In this document: positions 1-48,338 of the stretch, in pieces
How positions within the stretch are numbered: the first letter of the stretch is position 1
Layout: each line of letters starts with the position of its first letter
Source of the DNA: Deltaproteobacteria bacterium
GTDB taxonomy: Bacteria > Myxococcota > Kuafuiibacteriia > Kuafuiibacteriales > Kuafuiibacteriaceae
Direction of reading: 5' to 3'
Assembly (NCBI GenBank): GCA_040218735.1
Contig: JAVJQW010000005.1
Span: 1-48,338, forward strand
Length of the DNA: 48,338 bases
Translations under genes and position numbers: made by a program
The notes under the pieces: generated by a model
Told to the model about the DNA's origin: nothing
What the model saw: only the letters and a program-made list of their open reading frames with translations
Database searches by the model: none

Positions 1-146
1 ACGAGAAAATTCGCTGTTGCGGCTTAGCGGTCTGAGGTTTTCGGTCCCATGGTGCGCCTCGCGGTGGGCTTGCAAATCAAACTGTGACAACCGGGCTCAT
101 AGCACCGCCCTGGTGCGCCGGCAACCGCGAGCCTACGCCCCCCACC

Positions 147-1952
147 CTAGCTCCGCTTCAGCCAGCGATGCACGGTCGAGCGGTCGACGCCGAGCTTGCG
201 CGCCAGGGCCGAGACATTGCCGCCGCAGGCGTCCAGCTCGCGCCGGATATCGCGCCCGGGCGCCGCGGCGACGGCGCGCGGCGACGGGCGCCGCGCCACG
301 TGCCCCGGTGGCCGGTGGAACGCATCCGGCAGGCTTTCCAGATCGATCAACCCGCCTTCGGCGAGCACGCAGGCAACCTTCAGCACATTCGACAGTTCGC
401 GCAGGTTGCCCGGCCAGTGATGGGCGCGCAGGGCAAGGCGCGCCGCATTGTCCAGGCGGCAGGCGATGCCCGCCTCCTCGCCCGCGCGCTTGAGAATGCG
501 CTCGACCAGAGCGTCGAAATCGAGCCGCTCGCGCAGGGGCGGCAGGGTGAAGGTGGCCGCATTGAGCCGATAGTAGAGATCCTCGCGGAACCGGCCCGCC
601 TTGATCTCGTCCTCGAGGATGCGGTTCGTCGCCGCGACCACGCGGATGTCGACCGGCTCCGTCGTCGCGTCGCCCACCCGCTGCACGACGTGCTCCTGCA
701 GCGCGCGGAGCAACTTCACTTGCAGCGGCAGCGGCATCTCTCCGATCTCGTCGAGGAAGAGCGTCCCGCCGTTCGCCGCCTGGAAGCGTCCGATCTTGTT
801 CGCGACCGCCCCGGTGAACGCGCCGCGCACGTGACCGAACAGCTCCGACTCCAGGAGGTTCTCCGGAATCGCGCCGCAGTTGATGACGATGAACGGCCCC
901 TTCTTGCGCCGGGAGTTCTCGTGGATCTCCTTGGCGATGAGCTCCTTGCCGGTGCCCGTCTCGCCGGTGATCAACACCGAGATGTCCGCGGTGGCGACCT
1001 TCCGGACGCGCTTGAACACCTCGCGCATGGAGTTACACGCGCCGACGATCGTCCCGAAGCGCAGGTCCTCGAGTTTGTCCTCGAGCGCCGTCTTCTCCTC
1101 GTGCAGCTCGTCGATGCGCTGCGCTTGCGACAGCAGCAAGCTGGCTTGCGCCGAGAAGACACTCATCACGTCCATCGCCGCGTCGTCGAAGAGGTTCGTG
1201 ATGCGGTTGTTCCCGACGTAGAGCAAACCGAGCAGCTCGCCGCGCGCGAGGAGCGGCGAACACATCACCGAGTGCAGGCCGAGGTGCACGATCGACTCCG
1301 AAGCGCTCCACTGCTCGTCCGCCAACGCATCCGCGACGACGACGGGTTTCTTCGTCTCGATCACCTTCGCGAGGATCGAGTCCGACAGTTGGTCGAGTGA
1401 GTGCTGGATGTTCGCGCGCTCGACGTTGCGCGCCGCGCGGACCACCGGGTGCTCGTCCTCCAGCAGCACCAGGAACCCCTTGTCCGCGGAGGTGAGCTCC
1501 ACGAGGGAGTCGAGGATCGTGTCGACGAGCGACTCCGTCGACGCGTTCTCCAGGAGCTTGATCGAGAACTCGTGCACGCGTTTGTACGCGGACTTCACCT
1601 CGACGGTGGCCGCCTGCGGCTGACCGGCCTCCGCCGACTTGAACACCGGCGGTGGCTTCGGGACGTCGTCCTCGCTCACGAAGTAGGTCATCTTGAGCCC
1701 GCCGATGCGGATGATGTCCTTGTCGTCGAGGGTCTTCTTCTTCTCGCGGCGCCCGTTGATCGTCATGTCGCGGAGCATTCCGACGATCAGATAGTCGTCC
1801 CCGTCCTTGCTCACCTGCGCGTGCGTGGGCTGCAGCTCGGCGGTGGTGACGCGGATGTCGTTGTCCTCGGATGCGCCGATCGTCGTGACGGGGCGGATGA
1901 GCCGCACCGCGCGCGGGCGCTCGTCGGGGGCCTCCAGGTACAGGCTCGCCAT
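147..1952 (-). CDS. sigma-54-dependent transcriptional activator (FHA + GAF + AAA+ + Fis-type HTH); C-terminal ~140 aa possibly chimeric
   Basis: N-terminal FHA-like segment ([10 protein letters not shown]...HAQV), GAF region, Walker [24 protein letters not shown], Walker [25 protein letters not shown], terminal [23 protein letters not shown]. Confidence 0.92.
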
Positions 1953-2004
1953 GCGACCCCTACATACCAGGTGCCCGGGCGGTCCGGCGATAGTCCGCGG
2001 CCCG

Positions 2005-2787
2005 CTACCAGGAGAACGTCAAAGCGGCCCCTTTGGCGGGGATCTCGACCGGATCTCGCGGGGTGAGCAGCTCGGCCTCCATCTCGTTGTAGCGCGACAG
2101 GCCGAACAACGTGCTGGCGACCCAGGAGCCTCCGAAGATCGCGACGCCCGAGTACATGACGGTCAGGAGCCCGTAGTACCGGCCCGGCGACGTCTCCGTC
2201 CGGGTCGGGAGCAGCGCCCGGTACGCGACCACGTTCATCACGGCGCCGAGCACCTGAAGCGCGAGCCACAGCGTCCCCCAGCCCGACTCACCCAGCGTGA
2301 ACTGTGGCATGCCTCCGGGCAGCGCCATCATCCACCGCGGCGGCATCGTCGCGATCTCGACGCGCACCACCTCCTTTACAAGCGTGTTCACCTCGTCCGG
2401 CTCCGTCTTTCCGGTCAGCCGGTCCAGCGTGTCCTTCATCTCCTCGCGGACCCCCTGGAAGACCGCGATGATGTTCGGCGGGATTACGAAGGGGTCCAGC
2501 TCGTGGGTGGGGTCGAGCAGGAGCAGCTGCCCGAACTCCTCCTTCGCCTCCTCCTCGCGCTCCAGCCCCGCGAGCGCCACGCCCATCAGGCGGCGCGCGG
2601 TGATGAGGAGGGTCTTGTCGAGGATCCGGGGCGGGTGCAGCCAGGGATCGAGCGTCGCCACGACCGTCGCGAAGTCCCGGAACTGAAACGCGTTCTCCGC
2701 GAGGCGGACCGCGTGGTTGGCGTCCTCCGCCTCCGCCTGCGCACCGACGGCCGTCATCGCGGCGATCACGATCGCGAGGTGCTGCAC
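2005..2787 (-). CDS. hypothetical exported TPR-like protein with C-terminal hydrophobic helices
   Basis: Signal peptide ending AQA-EA; helical repeat pattern (ARRLMGVALAGL..EEAKEEFGQLLLLDP); two C-terminal hydrophobic segments; codon bias matches neighbours. Confidence 0.75.
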   Translation of the reverse strand: MQHLAIVIAAMTAVGAQAEAEDANHAVRLAENAFQFRDFATVVATLDPWLHPPRILDKTLLITARRLMGVALAGLEREEEAKEEFGQLLLLDPTHELDPFVIPPNIIAVFQGVREEMKDTLDRLTGKTEPDEVNTLVKEVVRVEIATMPPRWMMALPGGMPQFTLGESGWGTLWLALQVLGAVMNVVAYRALLPTRTETSPGRYYGLLTVMYSGVAIFGGSWVASTLFGLSRYNEMEAELLTPRDPVEIPAKGAALTFSW

Positions 2788-2907
2788 CGGCTCCGAGGAT
2801 GCCTCCGAATCGCACCCGAATCCACATCGTGACCTGGACCAAACCGAGCCACGGGCTGCGTCCCCCCGCGCGGAGGGCCGATGGAGGCCCTGATGGAGGG
2901 GGTTCGA

Positions 2908-5316
2908 TTGAAAAAGACGCTGTGGGTGTGTGTTCTGGGGCTGGCGGCGTGCGCGCCCGACAAGATTGGGGCTCCGTCCCCCGACGAGCCCGGCGGGTCA
3001 TCGCCCCAAGGCCTCGCGGCGCCGATCGTGTCCAGCCCGTCCGACGGCGCGCGGATCGTCAGCCCGGCGTCGATCCGCGGTCGCGGCGCGCCCGGCGCGA
3101 TGGTCGTCGCCGTGCTCAGCGCCGATGACTTCGCGCTCGGCGAGGCCTTCGCGCGCGTCGACGCCGAGGGGGCGTTCTCCCTCTCGCTCACCTTCGATCC
3201 GGCCCCCGAGGGCGCCGCGGTGGTCCTCTCGGTGTCCCAGACCAACGGCTCCGAGACGTCGCCGCCCGCGCTCGTCACCGTGCAGGTCGACACGGCGCCA
3301 GCGGCGCCCATGATCCTCGCCCCGGCCGCGGACGCCGACGTCGCGAGCCCAGTCCGCGTCGAGGGTCGGGGACAGGCCGGCGCGACCGCCGTCGCGGTGG
3401 TGTCCGCGGGGGACGACGAGCTCGGCCGCGCGGAGGCGGTCGTCGACGCCCTGGGGTCGTTTCAGGTGAGCGTCGCCTACGCGGGCGCCGAGTCCGGTGA
3501 CGCGTTGATGCTCTCCGTTCACCTGAGGAGCGGCGCCGCGACGAGCCCGGTCGTGAAACGCGGCATCATGCACCGTCCGCGTCGACTCTCGGGGACCGTC
3601 GCGCAGCCGCTCGGTCCGTTCGACGGGACCCAGGTCTACGTCCGGCTCTACGAGTCCTCCGACGCCGTCGTCGATCCGCTGCTGGAGGTGCAGCTGACCG
3701 TCGCCGAGGATCGACCGCTCGAGGCGACCCCGTTCAGCTTCGACGTCGCCGACGGTCGCTACTTCATCCGCGCCTACCGCGACGCGCGCGGCCCGTGGGG
3801 CGGGCAGGCCGACGGGCACCCGACGATCCCGTACGACCCGCAGTCCACGATGAGCATCCCCGTGCAGGTCTCGGGCGACGACAACGACGGCGTCTCGCTC
3901 GTGCTCGCCGCGCCGGTCGTCGCGCAGGAACACTACGAGGGCTTCGACGTGCTCACGATGCACGAGTCCCATCACCCGCAGCCCCCAGGGGCCTACGACG
4001 AACAGCGCGAAGAGTGGGTCGAGGGGCCGGGACTCTGCCGCGGCTATTACCTCGCGATGCGCGTGCAGCGCAGGAGCGAAGTCGCGACGAGCGCGCCCCG
4101 CGTGCGTGCGCCCGACGGCACGATCGTCGAGCTCGCGGACGACGGCGGTTGCGGTGACGGCAACGACAACACCGCGTCGAGCTACGACGATCGACGCGGC
4201 GACGGGACGTACACGTTCGGCGTCCCGGAGCCGGCGGCGTCGCTCGCGGGTGCGTACACCTTCTTCTACCGCGACGAAGTCGAAGACCTGATCCACGAGT
4301 CCGTCGACATGGTCGCCTCGATTCGACAGCTCAGTCGCATGGTGATGCTCGAGGCCCCGACCGGCGCCGAGGCGGCGTCCACGATGCCGACCTACCGCTG
4401 GGCCGAGGTCCGCGGCGCCGTCGCGTACGCGCTGCGCGTCGACGGGGCGAACGGCGACAACTACGTCTCCGCGCTGACGACCAGCGCGATGTTCACCGCG
4501 AGCGCGCCGCTCCCGGACGATCGGGCCTACCGCGCCACGCTCGAGATCTACGACGCGAACCCGCTGGAGGGCGGCGACATCGACGCGAGCGCACGCTCGA
4601 TGACGAGCTTCTTCATCACCGACGAGGACGCCGACAGCACCGTCGTGATCTCCGGGACGATCGTGAACGAGACCGGTCGCACCGGCGCCGTCGGTATCTA
4701 CGTGGACGGCGACGAGTCTGTTGAGGCGAGCCTGCGCGTCCCCGCGGGGACCAGCAGCTACGCAATTCGCGCCTTCGCGCGCCCGAACGTCCGCGTGATG
4801 GCGTTCCTCGACGTGGAGGGCGCCGGCGAGCCCGAGCGCGCCGACGGTTACGTGATCGAGGTCGAGGTCGACGCGACCACCGACGCGACGGCGGACCTCG
4901 TGTTCCGCGCGCCGGTCGAGCTCACCAGCCCGGCCGACGGCGCCCGCGGCGTGGGCGCCACGCCGCGCCTCGAGTGGAACGGCTACGGCGACCACGCACC
5001 GGCCACGTGGTCCTACGCGGTCTACGTGTCGAACGGCGACGGCGACTTCCCGCAGGTCGTCTACGGGCTGCCGCCCAGCGCGACGTCGTTCGACTTCGCG
5101 ATGAGCGCGGCGTCGCAGGACGCGTTCGACATCGTGAACCTCGCGACCGGCTCCGCCAGCGCGTCGAACCTCAGCGGCGCGGAGGGGTGGGCGTGGGGTC
5201 TCGTGGTGATCGAGTGCGACCACGCAGCGAACGACTACGGCGCGTGTTTGATGGAGGTGCTCGGCGACGACGGCGCCTTCTACGCGCAGTCCCCCGAGTG
5301 GCGGTTCTCACCCTGA
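2908..5316 (+). CDS. large surface lipoprotein with repeated Ig/FN3-like beta domains and a choice-of-anchor-X-like DDG..GDG.Y motif
   Basis: Probable TTG start at 2908 with GGAGG at 2895-2899 (ORF opens at 2881); lipobox LAA-C; duplicated AP.I..P.DGA...SP..V.GRG..GA modules; LADDGG...DDRRGDGTYT. Confidence 0.75.
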   Translation: MKKTLWVCVLGLAACAPDKIGAPSPDEPGGSSPQGLAAPIVSSPSDGARIVSPASIRGRGAPGAMVVAVLSADDFALGEAFARVDAEGAFSLSLTFDPAPEGAAVVLSVSQTNGSETSPPALVTVQVDTAPAAPMILAPAADADVASPVRVEGRGQAGATAVAVVSAGDDELGRAEAVVDALGSFQVSVAYAGAESGDALMLSVHLRSGAATSPVVKRGIMHRPRRLSGTVAQPLGPFDGTQVYVRLYESSDAVVDPLLEVQLTVAEDRPLEATPFSFDVADGRYFIRAYRDARGPWGGQADGHPTIPYDPQSTMSIPVQVSGDDNDGVSLVLAAPVVAQEHYEGFDVLTMHESHHPQPPGAYDEQREEWVEGPGLCRGYYLAMRVQRRSEVATSAPRVRAPDGTIVELADDGGCGDGNDNTASSYDDRRGDGTYTFGVPEPAASLAGAYTFFYRDEVEDLIHESVDMVASIRQLSRMVMLEAPTGAEAASTMPTYRWAEVRGAVAYALRVDGANGDNYVSALTTSAMFTASAPLPDDRAYRATLEIYDANPLEGGDIDASARSMTSFFITDEDADSTVVISGTIVNETGRTGAVGIYVDGDESVEASLRVPAGTSSYAIRAFARPNVRVMAFLDVEGAGEPERADGYVIEVEVDATTDATADLVFRAPVELTSPADGARGVGATPRLEWNGYGDHAPATWSYAVYVSNGDGDFPQVVYGLPPSATSFDFAMSAASQDAFDIVNLATGSASASNLSGAEGWAWGLVVIECDHAANDYGACLMEVLGDDGAFYAQSPEWRFSP

Positions 5317-6954
5317 CGCTTTTTTGTCGCGGCGCATCTCGATGACGCGCTTTTCCATCCGCGCCTCCCGCAGGTGCGGGTGGAGCGCGAGCGCCTTGTC
5401 GTAGTTGGAGATCGCCTCGTTCAGGTCGCCTTTGTCGCGGTGCAGGCGGCCCAGATAGTAGTGCCACTGGCCGATCAGGATCGGGTCCTTCGGGCCGTCC
5501 TTCCGCGCCTTCTCGATCGCCGCTTCCAAGAGCTGCTTGCCCTTGCTGAGCGCGGTGGCGCGATCGAAGTGGCGATCCATGATCATCGACCACGCATAGA
5601 ACGCCGCGTACTGCGGGTTCGTCGCATCGAGGGTGTGCGCCCGTTCGAGGAGCTCGCGCGCTTCGGGCGCGGCGCCCTTGCGGAGGTGGACCTTCGCCAT
5701 CTCGAACGCCATCAGCGCGTCCTGCTCGTCCTTCTTCGCATCGCGCGCCGGCTTCGGCTCGGTCTGCTGCAAGTACGCCGCACGGGCCGCCGGGTGGTTG
5801 AGTGTTCGGTACGCCTCGTTGAGCGCGGCTTGGAGCTGATCGGCGATCGCGAGCACTTCGGGCGTCGCCGTCGCGCGCAGCGTGTCGGGGTGGAAGCGCC
5901 GCGCCCGGTCGAAGAACGCCTTCGAGATCGTCTCGGCGTCGGCGTTCTTCGCCACGCCCAGCAACGCGAAGTGGTCCGGCTTCTTCGGTAGCGCCGCGAA
6001 CGCGAGGAGCTCTTGCACGACCGCGTCCGTCGCCGGTGCGGGGTTCGCGGGGGGCGCGGTCGCCTGAGCTTCCTGGCCCTGCACCCACGCCTGGTACGCG
6101 GCACGAAGCTCCTCGTTGAACGGGTCGAGATCCTGCGCCGACAGCGCGAGCTTTCCGCACTGCTCCGGCGAGATGCGCGACAACTCCATCGCCTGCTGCA
6201 CGAGCGCCTTCGCGCGCTCGACCTTCTCCGGGAACGCCTGCGTCCACACCTCGCGCAGGTACGTGAAGTCTTCGCCGGCCGCGCGACGTTCGTCGATGCG
6301 CAGGTGGCTGTGGTGGAAGTCGTAGTGGAGTCGGCGCAGCGGGTTCGCGACGAGCTCACTCGCGCGTTCAAGCTGACGCACCACCTGCTCGAGGCGCGCG
6401 ACCTTCGGGGGCGGGCTGTCGGGCGGCGCGTCCGAGAACCGCTCGCACATCGTCTGCACGCGAAGCTCGATCGCGTCGCGCGTCGCGCCGGGCTCGACGT
6501 CGAGCGCCGCGTAGAGCTTCGAAGCGGAGAGCGCATCCATGATGCGCTTCGCGTCCGCGATCAGGACGTCGAGCGGCTCGTACTCCCGCTCGACCCCGAG
6601 GTCCGCGGAGAGCCGTGCCGCGACGCCGTCGACGTACTCTTCGATGCGCGTCTTGCTGTCGTCGTCGAGGCTGACGAACTGCACGCCGATCCCCGGCGGC
6701 TGGTTGAACGCGGCGGCGGACTCCGTCGAGACGACGTGCACGACCTCGGCGTCGAGCTCGAGCATCCCGTCCGGCGTCGACAGGTGGATGGTGAGCTGCG
6801 TCCCGAACGCCGGCGGCGTCTCGGTGCGGATGAACATCCCGCCCTTCGAGATGTCGACGGTCCACGCTTCCTTGAGTGCTTCGCGAGAGCCGAAGCCGAC
6901 CTCGACCTTTCGTTCGTCGATGAAGCGTGGGTGCTGGCGGACGGTGCTCGACAC
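5308..6954 (-). CDS. PilZ (TIGR02266-type) + degenerate J-like domain + J domain + TPR protein
   Basis: RQHPR and DISKGG PilZ motifs, GIGVQF; DHFALLGV...RFHPD J domain; C-terminal TPRs (HYYLGRLH..KGD..EAI..YDKAL.L.P). Confidence 0.85.
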   Translation of the reverse strand: MSSTVRQHPRFIDERKVEVGFGSREALKEAWTVDISKGGMFIRTETPPAFGTQLTIHLSTPDGMLELDAEVVHVVSTESAAAFNQPPGIGVQFVSLDDDSKTRIEEYVDGVAARLSADLGVEREYEPLDVLIADAKRIMDALSASKLYAALDVEPGATRDAIELRVQTMCERFSDAPPDSPPPKVARLEQVVRQLERASELVANPLRRLHYDFHHSHLRIDERRAAGEDFTYLREVWTQAFPEKVERAKALVQQAMELSRISPEQCGKLALSAQDLDPFNEELRAAYQAWVQGQEAQATAPPANPAPATDAVVQELLAFAALPKKPDHFALLGVAKNADAETISKAFFDRARRFHPDTLRATATPEVLAIADQLQAALNEAYRTLNHPAARAAYLQQTEPKPARDAKKDEQDALMAFEMAKVHLRKGAAPEARELLERAHTLDATNPQYAAFYAWSMIMDRHFDRATALSKGKQLLEAAIEKARKDGPKDPILIGQWHYYLGRLHRDKGDLNEAISNYDKALALHPHLREARMEKRVIEMRRDKKASG

Positions 6955-6998
6955 GCTTCGACGATCATGCCCGGACTCGGACCTGACGTCGAACCGCC

Positions 6999-7514
6999 TC
7001 AGTCCTCGGTGGCAGAGGGTGGGATGCGCGCGCCGTCGGGGAGCGTCGCGTCCGGGTCGAGCACCGGGGCGGCGTCGAGGTCGTCGCCGTCCATCATCTC
7101 GACGATGCGTTCGAGGCTGCTCTTGATGCGATGCTGCTCATCCGGCTGGAGCCGCTGGAGCCGGTCCACGAAGCGCTCCTGGAGCGGCGAGGGCGCCTGT
7201 TCGATCAGCGCACGTCCTGCGTCGGTGAGCCGTACCGTGACCCGGCGGCGGTCCTTGCTCGTGCGTTCACGTGTCACGAGCTGCCTCGCGGCGAGGCGAT
7301 CGATGATGCCGGTCATCGTCGCCTGGCTGAGCGAGACCTCGCGGGCGATCTCACTCGGCGCCGCCTCCTCGAGCTGGCCAATCGTGCGCAGCGCGACGAG
7401 CTGCGGACCGGTGAGGCCGAAGGTGCTCGCCAGGTGTTTGCTGTGGAGATCGATCGCCCGGCTGATCCGCCGCAGCGACCGCAGGATGTCGTCCTCGATC
7501 GACGCCAACGTCAC
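6999..7514 (-). CDS. MarR-family repressor, EctR/CosR-like
   Basis: GTG start overlaps the symporter stop (GTGA); ILRSLRRISRAIDLHSKHL...GLTGPQL...SLSQATMTGIIDRL...DRRRV.V.LT..G......APSPLQERF is the EctR/CosR-type MarR pattern. Confidence 0.85.
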   Translation of the reverse strand: MTLASIEDDILRSLRRISRAIDLHSKHLASTFGLTGPQLVALRTIGQLEEAAPSEIAREVSLSQATMTGIIDRLAARQLVTRERTSKDRRRVTVRLTDAGRALIEQAPSPLQERFVDRLQRLQPDEQHRIKSSLERIVEMMDGDDLDAAPVLDPDATLPDGARIPPSATED

Positions 7515-9349
7515 GGAGTGTCGCACGACTCGACCCTGTCGGCACGCGGTCGTCGCGCGCCCCACGCGAGCGCGGCGGCACCGGCCGCGAGGAGCACGAC
7601 GGTGACGAGGTCCGTGGTGTCGAAGATGAGCCGCTTCAGGCCGAACAGCGCCGCGACCACGCCGCCCGTGACGCCGACCCACCGGAGCGCGACCTCGGAG
7701 AGCTGCGCGAATGCGGTCGCCGCCGTCCGGTCGGGCCAGAACCCGAGCGGACGAACGCGCGCGATGAACCGCGCGAGCGCCTCGTCGTTCTGCGCCGGAC
7801 GCACGACGAGCCCGATGACCAGGCCGACCAGGCTCGACGCGGAGATGATCACGAGGCGTAGCTCGTAGGTGACGTCGAGCGTCAGCGCCGCGACCGCCAA
7901 CCCGACGCCCATCGCGAGCAGCTCCGCGAGCGCGGTGACGCGCCACCACACCCAGCGCAGCGCGGTGGGGATCCCGAGCGCGGCGCCGAGCGCGGCGACC
8001 CACTTCCAGGCTTCTTCGATCGTGTCGATGTGCAGGCTCACCACCGCGGCGACGATCGCGAACACCAGCACCGCGGACCGCGCGACGAGCAGCTGCACGC
8101 GGGTCGACACGTCGGGGCGCGCGACGCACAGGACGTCGTTCACCACGTACGATGCGCCCCAGTTGATGTGGGTGTCGACGGTGCTCATGAACGCGGCGAG
8201 GAGGCTGGTGACCATCAGCCCGAGCGCGACCGGGGGGAGGAGCGCGACCATGAGCACGGGGTAGGCGAGCTCGCGGTCGTCGGCGACGGGTGCGGCGAGG
8301 CCGTCGAGCGCGGAGGTTTCGCCGCCGATCGGGACGAGCACGAGCGCCGAGACCGCGACGACGAACCACGGCACCGCGCGCACGAGGTAGTGGACGACGA
8401 CGAACAACACCGAGGCGCGGCGCGCGTCGTCCTCGCTGCGCGTGGCGTTGAGGCGCTGCATCATGTAGCCGCCGCCGTCCGCGGGGACGTTGGTGTACGA
8501 CTGCACGAACAGGTACGCGCCGAAGAGGAACGCGCCGAAACCGAGGCCGTCGACCCACGTGACATCCAAGCTCGGGATGAAGGTGATGAAGTCCTGCTCG
8601 GCGCCGTAGAGCTGGGTGAGCTTCTCGCTGATGCGCGCGCGCCCGCCGGCGCGCGTCCACGCGGCGACCGCGAGCCAGATGCTCCCGAACATCGCGACGC
8701 CGAGCTGGATGAGGTCCGTGAAGACCACACCGCGGATGCCGCCGACGCTGGAGTAGAAGCCGACGATCGCGAGGAGCGAGAGGATCGTCAAACCTTCCGA
8801 CGGTGTCCCGAGCGCGGCGCCGTCCGGCCACACCACAGCGAACGCGGCGACGAACGCCGGCGTCCAGACGTCCCAGTGAAAGAAGGGCGTCACGATCTTC
8901 ACCATCGCGCGCAGCACCCATCCGAGGATGATCGCGTTGTAGACCAGGCCGAACAGCACCGAGCGCGACGCGCGCAACACGCCGGCGGCGCGCCCCGAGT
9001 AGCGCAGTGCGACGAGCTCGGCGTCGGTGAGCACGCCGCTGCGACTCCAGCGCGCGGCGAAGTACACGACCACGGCGGCGTGCACGCCGATCCACGACAG
9101 CCACATCCAGTTCCCGGAGAGGCCGCGGCTCGCGACGATGCCGGTGACGGCGAGGGGGGTGTCGGCGGCGAAGGTGGTCGCGGCGATGGACAGGCCGGCC
9201 CACCACCAGGGGAGGGTGCGCCCCGCGAGGAAGTAGCTGGTGCGATCTTCGGACGCCGCCTTGCGGACGAAGAGCCCGACGCACGCGGCCATCACGAGGT
9301 AGACGCCGACGACGACCCAGTCGACGGTGTGGAGCGTCAGCCGGTCCAC
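7511..9349 (-). CDS. sodium:solute symporter (SSS family)
   Basis: YFLAGRTLPWW..GLSIAATTFAADTPLAVTG, GGIRGVVFTDLIQ, LLAAFMST; about 13-15 hydrophobic segments. Confidence 0.92.
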   Translation of the reverse strand: MDRLTLHTVDWVVVGVYLVMAACVGLFVRKAASEDRTSYFLAGRTLPWWWAGLSIAATTFAADTPLAVTGIVASRGLSGNWMWLSWIGVHAAVVVYFAARWSRSGVLTDAELVALRYSGRAAGVLRASRSVLFGLVYNAIILGWVLRAMVKIVTPFFHWDVWTPAFVAAFAVVWPDGAALGTPSEGLTILSLLAIVGFYSSVGGIRGVVFTDLIQLGVAMFGSIWLAVAAWTRAGGRARISEKLTQLYGAEQDFITFIPSLDVTWVDGLGFGAFLFGAYLFVQSYTNVPADGGGYMMQRLNATRSEDDARRASVLFVVVHYLVRAVPWFVVAVSALVLVPIGGETSALDGLAAPVADDRELAYPVLMVALLPPVALGLMVTSLLAAFMSTVDTHINWGASYVVNDVLCVARPDVSTRVQLLVARSAVLVFAIVAAVVSLHIDTIEEAWKWVAALGAALGIPTALRWVWWRVTALAELLAMGVGLAVAALTLDVTYELRLVIISASSLVGLVIGLVVRPAQNDEALARFIARVRPLGFWPDRTAATAFAQLSEVALRWVGVTGGVVAALFGLKRLIFDTTDLVTVVLLAAGAAALAWGARRPRADRVESCDTP

Positions 9350-9361
9350 TTCAGGTCCACG

Positions 9362-10399
9362 TCAGGTGTACGTCACCTTGTTGAGCCCGGCGGGTTGGTC
9401 CGGGTTGATGCCGCGCCGGCCCGCGAGCTCGAGCGCGACGAGCTGCGACAGGAACGCGAGCACCACGGAGCGCGCCCAGCGCACGGTGGGCATCGGGATC
9501 GCGAGCGCGCGCTGCGCCAACGCTTCGGCGCGGTCGCCGCGGTGGGAGGCTTCGCCGGTCACGGTGAGGTGGGGCGCGCCGCGCGCGAGGAGGCGGGTGG
9601 AGACGGCGTCGAGGCTATCAGCGGGTTCGTCGCCGTCCTGGAAGAGGACGACGCGGTCCGTGCTGTCGAGCGCGCCGATCGGACCGTGGAGGATCTCCGC
9701 GGCCGACCACGCCTGGCACTTGAGCCCGATCGACTCCTGCAGCTTCAACGCTGCGTCCTGCGCCGCGGCGAGCGCGGGGCCGCGCGCGACCCACACCACG
9801 GCTTTGCCGCCTTCGATGAAGTCGGCGAGGCGGACCACCGCGTCGCTCTCGAGGATCAGCTCCATGGCCACCGCTGTCTCGTCCGCGGCGGGCTGCAGCT
9901 TGAGGTCGCAGAGCGCCGCGGTGACGAACAGCTGCGCGCCGAAGCTCTTCGTGGCGGGCACCGCGAGCTCGTCGCCGACCCCCACGTCGACCATCGCGTC
10001 GCAGACCCGGCCGAGGTTGCTGTCGGGCGTCGCGCCGTTCGTGACGGCGAGGATGCGTGCGCCGCGCTCCTTCAACCACTGCGCGGAGTGGGCGATGTCC
10101 GTGCTCTGACCCGACGCGGAGTAGGCGAACACCCGCGCGTCCTCCCATCGGGCGTCGGCGGAGCGTTGGGTCGACAGCCACGGCCGGAACTCGATCGGGT
10201 GGCGGCCGCTGTTCACGCCCGCAAGGTAGGTTGCGAACGTGCACGCGTTTCCGGAGCTGCCGCGTCCGACGAGCACGAGGTTGTCGCGTGCTCCGACCCG
10301 CTGAAGGGCTTCATGGGCGTCACGCGTCCAGGTGTCGGCTTTGGAGCGGAGCAAGTACGGTTGTTCGACGGTCTCGTCGCGCATGTGGCAGGCGATCAT
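9362..10399 (-). CDS. double-SIS-domain protein, glucosamine-6-phosphate deaminase (NagB-II/GlmS isomerase-like)
   Basis: ATG at 10399 overlaps the upstream stop; GRGSS, SASGQSTD, E.AVPATKSF, ARG...AALKLQE, SAAEILHGP, NPDQP.GLNKVT; no glutaminase domain. Confidence 0.85.
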   Translation of the reverse strand: MIACHMRDETVEQPYLLRSKADTWTRDAHEALQRVGARDNLVLVGRGSSGNACTFATYLAGVNSGRHPIEFRPWLSTQRSADARWEDARVFAYSASGQSTDIAHSAQWLKERGARILAVTNGATPDSNLGRVCDAMVDVGVGDELAVPATKSFGAQLFVTAALCDLKLQPAADETAVAMELILESDAVVRLADFIEGGKAVVWVARGPALAAAQDAALKLQESIGLKCQAWSAAEILHGPIGALDSTDRVVLFQDGDEPADSLDAVSTRLLARGAPHLTVTGEASHRGDRAEALAQRALAIPMPTVRWARSVVLAFLSQLVALELAGRRGINPDQPAGLNKVTYT

Positions 10400-11229
10400 C
10401 GGGGGCCTCCTCTTTCGGGCGGGGTGACGTGAGGGCGCGCGCGCCAGTAGAACTCGGCCGGCGAGCCCTTCCACGTGACGTTGGCGAGCTGAGGTTCGAG
10501 GGAGCGGTCCGGGCCGAAGAACAGCGACAGCTGGGTCGCGTAGTGTTTGACGAGTCGGACTTTGGTCGCGACGTCGGTGTGGACCGCGAGGCGCGCGGAC
10601 GGCCGGCACCCGATGCGTTCGAGCGCGCGGGTGGGATCGTCGGGCTCGCCGCCGCCGAACTCGTGGTCGAAGACGTACGGGACGTCCTCGTAGAAGAGCA
10701 GGTTGTTGGGGCTCGCGACCTGCAAGGCGACTTGCGCGCAGATGGCGTGGTCGACGTGCAGCCCGATGCCCATCGGCGCCAGCACGAGCACTCGACCCAT
10801 GTTCTGGACGAGGCGGCGGAGGACGAGGAACAGCTCCTCGACGTACGCGCTGTCGTCGGGCGCACAGAGCGCGAACTTCGTGCGTGAGCGTCGGTAGATC
10901 AGGTCGCCGGTGGTCGGGCTGCGTCGGTAGATGCAGTCCGCGAAGCCGAGGTGCACGAAGTCGCAGTCGAGGTCGTGCATCGCGCGGATGTCCTCGCGGC
11001 GGCGCGCGAGGGGCGATGCGAACCCGCGACGGTGGCGACCGCTCCCGTTGTTGTTGCGCGGCACTGGGTTGCCGCACGCGATGGTGACGACGAGGCGCGA
11101 GACCTTGCCCTTCAACGCGGTGAGGAGCCCGGCGGTGGACAGGACAGCGTCGTCGAGGTGCGGCGAAAGCGCGATGACGCGCTCGAACTTGTCCCAGTCG
11201 TACGCGGCGAGGAGGTCGATCGTCTTCAT
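10396..11229 (-). CDS. PIG-L/LmbE-family Zn-dependent de-N-acetylase
   Basis: SPHLDDAVLS, RRRED, HVDH and YEDVPY motifs. Confidence 0.9.
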   Translation of the reverse strand: MKTIDLLAAYDWDKFERVIALSPHLDDAVLSTAGLLTALKGKVSRLVVTIACGNPVPRNNNGSGRHRRGFASPLARRREDIRAMHDLDCDFVHLGFADCIYRRSPTTGDLIYRRSRTKFALCAPDDSAYVEELFLVLRRLVQNMGRVLVLAPMGIGLHVDHAICAQVALQVASPNNLLFYEDVPYVFDHEFGGGEPDDPTRALERIGCRPSARLAVHTDVATKVRLVKHYATQLSLFFGPDRSLEPQLANVTWKGSPAEFYWRARPHVTPPERGGPR

Positions 11230-12500
11230 GCGAACATCGGGATCTGGGCGCCGTAGCGGCGCTTCGCGAGCTCCATCATCGTGCGCGCCTTCGCGGTCGA
11301 CTCGACGAGCGGGTTGTCGGCGAGCGCGGCCGTGGCGGCCTCGACGTCGTGACCAACGGCGGCCTCCGCGGCGCGTCGTTGGTAACGTTCGAGGCGGAGC
11401 AAGAGCGGCATCTGATCGGGCGCGACGGGCGGCGCCGACGTGCGCAAGATCTCTTGCTTCGAGACCGAGCAGACCGATTCGACGACCGTCGTCGGATCGA
11501 AGATCGGCGCTGCGCCCTGACCGGCGACGTTGAGCACCATCCGCTGCGGGGTGTCGGATCCGAGCGCGCGCAGCATCAGCACCGCCATGTCGCCGAAGCC
11601 GCTGCTGCCGCGGTGGTGTGTCAGGACAGGGACGTCGCGGCGGGCCTCCTCCTCGAAGTGGGCGAAATACGTCGGCAGCTTCGCGAGGATGGCTTCGGCG
11701 CGCGAGCCGGCCTTCAGCGCGTGGGCGACGAACACGTCCGGCCGCGCGTAGAACGCGAGGTACGAGTTCGGGAAGTAGCCGGGATGCGATCGCGCGAGCT
11801 CGAGCGAGATCTCGAATCGCAGCCGGTACGCGCCGTCGAGGTGCGCGGGGACCTCGATCGTGTCGATCGCGGGGAGCGGCGCGCCATCGATTCGGACGTC
11901 GTGGTACCAGGTCGCGTGGTTGAGGCCGACGCAGTCGAAGCGTGCTTCGCCGTCGCGTCCGAGCGCGAGCGCGAGGTCGTGCATGTCTTCGTCGGACTGG
12001 TCGCAGAGGCCGATGACCCGCACGCCGCGACCGAGGAGCGCCTGCGTCACGATGTTCGTCGGGTTGGTGTAGTTCAGGAGCACCGCCTCGGGGGCGAGGC
12101 GTTTCAGGCGGTCGACGATCGCGATCGACGCCGGGACGGACCGCAGCGCGAAGAAGAACCCACCGGGGCCGACGGTCTCCTGGCCGGGGATTTCGACCTC
12201 CAACGGGATCGTCTCGTCGTGGTGCCGACAGGTGAGTCCACCCGGACGTGACGTGTTGAGGACGGCGTCGGTCCCTGTGAGCGCTTCGTCGAGATCGTCG
12301 TAGGCGCGCACCGTGAACGGCGCGCCCTGCGTGTTCGCCATCTTCGCGCCGAGGCGCGACACGACGTCGAGGTTCTTGGCGTCGATGTCGAAGAGGCGCA
12401 CCTCACGTAGCTCGAGCTCGCGGCAGTGGTGGAGGAGCGCGGCGAGCAGCCCGGGCGTGTACGCGCTGCCGCCGCCGACGACGGTGAAGGTTCGAATCAT
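11226..12500 (-). CDS. glycoside hydrolase family 4 (6-phospho-beta-glucosidase/ChbF-like)
   Basis: ATG at 12500; VGGGSAYTP, GQETVGPGG, NYTNP, GLCD, GLNH and NPLV are the GH4 NAD+/Mn2+ motifs. Confidence 0.92.
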   Translation of the reverse strand: MIRTFTVVGGGSAYTPGLLAALLHHCRELELREVRLFDIDAKNLDVVSRLGAKMANTQGAPFTVRAYDDLDEALTGTDAVLNTSRPGGLTCRHHDETIPLEVEIPGQETVGPGGFFFALRSVPASIAIVDRLKRLAPEAVLLNYTNPTNIVTQALLGRGVRVIGLCDQSDEDMHDLALALGRDGEARFDCVGLNHATWYHDVRIDGAPLPAIDTIEVPAHLDGAYRLRFEISLELARSHPGYFPNSYLAFYARPDVFVAHALKAGSRAEAILAKLPTYFAHFEEEARRDVPVLTHHRGSSGFGDMAVLMLRALGSDTPQRMVLNVAGQGAAPIFDPTTVVESVCSVSKQEILRTSAPPVAPDQMPLLLRLERYQRRAAEAAVGHDVEAATAALADNPLVESTAKARTMMELAKRRYGAQIPMFA

Positions 12501-13360
12501 GACTGCTCCAACAGATCGGCGAAGACGTCGGCGCGACGCGCGACGCCACCGGTGACCATGAGTTGACGCGCCGCAACCTCGGTTGCGAGGCGGCCCGCGG
12601 CTTCGCCGCTGCGTCCGGCGAGCCGACCCGCGACGAACCCCGCCGCGAACGCGTCGCCCGCGCCGGTGTGGTCCGCGACCGCGACCTCGTGCGCGGGCAC
12701 CGCGAAGCGAACGTCGTCCACGCGGCCCACCGCGCCGCGGTCGTCGAGGGTGACGATCAGGTCGCGGACGTTCGTGAGACCGGAGAGCGCGCCGTCGACC
12801 GAGCCGGCCGCAGTGCGCGCTTCGGCTTCGTTGAGGAACAACAGGTCCCACGGCGGCGAGTCCGCCGCGAGGGACGCGAGGCGGTTGGGGGCCCAGCTCC
12901 CGCTCACGCTGACCGTGGCGCCCGCGGCGCGCGCCCGGGCGAGCAGCGGCTCGAGCGCGCGTGCTTCTTCCAGCCCGGGCACGTGGATGTGCTGCGCGTC
13001 GGGGAGGGCGGGGCACTCGGCGAGGCTCGCGAAGTGCGCCGCGGTGACGAACGCGCGGTCTTCGGGGAACGCGAGGACGAGCGAGATCGCCGGGTCGTCC
13101 GGCGCTCGCCAGGTGTGCGCGTCGAGGTCGAGCGCTTCGGTCGCGCGCTGGATTGCGTGGTCGGCGATGCCCATGCCGGCGGGGTAGGCGAGGGTGACGT
13201 CCTGCCCGAGCGCGCGCAGGACGGACGCGGTGTTGATCGCTCCGCCGAAGCCGAGCGTCATCGAACGCACGAAGCGCTCGCGGCCGGGCTCGACCGCGAA
13301 GTCATCGCCGCCGACGTTCACCTCGAAGAACACGAGGCCGGCGACCACGATTCGGCTCAC
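12497..13360 (-). CDS. PfkB/ribokinase-family carbohydrate kinase
   Basis: GTG start overlaps the ggpS stop; FGGAINTA, LFLNEAEA and DHTGAGDAFAAGF signatures. Confidence 0.9.
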   Translation of the reverse strand: MSRIVVAGLVFFEVNVGGDDFAVEPGRERFVRSMTLGFGGAINTASVLRALGQDVTLAYPAGMGIADHAIQRATEALDLDAHTWRAPDDPAISLVLAFPEDRAFVTAAHFASLAECPALPDAQHIHVPGLEEARALEPLLARARAAGATVSVSGSWAPNRLASLAADSPPWDLLFLNEAEARTAAGSVDGALSGLTNVRDLIVTLDDRGAVGRVDDVRFAVPAHEVAVADHTGAGDAFAAGFVAGRLAGRSGEAAGRLATEVAARQLMVTGGVARRADVFADLLEQS

Positions 13361-15618
13361 GCGTTGGCTCCTTCGAGCCCTTCCAGGAAGCCGTCGCCCC
13401 AGCGGCGCACGTCGTTGTACTCGACGATCTGCTGCATCCGTCGCTGGCGCTGCCCGCGTTCGTCGTCGGACATGGTGAGTGCGTGCATCAGCGCGTTCTT
13501 CATGCTGCTGAGGTCGAACGGGTTCGCGAGGAGCGCGCCGTGCATCTCGACCGCGGCACCGGCGAACTCGGAGAGCACGAGCGCGCCCTTTGTGTTCGTC
13601 GCGGCCTTGGCCATCACGTACTCCTTGGCGACGAGGTTCAGCCCGTCGCGCAGCGGCGTGATCCACGCGACGTCACTCGCCGCGTAGTGCGCGACGACGT
13701 CCTCGAACGGGAGCGACCGCAGGAAGTAACGCACCGGCGTCCAGTCCATGCGGCCGAAGCGGCCGTTGAGCTGACCGACGGCCTGATCGAGTTTGTCGTT
13801 GAGGGTCTTGTAGATCCGCATCCCGGACGCGGGGGGCGTGACGAAGTTGATCAGCACGACCTTGCCGTGGAGCTCGGGGTGCTCCTCGAGGAGCTGGCCG
13901 AACGCTTCGATCTTCTCGAGCGGGCCTTTGACGTAGTCGAGCCGCTCGATCGAGACGATCGCCGTCCGGCCCTCCAGCTCGCCGCGTATCTGCTCGATGC
14001 GCTGCGCGACGTCGTCGCGGGCGACGAGCTCGCGGATGCGTTGGCAGTCGATGCCGACCGGGTGCGCGCCGAGGTGGACCCGGCGTCCGCCGACGTCGAT
14101 CGCCGTGGCCATCTGATCGATGCCGAGCGCGCAGCCGTAGGTGACGAAGCGCGGCGCACACGGCACGCGGTCGACGACCTGCGTCGGAGCGTTCGACTGG
14201 AGGACGTCGACGAAGTTTTCGAGGTAGCGCGGGATGTGGAAGCCGACGTAGTCACACTGCGCGAGGCTGCCGACGATGTGCTCGCGCCACGGGAGCATGT
14301 TGAACACGTCCGACGGCGGGAACGACGTGTGGTGGAAGAAGCCGATCTTCACGTCGGCGCGGAGCTGCCGGAGCATCCCCGGCACCAGCCACAGGTTGTA
14401 GTCGTGGACCCAGACGAGGGCGTTGGGTTTGGCTTCTTCGGCGGTCCGCTCGGCGAAGGCGCGGTTGACGTCGACGAAGGTCTCCCACATCGACGCGTCG
14501 AACACGGCGCGGCCCGGGAACGAGAAGATCACCGGCCAGAACGCCTCCTTCGAGAAACGTTTGTAGAAGCGGTCGACGTCGTCCTTGGTGAGGGCGATGC
14601 GCGCCGCTTCGAGGCCGGCGTACTCGTCCGCGACGGGCACGGTGCGTTCGAAGTCGTCCGGGTCGCGGGAGTCCTGGAGTGACCAGCCGACCCACGCGCC
14701 CGCGCGGCCGTTCGCGAAGAAGCCGAGGAGCGACGGGATGATTCCGTTGGGGCTCTTCGGCCGGCGGCGGAACGTCTTGCCGTTGCGTCGGTACTCCTCG
14801 AACGGGAGGCGGTGGTAGACCATCACCAGCTGGCTCTGGGCGCCTTCGAGATCGAGCGTCGGCGTGCGCGGCTGCGGGTCGACCCAGCCGTGTTTCGTCA
14901 GCGCCTCTTCGATGCCCGCCGCGCCGACGCCATCGGCGACGTGGACGGTGTCGCGCCGCGCGACGTGATCGACGAGCGCGGGCTCCGCGTTGTGAACGAC
15001 GACGCCGAGCAGCCCGGTGTCGAACATCGAGCGGTCGTTGAGCGTGTCGCCGGCGACGAGGACGCGCTTCGGATCCAGGCCGAGGTGATCGACGAGCGCG
15101 AGGAGCGTCGGTCCCTTCGACACCCCCTTCGGCATCACGTCGAGGTAGCGGCCGGCCGAGAGGATCAGGTCACAGCCGAGCGCCTCGACGGTGGCGTTCA
15201 GCTCGGGGGTCACTGCGGCGTCGGACGTATAGAGATAGGAGCACCGGCGCTCCTGCGGGACGTCCTGTCGGACGAGCCCTTCGAAGCGCGCGAGGCGATC
15301 GATCACCTCGAGTGTGCCGGGCCACCGCGCTTCGATGTTCGCCTGGAGCGGCTGGACAGGGACGAAGCGTTCGTCCACGACCTCCACGATCGTCGCGCCG
15401 ACGTCGGCGATGACGTACTTCGGCTTCGGGACGAGCGGATCCCAGAACAGCGGACGGACGGTTTCGAGGCCGCGACCCGTAACGAAGATGGTGAGCGCCC
15501 CGTCGAGGGTGTCGAGCAGGCTCTGGCGTTCTTCGTCCGACCCTCCGAGGAGGGTGCCGTCGAGATCGGTGGCGAGGACGAAGGGGGGCGCGGGGGTCAG
15601 GGCAGCGGGGACGCTCAC
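13357..15618 (-). CDS. ggpS: glucosylglycerol-phosphate synthase fused to an N-terminal HAD phosphatase (GgpPS-type)
   Basis: HAD motifs LATDLDGT, KG, GDTLND; GT20 motifs WVHDYNLWLVP, ERLDYVKG, LRDGLNLVAKEY, LSEFAGAA; GgpS-typical YHRLP...PKSPNGIIPSLLGFF. Confidence 0.9.
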   Translation of the reverse strand: MSVPAALTPAPPFVLATDLDGTLLGGSDEERQSLLDTLDGALTIFVTGRGLETVRPLFWDPLVPKPKYVIADVGATIVEVVDERFVPVQPLQANIEARWPGTLEVIDRLARFEGLVRQDVPQERRCSYLYTSDAAVTPELNATVEALGCDLILSAGRYLDVMPKGVSKGPTLLALVDHLGLDPKRVLVAGDTLNDRSMFDTGLLGVVVHNAEPALVDHVARRDTVHVADGVGAAGIEEALTKHGWVDPQPRTPTLDLEGAQSQLVMVYHRLPFEEYRRNGKTFRRRPKSPNGIIPSLLGFFANGRAGAWVGWSLQDSRDPDDFERTVPVADEYAGLEAARIALTKDDVDRFYKRFSKEAFWPVIFSFPGRAVFDASMWETFVDVNRAFAERTAEEAKPNALVWVHDYNLWLVPGMLRQLRADVKIGFFHHTSFPPSDVFNMLPWREHIVGSLAQCDYVGFHIPRYLENFVDVLQSNAPTQVVDRVPCAPRFVTYGCALGIDQMATAIDVGGRRVHLGAHPVGIDCQRIRELVARDDVAQRIEQIRGELEGRTAIVSIERLDYVKGPLEKIEAFGQLLEEHPELHGKVVLINFVTPPASGMRIYKTLNDKLDQAVGQLNGRFGRMDWTPVRYFLRSLPFEDVVAHYAASDVAWITPLRDGLNLVAKEYVMAKAATNTKGALVLSEFAGAAVEMHGALLANPFDLSSMKNALMHALTMSDDERGQRQRRMQQIVEYNDVRRWGDGFLEGLEGANA

Positions 15619-15869
15619 AGCGGGCGGGCCGTGATGCGCCAGAAGGACGCGCCTTCGTCGAAGCCGACCCGGTTGATGAACCGGACATACCCGGCGTCCT
15701 CCAGGCGCTTCAGCCAGTTGGCGGCGCGGTCGGCGTTCGGGACGAGCCGGGCGATCGCCTGCTCCAGGCGTTGCTTACCGGCGATGTAACCCGACGAATT
15801 CGTTGGTCCTTCCTTGTCGATGAGTGCCTCGGCGAGGTGGTCGAGCCGTGGCGGAGCCTTGAAAGTCAT
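15615..15869 (-). CDS. small hypothetical protein (84 aa), possibly winged-helix-like; first gene of the ggpS operon
   Basis: ATG start; stop overlaps the ggpS GTG; ends WLKRLEDAGYVRF...FWRI (helix followed by beta hairpin). Confidence 0.65.
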   Translation of the reverse strand: MTFKAPPRLDHLAEALIDKEGPTNSSGYIAGKQRLEQAIARLVPNADRAANWLKRLEDAGYVRFINRVGFDEGASFWRITARPL

Positions 15870-15925
15870 AGGCTCGTTTATAACTCATATGTTTTGAGGA
15901 CTAAAGGTTTGAGTAGAATAAATGA
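15870..15925 (-). promoter_or_regulatory. AT-rich promoter/operator region of the ggpS operon with a TTTGA-GG-ACTAA pseudo-palindrome and a second TTTGA-GT-AGAAT box
   Basis: Sharp AT-rich island in GC-rich DNA; boxes at 15893-15904 and 15908-15919; resembles EctR/CosR-type operators as I recall them. Confidence 0.6.
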
Positions 15926-16850
15926 CGCGATGCGATAGGGGGCGTGAGGCGCGCCAGCGTGCGAGCTGTTCGACGAACCGGTCCACGAACGCGAGATCCC
16001 AGCCCTCGATCTGATCGGCCGCGTGCGGGGTGACGAGGACTTGGTCGAGGGACCACAGGGGTGAGCTCGGCGGGAGCGGCTCGGACGCGAAGACGTCGAG
16101 CCACGCGCCGCGGAGGTGGCCGTCCACGAGGCGTTCGACGAGCGCGGCTTCGTCGACGAGGCCGCCGCGCGCGGTGTTCACGAAGGGGGCGCCGGGGCGG
16201 AGGCGCGCGAGGCGGTCGCGATCGAAGAGGCGGTGCGTCGAGGCGTCGAGCCGCAGGTGCAGCGACACGATGTCGGCGTGCGGGAGTTGGTCGTCGAGCG
16301 CTTCGGGGCCGAACACCTTCGGTGCACCGCCACGTTCGGGGTGACGGCGGATCGCTTCGACCTCCATCCCGAGCGCGGACGCGAGCGACGCGACTCGGCC
16401 GCCGACCTCCCCGAGGCCGACGAGCAGGAGTCGCTGGCCGCGGACGGTTCGGAAGCGTCGTCGCGACCAGGTGCGCTGGGCCTTGGCTTCGAAGAGTCCG
16501 CCGTCGAGCGCGAGCACCGCGCCCACCCAGGTCTCGGCGAGGTAGGGCGCGAGGACGCCGGCGGAGTTGGTGACGTGGATTCGGTCGTCGTCCCACGCGC
16601 CGAGGTGCTCGACGCCGGAGCCACCGACGTGGATCCAACGCACGGCTTCGTGTCGGACGAGCGTGTGGAACTCGGGGCCGATGAAGCGCGACGACTTGAT
16701 CGCGAAGACGACCTCGGGGCGGTGGGTGTCGAGCGCGGGCTCGATTGCGTCGAGTCGATCGACGGCGACGAAGTCCACGTCTTCGACGCGCGCGCGCAAC
16801 GCTTCGACGAGGCGCGCGGCGTCGGCGTGGACGACGACGACCGGCGTCAC
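15885..16850 (-). CDS. D-2-hydroxyacid dehydrogenase family protein
   Basis: VGLGEVG Rossmann motif, FVNTARG, LDVF..EPLP, VTPH.A. Confidence 0.9.
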   Translation of the reverse strand: MTPVVVVHADAARLVEALRARVEDVDFVAVDRLDAIEPALDTHRPEVVFAIKSSRFIGPEFHTLVRHEAVRWIHVGGSGVEHLGAWDDDRIHVTNSAGVLAPYLAETWVGAVLALDGGLFEAKAQRTWSRRRFRTVRGQRLLLVGLGEVGGRVASLASALGMEVEAIRRHPERGGAPKVFGPEALDDQLPHADIVSLHLRLDASTHRLFDRDRLARLRPGAPFVNTARGGLVDEAALVERLVDGHLRGAWLDVFASEPLPPSSPLWSLDQVLVTPHAADQIEGWDLAFVDRFVEQLARWRASRPLSHRVIYSTQTFSPQNI

Positions 16851-17800
16851 GGAACGCGTGTGAACGTCGCGCCGGAGAGGGTCATCGCGCGACTGCTACA
16901 CGGGTCGACGATCAGCTGCGGCGCAAAGACGTCGCACGTCGCGTTGAACTGCAGGTTGTAGAAGCCCGTGTCCGTCGGCGGACAGCCGCCGCCCATGGCG
17001 GCGTTGTCGTTGATGAGGATGACCGGGTCGACGTAGCCGTACGTGCCGCCGATCTGCGGGTTGTTCTCGGCCTCGAACGCCGTCATGCCTGCGCCCCACG
17101 TGCCGGCCGCGGTGAAGTTGAAGAAGAACACCGAACCGAAGAAGTTCGTCGAGTAGGTGTCGACGAACGGGCAGTTGTTCACGCCCGCGTCGGGGAGCGG
17201 GATGCCGCCGTCGGGGAACGGCGGGATGCCGCCGTCCGGGAAGGGCGGGAAGCCGCCGTCGGGGAACGGGCCGGCGTCGAACGGCGGGAAGCCGCCGTCG
17301 GGGAACGGGCCGGCGTCGGGGAAGGGGAAGCTGCCGCCGTCGCGCGGCGGGAAGCTGGCGTCGCGCCCGAAGCCGCCGTCGCGCGGCGGGAAGCTCGCGT
17401 CGCGGGGGAAGCTCGCGTCGCGCCCGAAGCCGGCGTCGGGTTGGGGTCCGGCGTCGATGGGGGCGGGCCCGCTGTCGCGGACGAAGGGGCCGCCGTCGCG
17501 AACGAACGGACCGCCGTCGCGTGGGACACCCGCGTCGCGCGGGGGGCCTGCGTCGCGCGGGCCGGCGTCACGGGGGCCCGCGTCGCGGGGGAGCTCGCCG
17601 GCGTCGCGGGGGCCGCCGTCGCGGGGGGCCTCGCCGGCGTCGCGGGGGCCGCCGTCGCGGATCACGGGCCAGCCGCCGTCGCGCGGGTCGAGCGGTTCGC
17701 GGGTCGTCTCACCGCAGGCCGCGAGCGCGAGCGCCGCGGCGGAGGCCATGCTGAGTACGTGTCGATCGCGAGCAGCCCAAGTCACCGTGAACCCATACAC
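16847..17800 (-). CDS. lipoprotein with a long D(A/G)G/Pro repeat stalk and a Cys-containing C-terminal domain (start may be 17785)
   Basis: Lipobox LAA-C; over 20 RDGG/RDAG/PDGG units; C-terminal domain with 4 Cys; stop overlaps the dehydrogenase start. Confidence 0.75.
   Translation of the reverse strand: MYGFTVTWAARDRHVLSMASAAALALAACGETTREPLDPRDGGWPVIRDGGPRDAGEAPRDGGPRDAGELPRDAGPRDAGPRDAGPPRDAGVPRDGGPFVRDGGPFVRDSGPAPIDAGPQPDAGFGRDASFPRDASFPPRDGGFGRDASFPPRDGGSFPFPDAGPFPDGGFPPFDAGPFPDGGFPPFPDGGIPPFPDGGIPLPDAGVNNCPFVDTYSTNFFGSVFFFNFTAAGTWGAGMTAFEAENNPQIGGTYGYVDPVILINDNAAMGGGCPPTDTGFYNLQFNATCDVFAPQLIVDPCSSRAMTLSGATFTRVP
17185..17690 (-). repeat. imperfect coding tandem repeats encoding (P)RD(A/G)G and FPD(A/G)G units
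   Basis: Recurrent gccgccgtcg/ccggcgtcg words on the + strand. Confidence 0.85.
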
Positions 17801-17854
17801 CGAACACGCGGGTTTCGGCGGAATCGATTCGAAAAGGTCGCGGCGTCGTCGCGA

Positions 17855-19801
<1,947 letters not shown>

Positions 19802-19807
19802 TTCTCC

Positions 19808-20905
19808 TCATCCAAACTCGATCCCGAGGTGCCGCGCCGACTCCACGAGCGGTCCGTTCGGATCCACCCGCTTCATTCCGGACGCCGCCTCCTCGATCGC
19901 GACACCTTCGATCACGCTGCCCTTCAACGCGACCATTTGCCCCCAGCGCCCTTCTTCGACGAACGTCATCGCCGCCGTTCCGAAGCGCGTCGCGAGCACC
20001 CTATCGTAACCGGAAGGGCGCCCACCTCGCAGCAAATGTCCGAGCACTGTGACGCGCGTCTCTAGACCGCTGGCCTCCGCGATGGCCTCGGCCGCGAGCG
20101 CCCCCGCGCCTCCGAGCCGGGGCATCCCGCCCGCCGCCTGCTTGTCGAGGTAGGCCTGGGCCCCGCCGATCGGGAGGGCCCCCTCGGCGACCACGACGAT
20201 CGAGAAGAAGCGCCCCGCGGCCTGGCGCCGGCGGACTTTGTCGCAAACCTTCGAAATGTCGTAGGGAATCTCGGGGATGAGGATGACGTCGGCGCCGCTC
20301 CCGATCCCCGCGTAGGCGGCAATCCAGCCGCAGTCGCGCCCCATGACCTCCGCGATCATCACGCGGTCGTGCGACTCGGCGGTCGAATGGAGGCGGTCGA
20401 TGGCGTCCGTGGCGACCTCGACGGCGGTGTTGAAGCCGAAGGTCACGTCGGTCGCGGCGATGTCGTTGTCGATGGTCTTCGGGACCCCGACGACCTTGAT
20501 CCCCTTCTCGACCATCAGCCGGTGCGCGATCCGCATCGTCCCGTCGCCCCCGATGACGATGAGGCCTTCCAGCTCGAGGATCCGCATCGCCTCCACCAGC
20601 CGATCCGAACGATCCTCGAAGCAGAACGATCCATCCGACTGCTTCACCGGAAACTCGAAGGGATCCCCACGGTTGGTCGTCCCGAGGATCGTCCCGCCCC
20701 GCCGCAGGATGCCGCGCACCGCGTCGCGGTTGAGCTCGTGCACGTCGTAGGGCGTGCTCATCAGCCCATTGAAGGCGTCGGCGACGCCGAGCACCTCCCA
20801 ACCCATGTCACTCACGCCGGTCTTCACGACCGCGCGAATGACCGCGTTCAGCCCGGGGCAGTCGCCCCCGCCGGTGAGGACTCCGACCCGCTTCTTCTTC
20901 GGCAT
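19808..20905 (-). CDS. pfkA: 6-phosphofructokinase, probably ATP-dependent
   Basis: LTGGGDCPGLNAVIR, GGTILGT, GGDGT (Gly at the ATP/PPi discriminating position), PKTIDND, EVMGR, LGH.LRGG. Confidence 0.95.
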   Translation of the reverse strand: MPKKKRVGVLTGGGDCPGLNAVIRAVVKTGVSDMGWEVLGVADAFNGLMSTPYDVHELNRDAVRGILRRGGTILGTTNRGDPFEFPVKQSDGSFCFEDRSDRLVEAMRILELEGLIVIGGDGTMRIAHRLMVEKGIKVVGVPKTIDNDIAATDVTFGFNTAVEVATDAIDRLHSTAESHDRVMIAEVMGRDCGWIAAYAGIGSGADVILIPEIPYDISKVCDKVRRRQAAGRFFSIVVVAEGALPIGGAQAYLDKQAAGGMPRLGGAGALAAEAIAEASGLETRVTVLGHLLRGGRPSGYDRVLATRFGTAAMTFVEEGRWGQMVALKGSVIEGVAIEEAASGMKRVDPNGPLVESARHLGIEFG

Positions 20906-21006
20906 GGCGAGCCGACGTCTACGCGGTTTTCCTGGCCGGTGTCTACGGTCGGCCGTCGCTCCCCCGCCGAGTTCGCCTTTCGGAGGAAGGACGGTACGGT
21001 CCGATC

Positions 21007-22839
21007 ATGAACGCGAGGCAGACTGCTCACGGGACCGCGCTCGCCATCGTGCTCCTCACCGGCGTCGCGAGCGCCCAGACCGGCCCTCGCCGGATCGTCG
21101 ACGTCACCGGTGACTTCGGCATCATCGGCAACGTCCTCGGACGCCACTGCGCCGACGTCGCCCCGCTCGTCGGCGACGTCATGGGCTGCGTGGAGCGCAA
21201 CTCGTTCCCGGACGTCAGCCCCGATCTCTACTGGCGCTCCGAGACGTCGAGCGCCGCGGCGGACGTGAGCGTGACGCCGGACCGGATGCGGAGCACCGCC
21301 GTCCTCGAGATGCCGTCGGGCGCGCGCCTCCTGCACGCGTACCTCTACTGGTGGGCGAACACCCTCGACACGGACGCCGACGTCGAGGTCACCGTCGACC
21401 GGCCCGGCGCCGCACCGTTCACAGCGACGGCGACGGCTTCGCACACGTTCGTGCAGGTCAACGACAACGCGGTCATGCCGATCTACGCGACGACGCTCCA
21501 CTACCTCGCGGTCGCCGACGTGACCGGAATCGTCGCCGCGTACGGCGACGGTCCCTACCGGATCGCGGACCTCTCGGCCCACCCGCTCGACGATGTGTTC
21601 AACCTCTCGCAGGCGGGGTGGGCGCTCGTCGTAGTGTACGCACGCGACGGCGATCCGCCGCGGCATGTCGCGCTCTACGACGGCATCGAACGCATCGTCG
21701 CGAGCGCGGTGGAGATCGAGCTCGACGGCTTGATCGTCCCGAACGCCGGCTTCGACGGGAAGCTCGCGATCGTGGGCCTCGACGGCGAGGTGAACGGCGC
21801 GCAGCTTCGGTTCGGCCAGAGCCCGCTGGGGCCGGGCGACGCGATCAGCAACGCGGTCAACCCGATCAACCGCTTCTTCAACGGCACACGATCGTACTTC
21901 GGCGTCGCGCAGAGCGTCGTCGGCGATCTCCCGCAGGCGAGCGGGATGCCCAACAGCTTCGCCGGGACGGACATCGACGTCGTCGACATCACCAGCCGAC
22001 TCTCGCCGGGACAGACCTCCGCGACGGCGGGCATCGCCGCGGGGCCCAACGACGGCATCGAGTCGTTGGTCTGGGTCGCGTCGATCACGACGTACAAACC
22101 GGATCTCGAAGACGCCGCGAAGACGGTCGTCGACGAAAACGGCGGCGTTTTCGAGGTCGGTGATGTCGTCGAGTACACCGTCACGTTCACGAACAACGGC
22201 AACGACCGCGCGCTGGACGTCACGCTGACCGACGCCCTCGAACCGGGCCTCACGTACGTCCCCGAGTCGATGACGGTCACCAGCACCGCGTTCTCGGGGC
22301 CGGCAACGGACGCCGCGGGCGACGATCCGGCCGCCTACGATGCATCGTCGCGTACGCTTTCGCTCGCGCTCGCGACCCTCGACGTCGGAGCCAGCGCGAC
22401 GCTCACCTTCCGCGCGACGCTCGACCAACCGGGACCGATCAGCAACCAGGCGACGATCGGCGCGCGCGGTGAGGGGGGTGCGCCCGAGACCACGGTGCGC
22501 TCGGACGGTGATCCCGCGACACCCGGAGATCAGCCGACGACGCTGCAGGTCGCGATGCCGCCGCCACGCGACGCCGGCGTCGACGCGGGTGTCGTGGACG
22601 CCGGACACGAGCGGGACGCCGGCGACCCCCGGGACGGCGGACCGCCTCGCGACGCCGGCGCGCCTCGCGACGCTGGCGCACCCAGGGACGCCGGCGCCGC
22701 GCCGCGCGACGGCGGCGCGCCGACGATCGAGGCGACCGACGAGGGTTGTAACTGCACCGCAGCGGCGCGTCACGATCGCGGATCCGCGTGGTGGATCCTG
22801 ATCGGGCTCGCGGTGGTCGCCCGCCGTCGGCTCAGGTGA
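21007..22839 (+). CDS. MYXO-CTERM-sorted surface protein with a DUF11/fimbrial isopeptide-like domain
   Basis: Signal peptide; K.V.D.NGG...VGDVVEYTV...N.G.D.A..V.LTD.L..GLTYVP.S; RDAG linker; C-terminus EGCNC...WWILIGLAVVARRRLR. Confidence 0.85.
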   Translation: MNARQTAHGTALAIVLLTGVASAQTGPRRIVDVTGDFGIIGNVLGRHCADVAPLVGDVMGCVERNSFPDVSPDLYWRSETSSAAADVSVTPDRMRSTAVLEMPSGARLLHAYLYWWANTLDTDADVEVTVDRPGAAPFTATATASHTFVQVNDNAVMPIYATTLHYLAVADVTGIVAAYGDGPYRIADLSAHPLDDVFNLSQAGWALVVVYARDGDPPRHVALYDGIERIVASAVEIELDGLIVPNAGFDGKLAIVGLDGEVNGAQLRFGQSPLGPGDAISNAVNPINRFFNGTRSYFGVAQSVVGDLPQASGMPNSFAGTDIDVVDITSRLSPGQTSATAGIAAGPNDGIESLVWVASITTYKPDLEDAAKTVVDENGGVFEVGDVVEYTVTFTNNGNDRALDVTLTDALEPGLTYVPESMTVTSTAFSGPATDAAGDDPAAYDASSRTLSLALATLDVGASATLTFRATLDQPGPISNQATIGARGEGGAPETTVRSDGDPATPGDQPTTLQVAMPPPRDAGVDAGVVDAGHERDAGDPRDGGPPRDAGAPRDAGAPRDAGAAPRDGGAPTIEATDEGCNCTAAARHDRGSAWWILIGLAVVARRRLR

Positions 22840-24850
22840 CCGCGCGTGGTCGCTGCACCACGAAGTGCGCGACCACCACCGCGCCCACGCCCGCCACCAC
22901 CCACAGCGTCGGCTCGCCCAGCTGGTTCACGAGCTCCGCCGGGGCCTCGCGCTCGACGAGCAAGATGATCCCGTTCGTCATCAGGTGGGCGACGATGCCG
23001 GGGAGCACCGAGCCCGTGCGGCGACGCAGCTCGCCGAGGACCAGTCCGAGGAGCGCGGTCGGGAGGAGGCGGTAGATGCTGCCGTGGAAGAGGCCGAAGA
23101 CGATCGCCTGCGCGACTACCGCGGTGCGCGGCGCGAGGGTCCCGCACATCAGGCGGTAGACGACGCCGCGGAACAACAGCTCCTCGCAGATCGCCGGGAC
23201 CACCGCGAGCGCGAGCACGAGCAGCACGGTGGGCGTCGCGCCGAGGTCGAGCGCCGCCGAGAAGGCCTCGGACGCTTCGGCCTGACCCGGCACGAGCCAC
23301 GACGTCAGCCATGCGGCGGGGAGTGAGATGCCGAGCCACGCGCCGCCTCCGACGAGCGTCGCACCGAGCAGGCCGCGCGCCGAGGGCCACCGCGTCGCGA
23401 GCATCGCGCGCGGCGGAATCGAACGGCGCATCCACGCCGCGAACGCGAGCGCCGCGCCGAAGTGGCAGACCGTCTGCGAGATCACCACGCCCGCGAGCGG
23501 CGAAACGTCCGAGGTGAACAACCCCGCGTAGTAGTCGAGGACGAACACCCCGGCCGCGAACGCGAGCGCGGTCTCCAGGCTCGCGCGCGGCGCACGGGAG
23601 AACAGCGACTTCAGATCCGCGCGCGGGCCGCCGGTCGAGAAGAGCACCCGCTCGTCCGCGAACACCCGCTCCACCAACGCGAGCAACACCCCCGTCGTCG
23701 CCACCGCGACGATCGGCACGATCAACAGCGCGCTCGCGGGCGGGCTCTCGGAGAGCGTCGCCTTCATCAACAGCGCGGCGTTCGCGAGGGGGATCGCGGC
23801 GAGCTGCGGGGTCAGCTCGAACGTCGGCATCGCGGAGAGCACCGCGGGCACCGCCGCGACGAGGAGTACCGGCGTGAGCAGGTAGGAGGCATCGCGGAAC
23901 GAGCGCGCGAAACACGCGAACAAAAGCATCACCGCGGCGAGCGGTGCGGCGATGGAGACGATCGCGACCAAGAACCCGAGCACGGTCATCGGCGCGAAGC
24001 CGAACTGGATCGGACCGATCGAAGGGTCCGCCGAGACGACGCGCAGGAACGTCAACCCCAGCACCACCACGTTGAGTAACCCCGCGAGTGTGCCGATCGT
24101 GACGACCGCGAGGTACTTGCCCCAGACGATGTGGATCGTCGGCACCGGCGCGGTGAGCAACGTCGCGAGGGTGCGTCGCTCCTTCTCCCCCGCGGTCAGA
24201 TCGACCGCCGGGTAGAAGCAGGAGATCGCGATGAACACCAACACCAGCGCGGGCAGGATGCTCGCGAGGAACTGGTTCTGGACCGCGTTGTCCGTCGCGA
24301 CCGAGTGGCGTTCGAGCTCGATCGGATCCGCCGCCGTGGGGGGGAGGTCGGCCGCCTCCATGCGCTCTACGCGGAAGCGGTGGTCCAGGCGCCGCACGGT
24401 CTTCTCGACGCGCCGCATGCTCGCGTCGCCGAACGGCTCCGTGGGGTCGTAGTAGATCTCGAGCTTCGCCGTCCCGAGCTCGTCGAAGGCACGGGCCGCG
24501 GTCGCGCTCATCGCGAGGCTCACGTCCGCGCCGTCCGCGATCGCGGCGCGCGCCTGCCGGGGGCGGTCCTCGACGTGGCTCCGCGTCGCGCTCGCGGTGC
24601 TGAGTCGCACCGTCAGCTCCGGCTCGGCGCCCAGCCCCATGATCAGCGCGGGCGGCAGCGGCGTGACGATGTCGACGGTGACCGTGCGTTCGCGCTGCGC
24701 GCGGCGCTCCACGGCGATCGTCTCGGAGGTCACGAGCAGCGCGACGGGGTACGCGACCATCGGCACCAGCAGCATCGCGGCGAGCGTGCGCCGGTCGCGG
24801 AGCGTGTCGAGCAGCTCCTTCTTGTAGATGATCCACGCCGCCGATCTCAC
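22832..24850 (-). CDS. ABC-2 permease (NatB-like) fused to a CPBP/CAAX-protease-family domain
   Basis: KELLDTLRDRRTL, DLTAGEKERRTL.TLL..P, WGKY; CPBP motifs EELLFRG, FGLFH, H...N. Confidence 0.88.
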   Translation of the reverse strand: MRSAAWIIYKKELLDTLRDRRTLAAMLLVPMVAYPVALLVTSETIAVERRAQRERTVTVDIVTPLPPALIMGLGAEPELTVRLSTASATRSHVEDRPRQARAAIADGADVSLAMSATAARAFDELGTAKLEIYYDPTEPFGDASMRRVEKTVRRLDHRFRVERMEAADLPPTAADPIELERHSVATDNAVQNQFLASILPALVLVFIAISCFYPAVDLTAGEKERRTLATLLTAPVPTIHIVWGKYLAVVTIGTLAGLLNVVVLGLTFLRVVSADPSIGPIQFGFAPMTVLGFLVAIVSIAAPLAAVMLLFACFARSFRDASYLLTPVLLVAAVPAVLSAMPTFELTPQLAAIPLANAALLMKATLSESPPASALLIVPIVAVATTGVLLALVERVFADERVLFSTGGPRADLKSLFSRAPRASLETALAFAAGVFVLDYYAGLFTSDVSPLAGVVISQTVCHFGAALAFAAWMRRSIPPRAMLATRWPSARGLLGATLVGGGAWLGISLPAAWLTSWLVPGQAEASEAFSAALDLGATPTVLLVLALAVVPAICEELLFRGVVYRLMCGTLAPRTAVVAQAIVFGLFHGSIYRLLPTALLGLVLGELRRRTGSVLPGIVAHLMTNGIILLVEREAPAELVNQLGEPTLWVVAGVGAVVVAHFVVQRPRAVT

Positions 24851-25590
24851 GCCGCGGACTCCTCGTGCAGCGCCAGGATCAGCTCGGTGAGGTTCGGCTG
24901 GCCGTGTTCGGCGAGGAGCGCGTCGTGTGTGCCCTCCGCGCGGATGCGGCCGCGCACCAACAGGCCGATGCGATCACACAGCTCGGCGGCTTCGTTCATC
25001 AGGTGCGTCGACAGGAGCACCGCTTTGCCCTCCGCGCGCGCCTCCCGGATCGCCTCGTGGACGAAGCGCCCGGAGACGACGTCGAGCGTCGCGGTGGGTT
25101 CGTCGAGGACCAGCACCGAAGGGTCCGTCATGAACGCACGCGCGAGGTTGGCGCGCTGCGACTGACCGCTGGAGAGCGCGCCGGTCTTCTGATCGATGAA
25201 CTCCGACAGGCCGAAGCGGCGCTCCACGATCTCTACCCGCAAACGCACCGCGTCGTCGTCGAGGCCGGCGAGCCGCGCGAAGTACTGGAGCACCTCACGG
25301 ACGGTGAGGCGCGCGTACAGGCGCGTGTCGCCGGTCGAAAAACCGAGCACGCGCTTCGCGGCGAGGGTGTCGGTGACGACGTCGTGGCCGAGGATGCTCG
25401 CGCTGCCGGCGTCGGGGATGAGCACGCCGGCGAGCATCCTGAGGACGGTGGTCTTGCCCGCGCCGTTGGGGCCGAGCAACCCGTAGACCTCGCCGCGGCG
25501 GACGGCGAACGAGACCCCGTCGACGGCGAGCACGTCGTCGTAGCGACGGCGAAGGCCGTCGGCGACGACCGCGACTTCCTCCTCCGCCAC
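24847..25590 (-). CDS. ABC transporter ATP-binding subunit (NatA-like)
   Basis: GPNGAGKTT, LSSGQ, LDEPT, STH. Confidence 0.92.
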   Translation of the reverse strand: MAEEEVAVVADGLRRRYDDVLAVDGVSFAVRRGEVYGLLGPNGAGKTTVLRMLAGVLIPDAGSASILGHDVVTDTLAAKRVLGFSTGDTRLYARLTVREVLQYFARLAGLDDDAVRLRVEIVERRFGLSEFIDQKTGALSSGQSQRANLARAFMTDPSVLVLDEPTATLDVVSGRFVHEAIREARAEGKAVLLSTHLMNEAAELCDRIGLLVRGRIRAEGTHDALLAEHGQPNLTELILALHEESAA

Positions 25591-25643
25591 GTCCGCGGCG
25601 GACGGTAGCGCTTTTGGTGTGACCTCGATACCTTCCCGCCCGC

Positions 25644-27473
25644 ATGGGTGAAACGATCGTCCGGATCTTCGAGGAGACGGCGCGGGCGCGCCCCACGGAG
25701 GTCGCGGCGCGTTACCGGGACTTCGATCGAGCGTGGGACTCGATCACCTGGCAGGACTTCTCGAACCGACGCCTCGCCGTCGCGGCTGGCCTGCTGGAGC
25801 TGGGGGTGGCGGCCGACGACCGCGTGAACATCCTCGCGAACACGTCGATGGCGTGGATGATCGCGGACCTCGCGATTCAGTCCGCGGGGGCGCAGACCGT
25901 CCCGATCTACCAGTCGAACCTCGCCAGCGAGGTCGAGTACATCGTGAACGACTGCGGCGCCGTCGTGGTGTTCGCGGAGGACGCCTCGCAGCTCGAAAAA
26001 CTCATAGCGCACAAAGACGAGCTGCCGAACGTCCGCAAGGTGGTGGTGATGAACGGCGAGGTCGACGACTCCGGCCCGTCGAACGCGTCGGACTGGACGA
26101 TGGACTTCGCGGCGCTCGAGCAGCTCGGCAAGGACAAACTCGACGACCACCGCGACACACTCCGCGAGCGCATCGCGGCGGTCGCGGCCGACGACGTCCT
26201 CACGATCATCTACACGTCGGGCACGACCGGGAAGCCGAAGGGCGTCGTCCTCACACACGGGTGCATGGCGTACGAGATCGAGGCGAACCGAAAGGTGGGC
26301 ATCACCGCCCCCGAGGATCTCGTCTACCTGTTCCTCCCGATGGCGCACGTGTTCGCGAAGGTGCTGCAGTCCACGTGGCTGGGCCTCGGTTACGAAGCGC
26401 TGATCGACGCCGACATCACGCGCATCAGCGCGAACCTCACCGAGCAGAAGCCGACGCTCGTCGCGTCCGTGCCGCGCATCTTCGAGAAGGTCTACGCGAA
26501 GGTCGTCGGCAACGGGCTCGAAGCGCCGGGCATGAAGGGCAAGCTCTTCAAGTGGGCGGTCGACGTGAACGATCGTTACGCGACCAAGTGCATCGCGAAG
26601 GAGCCGGTCCCGTTCGGTTTGCAGATGCAGCTCGACCTCGCGAAGAAGCTGGTGTTCTCGAAGGTCGAGGAGCGCCTCTCGGAGCTCTTCGGCGGGCGCC
26701 TGAAGTTCTTCGTCTCGGGCGGCGCGCCGCTCCCGAAGAAGATGGCGTACTTCTTCGACAACGCGGGCGTGAAGATCCTCGAAGGGTACGGGCTCACCGA
26801 GACCTCCGGCGGCACGTGTGTGAACCGCCCCGAGAAGTACAAGCTCGGGACGGTCGGCCCGCCGCTGCCCGGCACCGAGGTCCGCATCGCGGCCGACGGC
26901 GAGGTCCTGATCCGCGGCCCCGGCGTGATGCGCGAATACTACGGGCGGCCGGACGCGACGAAGGAGGTCCTCTCCGCGGACGGGTGGTTCGCGACGGGGG
27001 ACATCGGCGTGGTCGACGAAGACGGCTACCTGACGATCACCGACCGCAAGAAGGACATCATCGTCACCGCGGGCGGCAAGAACGTCGCCCCGCAGAACAT
27101 CGAGAACCAGCTCAAGGCGGCGAACCCCCTCATCTCGCAGGTCATGGTGTACGGGGACAAACGCAAGTACCTCTCCGCGCTGATCACCCTGGAGCGCGAG
27201 GGGGCGTTGAAGCTCGGGGCCGATCAGGGCGTCGAAGGCGGGTACGAGGCCGTCGCGTCGTCCGATGCGGCGCGGCGCGCGGTACAGGAGACTGTCGACG
27301 CCGTGAACGCGCAGCTTGCCCGGTACGAGACCATCAAGAAGTTTGCGATCCTCGAGCGGGACTTCGAGGTCGGCAAGGAGCTCACGCCGACGCTCAAGGT
27401 GAAGCGCAAACACTGTACGGAGCAGTACGGCGCGATCCTCAATCGGTTCTACGACGAGGCGGTGGTCGAGTGA
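25644..27473 (+). CDS. long-chain fatty acid--CoA ligase (AMP-dependent synthetase)
   Basis: IIYTSGTTGKPKG, EGYGLTE, TGDIG, DRKKDII, ELTPTLKVKR. Confidence 0.93.
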   Translation: MGETIVRIFEETARARPTEVAARYRDFDRAWDSITWQDFSNRRLAVAAGLLELGVAADDRVNILANTSMAWMIADLAIQSAGAQTVPIYQSNLASEVEYIVNDCGAVVVFAEDASQLEKLIAHKDELPNVRKVVVMNGEVDDSGPSNASDWTMDFAALEQLGKDKLDDHRDTLRERIAAVAADDVLTIIYTSGTTGKPKGVVLTHGCMAYEIEANRKVGITAPEDLVYLFLPMAHVFAKVLQSTWLGLGYEALIDADITRISANLTEQKPTLVASVPRIFEKVYAKVVGNGLEAPGMKGKLFKWAVDVNDRYATKCIAKEPVPFGLQMQLDLAKKLVFSKVEERLSELFGGRLKFFVSGGAPLPKKMAYFFDNAGVKILEGYGLTETSGGTCVNRPEKYKLGTVGPPLPGTEVRIAADGEVLIRGPGVMREYYGRPDATKEVLSADGWFATGDIGVVDEDGYLTITDRKKDIIVTAGGKNVAPQNIENQLKAANPLISQVMVYGDKRKYLSALITLEREGALKLGADQGVEGGYEAVASSDAARRAVQETVDAVNAQLARYETIKKFAILERDFEVGKELTPTLKVKRKHCTEQYGAILNRFYDEAVVE

Positions 27474-28678
27474 TGCAGATGCGATGGATGACGCTGGCGG
27501 CGATGACGCTGTCGGCGATGAGCGCGCCCGCGTGGGCGGGGCCGTACGCGGACTCCCCGGCGGCGAAGATCGCCAAGAAGAAGGGCCGCACCGTCGTGCG
27601 CGAGGTCGCGCTCGACATGAACGGCGACGGCAAGGAGGAGATCGCGGTCGTCGAGAAGCAGGGCGACAACCTCCGCCTGGTGCTCTTGCGCGCGACCGGC
27701 GCACCCGACGACGAAGACGGCGGGTTCGCGACGATCCTGGAGCTGAAGCCGCAGCGCGCGCGGCGCGTGATTCGGCTGGAGCCGATGCGCCTCGTAGGGC
27801 GCACGTCGCCGGAGCTGGTGGCGGTGATCGAGGAGCCCTCGCCGGACGACTCGGCGCTGACGGTGATCGTCGTCGGCGCGGACGGTGGACCGCACCGCGA
27901 GATGTTCCGGCAGACGTTCTTCATCCCGAAGAACCCGCCCAAGGAGGACAACGTCGTCGCGTTCGGCGACGCGACGCCGCACTACGTGGTCGAGGATCTC
28001 GACGGCAAGGGCGACGGCGACAAGGAGATCGTCTGGACCCGCGAGGGCCAGAAGCTGAGGCTCACGGACGGGGCGGGCGAGCCGGTCACGTTCGTCATCG
28101 GCGCGTACCGAACGATCTACCGCTACGACGAGAACAAGGGCGTGTACCGGGTCGCCGAGGATCGCGAGGTCGTCGACTTCCTCCCGCCGAAGACGCCGTA
28201 CGAGGTGAAGGCTTCGGCGCAGGTCAAAGAGATCTGGGGGACGGCGCAGGCCTTCTGGGGCACTGACGGCGATCTGTCCACGGCGTGGGGCGTGGATCGG
28301 AAGGGCGCGGTGGGGCAGTCCCTCACCGTGAAGCTCGAGCGCCGCGAGGACGTGAACCTGATCCGCGTGGTGCCGGGCTGTGCAGCGGATGCGGAGGCGT
28401 GGGAGACCCACGATCGCGTCCGGAAGATGAAGTTCGAGCTGGGCTCGGGGGTGCGCTTCGAGATCGACACGGATCGCCTGACCGAGGTCCCGGACGCCGT
28501 GCGCGCCGTGCAGGAATTCCCTCTGGCGGGGGGCTTCGGGACGCAGGTGCTGATCTTTTTGAAGCGCACGCAGGCGCTGCCGTGGGCGAAGGTCGAGATT
28601 CAGAAGCTCGAGCGGAGCCGCGCGCGGCGCAAGGACCAGAAGAAGGTCGCCTGCATCGCCGAGATCAGCTTTCACTGA
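27473..28678 (+). CDS. secreted protein with FG-GAP/Ca-binding-like DxxGDG loops and a C-terminal discoidin/glycan-binding-like domain
   Basis: ATG overlaps the ligase stop (TGATG); signal peptide ending PAWA; DMNGDGKEEI, DLDGKGDGDKEI; DGDLSTAW...GQSLTV...CIAEISF. Confidence 0.72.
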   Translation: MQMRWMTLAAMTLSAMSAPAWAGPYADSPAAKIAKKKGRTVVREVALDMNGDGKEEIAVVEKQGDNLRLVLLRATGAPDDEDGGFATILELKPQRARRVIRLEPMRLVGRTSPELVAVIEEPSPDDSALTVIVVGADGGPHREMFRQTFFIPKNPPKEDNVVAFGDATPHYVVEDLDGKGDGDKEIVWTREGQKLRLTDGAGEPVTFVIGAYRTIYRYDENKGVYRVAEDREVVDFLPPKTPYEVKASAQVKEIWGTAQAFWGTDGDLSTAWGVDRKGAVGQSLTVKLERREDVNLIRVVPGCAADAEAWETHDRVRKMKFELGSGVRFEIDTDRLTEVPDAVRAVQEFPLAGGFGTQVLIFLKRTQALPWAKVEIQKLERSRARRKDQKKVACIAEISFH

Positions 28679-28736
28679 AGCGCGCCCTGCATTCACGCTT
28701 GATATCGCGTTCGATTCGTCATGGAATCCCGGCGCG

Positions 28737-29705
28737 ATGCGCATCGTCCCCGTGCTCTTCCCGTGCGACCTCGGTCGTAGCGTCGCCGGCCAATACGAGG
28801 TCGGTGGGGAGCACGGCGCACCGGATCTGGTGCTCGACATGCTGGAGGGCGAGGGCATCCGCCTCGCGCGGCCGATCACGGTCCCGGTGGAGGCCCCGGC
28901 CGAGCCGGACCCCGCCGACGCGCCTCTGAAGTTCGACGCCCAGGTGACGAAGGCCGTGCTCTCGCTCGCCGAGGTCGTCGAGAACGTCAACGCCGACGCC
29001 AACTTCCCGCTGATCCTGGGAGCCGACCAGACCGCGCTCCTCGGTCACGTGCTGGGGCAGTCGCGGCGTCACCGCGAGGGGATCGGCCTGGCCGTCCTCG
29101 CCGACGCCTACACCGACCTGGCGACCCCAGCGCCCCCCGTGGGGACCGAGATCGGCCCCGACGAACGGAAGCGCCTGCGTACCGATCCCGAGGTCACCAA
29201 GAGCGGCAACGTCCACCGGATGGTGATGTCCGCCTGCCTGAAGATGCTGCCGACCGACACCCAGCTCGGCGCGGCGATGCAGGACAGCGCGGTGACGAAG
29301 ACCCAGACCTCGACCGTCGGCGTTCGCGCGCCGGAGTGGGCGCAGATCCGCGCCAACGAGAAGAAGGCGGGTATCGAAGTGTGGCGCATGGAGCGCCTGG
29401 AGTTCGACGGCGAGTCCGCGTACCGCTCGATGCTCACCCGCCACCTGTCCGCCGGACCGATCGTCCTGTCGCTGGACGCCACCGGCCTCGATCCGCACAT
29501 GATGACGGCGGTGCGTCGGCCCATCCCGGACGGGCTCGACTGGAGCTTCCTGAAGCGGACGTTCGAGCAGTGCCTGCCGCACGTGGATCGGATCTTGGGG
29601 CTCGACATCTCGGAGCTCGACCCCACGCAGGACGACGCGCACCAGGGCGGGCTCACGCGTTTCGCGGAGACCGTTGCGCCGTTCCTGAAGCGCCTCGGGC
29701 GCTAA
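28737..29705 (+). CDS. arginase/ureohydrolase-fold protein with degenerate metal-binding motifs
   Basis: P.DLG, PLILGADQT (canonical GGDHS), DAYTD (DAHxD), GNVHRM, VGVR, SLDATGLDP (SxDxDxxDP), DISELDP. Confidence 0.8.
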   Translation: MRIVPVLFPCDLGRSVAGQYEVGGEHGAPDLVLDMLEGEGIRLARPITVPVEAPAEPDPADAPLKFDAQVTKAVLSLAEVVENVNADANFPLILGADQTALLGHVLGQSRRHREGIGLAVLADAYTDLATPAPPVGTEIGPDERKRLRTDPEVTKSGNVHRMVMSACLKMLPTDTQLGAAMQDSAVTKTQTSTVGVRAPEWAQIRANEKKAGIEVWRMERLEFDGESAYRSMLTRHLSAGPIVLSLDATGLDPHMMTAVRRPIPDGLDWSFLKRTFEQCLPHVDRILGLDISELDPTQDDAHQGGLTRFAETVAPFLKRLGR

Positions 29706-29711
29706 GCCAAC

Positions 29712-29740
29712 TTGACCTGAGGTGCGCCGGACGTTGTTCT
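29712..29740 (+). promoter_or_regulatory. putative sigma70-type promoter for pheST
   Basis: TTGACC-N17-TGTTCT, ending 10 bp before the pheS ATG. Confidence 0.4.
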
Positions 29741-29750
29741 CCGTCGCCTC

Positions 29751-30812
29751 ATGACCGAGGCCACGGCACCGACCCCTGAAGTCCTGGAAGCCGTCCAGCG
29801 CGACTTCTCCGGACAGCTCGCGGACGCCGGACGCGACGTCGACGCGCTGCAGAAGCTGAGGTCGACGTTCTTTGGCCCGAAGGGGCGGCTGACGCTGCTC
29901 TTGAAGTCGGTCGGCAAGCTCCCGCCGGAGGCGCGCCGCGACGCGGGGCGCATGACGAACGAGGTGAAGCGCTCGCTGGAAGGGGCGCTCGTGGAGGTCC
30001 TCGACGCGACCGCCGCCGAGGCCCGCGAGCAGGAGCTTCGGCGCGGGCGGCTCGACATGTCACTCCCCGGGCGTCGCGCACGTCCGAAGGGCTCGCTGCA
30101 CGCGGTCACGCAGATCAACCACGAGATGGTCGACATCTTCGCGCGCATGGGCTTCGAGGTCGCCGGCGGGCCGGAGGTCGAGACCGACTGGCACAACTTC
30201 GGCGCGCTCAACTTCCCGGACGATCACCCCGCGCGCGACATGCAGGACACGTTCTTCGTGCGGCCCCCGGACGACCGGCCGCCGGGATCACTCGTGCTGC
30301 GCACGCACACTTCGCCGGTGCAGATCCGGTCGATGCTCGCGCAGGGGGCGCCGATTCGTGTGGTGGCGCCGGGGCGCGTCTACCGCTGCGACTCGGACCC
30401 GACGCACTCGCCGATGTTCCACCAGATCGAAGGGCTGTGGGTCGACGAGGGCGTGTCGATGGCGCACCTGCGCGGCGTGCTGACGGGGTTCATCAATGCA
30501 CTGTTCGGCGAGCGCGGCGTGCGCCTGCGGCCGTCGTTCTTCCCGTTCGTCGAGCCGGGCGTCGAGGTCGACCTCGAGTGTGTCTTCTGCGACGGCGCGG
30601 GCTGCAACGTTTGTAAGCAGACCGGGTGGATGGAGATCCTCGGCGCGGGGATGGTGCACCCGAATGTGCTGCGGGCCTGCAACATCGACGCGGAGAAATA
30701 CACCGGGTTCGCGTTTGGGCTCGGCATCGATCGCGTCGCGATGCTCCGCTGGGCCGTCGACGACCTCGCGCACATGTTCCGAAGCGACGTCCGCTTCCTC
30801 GAGCAGATCTGA
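29751..30812 (+). CDS. pheS: phenylalanine--tRNA ligase alpha subunit
   Basis: HPARDMQDTF, LRTHTSPVQIR, THSPMFHQIEG, RPSFFPFVEP, GFAFGLGIDR. Confidence 0.98.
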   Translation: MTEATAPTPEVLEAVQRDFSGQLADAGRDVDALQKLRSTFFGPKGRLTLLLKSVGKLPPEARRDAGRMTNEVKRSLEGALVEVLDATAAEAREQELRRGRLDMSLPGRRARPKGSLHAVTQINHEMVDIFARMGFEVAGGPEVETDWHNFGALNFPDDHPARDMQDTFFVRPPDDRPPGSLVLRTHTSPVQIRSMLAQGAPIRVVAPGRVYRCDSDPTHSPMFHQIEGLWVDEGVSMAHLRGVLTGFINALFGERGVRLRPSFFPFVEPGVEVDLECVFCDGAGCNVCKQTGWMEILGAGMVHPNVLRACNIDAEKYTGFAFGLGIDRVAMLRWAVDDLAHMFRSDVRFLEQI

Positions 30813-30822
30813 GGCCACCGCC

Positions 30823-33267
30823 ATGAAAGCTTCGCTCAAGTGGATCAAGGAGATCCTCCCGTCCCTCAAGGCCGCACCCGCGGCGATCGAGAAGCGCTTC
30901 AACGCGGTCGGCCTGGAGGTCGAAGCCGTGGAGCGCCAGGCCACGCCGCTCGACGGCGTGATCGTCGGCGAGGTGAAGAAACTCGTCGCGCACCCCGACG
31001 CCGACAAGCTCCGCATCGCGTCGGTGTTCGACGGTGACAAGACCCACCAGGTCGTGTGCGGCGCGCCGAACGTGAAGGAGGGGCAGCGCGTCGCGTTTGC
31101 GCCGGCCGGCCTCACGCTCCCGAACGGCATCACGCTCGAGGAGCGGAAGATCCGCGGCGTCGAAAGCTCGGGGATGATCTGCTCCGAAGCGGAGCTTCAC
31201 ATCTCGGACGATCACGAGGGCATCCTCGTTACGAAGCCGCGCGCGAAGGCGGGGCGGCCGCTGTCGAAGGTCGAGGGGCTCGACGACGTCGTCTTCGAGC
31301 TGGGCGTCACGCCGAACCGCCCCGATGTGCTCTCGCACTTCGGGCTCGCGCGTGAGCTCGCCGCGATCTTCGGGTTGGACCGGCCGAAGGCGTCGGTGCG
31401 CGTGCGGGAGTCGGGCGGCGACGCAAAGGCGAACGCGAGCGTGAAGATCGTCGACAAGCGCTGCGAGAAGTACGCGGGGCGCGTGGTGCTCGGCGTGAAG
31501 GTCGGGCCGTCGCCGACGTGGGTGAAGCGCCGGCTCAAGCAGCTCGGCATCCGTTCGATCTCCAACGTCGTCGACGCGACGAACATCGTGTTGATGGAGC
31601 TCGGTCACCCGCTGCACGCGTTCGACCTGCACAAGCTGAAGGGCGGGCGCATCGTGGTGCGCGCCGCGAAGGACGGCGAGAAGATCAAGCTCCTCGACGA
31701 CAGCGAGAAGACCCTCGTCGCGGACGACCTGGTGATCGCCGACGCCGAAGTGCCGGTCGCGCTCGCGGGCGTGATGGGCGGCGGGGACTCAGAGGTGGGC
31801 GACGAGACCGTCGACATCCTGATCGAGTCGGCGGTGTTCGATCCCAAGAGCGTGCGCAAGACCGCGCGGCGGCACGGTCTGCACACCGAGGCGTCGCACC
31901 GCTTCGAGCGCGGCGTGGACGCCGAGATGTGCGAGGTCGCGCTGGACCGGTGCGCGCAGCTGATCGTCGAGCTCGCGGGCGGGCAGATCCTGAAGGGGCG
32001 GCTCGTGGACGAGAAGGGGTCGCGCAAGCCGATCGTCGTGCCGATTCGTCCGGAGCGCGCGTCGATGTTGATCGGGCAGCCCTTCGACAAGAAGGAGGTC
32101 AAGGCGTCGCTGACGGCGCTCGGGCTCCGCGCGGTGAAGAACCCGTCGGCGGGCAAGAAGAAGAAGAAGAGCGACCGGTACGCGGACGCGATGTACTTCT
32201 CGGTGCCGAGCTGGCGCCTCGACCTTTCGCTCGAGGAGGACCTCATCGAGGAGGTCGGCCGGCTGCACGGCTACGACAACATCCCGGCGATCATGCCGCC
32301 GGGGCGGCGCGAGCCGTTCACCGAGGCGCTCCCGGTGCAGCACGAGCGCGCGGTCCGCGACGTCCTCGTGCGCGAGGGTTACGCGGAGTGCATCTCGCTC
32401 GCGTTCGACTCCGAGCGCGACGCGGAGGTGATGGGGCTGGACCTGTCGCAGGCGGTGACACTCGCGAACCCGCTCGGCGAGGAGTCGCGGGTGATGCGGA
32501 TGTCGCTGGTTCCCGCGCTGCTCCGCGCGGCGCGGTTGAACCAGGACAACCTCCCGAGCCTCACCGACCTGTCGCTCTTCGAGGTCGGTAAGACGTTTGC
32601 GTGGGGCAAGCCGTCGGGTGAGCTGCCGAACGAGGCGCTGCGCATCGGCATCTTGCTGCGTGGTCGGCGCGCGCCGGTGTCGTGGACCGAGAAGGGGACG
32701 CCGGTCGACGCCTACGATCTGAAGGCCGCCGTGGAGGCGGTGCTCGATCACTATCGGGTCGCCGGGGTGAAGTGGCTGGCGCACGAGGCGTCGTGGCTGC
32801 ACCCGCGCTCGGCGACGCGGCTCGACCACGAGGGCCGCACCCTCGGTGTGTTCGGCGAGGTGCACCCGGCGGTCGCGGAGCACTACGGGCTGGAGGGGAC
32901 CCCCGCGTTCGTCGCGCAGCTCGAGCTCGACGCGATCTTGAAGGTCGCGGGGGCGCCGGTTCGGTTCGCGCCGCTGCCGAAGCTGCCGCCGGCGCAGCGG
33001 GACCTGTCGTTCTTCGTGCCGGAGGCGATGCAGGCGGGCGACGTCCTCGAGCGCATCCGGGGCGCGGACGTCGCGCACCTGGAGGGGGTCGAGCTGTTCG
33101 ACGTGTACGCCGGGAAGGGCGTGCCGGACGGGAAGAAGAGCTTGGCGATCTCCCTGGTGTTCCGCGCGCAGGACCGCACGCTGACCGACGCCGAGGTCGA
33201 CGCGGACTTCAACGCGCTCATCACGCTGCTGGGGACGCTCGACGGCGTCACCGTCCGGACCGCGTAA
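30823..33267 (+). CDS. pheT: phenylalanine--tRNA ligase beta subunit
   Basis: ATG at 30823; HPDADKL, VCGAPNV, TPNRPD.LS, RFERGVD, DLIEEVGR..GYD, RDLSF, LFDVY.G, RTLTD.EV. Confidence 0.98.
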   Translation: MKASLKWIKEILPSLKAAPAAIEKRFNAVGLEVEAVERQATPLDGVIVGEVKKLVAHPDADKLRIASVFDGDKTHQVVCGAPNVKEGQRVAFAPAGLTLPNGITLEERKIRGVESSGMICSEAELHISDDHEGILVTKPRAKAGRPLSKVEGLDDVVFELGVTPNRPDVLSHFGLARELAAIFGLDRPKASVRVRESGGDAKANASVKIVDKRCEKYAGRVVLGVKVGPSPTWVKRRLKQLGIRSISNVVDATNIVLMELGHPLHAFDLHKLKGGRIVVRAAKDGEKIKLLDDSEKTLVADDLVIADAEVPVALAGVMGGGDSEVGDETVDILIESAVFDPKSVRKTARRHGLHTEASHRFERGVDAEMCEVALDRCAQLIVELAGGQILKGRLVDEKGSRKPIVVPIRPERASMLIGQPFDKKEVKASLTALGLRAVKNPSAGKKKKKSDRYADAMYFSVPSWRLDLSLEEDLIEEVGRLHGYDNIPAIMPPGRREPFTEALPVQHERAVRDVLVREGYAECISLAFDSERDAEVMGLDLSQAVTLANPLGEESRVMRMSLVPALLRAARLNQDNLPSLTDLSLFEVGKTFAWGKPSGELPNEALRIGILLRGRRAPVSWTEKGTPVDAYDLKAAVEAVLDHYRVAGVKWLAHEASWLHPRSATRLDHEGRTLGVFGEVHPAVAEHYGLEGTPAFVAQLELDAILKVAGAPVRFAPLPKLPPAQRDLSFFVPEAMQAGDVLERIRGADVAHLEGVELFDVYAGKGVPDGKKSLAISLVFRAQDRTLTDAEVDADFNALITLLGTLDGVTVRTA

Positions 33268-33305
33268 AACCGCAAGCGAAACGAGGGCTTGTCGAGCGGG
33301 GTGCC

Positions 33306-33334
33306 TTGACGGCGATCGCGGCCGGGGGCAGACT
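33306..33334 (+). promoter_or_regulatory. putative sigma70-type promoter for merR-ihfA
   Basis: TTGACG-N17-CAGACT upstream of the ATG at 33350. Confidence 0.45.
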
Positions 33335-33349
33335 ACCTCCCATCCGTTC

Positions 33350-34015
33350 ATGAACGGGGAGAACCAAGGGGGGCAGGTGTTCGACGCGGATGTGGCCCTG
33401 AAGGCGGTGCGGTCCGACAGCGACCAGCTCGACCTCATCTCGAGGTCCGGCCGCCCCACATCCTCGGCTGACGAGGGCCGTCGAGACACGGACCTCATGC
33501 CCGGGACCGAGGACACCCTGCTCCCGGAGCCGCTCGCAGGGGACGCGACGGAGGGGCCGACCGACGCGGTCGAGGCCGCCGACGCCCGCGAGGGTTCGGA
33601 CGAAGATCCCACGGAGACGATCGACGACCCGCGCATCCCGCCGAACCAGCAGTTCTTCAAGATCGGCGAGGTCGCGGAGATCGTCGGGGTGAAACCGTAC
33701 GTGCTGCGCTACTGGGAGAACGAGTTCTCCTGGGTGAAGCCGGAGAAGACCAGCTCGCGGCAGCGCCGTTACCGCCGGCAGGACGTCGCGGTGCTCCTGC
33801 AGATCCGGCGCCTGCGGTACGACGAACAACTCACGGTGGCCCGCACGCGCGAGCTGATCCGCGACAGCCGACGCAAGGGCTCGGGGGGCGGACTGCCCAC
33901 GAGCTACAGCGTCCAGCCGCCGCCGATCACGCAGACGCCGCTGGGCGTGAAGAACGAGCTTCGCGAGATGCGAACGATCCTGGAAGGGCTCCTCGAGGCG
34001 GCCCAGCGAGATTGA
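33350..34015 (+). CDS. MerR-family regulator (ihfA-associated type) with a long acidic N-terminal extension
   Basis: IP...FFKIGEVAEIVGVKPYVLRYWENEF...P.K....RRY...DV.....IR.L.Y. Confidence 0.88.
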   Translation: MNGENQGGQVFDADVALKAVRSDSDQLDLISRSGRPTSSADEGRRDTDLMPGTEDTLLPEPLAGDATEGPTDAVEAADAREGSDEDPTETIDDPRIPPNQQFFKIGEVAEIVGVKPYVLRYWENEFSWVKPEKTSSRQRRYRRQDVAVLLQIRRLRYDEQLTVARTRELIRDSRRKGSGGGLPTSYSVQPPPITQTPLGVKNELREMRTILEGLLEAAQRD

Positions 34016-34054
34016 AAGACGCTCCGCGCGGCGGGGTGAGAAGGTAAGACGACG

Positions 34055-34384
<330 letters not shown>

Positions 34385-34430
34385 CGCGGGTGTTTGACCG
34401 TACCCGCGAGTCGGGCTAATCGACTCCTTC

Positions 34431-34874
34431 ATGGCGACGCACTCGGTCGAGAGCTACGAACTGGACTTGCCCGAAGGGTGGAGCACGCGCCTTTTGACGG
34501 TGATGGCTCCGATCGAGAAGGTCGGTTTCAAGAACGCGAACTACCCCGTTCACATCGCGATCGGTCTGTCGTCGTTCAAGCGAGGCCAGAGCTTCGAAGC
34601 CTGGGCGCAAGAGCAGCTCGACGAGCTCGAGCAGCAGCTCAAGGGCGTACGCATCCTCGCGCAGGAGCCCTTCACCGCGAACGGCGTCGAGGGGCAGCTC
34701 GCCGAGTACACGCACCTGTCGCCGGACGGGCAGATGCTCCGTCAGCTCATCGTCTTTTTGCCGTGCGGGAAGAAGGGGCTGTCGGCGTCGGTCGGGGATC
34801 TCATGGGCCCGCGCTTCGACAAGATGCGGCCGGGGTACCTCGAGATCCTCGAGTCGCTCCGGATGAAGCCCTAG
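34431..34874 (+). CDS. DcrB/DUF1795 (PsbP/Mog1-fold)-like protein
   Basis: LDLPEGW start, amphipathic helix FEAWAQEQLDELEQQL, beta strands with LRQLIVF, C-terminal helix ILESLR; possible promoter TTGACC at 34394. Confidence 0.65.
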   Translation: MATHSVESYELDLPEGWSTRLLTVMAPIEKVGFKNANYPVHIAIGLSSFKRGQSFEAWAQEQLDELEQQLKGVRILAQEPFTANGVEGQLAEYTHLSPDGQMLRQLIVFLPCGKKGLSASVGDLMGPRFDKMRPGYLEILESLRMKP

Positions 34875-34895
34875 AGGATCTCGAGAGGCCGCGCC

Positions 34896-36620
34896 TCAGG
34901 AGAGCAGACCGGACGCCGTGCGCAGATCCGGGATGCCCTGTTTCGACACGCCGATCTCCAGCGGGTCGTGGCCGCGGCGCCGTGCGGTGACCGCGTAGCC
35001 GGTGTCCGTCGCGCGGCTCTTGCCGGTCTTGGCCTCCGGGGCCAGGCCGGCGAGGAGCGCCTTGACGACGTCCACGGCCTGCGAGCGACCGACGTCGATC
35101 TTCAGGGAGTCGACGTCCACCGCGCCGTCGTCGCGGACGTTCACGGTCATGCGGCCGACGCCGGAGAAGATGCCTCCGACGAGGTCCATGCTGACCGAGA
35201 AACCTTCCTTCGTGGCGCGCGCGCGGACGGCGGACGGCGAGGGCGGCTCGGCGCCTCCGTCGACGAAGCGCGGGATGATCGTCCCGAGCGTCTGCTGCGC
35301 GAGCTTCTTGCCGATGGCGCGGGCGTCCTTCTTGTCGATGCGGGCCTTGTCACCCGTGGCGCGTGCCTCTTCGACGTTGCTCCGGACCTTCTCGATCTTC
35401 TTCGCGAAGGTCTGGCCGGCGGGGGAGGCGGCGGCGTCCGCGGGGGACTCCACGATGGCGGCCATGAAGGCGCGCATGTGCGGGTCGATCGCGCCGGCGT
35501 TCTCGCCGAGGCGCTCCTGGTGGAGGGCGGCCCGCAGGTACATGTCCGCGTGGTTGCGCGCGAACGCCTCGTCGCCGGGGCTCTCGATCGCGTCCGGCGC
35601 GAGCATCTGCTCCGCGAACTGGAACAGCTCGGACTGGACGAACGCGAAGTTCGCGTCCTGCTGACCGTCCACCGGGCCGAAGTTCTCGGCGACGCTGGAG
35701 CGGACCGCCGACCAGACGGTGTCGGGGGACAGCGCGGCGGCCTGCAGCTCGAAGAGCGTGGCCTTGAGCTCGGACGCGCTCTGCGGCTTGGCGGCATGCT
35801 GCTCGAGGAGCGTCTGGACGCCCGCCGCGTAGTTGTCCACGCCGGCGAACACGGCCGCGAGGTCCGCGTTCGGCGCGGCGTCGCCGCGCAGCTTGGCGAG
35901 GGTGGTCATCACGTCGACGTGTTGCTTGGCGAGCCCGACGACGTCGTCGACGCTCTTGGCTTCGACGAGCTTCTCCGGCGACAGGGTCGACAGCGCGAGG
36001 CGCGACTCGTCGTCGACCTCCGCCCCCGCCTCGCTGTTGATGCCGTGGGCGCCGACCTTGCGGTCGAAGTTCTTCGCGATGGCGTTGGAGACCGGCTTGG
36101 CGGCGAAGAGCTGGTAGAGGACGGTCGCGGCGAACAGGTACGGCGTCAGGAAGAAGCCGCCCGCGAGGACACCCAGCTGGGCGCCGGCGACGGCCACGGT
36201 CTGACCCGCGCGAACGAAGCCCGCGCCCTTGGCGGCGGCGTTGCGGGGGCCGATCATCTGGGCCCGGTAGGGCTCGACGGTCGACACGCGGAAGTCGTCG
36301 TTGAAGCGCCCCGACTGCCGGAGCTGGTCGAGGAAGTCGCGCTCGATGCGCGAGAGCTTCGGACCGATGAGGGTGGTGAGGGTGTTCCACTCCGGCTCGG
36401 TGAGCGAACCCGCCTTGCCGTTGAGGTACTCGGCGAAGCGGCCCATGACGGGGTGCTCCGCGCGCAGCGCGATGGCCTGGGTGTGCAGCTTGCTCGCTGC
36501 GAAGTGCTGGCGTTCCGCGTCGGTGAGGCCAGGCTCACGGGTGAGGTTCTGGCTCGTATCTCCGAGGTTTCGAAGATGCGCGTCGAGCATCAAAGTGCTG
36601 TCGAGGTCCCTGAGCGCCAT
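34896..36620 (-). CDS. hypothetical 574-aa alpha-helical protein with an internal hydrophobic hairpin and no signal peptide
   Basis: ATG with GGAGA upstream; strong native codon bias; hydrophobic segment VAVAGAQLGVLAGGFFLTPYLFAATVLYQLFAA. Confidence 0.8.
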   Translation of the reverse strand: MALRDLDSTLMLDAHLRNLGDTSQNLTREPGLTDAERQHFAASKLHTQAIALRAEHPVMGRFAEYLNGKAGSLTEPEWNTLTTLIGPKLSRIERDFLDQLRQSGRFNDDFRVSTVEPYRAQMIGPRNAAAKGAGFVRAGQTVAVAGAQLGVLAGGFFLTPYLFAATVLYQLFAAKPVSNAIAKNFDRKVGAHGINSEAGAEVDDESRLALSTLSPEKLVEAKSVDDVVGLAKQHVDVMTTLAKLRGDAAPNADLAAVFAGVDNYAAGVQTLLEQHAAKPQSASELKATLFELQAAALSPDTVWSAVRSSVAENFGPVDGQQDANFAFVQSELFQFAEQMLAPDAIESPGDEAFARNHADMYLRAALHQERLGENAGAIDPHMRAFMAAIVESPADAAASPAGQTFAKKIEKVRSNVEEARATGDKARIDKKDARAIGKKLAQQTLGTIIPRFVDGGAEPPSPSAVRARATKEGFSVSMDLVGGIFSGVGRMTVNVRDDGAVDVDSLKIDVGRSQAVDVVKALLAGLAPEAKTGKSRATDTGYAVTARRRGHDPLEIGVSKQGIPDLRTASGLLS

Positions 36621-36672
36621 TGAAGTGTGTCTCCCCGTACAATCCTAGACCCAGCGCAGAGGCGCCGCATAC

Positions 36673-36696
36673 GAAAAGAGCGGCACGAGGCCGCTC
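36673..36696 (-). terminator. intrinsic terminator-like hairpin between the 121-aa and 574-aa genes
   Basis: 7-bp stem GAGCGGC/GCCGCTC (36678-36696) with a 5-nt loop, followed by TTTTCG on the minus strand. Confidence 0.65.
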
Positions 36697-36764
36697 CCAT
36701 CGAAACCGATTGTCGTTGCGCGCGCCGGGAGTCGAGCTCACCGGCGCTGCGCATCGGCACGTTC

Positions 36765-37130
36765 TCAGCTGTTCGCCTTGAACTCGCCCTTCACGGCCTG
36801 GTACGCCGTGTTGAGGCCGGAGACCGCACCGGCGGTGATGAGCAGACCACCACCGACGATGGCGCCAGCGCCCGCGGCGTAGTGGAGCGCCGGGTCGGCG
36901 GCCGCGTTCGGGCCGAAGCTGATCTCGCCGCTGTTGAGCTTGCCGATGTGGTCGACACCCCAGTCAGCCGCGAGGTAACCACCACCGATGGCCGCCGCTT
37001 CGACGGTCAGGCGGGGCGCCTTGCCAACGATCGCGCCGACGGCGCGGAACGGGGCCTCAGCGGCACCCTCGAGGCGGTTGGCGACGTTCCCGAAGCTGTA
37101 CTTGTTGTTGGTGCTGTTCTGAATGGCCAT
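36765..37130 (-). CDS. small Gly/Ala-rich hydrophobic protein (121 aa), unknown function
   Basis: RBS AGGAGA; GGT/AAC-rich codons suggest high expression; polar N-terminus MAIQNSTNNK; glycine-zipper-like segments. Confidence 0.8.
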   Translation of the reverse strand: MAIQNSTNNKYSFGNVANRLEGAAEAPFRAVGAIVGKAPRLTVEAAAIGGGYLAADWGVDHIGKLNSGEISFGPNAAADPALHYAAGAGAIVGGGLLITAGAVSGLNTAYQAVKGEFKANS

Positions 37131-37248
37131 GGCTTTATCTCCTGGTGGTTTGGTTGATGACCCGCTCTCTCCGGGCCTGTGAATCTGCGATCAGAATCTC
37201 TCTTCGCTCGGTGTGGCTTTCTGCCCACCATGTCTCGAAGTTACCTAC

Positions 37249-37276
37249 ATTATCGGGGAGGGTGGGGGAGCGTTGC
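37249..37276 (-). promoter_or_regulatory. sigma-28 (FliA/WhiG)-like promoter GCAAC-N15-CCGATAAT
   Basis: -10 CCGATAAT matches the sigma-28 GCCGATAA box with the typical 15-bp spacer; about 120 bp upstream of the 121-aa gene. Confidence 0.65.
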
Positions 37277-37439
37277 GTACATTCCGCTACACCCGCGCTT
37301 TTTTTCGGGGACCGGCGCGTGCGGAGGAGACGCAATGGCCGAGAAAGCTTGGACAAAAGGCCCGTTTCGCGGCGACGCGAAAGAGGCGATCTTTTTTTTC
37401 GGAGGGGCGTGGGGGCGGCCGAAGCGCGGCCGCGAGGTG

Positions 37440-39170
37440 TTATTCGGCGCTGGCTTGGGCGGCCTTGGCGGCCGGCTCGACCTCACCCGGCAGGGACGGG
37501 GTGGGGAGCTTCTCGATCTCGGCGATGGTCGGCCGCTGGAACTCGATGGCGGCCACGGTGGCGCGCTCGAGGCTGTCCGGGAAGAGGCCGAAGAAGAACA
37601 GCAGGACGGTCACGGGGACCAGCACCAGCTTCGCCATCCCGTCGGTGGGGATGGGCGTCGGGTCGTCCGGCTTCTCGAGGAACATCTTCCGGACCACGCG
37701 GAAGTAGTAATACAGCGAGATGGCGCTGTTCACGACGGCCGCGATGCCGAGCGCGTAGAAGAGCCCGGAGCCGGACAGCGCGCAGTTCGCCTTCGCCATC
37801 ATCCCCATGTTCGCCACGACGTCCGGCGCGCAGCGCGCGAGCGGCTCGAAGTCGAACGCACGCTCGAGGGCGGCCGCGAAGAGCTTGTACTTCGCGATGA
37901 AGCCGGCGAGCGGCGGGAGCCCCGTCAGCGAGACGAAGCAGAGCGTCAGCACGATGCACACGAACGGGTTCCGCGTGCCCATGCCCTTGTAGTCCTCGAT
38001 CAGCTCGCTGCCGGTCTTCTCGCGGACCCAGATGACCACGTAGAAGCTGCCGATGTTCATGACGAGGTAGACCGCCATGTACAGCAGCACACTCGCCGCG
38101 CCGGTGCGCGAGAACGCCGCGAGCCCGATGAGCGCGTAGCCCGCGTGGGCGATCGACGAGTAGGCGAGGAAGCGTTTGATGTTCGACTGCCCGATCGCGG
38201 CGAGGTTGCCGAGGGTCATCGTCGCGATCGACACGACGATGACGAGCACCAGCCAGGGCAGGGTGCTGATGTCGACCAGGAGGTTGTTCGCGAACGACGC
38301 CTGGTCCGAGAAGCCGACCACGAAGAACCGCAGCAAGACCGCGAATCCGGCCGCCTTCGGGCCCGTGGAGAGGAACGCGGTGAACGGCGTCGGCGCGCCC
38401 TCGTAGACGTCCGGGCTCCACATGTGGAGCGGAACGGCGGCGATTTTGTACGCAAAACCGCTGAACGCGAGGATCATCCCGGCGGTCAGGGCGGGGGGCA
38501 TCGACGCGAGCTTGTTGAGGTCGCCGAGGCTCACGACGGCGGCCTCGGACGCAAAACGCATCACCTCGGTGTTGATGAGCGACAGCTGCGTCTGGCCGGT
38601 GATGCCGTACAGGAGCGAGAAGCCGAACACCATCACGCCGGACGCGGCGCCGCCGTAGATGACGTACTTGAGCGCGGCTTCGGCGCCCTTGCGGTCGTGT
38701 TTCCGGAAGCCCGCGAGGACGTAGGACATCAGCGAGACGAGCTCGACCGCGATGAACATCATCGCCAGATCCGAGGCCGAGGCCATCAGGATCATGCCGA
38801 GCACGAGCGCGACGAACATCGAGTAGTACTCGCCGCTGGTGGCGACCTCGATCTCGTCGCTCTTCAGGCTGACGAGGATGCCGAGCAGGCCCGCCAGGCA
38901 CGAGAAGACCCGGAAGAAGTCGACGAACGGGTCGAGCACGACCATCCCCGAGAAGACCGTCGCGCGCTCGCCGGCGCCCAACAGGGACAGCACGAGCGCG
39001 CCCACCAAGAGCGCGGCCGCGAACGCCGCGGGGCGTCGCACGGTCTTGGCGGGCTTCGCGAAGGCCTCGAAGACCAACAGGATCGCGGCCCCGAAGCCGA
39101 GCAACAGCTCGGGAAGCATGAGCGATGCACCCGCGTAGTAACGGGTGACGTCCAGGACCTGGCCCTCCAT
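37440..39170 (-). CDS. nuoN: NADH-quinone oxidoreductase subunit N
   Basis: ELVSL.SYVLAG, EAALKY, FAYKIAAVPLHMWSPDVYEGAPTP, GNLAAI.Q.NIKR.LAYSSIAHAGY, SLTGLPP.AGF..K, ISLYYY; start probably the ATG at 39170. Confidence 0.93.
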   Translation of the reverse strand: MEGQVLDVTRYYAGASLMLPELLLGFGAAILLVFEAFAKPAKTVRRPAAFAAALLVGALVLSLLGAGERATVFSGMVVLDPFVDFFRVFSCLAGLLGILVSLKSDEIEVATSGEYYSMFVALVLGMILMASASDLAMMFIAVELVSLMSYVLAGFRKHDRKGAEAALKYVIYGGAASGVMVFGFSLLYGITGQTQLSLINTEVMRFASEAAVVSLGDLNKLASMPPALTAGMILAFSGFAYKIAAVPLHMWSPDVYEGAPTPFTAFLSTGPKAAGFAVLLRFFVVGFSDQASFANNLLVDISTLPWLVLVIVVSIATMTLGNLAAIGQSNIKRFLAYSSIAHAGYALIGLAAFSRTGAASVLLYMAVYLVMNIGSFYVVIWVREKTGSELIEDYKGMGTRNPFVCIVLTLCFVSLTGLPPLAGFIAKYKLFAAALERAFDFEPLARCAPDVVANMGMMAKANCALSGSGLFYALGIAAVVNSAISLYYYFRVVRKMFLEKPDDPTPIPTDGMAKLVLVPVTVLLFFFGLFPDSLERATVAAIEFQRPTIAEIEKLPTPSLPGEVEPAAKAAQASAE

Positions 39171-39224
39171 GCGCGGCGAGCTATAGCCACATCGCAAAGG
39201 CCATGGCAACGATTGTCGAAGGGT

Positions 39225-39512
39225 TCAGTCGGAGCTCGTCGAGGCCTTCTTGGTGTCCGACCCCGAGCTGCTGGAGCTGGTGCTGCTCGACGTGGAGCTG
39301 CTGCTGTCCGAGGTCTTCTTCCCGCCCGACGAGGCGCCGTAGCCGTCGGCGTACCAACCGCCCCCTTTGAGAGCGAACGACGAGCTCGAGACGATGCGCT
39401 GGAGGGCGTCCTTGCCACATTTGGGGCAGGTGACCAGCGGGTCGTCCGAGATCTTCTGGTTGAACTCCTGCTCGGTTTGGCAGGCGGTGCACTCGTACTC
39501 GTAGATCGGCAT
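39225..39512 (-). CDS. FmdB-family zinc-ribbon protein
   Basis: MPIYEYECTAC...CPKCG...FALKGGGWY.DGY with a Ser-rich tail. Confidence 0.93.
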   Translation of the reverse strand: MPIYEYECTACQTEQEFNQKISDDPLVTCPKCGKDALQRIVSSSSFALKGGGWYADGYGASSGGKKTSDSSSSTSSSTSSSSSGSDTKKASTSSD

Positions 39513-39542
39513 CGCGGGCGGGCCTCCTAACCTGGACGGCGC

Positions 39543-39575
39543 CTTGACGTAAAGACGGAGGCTCGCTAGGTCAAG
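39543..39575. promoter_or_regulatory. symmetric overlapping divergent sigma70-type promoters
   Basis: + strand TTGACG-N17-TAGGTC; - strand TTGACC-N17-TACGTC; lies between two divergent genes. Confidence 0.5.
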
Positions 39576-39579
39576 CCAA

Positions 39580-39855
39580 GTGTCCGAGAAGCTCGTCGTT
39601 TACCAGGTGATGAACTTCGACCGCGAAGAGCTGTTCTACGGCACGACGGCGCTCGAGCTGGACAAGGAGATCGAGAAGATCGCCCGGAACACCAGCGGGC
39701 CGGCGCGTGAGTGGAAGAAGGGCGACGTGGTCTCCTGGCGTCCGCTGACGGACAAGCTCGATCCGGCGGGCGCGCACATGCTCCACCGCGAGTTCGAGCA
39801 GGGCACGCCCCCGAACAAGTTCAAGGTCATCCCGACCTACGAACGAAAGCCTTGA
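39580..39855 (+). CDS. small hypothetical protein (91 aa) with a GIY-YIG-like N-terminal pattern
   Basis: VVY-x10-FYG-TT pattern; native codon bias. Confidence 0.7.
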   Translation: MSEKLVVYQVMNFDREELFYGTTALELDKEIEKIARNTSGPAREWKKGDVVSWRPLTDKLDPAGAHMLHREFEQGTPPNKFKVIPTYERKP

Positions 39856-39895
39856 CGAAAGACTTCGCATTCACCATATCTCCCCGTCCTCAGAC

Positions 39896-39968
39896 GGTGC
39901 CGTCGCCAAGTTGGTAAGGCATAGGTTTGCAAAACCTACATTCACCGGTTCGAGTCCGGTCGGCACCT
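39896..39968 (+). tRNA. tRNA-Cys (GCA), CCA end not encoded
   Basis: Acceptor GGTGCCG/CGGCACC with U discriminator; D arm GCC-AAGTTGGTAA-GGC; anticodon arm TAGGT-TTGCAAA-ACCTA; T arm ACCGG-TTCGAGT-CCGGT; TTGACG at 39852 may be its -35. Confidence 0.97.
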
Positions 39969-40056
39969 TCGACGCCCCTCCCGGCGCGCCCCATCGGGCC
40001 CGCCGGGATTTTTGTTTCTGGCGTCGGCCTCCGCCCGTCGTAGGATTCACTCGAAC

Positions 40057-42348
40057 GTGCACTCCAAGCGCGATCTGCAGTTCGTCCGCCTCGCGGGCAA
40101 GTGGCGCTGGCTGACCGGCGAAGAGGGCGAGGACGTGATGTTCCTCCTCGACAAGTTCGAGGGGAAGCTCGCGATCGAGGAGATCGTCCGCCGCCGGAAC
40201 TACCTCGACGAGGATCAGATCCAGCAGCTCGCGGAGGCCACGGATCGCGTCGTCGGCAAGAAGCCGCGCGCGCCCACCGTGGCGCGCCCCGCGATCCCGC
40301 GGAACACCGGCCCGAGCGGTGACGTGACGATCATGGGCGGGCTCACCACGATCGGTCGTCCGCCGGTCGCACCCGACGGTCGTCCCGATCCCACGTTCTT
40401 CGGGCAGAGCCCGTTTGCGACGATCCTCGACGGCGGCATCCCGCAGGGCGTCCCGGTCCGCGGCGCCAAGCCGGCGCCCACGCAGTGGGACGACACACCC
40501 GCGGACAACGCCAACCCGGAGCGCACGATCATCGCGCCGATGCCGGACGCGGTGCGCGAGGCGCGCCGCAAGCTCGAGCAACAGCAGAAGTCCACGCGCA
40601 TCAAGCAGCCGATGGAGGAGGAGGCGCCGACCGCGACGGATCTGTCTCGGGACGAGCTGCTCGCCGCGGCGCACGCGGCCGGCGTCGTCATCCCGAGCGA
40701 GATGGATCAGGAGCCGGCGGAGCGCACGATCTTCGAGCCGCGCCGTTACGCGTACGAGCTGCCCTCGTCCGATGACGAGCCGGTCCCGCTCCCCGCGGAC
40801 GCGTTGGTGCCGGTCGAGGAGCCGCTCGTGGTCGGCGTCGAGCCGGGGACGGATCCGCTCCGCGAGATCTCGGACGCCGGGGCACTCGGACGACCGACCT
40901 CCGAGATCGAAGCCGCCACCGTCGACGGCACCGACTTCGCGAACCTCGCGCACGATCCCGAAGCCGCCGAGCGCCTCCTCGGCGAGTTCGGCGGGTACAC
41001 GCTGGAGCGCGTCGTCGCGCGCGGTGGCCGCTCCCTCGTCTACGCCGGCGTCCAGACGGAGACCGGCTACCCCGTCGCGGTGAAGATGCTGCTCGCGGAG
41101 CACGACGAAGCGAGCCGGTTCGTCATGGAGCGTGGCGACGATCTCCTCGCGGCCGCGCGCGTGTCCTCACCGCACGTCGTTCGTGTCGTCGACGTCGGCC
41201 GGGTCGAAGGTCGCTACTACGTCGCGCTCGACTACGTCGAAGGTTGGACGCTCGAAGAGAAGATCGCCGCGGGGGAGCGCCCGCCGGTGCTCGAGGCGCT
41301 CACGATCGCGCGCGACGTCGCGCGCGGCCTCGCGGACGCGGAGGTCGTCGGGCTCATCCACCGCGACATCCGCCCGGGCAACGTCATCCTCGGCGCCGAC
41401 GGCGCGTTGATCACCGGCTTCGGATTCCACCGCGACACGATGGGGCTCGCGGGGACGACCGGGTACATCGCGCCCGAACGTTTCGCCGGATCGCCGTCTT
41501 CGACCGCGACGGATCTCTACGCGCTCGGCGTCATGCTGTTCCGGCTCCTCACCGGCGAGCTCCCGTTCAGCGGAGAAGACGCGCAGGCGATCGCGTCGGC
41601 CGCCGCGGTCTACGACGCGTCGGACGTGCGGACCTACCACCCGGACATCCCGCCGGAGGTCGCGCAGGTGGTGGCCGCACTGTTGTCGCGCGAACCCGCG
41701 GCGCGCGGCGGTACGGCGACGGCCGTGGCGGGGCACCTCGATCGGCTGACGTTCGACGTCGAAGCCGCGGGCCTGTTCGCCGCGGAAGCGGAGCGCGGAC
41801 CACCGCCCCTCAAACCGATCGCGCTGCAGACCGGTGCGTTCTCCGCCGCGCTGCTCGTGCTCGCCGTCCTGCTCCCGCTCGGCGCGACGGCGCTCGAGCT
41901 CGTCGACCCGAGCACGGCGCTCGACGCTGCGCTGTTCGGCGCGCTGTTCTCGATCGCCGCGACGACGTTGCTCACGACCATCGCGCTGATCCGACGCGGT
42001 CAGATCCCGCTGACGATGTCGAGCACCTGGCTCGTCCGCGCACAGGAGGCGCTCGGTGCGCTCGGCACCGGGCTGCTCGTCGCGGGGTTCGTCGTCTCGT
42101 CGCCCGCGTTCCTCAACGTGTTCGTCTCGTTCCTCGCGGTGATCGTGTTGGTGTCGTGGGTGTTCGGCTTCGTGTTGCGTCGCGCCGTCGCGTCCGCGCG
42201 TGAGGACGGTGGGGTGGGGCGCATGCTCGCGGTGCTCGGCGATCCGACGATGACGCGCTGGCGCGTCGTGCACGCACCGCTCCTCGCGGCGCTCACCTGT
42301 CTGGCGACGACGCGTTACCTGCTGATCGCGTACTTCGCGGCGGGTTGA
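40057..42348 (+). CDS. Ser/Thr kinase-like membrane protein, probable pseudokinase, with a C-terminal multi-TM domain
   Basis: Probable GTG start at 40057; ARGGRSLVY, VAVK, HRDIRPGN, ITGFG in place of DFG, APE, DLYALG; about 5 C-terminal TM helices. Confidence 0.85.
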   Translation: MHSKRDLQFVRLAGKWRWLTGEEGEDVMFLLDKFEGKLAIEEIVRRRNYLDEDQIQQLAEATDRVVGKKPRAPTVARPAIPRNTGPSGDVTIMGGLTTIGRPPVAPDGRPDPTFFGQSPFATILDGGIPQGVPVRGAKPAPTQWDDTPADNANPERTIIAPMPDAVREARRKLEQQQKSTRIKQPMEEEAPTATDLSRDELLAAAHAAGVVIPSEMDQEPAERTIFEPRRYAYELPSSDDEPVPLPADALVPVEEPLVVGVEPGTDPLREISDAGALGRPTSEIEAATVDGTDFANLAHDPEAAERLLGEFGGYTLERVVARGGRSLVYAGVQTETGYPVAVKMLLAEHDEASRFVMERGDDLLAAARVSSPHVVRVVDVGRVEGRYYVALDYVEGWTLEEKIAAGERPPVLEALTIARDVARGLADAEVVGLIHRDIRPGNVILGADGALITGFGFHRDTMGLAGTTGYIAPERFAGSPSSTATDLYALGVMLFRLLTGELPFSGEDAQAIASAAAVYDASDVRTYHPDIPPEVAQVVAALLSREPAARGGTATAVAGHLDRLTFDVEAAGLFAAEAERGPPPLKPIALQTGAFSAALLVLAVLLPLGATALELVDPSTALDAALFGALFSIAATTLLTTIALIRRGQIPLTMSSTWLVRAQEALGALGTGLLVAGFVVSSPAFLNVFVSFLAVIVLVSWVFGFVLRRAVASAREDGGVGRMLAVLGDPTMTRWRVVHAPLLAALTCLATTRYLLIAYFAAG

Positions 42349-42349
42349 T

Positions 42350-43000
42350 TCACTTCGACACCGCGGCCCACGCGCTGGTGCCGTGGCAGTTGTCGCACGC
42401 GCCCGCGACCGTCGCGTGGGTCTGCGTAGTCGGCGTCGCGTGGCAGAGATCGCAGGGCTGCTCTTTGACGCGGTCGTGAACGATCTGCGCGCCCCGCCAC
42501 TTGTCGAGGCCGTGGCACAGGTCGCAGCTCACGGCGTCGGTGCGTGCGTGCGCGTCGCGCGTGGCGCGGTGACAGCGCGAGCAGTCGCTGCGCGCGTCGG
42601 TGGGGATCACGGTATGGGAGAACTTCTTCGCGTCGTCCGTCCACGGCTTGTGCTCGACGTGGCACAGGCCGCACTCGTACGCGCGCAGCGCGACGTGGAA
42701 GCGGATCGGCATCGCGGGGCCGTCGCGCGGCGGCGTGCCCGTCGCGAGATCGCCGTGACAGCCGGGACCGAGGCACCGGCTCCCCGGCGTACCGACGAAC
42801 GGGACGTGGCAATCGAGGCAGTCCGCGAGGCGCAGCGAGCCGACCCGCGCGTCGTGGCGACCGGGGCGCCCGATCAGCACGGCCTCGGGCGTGCTGTAGG
42901 CCCACCACAGCATCCCCGCGGACAGACCGAGCGCCAGCACGGCCGTCCCCAGCGTGAAGAGCAGCGGTCGCTCCCTCTTCTTGGTTCGGTCCTGGCTCAT
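42350..43000 (-). CDS. membrane-anchored multiheme cytochrome c (7 heme-binding motifs)
   Basis: ATG at 43000; N-terminal TM; CLDCH, CLGPGCH, CGLCH, CSRCH, CDLCH, CDLCH, CDNCH plus extra His residues. Confidence 0.88.
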   Translation of the reverse strand: MSQDRTKKRERPLLFTLGTAVLALGLSAGMLWWAYSTPEAVLIGRPGRHDARVGSLRLADCLDCHVPFVGTPGSRCLGPGCHGDLATGTPPRDGPAMPIRFHVALRAYECGLCHVEHKPWTDDAKKFSHTVIPTDARSDCSRCHRATRDAHARTDAVSCDLCHGLDKWRGAQIVHDRVKEQPCDLCHATPTTQTHATVAGACDNCHGTSAWAAVSK

Positions 43001-43175
43001 CGAATCGCGCGCCGAGGGCAGTTCAACCTCGAAATCAGCTCCCAAGGAAGGGGGCACCCCGTTCGGCGGACTTTGGGGGGTACCCAGTGGAGACCCGTCT
43101 CGCCATCCAGCGGGCTGCTTGCTAGGATCGCCCGGCGTGAACGATGAGGCACGGTCCTTGCTGCCAATGTCGGTG

Positions 43176-43964
43176 ATGCTCCGCCTCGGTAGGGCCATGA
43201 TCGTAGGCTTGGCCGCGTTGGGCGCCGGATGTGGCCAGATCACGTTCGGTGGGCCGATCGACGTCGGTGAACGGGACGCGGGCCCGGACCGCGACGGTGG
43301 TGAGGCCCCTCGCGATGCGGGGGTTCGAGACACCGGCCCGATGGGGGACGCCGGATGTATGCCGCACCCGCTGCCCGGATTCCCGGATTCGTGGCCGTGG
43401 AAGACGGATCCCGAGACCCTCGACAAGCTCTTCATCGAGAGCTTCACCGCGGCCGCGTGTTTCAGCTGCCACGCCAACGGTGCGAGCGGCGCCGAGGTCG
43501 TGTTCGCGCAGCAGGGCGCGTCGCCGGGGGACTACGACCTGTCCGCGACCAACCTGTGGAACGTGCTGACGACCTCGCAGGAGGCTTCGTTCGACACCGC
43601 GACCCCGGTCGGGCGCCTGTGGTTCCACCACCCGAACTACGTCCCGATGCCGGGCGAGGACAACGACCCGATCTACGATCCGATGGACCCGGAGGAGTCG
43701 ACGCTGGTCACGCGCATGAACAACCTCCTGCGGAGCGCGGTCGCCTGCAACAACACGCTGTACGCCCAGATGCCGGCCGACGCCGGCTCCAACTGCGGTA
43801 CGCCCACTTCGCGGGACGGCGGGCCGATGTCCGAGACGGACGCGGGTGAGATCGACGGCGGCGTCCGCGACGGCGGTAGCTCGGGGAGCGGCTCCGGCGG
43901 CCTGTGTTACTGCGAGCTGATGCTCAACTACACCCCCGACCTCCTCCTGTACTGCGCCGAATGA
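43176..43964 (+). CDS. lipoprotein with one c-type heme motif and DAG linkers (start may be 43167)
   Basis: Lipobox LGAG-C; CFSCH; RDAG/RDGG linkers; Cys-containing C-terminus; stop overlaps the next ATG. Confidence 0.72.
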   Translation: MLRLGRAMIVGLAALGAGCGQITFGGPIDVGERDAGPDRDGGEAPRDAGVRDTGPMGDAGCMPHPLPGFPDSWPWKTDPETLDKLFIESFTAAACFSCHANGASGAEVVFAQQGASPGDYDLSATNLWNVLTTSQEASFDTATPVGRLWFHHPNYVPMPGEDNDPIYDPMDPEESTLVTRMNNLLRSAVACNNTLYAQMPADAGSNCGTPTSRDGGPMSETDAGEIDGGVRDGGSSGSGSGGLCYCELMLNYTPDLLLYCAE

Positions 43965-45331
43965 ACGAACCCATGCGGAGCCTCTCGATCGCCATCGTTT
44001 GTGCTGCGACGCTCGTCGCCTCCGAGGCCGACGCCAAGGGCAAGCGCTGCAAGACGAAGGGCAAGGCGCCCGAGGTCTTCGTCGAGGGCAAGACGCCCGT
44101 GCGCCGCGGGCCGGGCCTCAACTACGCGGTCGCGAGCTTCCTGGAGCGCGGGCGGTGCGCGCCGTACTCTGAAGTGTCGCTCGACAAGGCGTGGGTCCTC
44201 GTCGACGTGAAGGGCAAGCTCGGCTGGGTGCCGACGTCGCGCCTCGCCGCGAAGAGCCGCGAGCGGATCTCGGGCATCAAGGTCGAGTCCGCGCCGGTCG
44301 GCTCCGCGCAGTCGCGCGCGTACGCCGACGTCACGCAACAGACGGTGCTCCTCGAACGCCCCGATCCGCGCTCGCCCGCGCGGCGCGTGCTGCCGCAGGG
44401 GCTCAAGGTGCTCCCGCTCGCGAAGACGGAGGACGGGCTCTGGGTCCACATCCGCGACGAGCGCGGCGACCTCGGCTGGATCCCGACCAAGGACCTGAGC
44501 GCCGGCGGGCTCGCCGAGCTGCCGAACGCCGACATGGAAGCGGTCGCCGCGGCGACCACGACGAGCACGTCCGGCGGGTCTTCGTTCATGACCTCGACGA
44601 GCGGACCGGTGCGCAGCGCGCCGACCGAGCTCGCGATCGAGGGTTCCGTGTTCGGCGCCGCGTTGCTCCCGGTGCACAGCCTCGACAGCAACGGCGCGGG
44701 GCCGACGCGTCGCTACGACGTCAGCGCGTTGGCGCCTGGCACCGGCATCGACCTCACGGTCTCCAAGCTCGGGCCGCTCGCCATCCGTGTCACGTACATC
44801 GCGGCGCTGTTGACCGGGGTGTCGCCGGAAGAGAACCCGAACATCGGGGTCGGTGGGTTCCAGCAGGACGCGAGCCTCTCGATCGGCTTCCCGATCGACG
44901 TCGGCGCGGCGCGCGTGACGCCCGCGGTGGGTTATGCGCTCGGCATCTTCGACTTCGACGCGCTGCTGCCCGGGCAGTCGGGCATCACGTTCGTTTCGAC
45001 GCAGACCCACGCGGGCACCGCGGGGGCGCGTGCGCAGTACTTCGCGACGAAGGACGTGCGGCTCGAGGGCGACGCCAACCTGATGGTCGGCGTGACGTCC
45101 GAAGGGCCGGCGAAGCTCGGGCAGGCGGGCCTCACGTTCGGCGGCATCGCGAGCGCCGGGGTCTCCTACTACGTCGGCGAGGCGCTCGCGCTGACCGCGC
45201 GTTACGCGCTGAACTACCGGACCACCTCGTATTCGGGTGCGGCCGGCCTCGACGAGACGATCACCGACGCGACCCTCGTGGACTTCACGCACGGTGCGCT
45301 CATCGGGATGACCTTCGCCTTCGTGCCCTGA
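43961..45331 (+). CDS. exported protein with two SH3b-like domains and a C-terminal outer-membrane beta-barrel-like region
   Basis: Signal peptide; VRRGPG.NY...WV.V...LGWVP and second LERPD...WVHI...GWIP; alternating-residue beta strands ending GMTFAFVP. Confidence 0.78.
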   Translation: MNEPMRSLSIAIVCAATLVASEADAKGKRCKTKGKAPEVFVEGKTPVRRGPGLNYAVASFLERGRCAPYSEVSLDKAWVLVDVKGKLGWVPTSRLAAKSRERISGIKVESAPVGSAQSRAYADVTQQTVLLERPDPRSPARRVLPQGLKVLPLAKTEDGLWVHIRDERGDLGWIPTKDLSAGGLAELPNADMEAVAAATTTSTSGGSSFMTSTSGPVRSAPTELAIEGSVFGAALLPVHSLDSNGAGPTRRYDVSALAPGTGIDLTVSKLGPLAIRVTYIAALLTGVSPEENPNIGVGGFQQDASLSIGFPIDVGAARVTPAVGYALGIFDFDALLPGQSGITFVSTQTHAGTAGARAQYFATKDVRLEGDANLMVGVTSEGPAKLGQAGLTFGGIASAGVSYYVGEALALTARYALNYRTTSYSGAAGLDETITDATLVDFTHGALIGMTFAFVP

Positions 45332-45450
45332 CGCGCCCGCGCAACCTTTTCCGGTTCGTATTCGAACGTATGCCGGCCGTGGGCTGGCTCGTTTCGCTCC
45401 GCCGACTCCAGGTGGGGTCGCCCCCGTCCGAGTGCGTTCTCGGAGGCCGA

Positions 45451-47538
45451 ATGGTCATGAATCGAGCCCGCCCCGTCGTCCTGGTGGTCGACGACGACAA
45501 AATCATGCGGGCGCTCGCCCACGACGCGCTCGAGGCCGACTTCGAGATCGTCGAGGCGTGCGACGGCGAAGAAGCGCTCACGGCCTTCGACGACTTCTGG
45601 CCCGACCTCGTCCTGCTCGACGTGGTGATGCCCAAGAAGGACGGCTTCGAGGCGTGCCGCGAGATTCGGCGCCGCGACGGCGGTGACGTCGTCCCGATCC
45701 TCATGACCACCGGCCTCGACAACTTCGAGGCGATCGACCGCGCCTACGAAGCGGGCGCGACGGACTTCATCACCAAACCGATCAACTACGGCGTGCTCGC
45801 GCGTCGCCTGAACTACATGCTCCGCGGTCGACGTGTCCTCGACGAGCTTCGGCGCCACGAGCAGTGGTTGCTCAACGGGCAGCGCGTCGCGCGCCTCGGA
45901 TATTTCGAATGGACCGAGGGCGAGCGCTCGCTCGATCTCACGACGTCGTCCGCGCAGCTGATCGGCTGGCCCGAGGACGACCTCCACATCGATCTCAAGG
46001 CCTTCCTCCGGCTCGTCGTCGCGGAGGATCGGTCTCAGCTCGCCGATCTCCTCTGGGAGACGTCACACGCACGAACCACGATTCAGACCGAGGTGCGCGT
46101 CGAGGTCGACGGAGCGACGCGCTACATGTCGATTCGCGCGGAGCCCTCGTACGATCCGAACCGGCGCGCCTGGCGACACCTGGGCGCGATGCAGGACGTC
46201 ACCGACTGGCGCCGCACCGAAGAACGCATCCGTCACCTCTCGAGCTTCGACACCGTCACCGGGCTGCCCAACCGCCGCTCCTTCGCGAAGCTCGTCGGCG
46301 GGACGCTCCGTCACGCACCCAGCGCTCCGCACGCGCTGCTCTGCGCGCGGGTCACCAACCTCGCAGACGTCGGTCAGTCCCACGGCCCCGTCGCGATCGA
46401 CGACGTGATGCAGCGGCTCGCGCGTCGACTCGGCGAGGAGGTCGAGGCCGTCACACACATCGGGCGCCTCGGCGCGGATCTGTTCGGAGCGTTCTGTACG
46501 GGCGTCGAGGACGACGACTCCGCGTCGCAGGTCGCGCGCGCGCTCGTCGAGCGCCTCGAACGTCGAACGCAGGTCGAAGGCGGCGAAGTGTGGCCCTCGA
46601 TTCATGTCGGCATCGCGCGCTCGCCGCAGGATGGGGTGGAGGTCGACATGCTCGTCCAGCACGCGATCACCGCCGCGGGCGAGGCACCGCGCAGCGGCGA
46701 GACCTCACACATCTTCTTCGAGCCGGCGCTCGACGGGAAGGTCCGCGAACGGGTCGCCGTCGAGAGCGCGCTACGCAACGCGATCGGCTCGAGTCAGTTC
46801 CACCTCGTCTTCCAGCCGAAGGTCGACGTGCAGACCGGACGCGCGAGCGGGGCGGAGGCGCTCCTTCGGTGGATCGCGCCCGACCTCGGGTTCGTCGGGC
46901 CGGACAAGTTCATCCCGATCGCCGAAGCGTCCGGGTTGATCGTCCCGCTGAGTGAGTGGGTGTTCGAGTCGGCGTGCACGCAGGCGCGCTCCCTCGGACG
47001 GTTGTTGAAGGAAGACGTCTCCGTCGCCGTGAACGCGTCGGCGAAACACTTCGTGCACCCGCGGTTCATCGCGTCGGTGGAGCGCGCGCTCGACGTCTCG
47101 GGCCTCGCGCCGGAGCTGATGCAGATCGAGCTCACCGAGAGCGCGCTGATGAGTGACGTAGCGTTCTGCGCCAAGCGCCTCGCCCAGCTCCGCGACCTCG
47201 GCGTGACGCTCGCGCTCGACGACTTCGGCACCGGCTACTCGTCGCTCGCGTACCTGCACCAGTTCCCGCTCGACACCTTGAAGATCGACCGGTCGTTTGT
47301 GTCGCGCATCTTCTCGTCGAAGGACGGCGGGCCGATCGTCCAGACGATCGTCAACCTCGCGCGGACGCTCGATCTGCAGGTGGTCGCGGAGGGGGTCGAG
47401 GAGAAGAACGAAGTCGAGTTCTTGGAGCGCCTCGGCTGCGACCAGATCCAAGGCTACTACTACAGCAAGCCGCTGCCCCCCGCGGAGCTCGCGGCGTGGA
47501 TGGATTCGCAGCGACGGCGCGTCGCCCTGACGGCCTAA
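45451..47538 (+). CDS. response regulator + PAS + degenerate GGDEF + EAL (c-di-GMP phosphodiesterase)
   Basis: GGAGG RBS; VVDDD, LLDVVMP, FITKP; D..TGLPNR; RLGADLF in place of GGDEF; EALLRW, ELTES, DDFGTGYSSL, KIDRSF, AEGVE, QGYYYSKP. Confidence 0.93.
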   Translation: MVMNRARPVVLVVDDDKIMRALAHDALEADFEIVEACDGEEALTAFDDFWPDLVLLDVVMPKKDGFEACREIRRRDGGDVVPILMTTGLDNFEAIDRAYEAGATDFITKPINYGVLARRLNYMLRGRRVLDELRRHEQWLLNGQRVARLGYFEWTEGERSLDLTTSSAQLIGWPEDDLHIDLKAFLRLVVAEDRSQLADLLWETSHARTTIQTEVRVEVDGATRYMSIRAEPSYDPNRRAWRHLGAMQDVTDWRRTEERIRHLSSFDTVTGLPNRRSFAKLVGGTLRHAPSAPHALLCARVTNLADVGQSHGPVAIDDVMQRLARRLGEEVEAVTHIGRLGADLFGAFCTGVEDDDSASQVARALVERLERRTQVEGGEVWPSIHVGIARSPQDGVEVDMLVQHAITAAGEAPRSGETSHIFFEPALDGKVRERVAVESALRNAIGSSQFHLVFQPKVDVQTGRASGAEALLRWIAPDLGFVGPDKFIPIAEASGLIVPLSEWVFESACTQARSLGRLLKEDVSVAVNASAKHFVHPRFIASVERALDVSGLAPELMQIELTESALMSDVAFCAKRLAQLRDLGVTLALDDFGTGYSSLAYLHQFPLDTLKIDRSFVSRIFSSKDGGPIVQTIVNLARTLDLQVVAEGVEEKNEVEFLERLGCDQIQGYYYSKPLPPAELAAWMDSQRRRVALTA

Positions 47539-48123
47539 GCCCAATGCCGTTCACTTAGCGGAGCTGGCCCGCCTGGAAATGGCGTAGGCGGGGAATGACG
47601 CGCCCGACGCACCTTGGAACAATCGCTCGACGCTGGTGCCCGGCCGGCCCGCGCGGCCCGCGCTCCACGTAGGCAGGAGGTCGGCGGTCGGCTCCGCTCG
47701 ATGGTCGGCGGCACTTGCGATGCTCCCCATGCAGCGCTTGCGGCGCGGTCATCCCCTGGTGGATCTTCGAGGCCTCGCGCGCGAGTAGCCCACGCCGCCT
47801 TCGACGCGTTCACGAGACCACTGGATTGCGCCGGCGGCGGTCGAGGGCTGCGGTTGCCGTGAGGTTCGCCGGCTGGTCAAGGGGGATGGCCGGTCGCGCA
47901 AGTTGAGTTGCAGGTGCGGTTTCTTTTTCTCTCTTGGGGATTGACGGAATTGGAGGCCCTGTCCGGGCCATCTCCTCGACGAACGCAGTCCGTTTCGAAG
48001 TTTTCGAGCTTGGACGCATCGCCGGACGCTGACGGTCCATGGCGTGCGTCCTCGCACGTCTCAGACCGTCATCCTCGAGCCGTGCCGAATCGCGTTTCGA
48101 GGGCTCGATGATACCTTCGACAT

Positions 48124-48338
48124 ATGAGCCCGAACGCTTGCAACTTATCTTGCATGACCCAGAGCGATCTCCTGAGCGGACTTCGCGAAGCGCTTCGCGC
48201 GGAGCTGAAGAGCGGTGTGCAGGCGCTCCGGTTCATGGCGGAGATCGAGCGGCGCAAGCTCTACGTGGAGCGCGGCTTCAGCTCGCTGTTTCGGTTCTGC
48301 GTCGAGGGGCTCGGGCTGACCGAGGACCAGGCGTGCCG
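48124..48338 (+). CDS. N-terminus of a DUF222-like/HNH endonuclease family protein, truncated by the window end
   Basis: My translation: MSPNACNLSCMTQSDLLSGLREALRAELKSGVQALRFMAEIERRKLYVERGFSSLFRFCVEGLGLTEDQAC; matches the AEV..R.LY...G.SSLF..C...LG..E..A pattern of Myxococcota/Bdellovibrionota HNH proteins. Confidence 0.7.
   Translation, partial: MSPNACNLSCMTQSDLLSGLREALRAELKSGVQALRFMAEIERRKLYVERGFSSLFRFCVEGLGLTEDQAC

Follow-up and report, generated by a model that had tools for sequence, protein, structure and literature searches.

What is a glucosylglycerol (GG) synthase doing in one operon with a kinase, a glycosidase, a deacetylase and a deaminase-type enzyme of amino-sugar character? 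The question is raised by eight genes, all on the minus strand (15869-6999), in a 48,338-nucleotide stretch of contig JAVJQW010000005.1 from a Deltaproteobacteria bacterium; the whole stretch is called the window here. In the order of transcription, beginning with the upstream region, the features are:

15870..15935, minus strand: A+T-rich stretch read from the sequence, a candidate promoter or operator
15615..15869, minus strand: orf84, a small protein of a rare family, with no Pfam or NCBIfam match
13357..15618, minus strand: GgpPS, a fusion of a HAD-IIB phosphatase and a GT20 domain (PF05116, PF00982, TIGR02398)
12497..13360, minus strand: PfkB-family sugar kinase (PF00294)
11226..12500, minus strand: GH4 NAD+/metal-dependent glycosidase (PF02056, PF11975)
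10396..11229, minus strand: PIG-L/LmbE-family (CE14) deacetylase (PF02585)
9362..10399, minus strand: double-SIS protein of the GlmS-isomerase/NagB-II type (PF01380, two stretches)
7511..9349, minus strand: SSS sodium:solute symporter (PF00474)
6999..7514, minus strand: MarR-family regulator (PF01047)

The initial annotation had read these genes as a single coupled unit, and this was borne out by the junction sequences: on one strand, six junctions are 4-bp start/stop overlaps (GTGA or ATGA) and the seventh, between the SIS and SSS genes, is a 12-bp gap (9350-9361). Its domain assignments agree with Pfam, where every stated domain scores above the gathering score and orf84 has no family. The start codons of the eight genes were chosen rather than proven; in four relatives, the orthologous starts lie 0-6 residues away and the overlaps are preserved. 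A sponge-metagenome contig spans the whole 8927-base stretch with 120 differences. GC3 is 0.84-0.95 across all eight genes and the rest of the window, with a G+C content of ∼70%, is alike.

Part of this arrangement is widespread. Beyond this locus, 28 loci spread over Myxococcota, Burkholderiales, Acidobacteriota and further groups contain a core of ggpPS plus pfkB-GH4-PIG-L, to which SIS is usually and SSS occasionally added; the genes stand in at least five different orders and are translationally coupled in several lineages. The ggpPS gene adjoins the module in 22 of the 28 and lies elsewhere in the same genome in two more. By record names, cultured strains with the cassette include Janthinobacterium sp. 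CG3 and Geopsychrobacter electrodiphilus. The proposed link of ggpS to the kinase, GH4, PIG-L and SIS genes is thus upheld by a gene set found across phyla, contrary to the lack of conservation that the initial annotation had named as refuting it. The eight-gene unit, in turn, stands as far as coupling in this genome is concerned, but not as a conserved set: four to six genes are conserved, MarR is kept in only one other locus (L007, same genus) and orf84 was found in no module locus able to show it, L007 ending inside ggpPS. SIS is missing from the cluster in three loci (L032, L033, L123), and the genomes of Oxalobacteraceae-type loci without it in the cluster encode a 28-31% identical paralogue elsewhere; SIS is replaceable. 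Distant PIG-L relatives (55 loci, at most 35% identity, mostly Chloroflexota) were rejected as module loci, since the gene set is missing there. When their neighbors were clustered, no shared context emerged, the commonest non-PIG-L neighbor occurring in 11 of the 55.

In both genome samples examined, the module was found only where GgpPS occurs. Among 41 relatives it is present in all five GgpPS-positive genomes and in 0/36 GgpPS-negative ones, and in the family of Janthinobacterium CG3 (201 genomes) all five genomes with a PIG-L orthologue are among the 11 with GgpPS (0/190 without it), counts that largely restate physical linkage and, the genomes being related, overstate independence. The GgpPS and GH4+PIG-L trees, built without any biochemically characterized GgpS, have their main clades in common. 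Both nest an acidobacterial row among betaproteobacteria and show that the entire block has moved between phyla, and the GgpPS proteins of module-free genomes nest within the module-bearing clade. Could the module then be functionally independent of GgpPS, a mere passenger in the same mobile stress island? Whole-block transfer in both trees would fit such hitch-hiking, as would flanks that differ between loci and a co-occurrence that is largely the same fact as adjacency. However, the link outlasts at least five rearrangements and two cases in which ggpPS lies elsewhere in the genome, and the genes are coupled in several lineages. We regard hitch-hiking as very unlikely.

Judged by its sequence, the synthase at the head of the core looks canonical. 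The HAD-IIB domain (residues 12-242; PF05116, 151 bits), with a DLDGT motif near the N-terminus, is followed by the GT20 domain (residues 263-749; PF00982, 433 bits, over 263-748). The protein passes the TIGR02398 equivalog cut-off (657.2 bits versus 569) and, at 659.1 bits, is the sole match above that cut-off in a whole-genome search. The GgpPS proteins of the heterotrophs Azotobacter vinelandii, Pseudomonas, Stenotrophomonas and Marinobacter are, as here, phosphatase-GT20 fusions. When the GT20 domain was aligned to OtsA (5jij, E 8.7e-92), the donor contacts named for OtsA in the accessible part of PMC6879718 (Arg286, Lys291, Asp385, backbone 386-389, Glu393, His168 and Gly39) were conserved, with a single change among the contacts, Met to Leu. 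A Leu also occupies the position where Phe favors pyrimidine donors, and the acidic residue is kept, both of which are suggestive only. The motifs SPNG, HDYNLW, FFHHT, GFHIPR and PLRDGLNLV are identical in module carriers and non-carriers and recur in stand-alone GT20s that are 42-45% identical; no signature is peculiar to module carriers. The best 120 relatives listed in each of two protein searches are all uncharacterized, at ∼60% identity, and a class-level sample yielded one more GgpPS fusion, with an MFS gene next to it, as well as four GT20s that stand alone, none of these proteins being named. GlgC scores above its cut-off in the genome, indicating that ADP-glucose is available. A reading of the GT20 domain as a validamycin-like pseudo-glycosyltransferase was rejected in view of the GgpS equivalog score and a Trk/MscS context described below.

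These features bear on one of two models offered in the initial annotation, that the system makes an amino-sugar osmolyte. A GgpS-type enzyme, by its main or a side activity, would form N-acetylglucosaminyl-glycerol phosphate from a GlcNAc donor and glycerol-3-P, the HAD phosphatase and PIG-L would convert this to glucosaminyl-glycerol, and the kinase, GH4 and SIS would recycle the product to fructose-6-P and glycerol, amounting to a mycothiol-like route built on GT20. Mycothiol synthesis indeed proceeds by a retaining glycosyltransferase acting on an alcohol phosphate, a phosphatase and a PIG-L deacetylase, and the pathways to bacillithiol, GPI and aminoglycosides also pair a glycosyltransferase with PIG-L. 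The model gives every gene a role, accounts for why the module depends so strictly on GgpPS and fits a glycerol kinase gene beside the module in one locus (L023). Nonetheless, the canonical features of GgpPS disfavor it: the equivalog score, the glucose-donor contacts and the motifs common to carriers and non-carriers tell against an amino-sugar donor, and the Leu at the Phe position hints the same way. In addition, one module-free GgpPS is the sister of a module-linked one, and whenever the gene order changes PIG-L stays with GH4 and not with ggpPS. The mycothiol and bacillithiol enzymes (MshA/MshA2/MshB, BshA/BshB) differ in using a GT4 with UDP-GlcNAc, as opposed to a GT20 with glucose-type donor contacts, and their cysteine ligase has no counterpart here. 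We know of no GT20 with a GlcNAc donor, and a literature search on glucosaminyl- or N-acetylglucosaminyl-glycerol as a solute returned nothing relevant. Synthesis of an amino-sugar osmolyte by this GT20 is, in our estimation, distinctly unlikely.

What might the remaining enzymes act on? PfkB (PF00294, 76.9 bits) reaches no equivalog cut-off, its best NCBIfam matches being ribose-1-phosphate kinases at 45-53 bits, far below their cut-offs, and its PDB matches are weak, topped by KDG kinase (E 3.5e-11). PfkB and SIS were also considered as a fructosamine kinase and deglycase (FrlD/FrlB), but this was rejected, with FrlD at only 30 bits and no FrlB model listed. GH4 scores above both gathering scores (PF02056, 137.1 bits; PF11975, 81.7 bits). 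Its nearest structures are the 6-phospho-beta-glucosidases 5c3m (E 4e-50) and 1s6y (E 2e-48), along with GlvA (1u8x), and its full-length PDB matches are 6-phospho enzymes without exception; a MelA-type alpha-galactosidase model also matches it at full length (137.7 bits). Aligned at full length with E. coli ChbF, the GH4 protein shows 28% identity, and the two have the GGGS, NYTNP, LCD and GLNH motifs in common. Among known structures, PIG-L (PF02585, 40.7 bits versus 28.2) comes closest to the GlcNAc deacetylases Dbv21 and Orf2*, and H24-x-D26-D27 and H158-x-D160-H161, which we take to be the zinc ligands, are invariant across five orthologues. SIS matches NagB-II (NF046059, 114.5 bits versus a cut-off of 430) and GlmS (TIGR01135, 91.5 bits versus 418) without reaching either cut-off, and covers only positions 252-602 of the TIGR01135 profile, with no N-terminal glutaminase domain. 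Its nearest structures are 7kqa, 3fj1 and the NagB-II 8eol, and a lysine near its C-terminus presumably fits the GlmS pattern. At best, SIS would work like the NagB-II family.

Taken as a set, the module resembles ChbG/ChbF plus NagB-II, that is, deacetylation, phosphorylation, cleavage by GH4 and deamination. In chitin breakdown by Thermococcus, a PIG-L-type Dac, a glucosamine kinase and the SIS-type GlmD act together with a GH35 glycosidase, and the kinase is ADP-dependent. The logic of deacetylase, kinase and SIS-type deaminase is the same, and SIS has a weak match to GlmD (NF041128, 26.6 bits), whereas the glycosidase and the kinase differ, and neither family match reaches a cut-off here. 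In E. coli, according to the portion of PMC9402603 available, deacetylation by ChbG readies the substrate for ChbF, a GH4 enzyme cleaving a 6-phosphorylated glucosaminide, and the module appears to be organized alike. It differs from chb in having a PIG-L/CE14 rather than a YdjC-family deacetylase and a PfkB kinase in place of a PTS; by Pfam, the operon contains no YdjC-family ChbG, PTS ChbBCA, ChbR or chitobiose transporter, and only GH4 is common to both. The GH4 treated in the accessible part of PMC13096917 has no bearing on the module.

The second model of the initial annotation has the module scavenge GlcNAc glycosides to supply GG synthesis; we take it as the breakdown of a glycoside of GlcNAc that has nothing to do with GgpPS, for instance chitobiose or the peptidoglycan-recycling disaccharide. 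Fructose-6-P would then be turned into NDP-glucose, with ammonia and acetate as further products, and the module, co-expressed with GgpPS, would fuel GG synthesis under stress. PIG-L would presumably act like the archaeal chitobiose deacetylase. All four enzymes would have canonical roles, GH4 acting like ChbF (available part of PMC9402603) and SIS like NagB-II, and co-expression with the synthase would bring no futile cycle. Neither NagA nor classical NagB scores above the family cut-offs in the genome, so the module could be its only GlcNAc-deacetylating route. The glycerol kinase of L023 could equally feed glycerol-3-P to the synthase. Against salvage, chitinases, NagZ-type enzymes and transporters for GlcNAc or chitobiose did not turn up among the Pfam-scanned flanking genes, and Rhodoferax-type loci have no transporter inside the cluster at all. 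A general GlcNAc route would also be expected in genomes without GgpPS, where none was seen in either sample, and hexose phosphate, being central to metabolism, can come from many sources. We consider such salvage rather unlikely, though the likeliest of the rivals.

The neighboring genes point to osmotic stress and, in one case, to glycerol. The symporter (PF00474, 95.9 bits) appears nearest to sugar-type symporters, all seven of its PDB matches being Na+/glucose or galactose cotransporters (vSGLT, SGLT1, SGLT2), and is present in six of the 28 other loci (L007, L009, L010/L012, L011, L019 and L034). One module-free locus reads TrkH-TrkA-GgpPS-MscS. In seven betaproteobacterial loci, the next gene after the module is mscS, adjoining SIS or, in L033 and L123, PIG-L, so that the module lies between ggpPS and mscS. 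Also in the vicinity are a ProV-like ABC ATPase and a Na+/H+ antiporter, both named by eye from sequence without a family scan. In L023, pfkB is immediately preceded, on its own strand, by a glycerol kinase gene (TIGR01311, 667 bits versus 590), an arrangement seen in one of 34 sequences searched.

Regulation is less clearly marked. MarR (PF01047, 54 bits) reaches no NCBIfam cut-off, its best named match being Saro_0803 (61 bits versus 200), and its nearest structures are OhrR; the EctR/CosR-like label given to it earlier appears to derive solely from MarR family membership. A search of 1.84 billion representatives returned six matches to orf84 at E<=0.001, five of which are proteins of 84-89 residues at 35-92% identity. 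Its AF2 model (pLDDT 82.6) has three helices and a beta hairpin, and a Foldseek search gave nothing at E<=0.001, the weak matches being mostly winged-helix DNA binders; orf84 is possibly winged-helix-like. The A+T-rich stretch adjoining orf84 upstream overlaps the 3' end of an upstream 2-hydroxyacid dehydrogenase ORF. A consensus scan turned up no sigma-70-type site, a search of the sequence upstream of orf84 gave no inverted repeat, and the four terminator-like sites (3.7 expected by chance) are all inside genes.

Our tentative preference, held with less than even confidence, is that the locus is a horizontally mobile osmoadaptation cassette in which GG synthesis and uptake are joined to a line for glycosyl-glycerol turnover. 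Building on what the sequences show (how the genes are arranged, which families they belong to, how far they are conserved and that they occur together with GgpPS), this proposal would assign substrates, step order and direction of flux as follows. The GT20 domain would join NDP-glucose, probably ADP-glucose, to glycerol-3-phosphate, and the fused HAD domain would then remove the phosphate to give GG, with the SGLT-like symporter serving glycoside uptake or re-uptake. The pfkB-GH4-PIG-L(-SIS) genes would form a cytoplasmic breakdown line dependent on GgpPS: the kinase would phosphorylate the glycoside at a primary hydroxyl, PIG-L would strip an N-acetyl group where present, GH4 would split the glycosidic bond by NAD+/metal redox-elimination to release a hexose-6-phosphate (Glc-6-P or GlcN-6-P) and an aglycone, proposed to be glycerol, and SIS would turn GlcN-6-P into fructose-6-P and ammonia. 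Catabolic arms are known for other glycosyl compatible solutes, namely the cyanobacterial hydrolase GghA, which needs no ATP, and E. coli MngA/MngB for mannosylglycerate, where phosphorylation comes first and cleavage second; their enzyme families are unrelated to the module. In Marinobacter, ggpPS always adjoins a GG phosphorylase gene (PMC10873239, as far as the paper was available), so that ggpPS there likewise lies beside a gene plausibly consuming its product, although the partner is a GH13_18 phosphorylase and not a kinase/GH4/PIG-L/SIS set. No match to the sucrose-phosphorylase family TIGR03852 above its cut-off was found in five module-free GgpPS genomes, which says little either way on whether the module and GG phosphorylase replace each other.

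Two points weigh against turnover of GG itself. GG has no N-acetyl or amino group, while PIG-L has retained the metal-site motifs seen in GlcNAc deacetylases and SIS is of the GlmS/NagB-II type, which leaves two module enzymes out of four without an explanation if GG is the substrate. Coupling synthesis and breakdown genes in one operon would also create a futile cycle unless the enzyme activities are under post-translational control. The presence of a deacetylase together with an enzyme of deaminase type in a GG line would point either to a 2-acetamido analogue of GG as substrate or to a wider salvage of glucosides and glucosaminides.

The initial annotation knew of no described ggpS operon with a deacetylase and a deaminase-like gene, and none was found in the literature searched, in which the pairing of ggpPS with an amino-sugar glycoside module is likewise not described and searches on GG together with GH4, PIG-L or NagB returned nothing relevant. 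As a turnover arm, the module would fill the role played by GghA in cyanobacteria or by GG phosphorylase in Marinobacter. These two are the GG breakdown routes named in the accessible part of PMC10873239, and a route through a kinase and GH4, if true, would be a third. Should the substrate prove to be an amino sugar, a revision would be due either of the range of products ascribed to GgpS-type enzymes or of the compatible solutes known from bacteria. As GG is in commercial use, a controllable turnover line would also be relevant to production strains.

The unit is laid out as follows:

15869 to 6999, minus strand: eight genes, in the order orf84, ggpPS (HAD+GT20; encoding GgpPS, a fused glucosylglycerol phosphatase/synthase), pfkB, GH4, PIG-L, SIS, SSS and MarR
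15615-15869, minus strand: orf84, the first of the eight
15870-15935: likely control region of the unit

Given starts that yield GTGA or ATGA, six of the seven junctions are 4-bp overlaps, and SIS and SSS are separated by 12 bp. Orthologue starts in four related genomes lie 0-6 residues from the positions chosen in the window, with the overlaps kept. GC3 is 0.84-0.95 across all eight genes, in a window of ~70% G+C. Pfam scores above gathering were obtained for an S6PP-type HAD plus GT20, PfkB, both GH4 domains, PIG-L, two SIS stretches, SSF and MarR, and none for orf84. Together, the junction overlaps and Pfam matches confirm the eight-gene coupled layout and domain calls of the initial annotation. 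Only five small homologues of orf84 were found in a search of 1.84 billion representatives, which places its product in a very rare family of 84-89 aa proteins; its AF2 model (pLDDT 82.6) has a winged-helix-like look with no significant structural match. The likely control region is an A+T-rich stretch of ~60 bp directly before orf84, overlapping the last codons of an upstream 2-hydroxyacid dehydrogenase ORF; neither a consensus promoter nor a palindrome was found in it. With a TATAAA only 7 bases ahead of its ATG, orf84 might be transcribed without a leader. The window flanks encode an FHA-GAF-sigma54 activator (147-2018), a PilZ-DnaJ-TPR protein (5308-6954) and a Ser/Thr kinase (17855-19801), a combination often present in myxobacteria; in the same-genus locus L007, synteny is kept for the PilZ-DnaJ gene.

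To follow the gene set beyond the window, the PIG-L protein was used. Of 41 genomes of the phylum, five have it: the window's own and four of the 19 further members of its family; the 21 genomes of other families yielded none. All four relatives cluster ggpPS, pfkB, GH4, PIG-L and SIS; three also carry SSS. A wider scan of one genome per species, run with an alignment of PIG-L, kept 80 loci, 25 at 44-59% identity and 55 at ≤35%. The order pfkB-GH4-PIG-L (hereafter the module, usually with SIS) holds in 25 of 25 closer loci wherever contig extent permits, with SIS in 23, SSS in four and ggpPS at ≥50% coverage in 18; at one locus (L018) the HAD part of ggpPS lies at the contig end. The gene set occurs in none of the 55 distant loci. 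Since one closer locus is on the same contig as a relative's, 28 distinct other loci remain. The module adjoins ggpPS in 22 of these; ggpPS is elsewhere in the genome in two (G041, G044), was not found for two from small metagenome bins of 2.4-2.6 Mb, and lies beyond judgement in two on short contigs. By their record titles, the loci come from Polyangiales, Myxococcales, Kofleriaceae, Rhodoferax, Comamonadaceae, Janthinobacterium sp. CG3, an Oxalobacteraceae isolate, Holophagaceae and Thermoanaerobaculia, and a protein search added Geopsychrobacter electrodiphilus and Sulfuriferula. Gene orders include ggpPS-module, ggpPS-SSS-module, ggpPS-SSS divergent from the module, module-ggpPS, and ggpPS divergent from the module (L035). 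Of the grouping pointed out initially, the module recurs in 28 other loci, beside ggpPS in 22 of them. MarR, orf84 and the two upstream genes are outside the conserved set; MarR, a family member matching no named subfamily, recurs within the genus only, at the same-genus locus among the four relatives. The module may be decaying in one Oxalobacteraceae locus (L032, GrIS, G049:C6:126138-126953), where an in-frame TGA lies inside the PIG-L match, the GH4 match breaks off at query residue 375 and there is no SIS.

GgpPS and the PIG-L orthologue occur in the same five of the 41 relatives. Of 201 genomes from the Janthinobacterium CG3 family, 11 encode GgpPS, and the five that encode the PIG-L orthologue are all among these 11. 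The module was never seen without GgpPS in these two samples, whose genomes are kin, so that the counts mostly restate adjacency and are not independent trials. In a GgpPS tree (35 rows), six module-free proteins are nested within the module-bearing clade, and one is sister to a module-linked protein with full support, indicating that the module was gained and lost without a change of GgpPS lineage. A GH4+PIG-L tree (27 rows) has its main clades in common with the GgpPS tree, with some disagreement for unlinked cases. That the module merely hitch-hikes with ggpPS is considered improbable.

The neighbours of these genes and the metagenome matches fit an osmoadaptive island of a saline habitat. 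MscS follows the module in six betaproteobacterial loci and L123, another PIG-L-bearing locus, and one module-free locus reads TrkH-TrkA-GgpPS-MscS. Nearby lie a ProV-like ABC ATPase, a Na+/H+ antiporter and a secreted SH3-like protein (named by eye from sequence), and a GgpPS fusion of 49% identity elsewhere adjoins an MFS transporter. One contig from a sponge metagenome (16,531 bases) spans the whole eight-gene stretch, with 120 differences in 8927 bases, and similarly identical pieces occur in aquaculture and biofloc metagenomes. Four Rhodoferax-type loci (L013:3135-3587, L014, L017 and L026) encode, between ggpPS and pfkB, a small protein that begins like a signal peptide and by eye resembles two SH3-type repeats. 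Among scanned flanks, only the Thermoanaerobaculia locus has a GNAT acetyltransferase gene (L034:7-627), ~0.6 kb upstream of ggpPS. Two loci without an adjacent ggpPS, L020 (16389-17810) and L029 (318-1604), carry GT2 glycosyltransferase genes a few kb away from the module; one of these genes has a chitin-synthase-like match.

On the GgpS equivalog model (cut-off 569), the GT20 part reaches 657 bits. In an alignment to Mycobacterium thermoresistibile OtsA, the donor contacts, as given in PMC6879718, are conserved, and another residue takes the place of the acceptor-phosphate arginine, in keeping with an acceptor other than that of OtsA. Module carriers, non-carriers, the MFS-linked fusion and stand-alone GT20s of 42-45% identity all have the same signature motifs, and the presence of GlgC in the genome makes ADP-glucose available. 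Neither the equivalog score, the donor contacts nor the signature motifs give any sign of a changed donor sugar. Synthesis of a genuine amino-sugar osmolyte, one of two models first proposed, is accordingly improbable. The synthase resembles an enzyme of glucose, two module enzymes resemble enzymes of amino sugars, and the conflict between them is plain.

The module reads as a line from a 2-acetamido or 2-amino glucoside to fructose-6-P, in which deacetylation would be followed by phosphorylation, GH4 cleavage and deamination. Dbv21 and Orf2*, both GlcNAc deacetylases, are the closest matches to PIG-L, whose metal-site motifs are invariant among the orthologues compared. The best PfkB matches are weak, to kinases of ribose-1-phosphate, a C1-substituted sugar. 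GH4 is nearest to 6-phospho-beta-glucosidases and GlvA (28% identity to E. coli ChbF), and SSS to sugar cotransporters. SIS is of GlmS-isomerase/NagB-II type, far under both cut-offs; Oxalobacteraceae-type loci lack it in the cluster and have a 28-31% identical paralogue elsewhere in the genome. Neither NagA nor classical NagB was found over family cut-offs in the window's genome (96.5% complete). Two parallels to the module are known. One is the archaeal chitin route. The other, for its deacetylase and GH4, is ChbG feeding ChbF (PMC9402603). Such parallels suit the other model first proposed, in which an unrelated GlcNAc glycoside would supply hexose phosphate; we consider it unlikely, though not negligible. 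One Holophagaceae bin has a glycerol kinase gene (glpK; L023:1047-2525; TIGR01311 over cut-off) immediately upstream of pfkB-GH4-PIG-L-SIS and in the same orientation; no second case was seen among 34 sequences searched, and GgpPS was not found in this 2.6-Mb bin. The dependence on GgpPS, the place between ggpPS and mscS and this single glpK case together point towards a glycosyl-glycerol substrate. Synthesis beside breakdown has a precedent in the ggpPS-ggp adjacency of Marinobacter (PMC10873239).

A literature search found no account of ggpPS with the module gene set or of glucosaminyl-glycerol as a solute; public names of the PIG-L orthologues are generic. The parts are of known families; the novelty lies in their conserved pairing with GgpPS and in the question that this pairing poses. 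We tentatively regard the set, as a possibility somewhat short of even, as a cassette for the synthesis, uptake and turnover of glycosyl-glycerols, in which GH4 chemistry would accept OH or NH2 at C2, and PIG-L and SIS would widen the turnover line to acetamido analogues.

What the first reader, a model, noticed from the sequence alone, without database searches (positions are those of the whole stretch)
7511..13360. PTS-independent analogue of the chitobiose (chb/nag) pathway built from different protein families
Established: in E. coli a PTS imports and phosphorylates chitobiose, ChbG deacetylates it, GH4 ChbF cleaves it and NagB deaminates GlcN-6-P. GH4 phospho-glycosidases need phosphorylated substrates, PIG-L members include diacetylchitobiose deacetylases, and SIS proteins include NagB-II deaminases. 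Seen: no PTS genes here, but an SSS symporter plus a PfkB kinase. Inference: symporter and kinase replace the PTS, PIG-L replaces ChbG and SIS replaces NagB, ending at fructose-6-P, with pfkA about 6 kb away. The kinase would be a new glycoside 6-kinase.
Basis: partly seen in the sequence, partly recalled or inferred. Interest (0 to 1): 0.7.

Follow-up and report, generated by a model that had tools for sequence, protein, structure and literature searches.

The report
Osmolyte synthesis-and-recycling operon, not chitobiose
The five genes are real, but they form one operon with a glucosylglycerol-type osmolyte synthase, so they most likely recycle that self-made protective sugar-glycerol compound (possibly a new N-acetylglucosamine version) rather than digest chitobiose.

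Summary
SSS symporter, double-SIS protein, PIG-L deacetylase, GH4 and PfkB kinase lie at 7511-13360 on the minus strand, and no PTS EIIC (PF02378) was found in the genome. It starts with a fused phosphatase/GT20 glucosylglycerol-phosphate synthase (GgpPS, 13357-15618) and ends with a MarR regulator (6999-7514).

PfkB-GH4-PIG-L(-SIS) recurs in 65 loci from several phyla, and GgpPS lies in 38 of them. In 301 Myxococcota genomes the same five carry both GgpS and this GH4.

The GH4 has the Cys-Asp signature of 6-phospho-alpha-glucosidases, not the Cys-Asn of ChbF. Neighbours elsewhere are osmoadaptation genes such as MscS, not chitinases.

My reading is ATP-dependent recycling of the alpha-glycosyl-glycerol that GgpPS makes. 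The deacetylase and the NagB-II-like deaminase suggest the sugar is N-acetylglucosamine. So does a His-to-Phe change at the donor O2 site, seen (as Phe or Asn) in all 44 module-linked GT20s. That part is inference, about 0.4.

The chitobiose substrate is not.

The parts
15615..15869 (-). 84-aa ORF whose stop overlaps the GgpPS start (GTGA); membership uncertain
   Evidence: GC3 0.81. Sequence read. No Pfam match at E<=1. No tblastn match in the other loci.
13357..15618 (-). Fused HAD-IIB phosphatase (residues 12-242) and GT20 glycosyltransferase (263-748) of GgpPS type. Phe365 stands where OtsA/Tps1 and the other GgpS examined have His.
   Evidence: PF05116 151 bits and PF00982 433 bits. TIGR02398 657 bits against a cut-off of 569. 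F365 aligns with E. coli OtsA His90.
12497..13360 (-). PfkB-family kinase, 287 aa; predicted glycoside 6-kinase
   Evidence: PF00294 76.9 bits. All NCBIfam hits lie far below their cut-offs. Best PDB match is KDG kinase, 3.5e-11. Present in 59 of 65 related loci and 14 of 15 Chloroflexota loci.
11226..12500 (-). GH4 NAD+/metal-dependent glycosidase, 424 aa, of a distinct subfamily with the motif GLCDQS; predicted 6-phospho-alpha-glycosidase
10396..11229 (-). PIG-L/LmbE-family de-N-acetylase, 277 aa
   Evidence: PF02585. Best PDB matches are the teicoplanin-type GlcNAc deacetylases Dbv21 (9.6e-21) and Orf2*. PHLDD and HVDH are present.
9362..10399 (-). Double-SIS protein of GlmS-isomerase/NagB-II type, 345 aa; predicted GlcN-6-P deaminase
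   Evidence: PF01380, two stretches. NagB-II NF046059 scores 114.5 bits against a cut-off of 430. PDB matches 7kqa, 3fj1 and 8eol at 3e-27 to 5e-21, covering the C-terminal LNKVT.
7511..9349 (-). Sodium:solute symporter family transporter, 612 aa
   Evidence: PF00474 and TIGR00813. Homologue present in 11 of 65 loci; other loci have ABC or TRAP transporters instead.
6999..7514 (-). MarR-family regulator, 171 aa; its start overlaps the SSS stop
   Evidence: PF01047 54 bits. Start candidates listed. Homologue present in 4 of 65 loci.

Best explanation
This is a seven-gene (perhaps eight-gene) osmoadaptation operon that both makes and recycles an alpha-glycosyl-glycerol compatible solute. Step 1: the fused GgpPS joins a nucleotide sugar to glycerol-3-phosphate and removes the phosphate (family membership shown, chemistry inferred). 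Steps 2-5 are all inferred. When the solute is no longer needed, or after the SSS transporter takes it back up, PIG-L removes an N-acetyl group. PfkB phosphorylates the sugar at O6. The alpha-type GH4 cleaves the 6-phospho-glycoside into hexosamine-6-P (or Glc-6-P) and glycerol. The NagB-II-like SIS protein converts GlcN-6-P to fructose-6-P and ammonia. MarR regulates. The module always carries a deacetylase, and mostly a deaminase, and its GgpPS partners have lost the His at the donor O2 site. I therefore think the sugar is N-acetylglucosamine rather than, or in addition to, glucose.
For: The genes overlap by 4 nt throughout. GgpPS exceeds the TIGR02398 cut-off. Among 65 loci with a GH4 46-79% identical: PfkB 59, PIG-L 53, SIS 46, GgpPS 38. 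Four of 5 module genomes without an adjacent GgpPS hold one elsewhere. In 301 Myxococcota genomes the same 5 have GgpS above cut-off and this GH4, on the same contig. Four of 4 genomes with the GH4 but no PIG-L have no GT20 at E<=1e-40. The C-D motif matches 3 of 3 solved 6-P-alpha-glucosidases, against C-N in ChbF and 1s6y/5c3m. R85 and R92 are shared with ChbF but not with MelA. PIG-L is closest to GlcNAc-glycoside deacetylases. The SIS protein is closest to NagB-II-type proteins. The genome has no NagA or NagB-I above cut-off. Five of 5 Oxalobacteraceae genomes without the in-cluster SIS have a similar SIS protein elsewhere. An MscS-like family of neighbours occurs in 16 loci (one member scanned). 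Precedent: ggpS-gghA and ggpPS-ggp adjacency (PMC10873239, passages read). Donor site: F365 aligns with OtsA His90. I equated that with Tps1B H109, which holds the water on donor O2' (PMC5527307, passages). Module-linked GT20: F 41, N 3, H 0 of 44. Rows without the module in the first set: H 13, N 1 of 14. Of the best 120 homologues, 119 have F for the window type and 119 have H for the Marinobacter type.
Against: No enzyme was assayed, and no GT20 is known to me to use UDP-GlcNAc (recalled). GgpPS passes the equivalog cut-off for glucosylglycerol-phosphate synthase, and fused GgpPS of A. vinelandii and S. rhizophila make glucosylglycerol (PMC2671616, passages). I could not read which residue those two carry. 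Phe-type GgpPS also occurs without the GH4: 4 of 6 Phe-type genomes in a Burkholderiales sample. The Phe may therefore be only a clade marker. The independent-pairs test gave 3 pairs the same way, 0 opposite and 1 tied, p = 0.25. The match between F365 and the Tps1B His rests on my offset reasoning from alignments of relatives. PIG-L and SIS would be unnecessary if the solute is plain glucosylglycerol, and the alternative has no chemical evidence. The SIS protein is far below the NagB-II cut-off.
Confidence: 0.55

Rival explanations
1. The solute is ordinary 2-O-alpha-glucosylglycerol. PfkB and GH4 form a third glucosylglycerol breakdown route (6'-kinase, then 6-phospho-alpha-glucosidase giving Glc-6-P and glycerol), beside GghA and GGP. 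PIG-L and SIS serve a side substrate, a mis-made by-product or a co-imported amino-sugar glycoside.
For: TIGR02398 scores above its cut-off. Characterised fused GgpPS make glucosylglycerol. The literature calls glucosylglycerol catabolism in GgpPS heterotrophs without GGP 'mysterious' (PMC10873239). The GH4 is alpha-type. Phe-type GgpPS sits beside MscS, MdoGH or NhaA without the module, as an ordinary osmolyte synthase would.
Against: It leaves PIG-L unexplained, although PIG-L is present in 53 of 65 loci and missing despite room in only 4. It also leaves the SIS protein unexplained. PfkB-GH4 without PIG-L occurs only in genomes with no GgpPS (4 of 4). None of the 7 His-type or clade-A GgpS genomes tested holds this GH4. 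D. shibae's chromid locus shows none either, but its chromosome was not searched.
Confidence: 0.25
2. One reading: a self-contained, PTS-independent catabolic pathway for imported chitobiose or a similar beta-linked GlcNAc disaccharide. GgpPS is only a neighbour.
For: The enzyme set mirrors chb logic. No PTS EIIC was found. An SSS transporter is present. A Deinococcus GH4-NagB-BadF kinase cluster with an oligopeptide/oligosaccharide-type binding protein shows that such PTS-free routes exist.
Against: The GH4 has Cys-Asp, not the Cys-Asn of ChbF and the 6-P-beta-glucosidases, and is 28% identical to ChbF. GgpPS is translationally coupled to PfkB and co-occurs with the module genome by genome. 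None of the recurrent neighbour families I scanned was a chitinase. Hexosaminidases were not searched for specifically. Transporter families vary among loci while the enzymes stay.
Confidence: 0.07
3. PIG-L is biosynthetic, as MshB is in mycothiol synthesis. GgpPS makes GlcNAc-glycerol and PIG-L turns it into glucosaminyl-glycerol as the end product or as a precursor of something larger. PfkB, GH4 and SIS degrade it.
For: GT + phosphatase + PIG-L is the order of the first mycothiol steps (recalled). Most characterised PIG-L enzymes act on alpha-GlcNAc-polyols (recalled). PIG-L occurs only where a GgpPS is present.
Against: A free amine would be charged, which is unusual for a compatible solute (general knowledge). 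The operon has no ligase or other tailoring gene. No chemistry is available.
Confidence: 0.1

Closest known systems
E. coli chb operon (ChbBCA PTS, ChbG deacetylase, ChbF GH4, then NagB)
   Same: Deacetylate, cleave a 6-phospho-glycoside with a GH4, deaminate GlcN-6-P. ChbF is annotated as monoacetylchitobiose-6-phosphate hydrolase.
   Different: No PTS here; a kinase takes its place. PIG-L replaces the YdjC-type ChbG. The GH4 is 28% identical and has Cys-Asp (alpha signature) where ChbF has Cys-Asn. A SIS protein replaces NagB-I. The module is coupled to a biosynthetic GgpPS.
ggpS-gghA (cyanobacteria) and ggpPS-ggp (Marinobacter) synthesis/catabolism gene pairs
   Same: A glucosylglycerol(-like) synthase sits next to the enzyme that degrades its product (PMC10873239, passages read). 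The fused phosphatase-synthase architecture is shared.
   Different: Breakdown there takes one hydrolase (GghA) or one phosphorylase (GH13_18 GGP). Here it takes a four-enzyme ATP-dependent route with a deacetylase and a deaminase. The Marinobacter-type GgpPS has His at the donor site where this type has Phe.
Thermococcus chitin pathway (Dac PIG-L deacetylase, GlmA, ADP-dependent kinase, GlmD SIS deaminase)
   Same: PTS-free, with a PIG-L deacetylase and a SIS-type GlcN-6-P deaminase (recalled, not checked here).
   Different: Cleavage there comes before phosphorylation and uses a GH35-type glucosaminidase on beta-linked chitobiose. The GlmD model NF041128 scores only 26.6 bits against a cut-off of 580.
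Phospho-alpha-glucosidases GlvA/MalH/AglB (GH4)
   Same: Cys-Asp motif and full-length similarity (1u8x 7e-39, 6vc6 2e-34, 6dux 4e-33).
   Different: Those act on PTS-phosphorylated maltose, trehalulose and similar sugars (recalled). Here a PfkB kinase would supply the phosphate. Identity was not computed. The NCBIfam GH4 models score far below their cut-offs.
Early mycothiol/bacillithiol steps (MshA, MshA2, MshB; BshA, BshB)
   Same: Glycosyltransferase onto a phospho-polyol, then a phosphatase, then PIG-L de-N-acetylation of an alpha-GlcNAc-polyol (recalled).
   Different: The transferase there is GT4, here GT20. No cysteine ligase is present here. The context is osmoadaptation.

Membership tests
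E. coli-type chb pathway | Chitobiose PTS (EIIC) present | tested here: not met
   PF02378 has 0 matches in the own genome while 7 of 14 controls match. Other EIIC families were not searched.
E. coli-type chb pathway | ChbF-type GH4 (Cys-Asn motif, close similarity) | tested here: not met
   28% identity. ChbF has CNIP, the window GH4 has CDQS.
E. coli-type chb pathway | YdjC-family ChbG deacetylase | tested here: not met
GH4 glycoside hydrolases | Pfam N- and C-terminal GH4 domains above cut-off | tested here: met
   PF02056 137.1 bits (cut-off 23.2) and PF11975 81.7 bits (cut-off 24.1).
GH4 glycoside hydrolases | GGGS dinucleotide loop and Cys/His metal ligands (roles recalled) | tested here: met
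   G9, G11, S12, C166, N194 and H195 are invariant across 9 GH4s including ChbF and MelA.
6-phospho-alpha-glucosidase subgroup of GH4 | Cys-Asp in place of the Cys-Asn of the beta-specific enzymes | tested here: met
   1u8x CDMP, 6dux CDMP, 6vc6 CDQP, against 1s6y/5c3m CNVP and ChbF CNIP. C166-D167-Q168-S169 are invariant in 14 family members.
6-phospho-alpha-glucosidase subgroup of GH4 | Requires a 6-phosphorylated substrate | tested here: inconclusive
   Full-length PDB matches are only to 6-phospho-glycosidases and one 'cellulase IBT99' chain (6wbt); non-phospho GH4s match only residues 6-213. R85 and R92 are shared with ChbF and absent from MelA, a single non-phospho comparator. No assay.
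Glucosylglycerol-phosphate synthase / GgpPS | TIGR02398 equivalog score above cut-off, with an N-terminal HAD phosphatase | tested here: met
   657.2 bits against 569. PF05116 at residues 12-242.
Glucosylglycerol-phosphate synthase / GgpPS | Donor-site His of the WPxxH motif, as in OtsA/Tps1 and in GgpS of glucosylglycerol producers | tested here: not met
   The window has F365. D. shibae GgpS and M. salinexigens GgpPS have His. His role taken from PMC5527307.
Glucosylglycerol-phosphate synthase / GgpPS | Uses ADP-/UDP-glucose and makes glucosylglycerol | not testable with these tools
   Needs an enzyme assay or solute analysis.
PIG-L/LmbE de-N-acetylases | Pfam above cut-off and metal-binding His/Asp motifs (motif roles recalled) | tested here: met
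   40.7 bits against 28.2. PHLDD and HVDH align with Dbv21 and Orf2*.
NagB-II GlcN-6-P deaminase | NF046059 equivalog cut-off | tested here: not met
   114.5 bits against 430. It is the best-scoring model, but the protein belongs to a separate subfamily.
NagB-II GlcN-6-P deaminase | Two SIS domains, SxSG phosphate loop, AE..HGP and a C-terminal Lys (roles recalled from GlmS) | tested here: met
   SGQSTD, AAEILHGP and LNKVTYT align with 7kqa and 3fj1.
PfkB carbohydrate kinases | Pfam above cut-off; GG, NxxE and GAGD motifs (roles recalled) | tested here: met
   76.9 bits against 25.8. GFGG, NEAE and TGAGD are in the translation. No NCBIfam equivalog is reached.

The most novel reading that the evidence does not exclude
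The Phe-type GgpPS enzymes (this myxobacterium, Massilia, Janthinobacterium, Rhodoferax, some Acidobacteriota and Bdellovibrionota) are N-acetylglucosaminyl-glycerol-phosphate synthase/phosphatases. They would make a compatible solute not yet described, 2-O-(N-acetyl-alpha-D-glucosaminyl)glycerol. PIG-L, a PfkB glycoside 6-kinase, an alpha-specific GH4 and a NagB-II-like deaminase would form its dedicated recycling route. That would mean a new osmolyte, the first GT20 using UDP-GlcNAc, and the first PfkB-family glycoside 6-kinase.
Probability: 0.4. Interest if true: 0.8.

Novelty: new variant of a known kind. Interest (0 to 1): 0.62.

Why it matters
How heterotrophs with a fused GgpPS dispose of their osmolyte is described as unknown outside Marinobacter (PMC10873239). 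This operon offers a concrete, widely conserved candidate: kinase plus phospho-alpha-glycosidase. The constant presence of a GlcNAc-type deacetylase, the usual presence of a GlcN-6-P-deaminase-like protein, and an active-site His-to-Phe change in the synthase together suggest that part of what databases call glucosylglycerol-phosphate synthase may make a different, N-acetylated solute. Cultured Massilia and Janthinobacterium strains carry the cluster, so this can be tested directly. My literature searches found no paper on a glucosylglycerol kinase, a GH4 route for glucosylglycerol, or glucosaminyl-glycerol as a bacterial solute. One unrelated plant-extract paper held one of the terms.

Tried and rejected
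- Hagemann et al. 2008 (PMC2519522) is not held. I could not read which donors were tested or what flanks ggpPS in S. rhizophila and A. vinelandii.
- Supplementary files were not consulted.
- Literature searches for a glucosylglycerol kinase, a GH4 link or glucosaminyl-glycerol found nothing relevant. The search for the CDMP motif paper found none, so I read the motif from PDB alignments instead.
- PMC5901876 and PMC13096917 were irrelevant.
- No RNA holder was listed among the sequencing runs.
- The promoter/terminator scan gave 0 promoter-like sites and 4 terminator-like sites against 3.5 expected, so it was uninformative.
- Plasmid search: no close GH4 (best 34%, Deinococcus) and no close GgpPS (best 44%).
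- Y465 first looked like a second specificity site. I dropped it because clade-A GgpS without the module also have Tyr.
- Locus L025 (PfkB-GH4 without PIG-L) has uninformative neighbours.
- The upstream 2-hydroxyacid dehydrogenase, the 317-aa ORF and pfkA are not conserved with the cluster: 0, 0 and 1 of 65 loci.
- No structure prediction, fold search or complex prediction was run. None would settle the donor sugar.


Full report
**Anatomy.** The window is 70% G+C, so I chose genes by third-position GC and start-codon context. On the minus strand lies a string of genes whose starts and stops overlap by 4 nt; SIS and SSS are 12 nt apart:
- fused HAD phosphatase/GT20, 13357-15618
- PfkB, 12497-13360
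- GH4, 11226-12500
- PIG-L, 10396-11229
- double-SIS protein, 9362-10399
- SSS transporter, 7511-9349
- MarR, 6999-7514

An 84-aa ORF (15615-15869) overlaps the first start. It has no family and no relatives in the other loci. That is the fused 'GgpPS' architecture described for A. vinelandii and S. rhizophila (PMC2671616, passages).

The genome is 11.6 Mb and 96.5% complete. Its neighbouring genes are sigma-54/FHA activators and Ser/Thr kinases, and the loci most similar to this one come from Myxococcota/Polyangiales assemblies. It has no PTS EIIC of PF02378 and no NagA or NagB-I above cut-off.

**Conservation.** The GH4 belongs to a well-populated subfamily. A scan of one genome per species returned 194 relatives, of which 80 were kept. 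In the 65 loci whose GH4 is 46-79% identical, tblastn with the window's proteins found PfkB in 59, PIG-L in 53, SIS in 46, GgpPS in 38, SSS in 11, MarR in 4 and PFK in 1. Missing despite enough flanking sequence:
- PfkB in 1 locus
- PIG-L in 4 loci
- SIS in 9 loci, at least five of them Oxalobacteraceae

The taxa are Myxococcota, Burkholderiales (Rhodoferax, Massilia, Janthinobacterium, Polaromonas), a Lysobacterales MAG, Acidobacteriota, Bdellovibrionota and Bradymonadales. Fifteen Chloroflexota loci (GH4 37-42% identical) keep only PfkB-GH4, next to an ABC sugar transporter, a ROK regulator and a sulfatase.

**Link to GgpPS.**
- Of five module genomes with no GgpPS in the locus, four have a fused GgpPS elsewhere. 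The fifth, a 2.6-Mb MAG, has only a divergent GT20.
- In 301 Myxococcota genomes, GgpS above cut-off and this GH4 (E<=1e-90) occur in the same five genomes, on the same contigs. All five belong to one family, so they are not independent.
- Four genomes that have the GH4 without PIG-L have no GT20 at E<=1e-40. One of the four loci (L009) also lacks PfkB.
- The reverse does not hold. Five gammaproteobacterial GgpS genomes lack the GH4. So do seven of nine GgpS-positive genomes in a sample of 401 Burkholderiales.

The module therefore seems to need a GgpPS, while GgpPS does not need the module.

**Context elsewhere.** A family of neighbours present in 16 Burkholderiales loci is an MscS mechanosensitive channel in the one member I scanned. 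Other neighbours are an ABC ATPase with a weak, sub-threshold CBS-domain match, TRAP transporters and sugar ABC transporters. GgpPS genes without the module sit beside MscS, MdoH-MdoG or NhaA. These are osmoadaptation settings. Known glucosylglycerol systems also place the degrading enzyme next to the synthase: gghA in cyanobacteria and ggp in Marinobacter. The same paper calls catabolism in other GgpPS heterotrophs 'mysterious' (PMC10873239, passages).

**The enzymes.**

*GH4.* Full-length PDB matches are to 6-phospho-glycosidases (5c3m 4e-50, GlvA 1u8x 7e-39) and one chain labelled 'cellulase IBT99'. Non-phospho GH4s match only the NAD domain. At the metal-binding Cys, all three solved 6-phospho-alpha-glucosidases have Cys-Asp (CDMP, CDMP, CDQP). 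The 6-phospho-beta enzymes and E. coli ChbF have Cys-Asn. The window GH4 has CDQS, invariant in 14 family members. That Asp marks alpha specificity is recalled knowledge, but the pattern itself is in these calls. R85 and R92 are shared with ChbF and replaced in MelA, which is weak support for a phosphorylated substrate.

*PIG-L.* Closest to the teicoplanin-type GlcNAc deacetylases (9.6e-21), with PHLDD and HVDH intact.

*SIS protein.* Closest to NagB-II-type proteins (3e-27 to 5e-21) and keeps the SGQS loop, AE..HGP and the C-terminal LNKVT. It is well below the NagB-II equivalog cut-off. Five of 5 Oxalobacteraceae genomes without it in the cluster hold a similar SIS protein elsewhere. This fits a dispensable deaminase step.

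*PfkB.* Has the kinase motifs but no close characterised relative.

*Parallel case.* A Deinococcus plasmid has a GH4 (34% identical) followed by a NagB and a BadF-type kinase.

**Which sugar?** Plain glucosylglycerol would need only PfkB and GH4. The near-constant deacetylase and the usual deaminase argue for an N-acetyl amino sugar, and this genome has no other NagA/NagB route.

I therefore looked at the synthase's donor site. In fungal Tps1 the donor glucose O2' binds a water held by a His (H109 of A. fumigatus Tps1B; PMC5527307, passages). By alignment this is E. coli OtsA His90 and the window's F365. I inferred the Tps1B numbering from an offset; I did not see it directly.

Counts at this site:
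- 44 module-linked GT20 sequences: Phe 41, Asn 3, His 0.
- 14 sequences without the module (6 GgpS, 8 OtsA-like including E. coli): His 13, Asn 1.
- Best 120 homologues of the window's GgpPS: 119 Phe.
- Best 120 homologues of a Marinobacter-type GgpPS: 119 His. This set includes M. salinexigens, where glucosylglycerol catabolism was studied.
- D. shibae GgpS, on the chromid credited with alpha-glucosylglycerol synthesis (PMC9176285, passage): His.

Only 16 columns separate the two fused types.

Evidence against the donor-switch idea:
- Four Phe-type genomes in the Burkholderiales sample have no GH4.
- On the tree, most Phe rows form one clade.
- The independent-pairs test has only four pairs: 3 the same way, 0 opposite, p = 0.25.
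- One outgroup row (L100) comes from a genome flagged unpublished.

**Verdict.** The best-supported reading is a synthesis-plus-recycling operon for an alpha-glycosyl-glycerol osmolyte (confidence 0.55). Within that reading, the sugar is either N-acetylglucosamine (about 0.4 overall) or glucose, with PIG-L and SIS then serving something else (about 0.25). Nothing has been shown biochemically. Cultured Massilia and Janthinobacterium strains make the test straightforward.

Noticed in passing
window 15615-15869 (-): An 84-aa ORF with coding-like GC3 (0.81) whose stop overlaps the GgpPS start codon. It has no Pfam family and no match in the other loci. From recall only: cyanobacteria have a small regulator gene (ggpR) overlapping ggpS.
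   Followed up: partly
L068-L082 (Chloroflexota), e.g. L073:971-11221: PfkB-GH4 pairs (about 30% and 40% identical) sit in a different, conserved cluster. It holds a ROK regulator, a 519-aa protein with a weak DUF3604 match, a sugar ABC transporter and a sulfatase with an N-sulphoglucosamine-sulphohydrolase C-terminal domain. This may be a route for a sulfated (amino)glycoside.
   Followed up: partly
L087 (Deinococcus psychrotolerans plasmid NZ_CP034185.1) 4859-10947: LacI regulator, family-5 binding protein, GH4 (motif CEGP), NagB and a BadF/BadG-type kinase lie in a row. This is another PTS-free kinase + GH4 + deaminase set built from other families.
   Followed up: partly
L118, L119, L120, L121 (Burkholderiales handles G1009, G654, G990, G761): Phe-type GgpPS genes without the catabolic module lie next to an MscS channel, MdoH-MdoG (osmoregulated periplasmic glucan synthesis) or NhaA. 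L120 was matched to L119 only by ORF sizes and was not scanned.
   Followed up: partly
L105 (G093) 5868-9599: A His-type fused GgpPS is preceded by an MFS transporter. This is the ycaD-ggpS pairing reported as adjacent locus tags in S. rhizophila (PMC4101175 and PMC3653106, passages).
   Followed up: partly
G000:C17:35883-37118 (L002): A second GH4 in the same genome, 31% identical, has the Cys-Asn (CNIP) motif of beta-type enzymes. Its context was not examined.
   Followed up: no
L061: A contig labelled 'Patescibacteria group bacterium' carries a GgpPS-PfkB-GH4 cluster that groups with Rhodoferax-type sequences in the tree. It is probably a mis-binned contig.
   Followed up: no
window 7000-15900: Beside the likely source sample, near-identical DNA (57-67% of sampled words) is held by three runs from two studies, labelled sponge metagenome and aquaculture metagenome.
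   Followed up: no
window 147-1952, 5308-6954, 17855-19801: Ordinary myxobacterial-style regulators flank the operon: an FHA-GAF sigma-54 activator, a PilZ-DnaJ-TPR protein and a Ser/Thr kinase.
   Followed up: no
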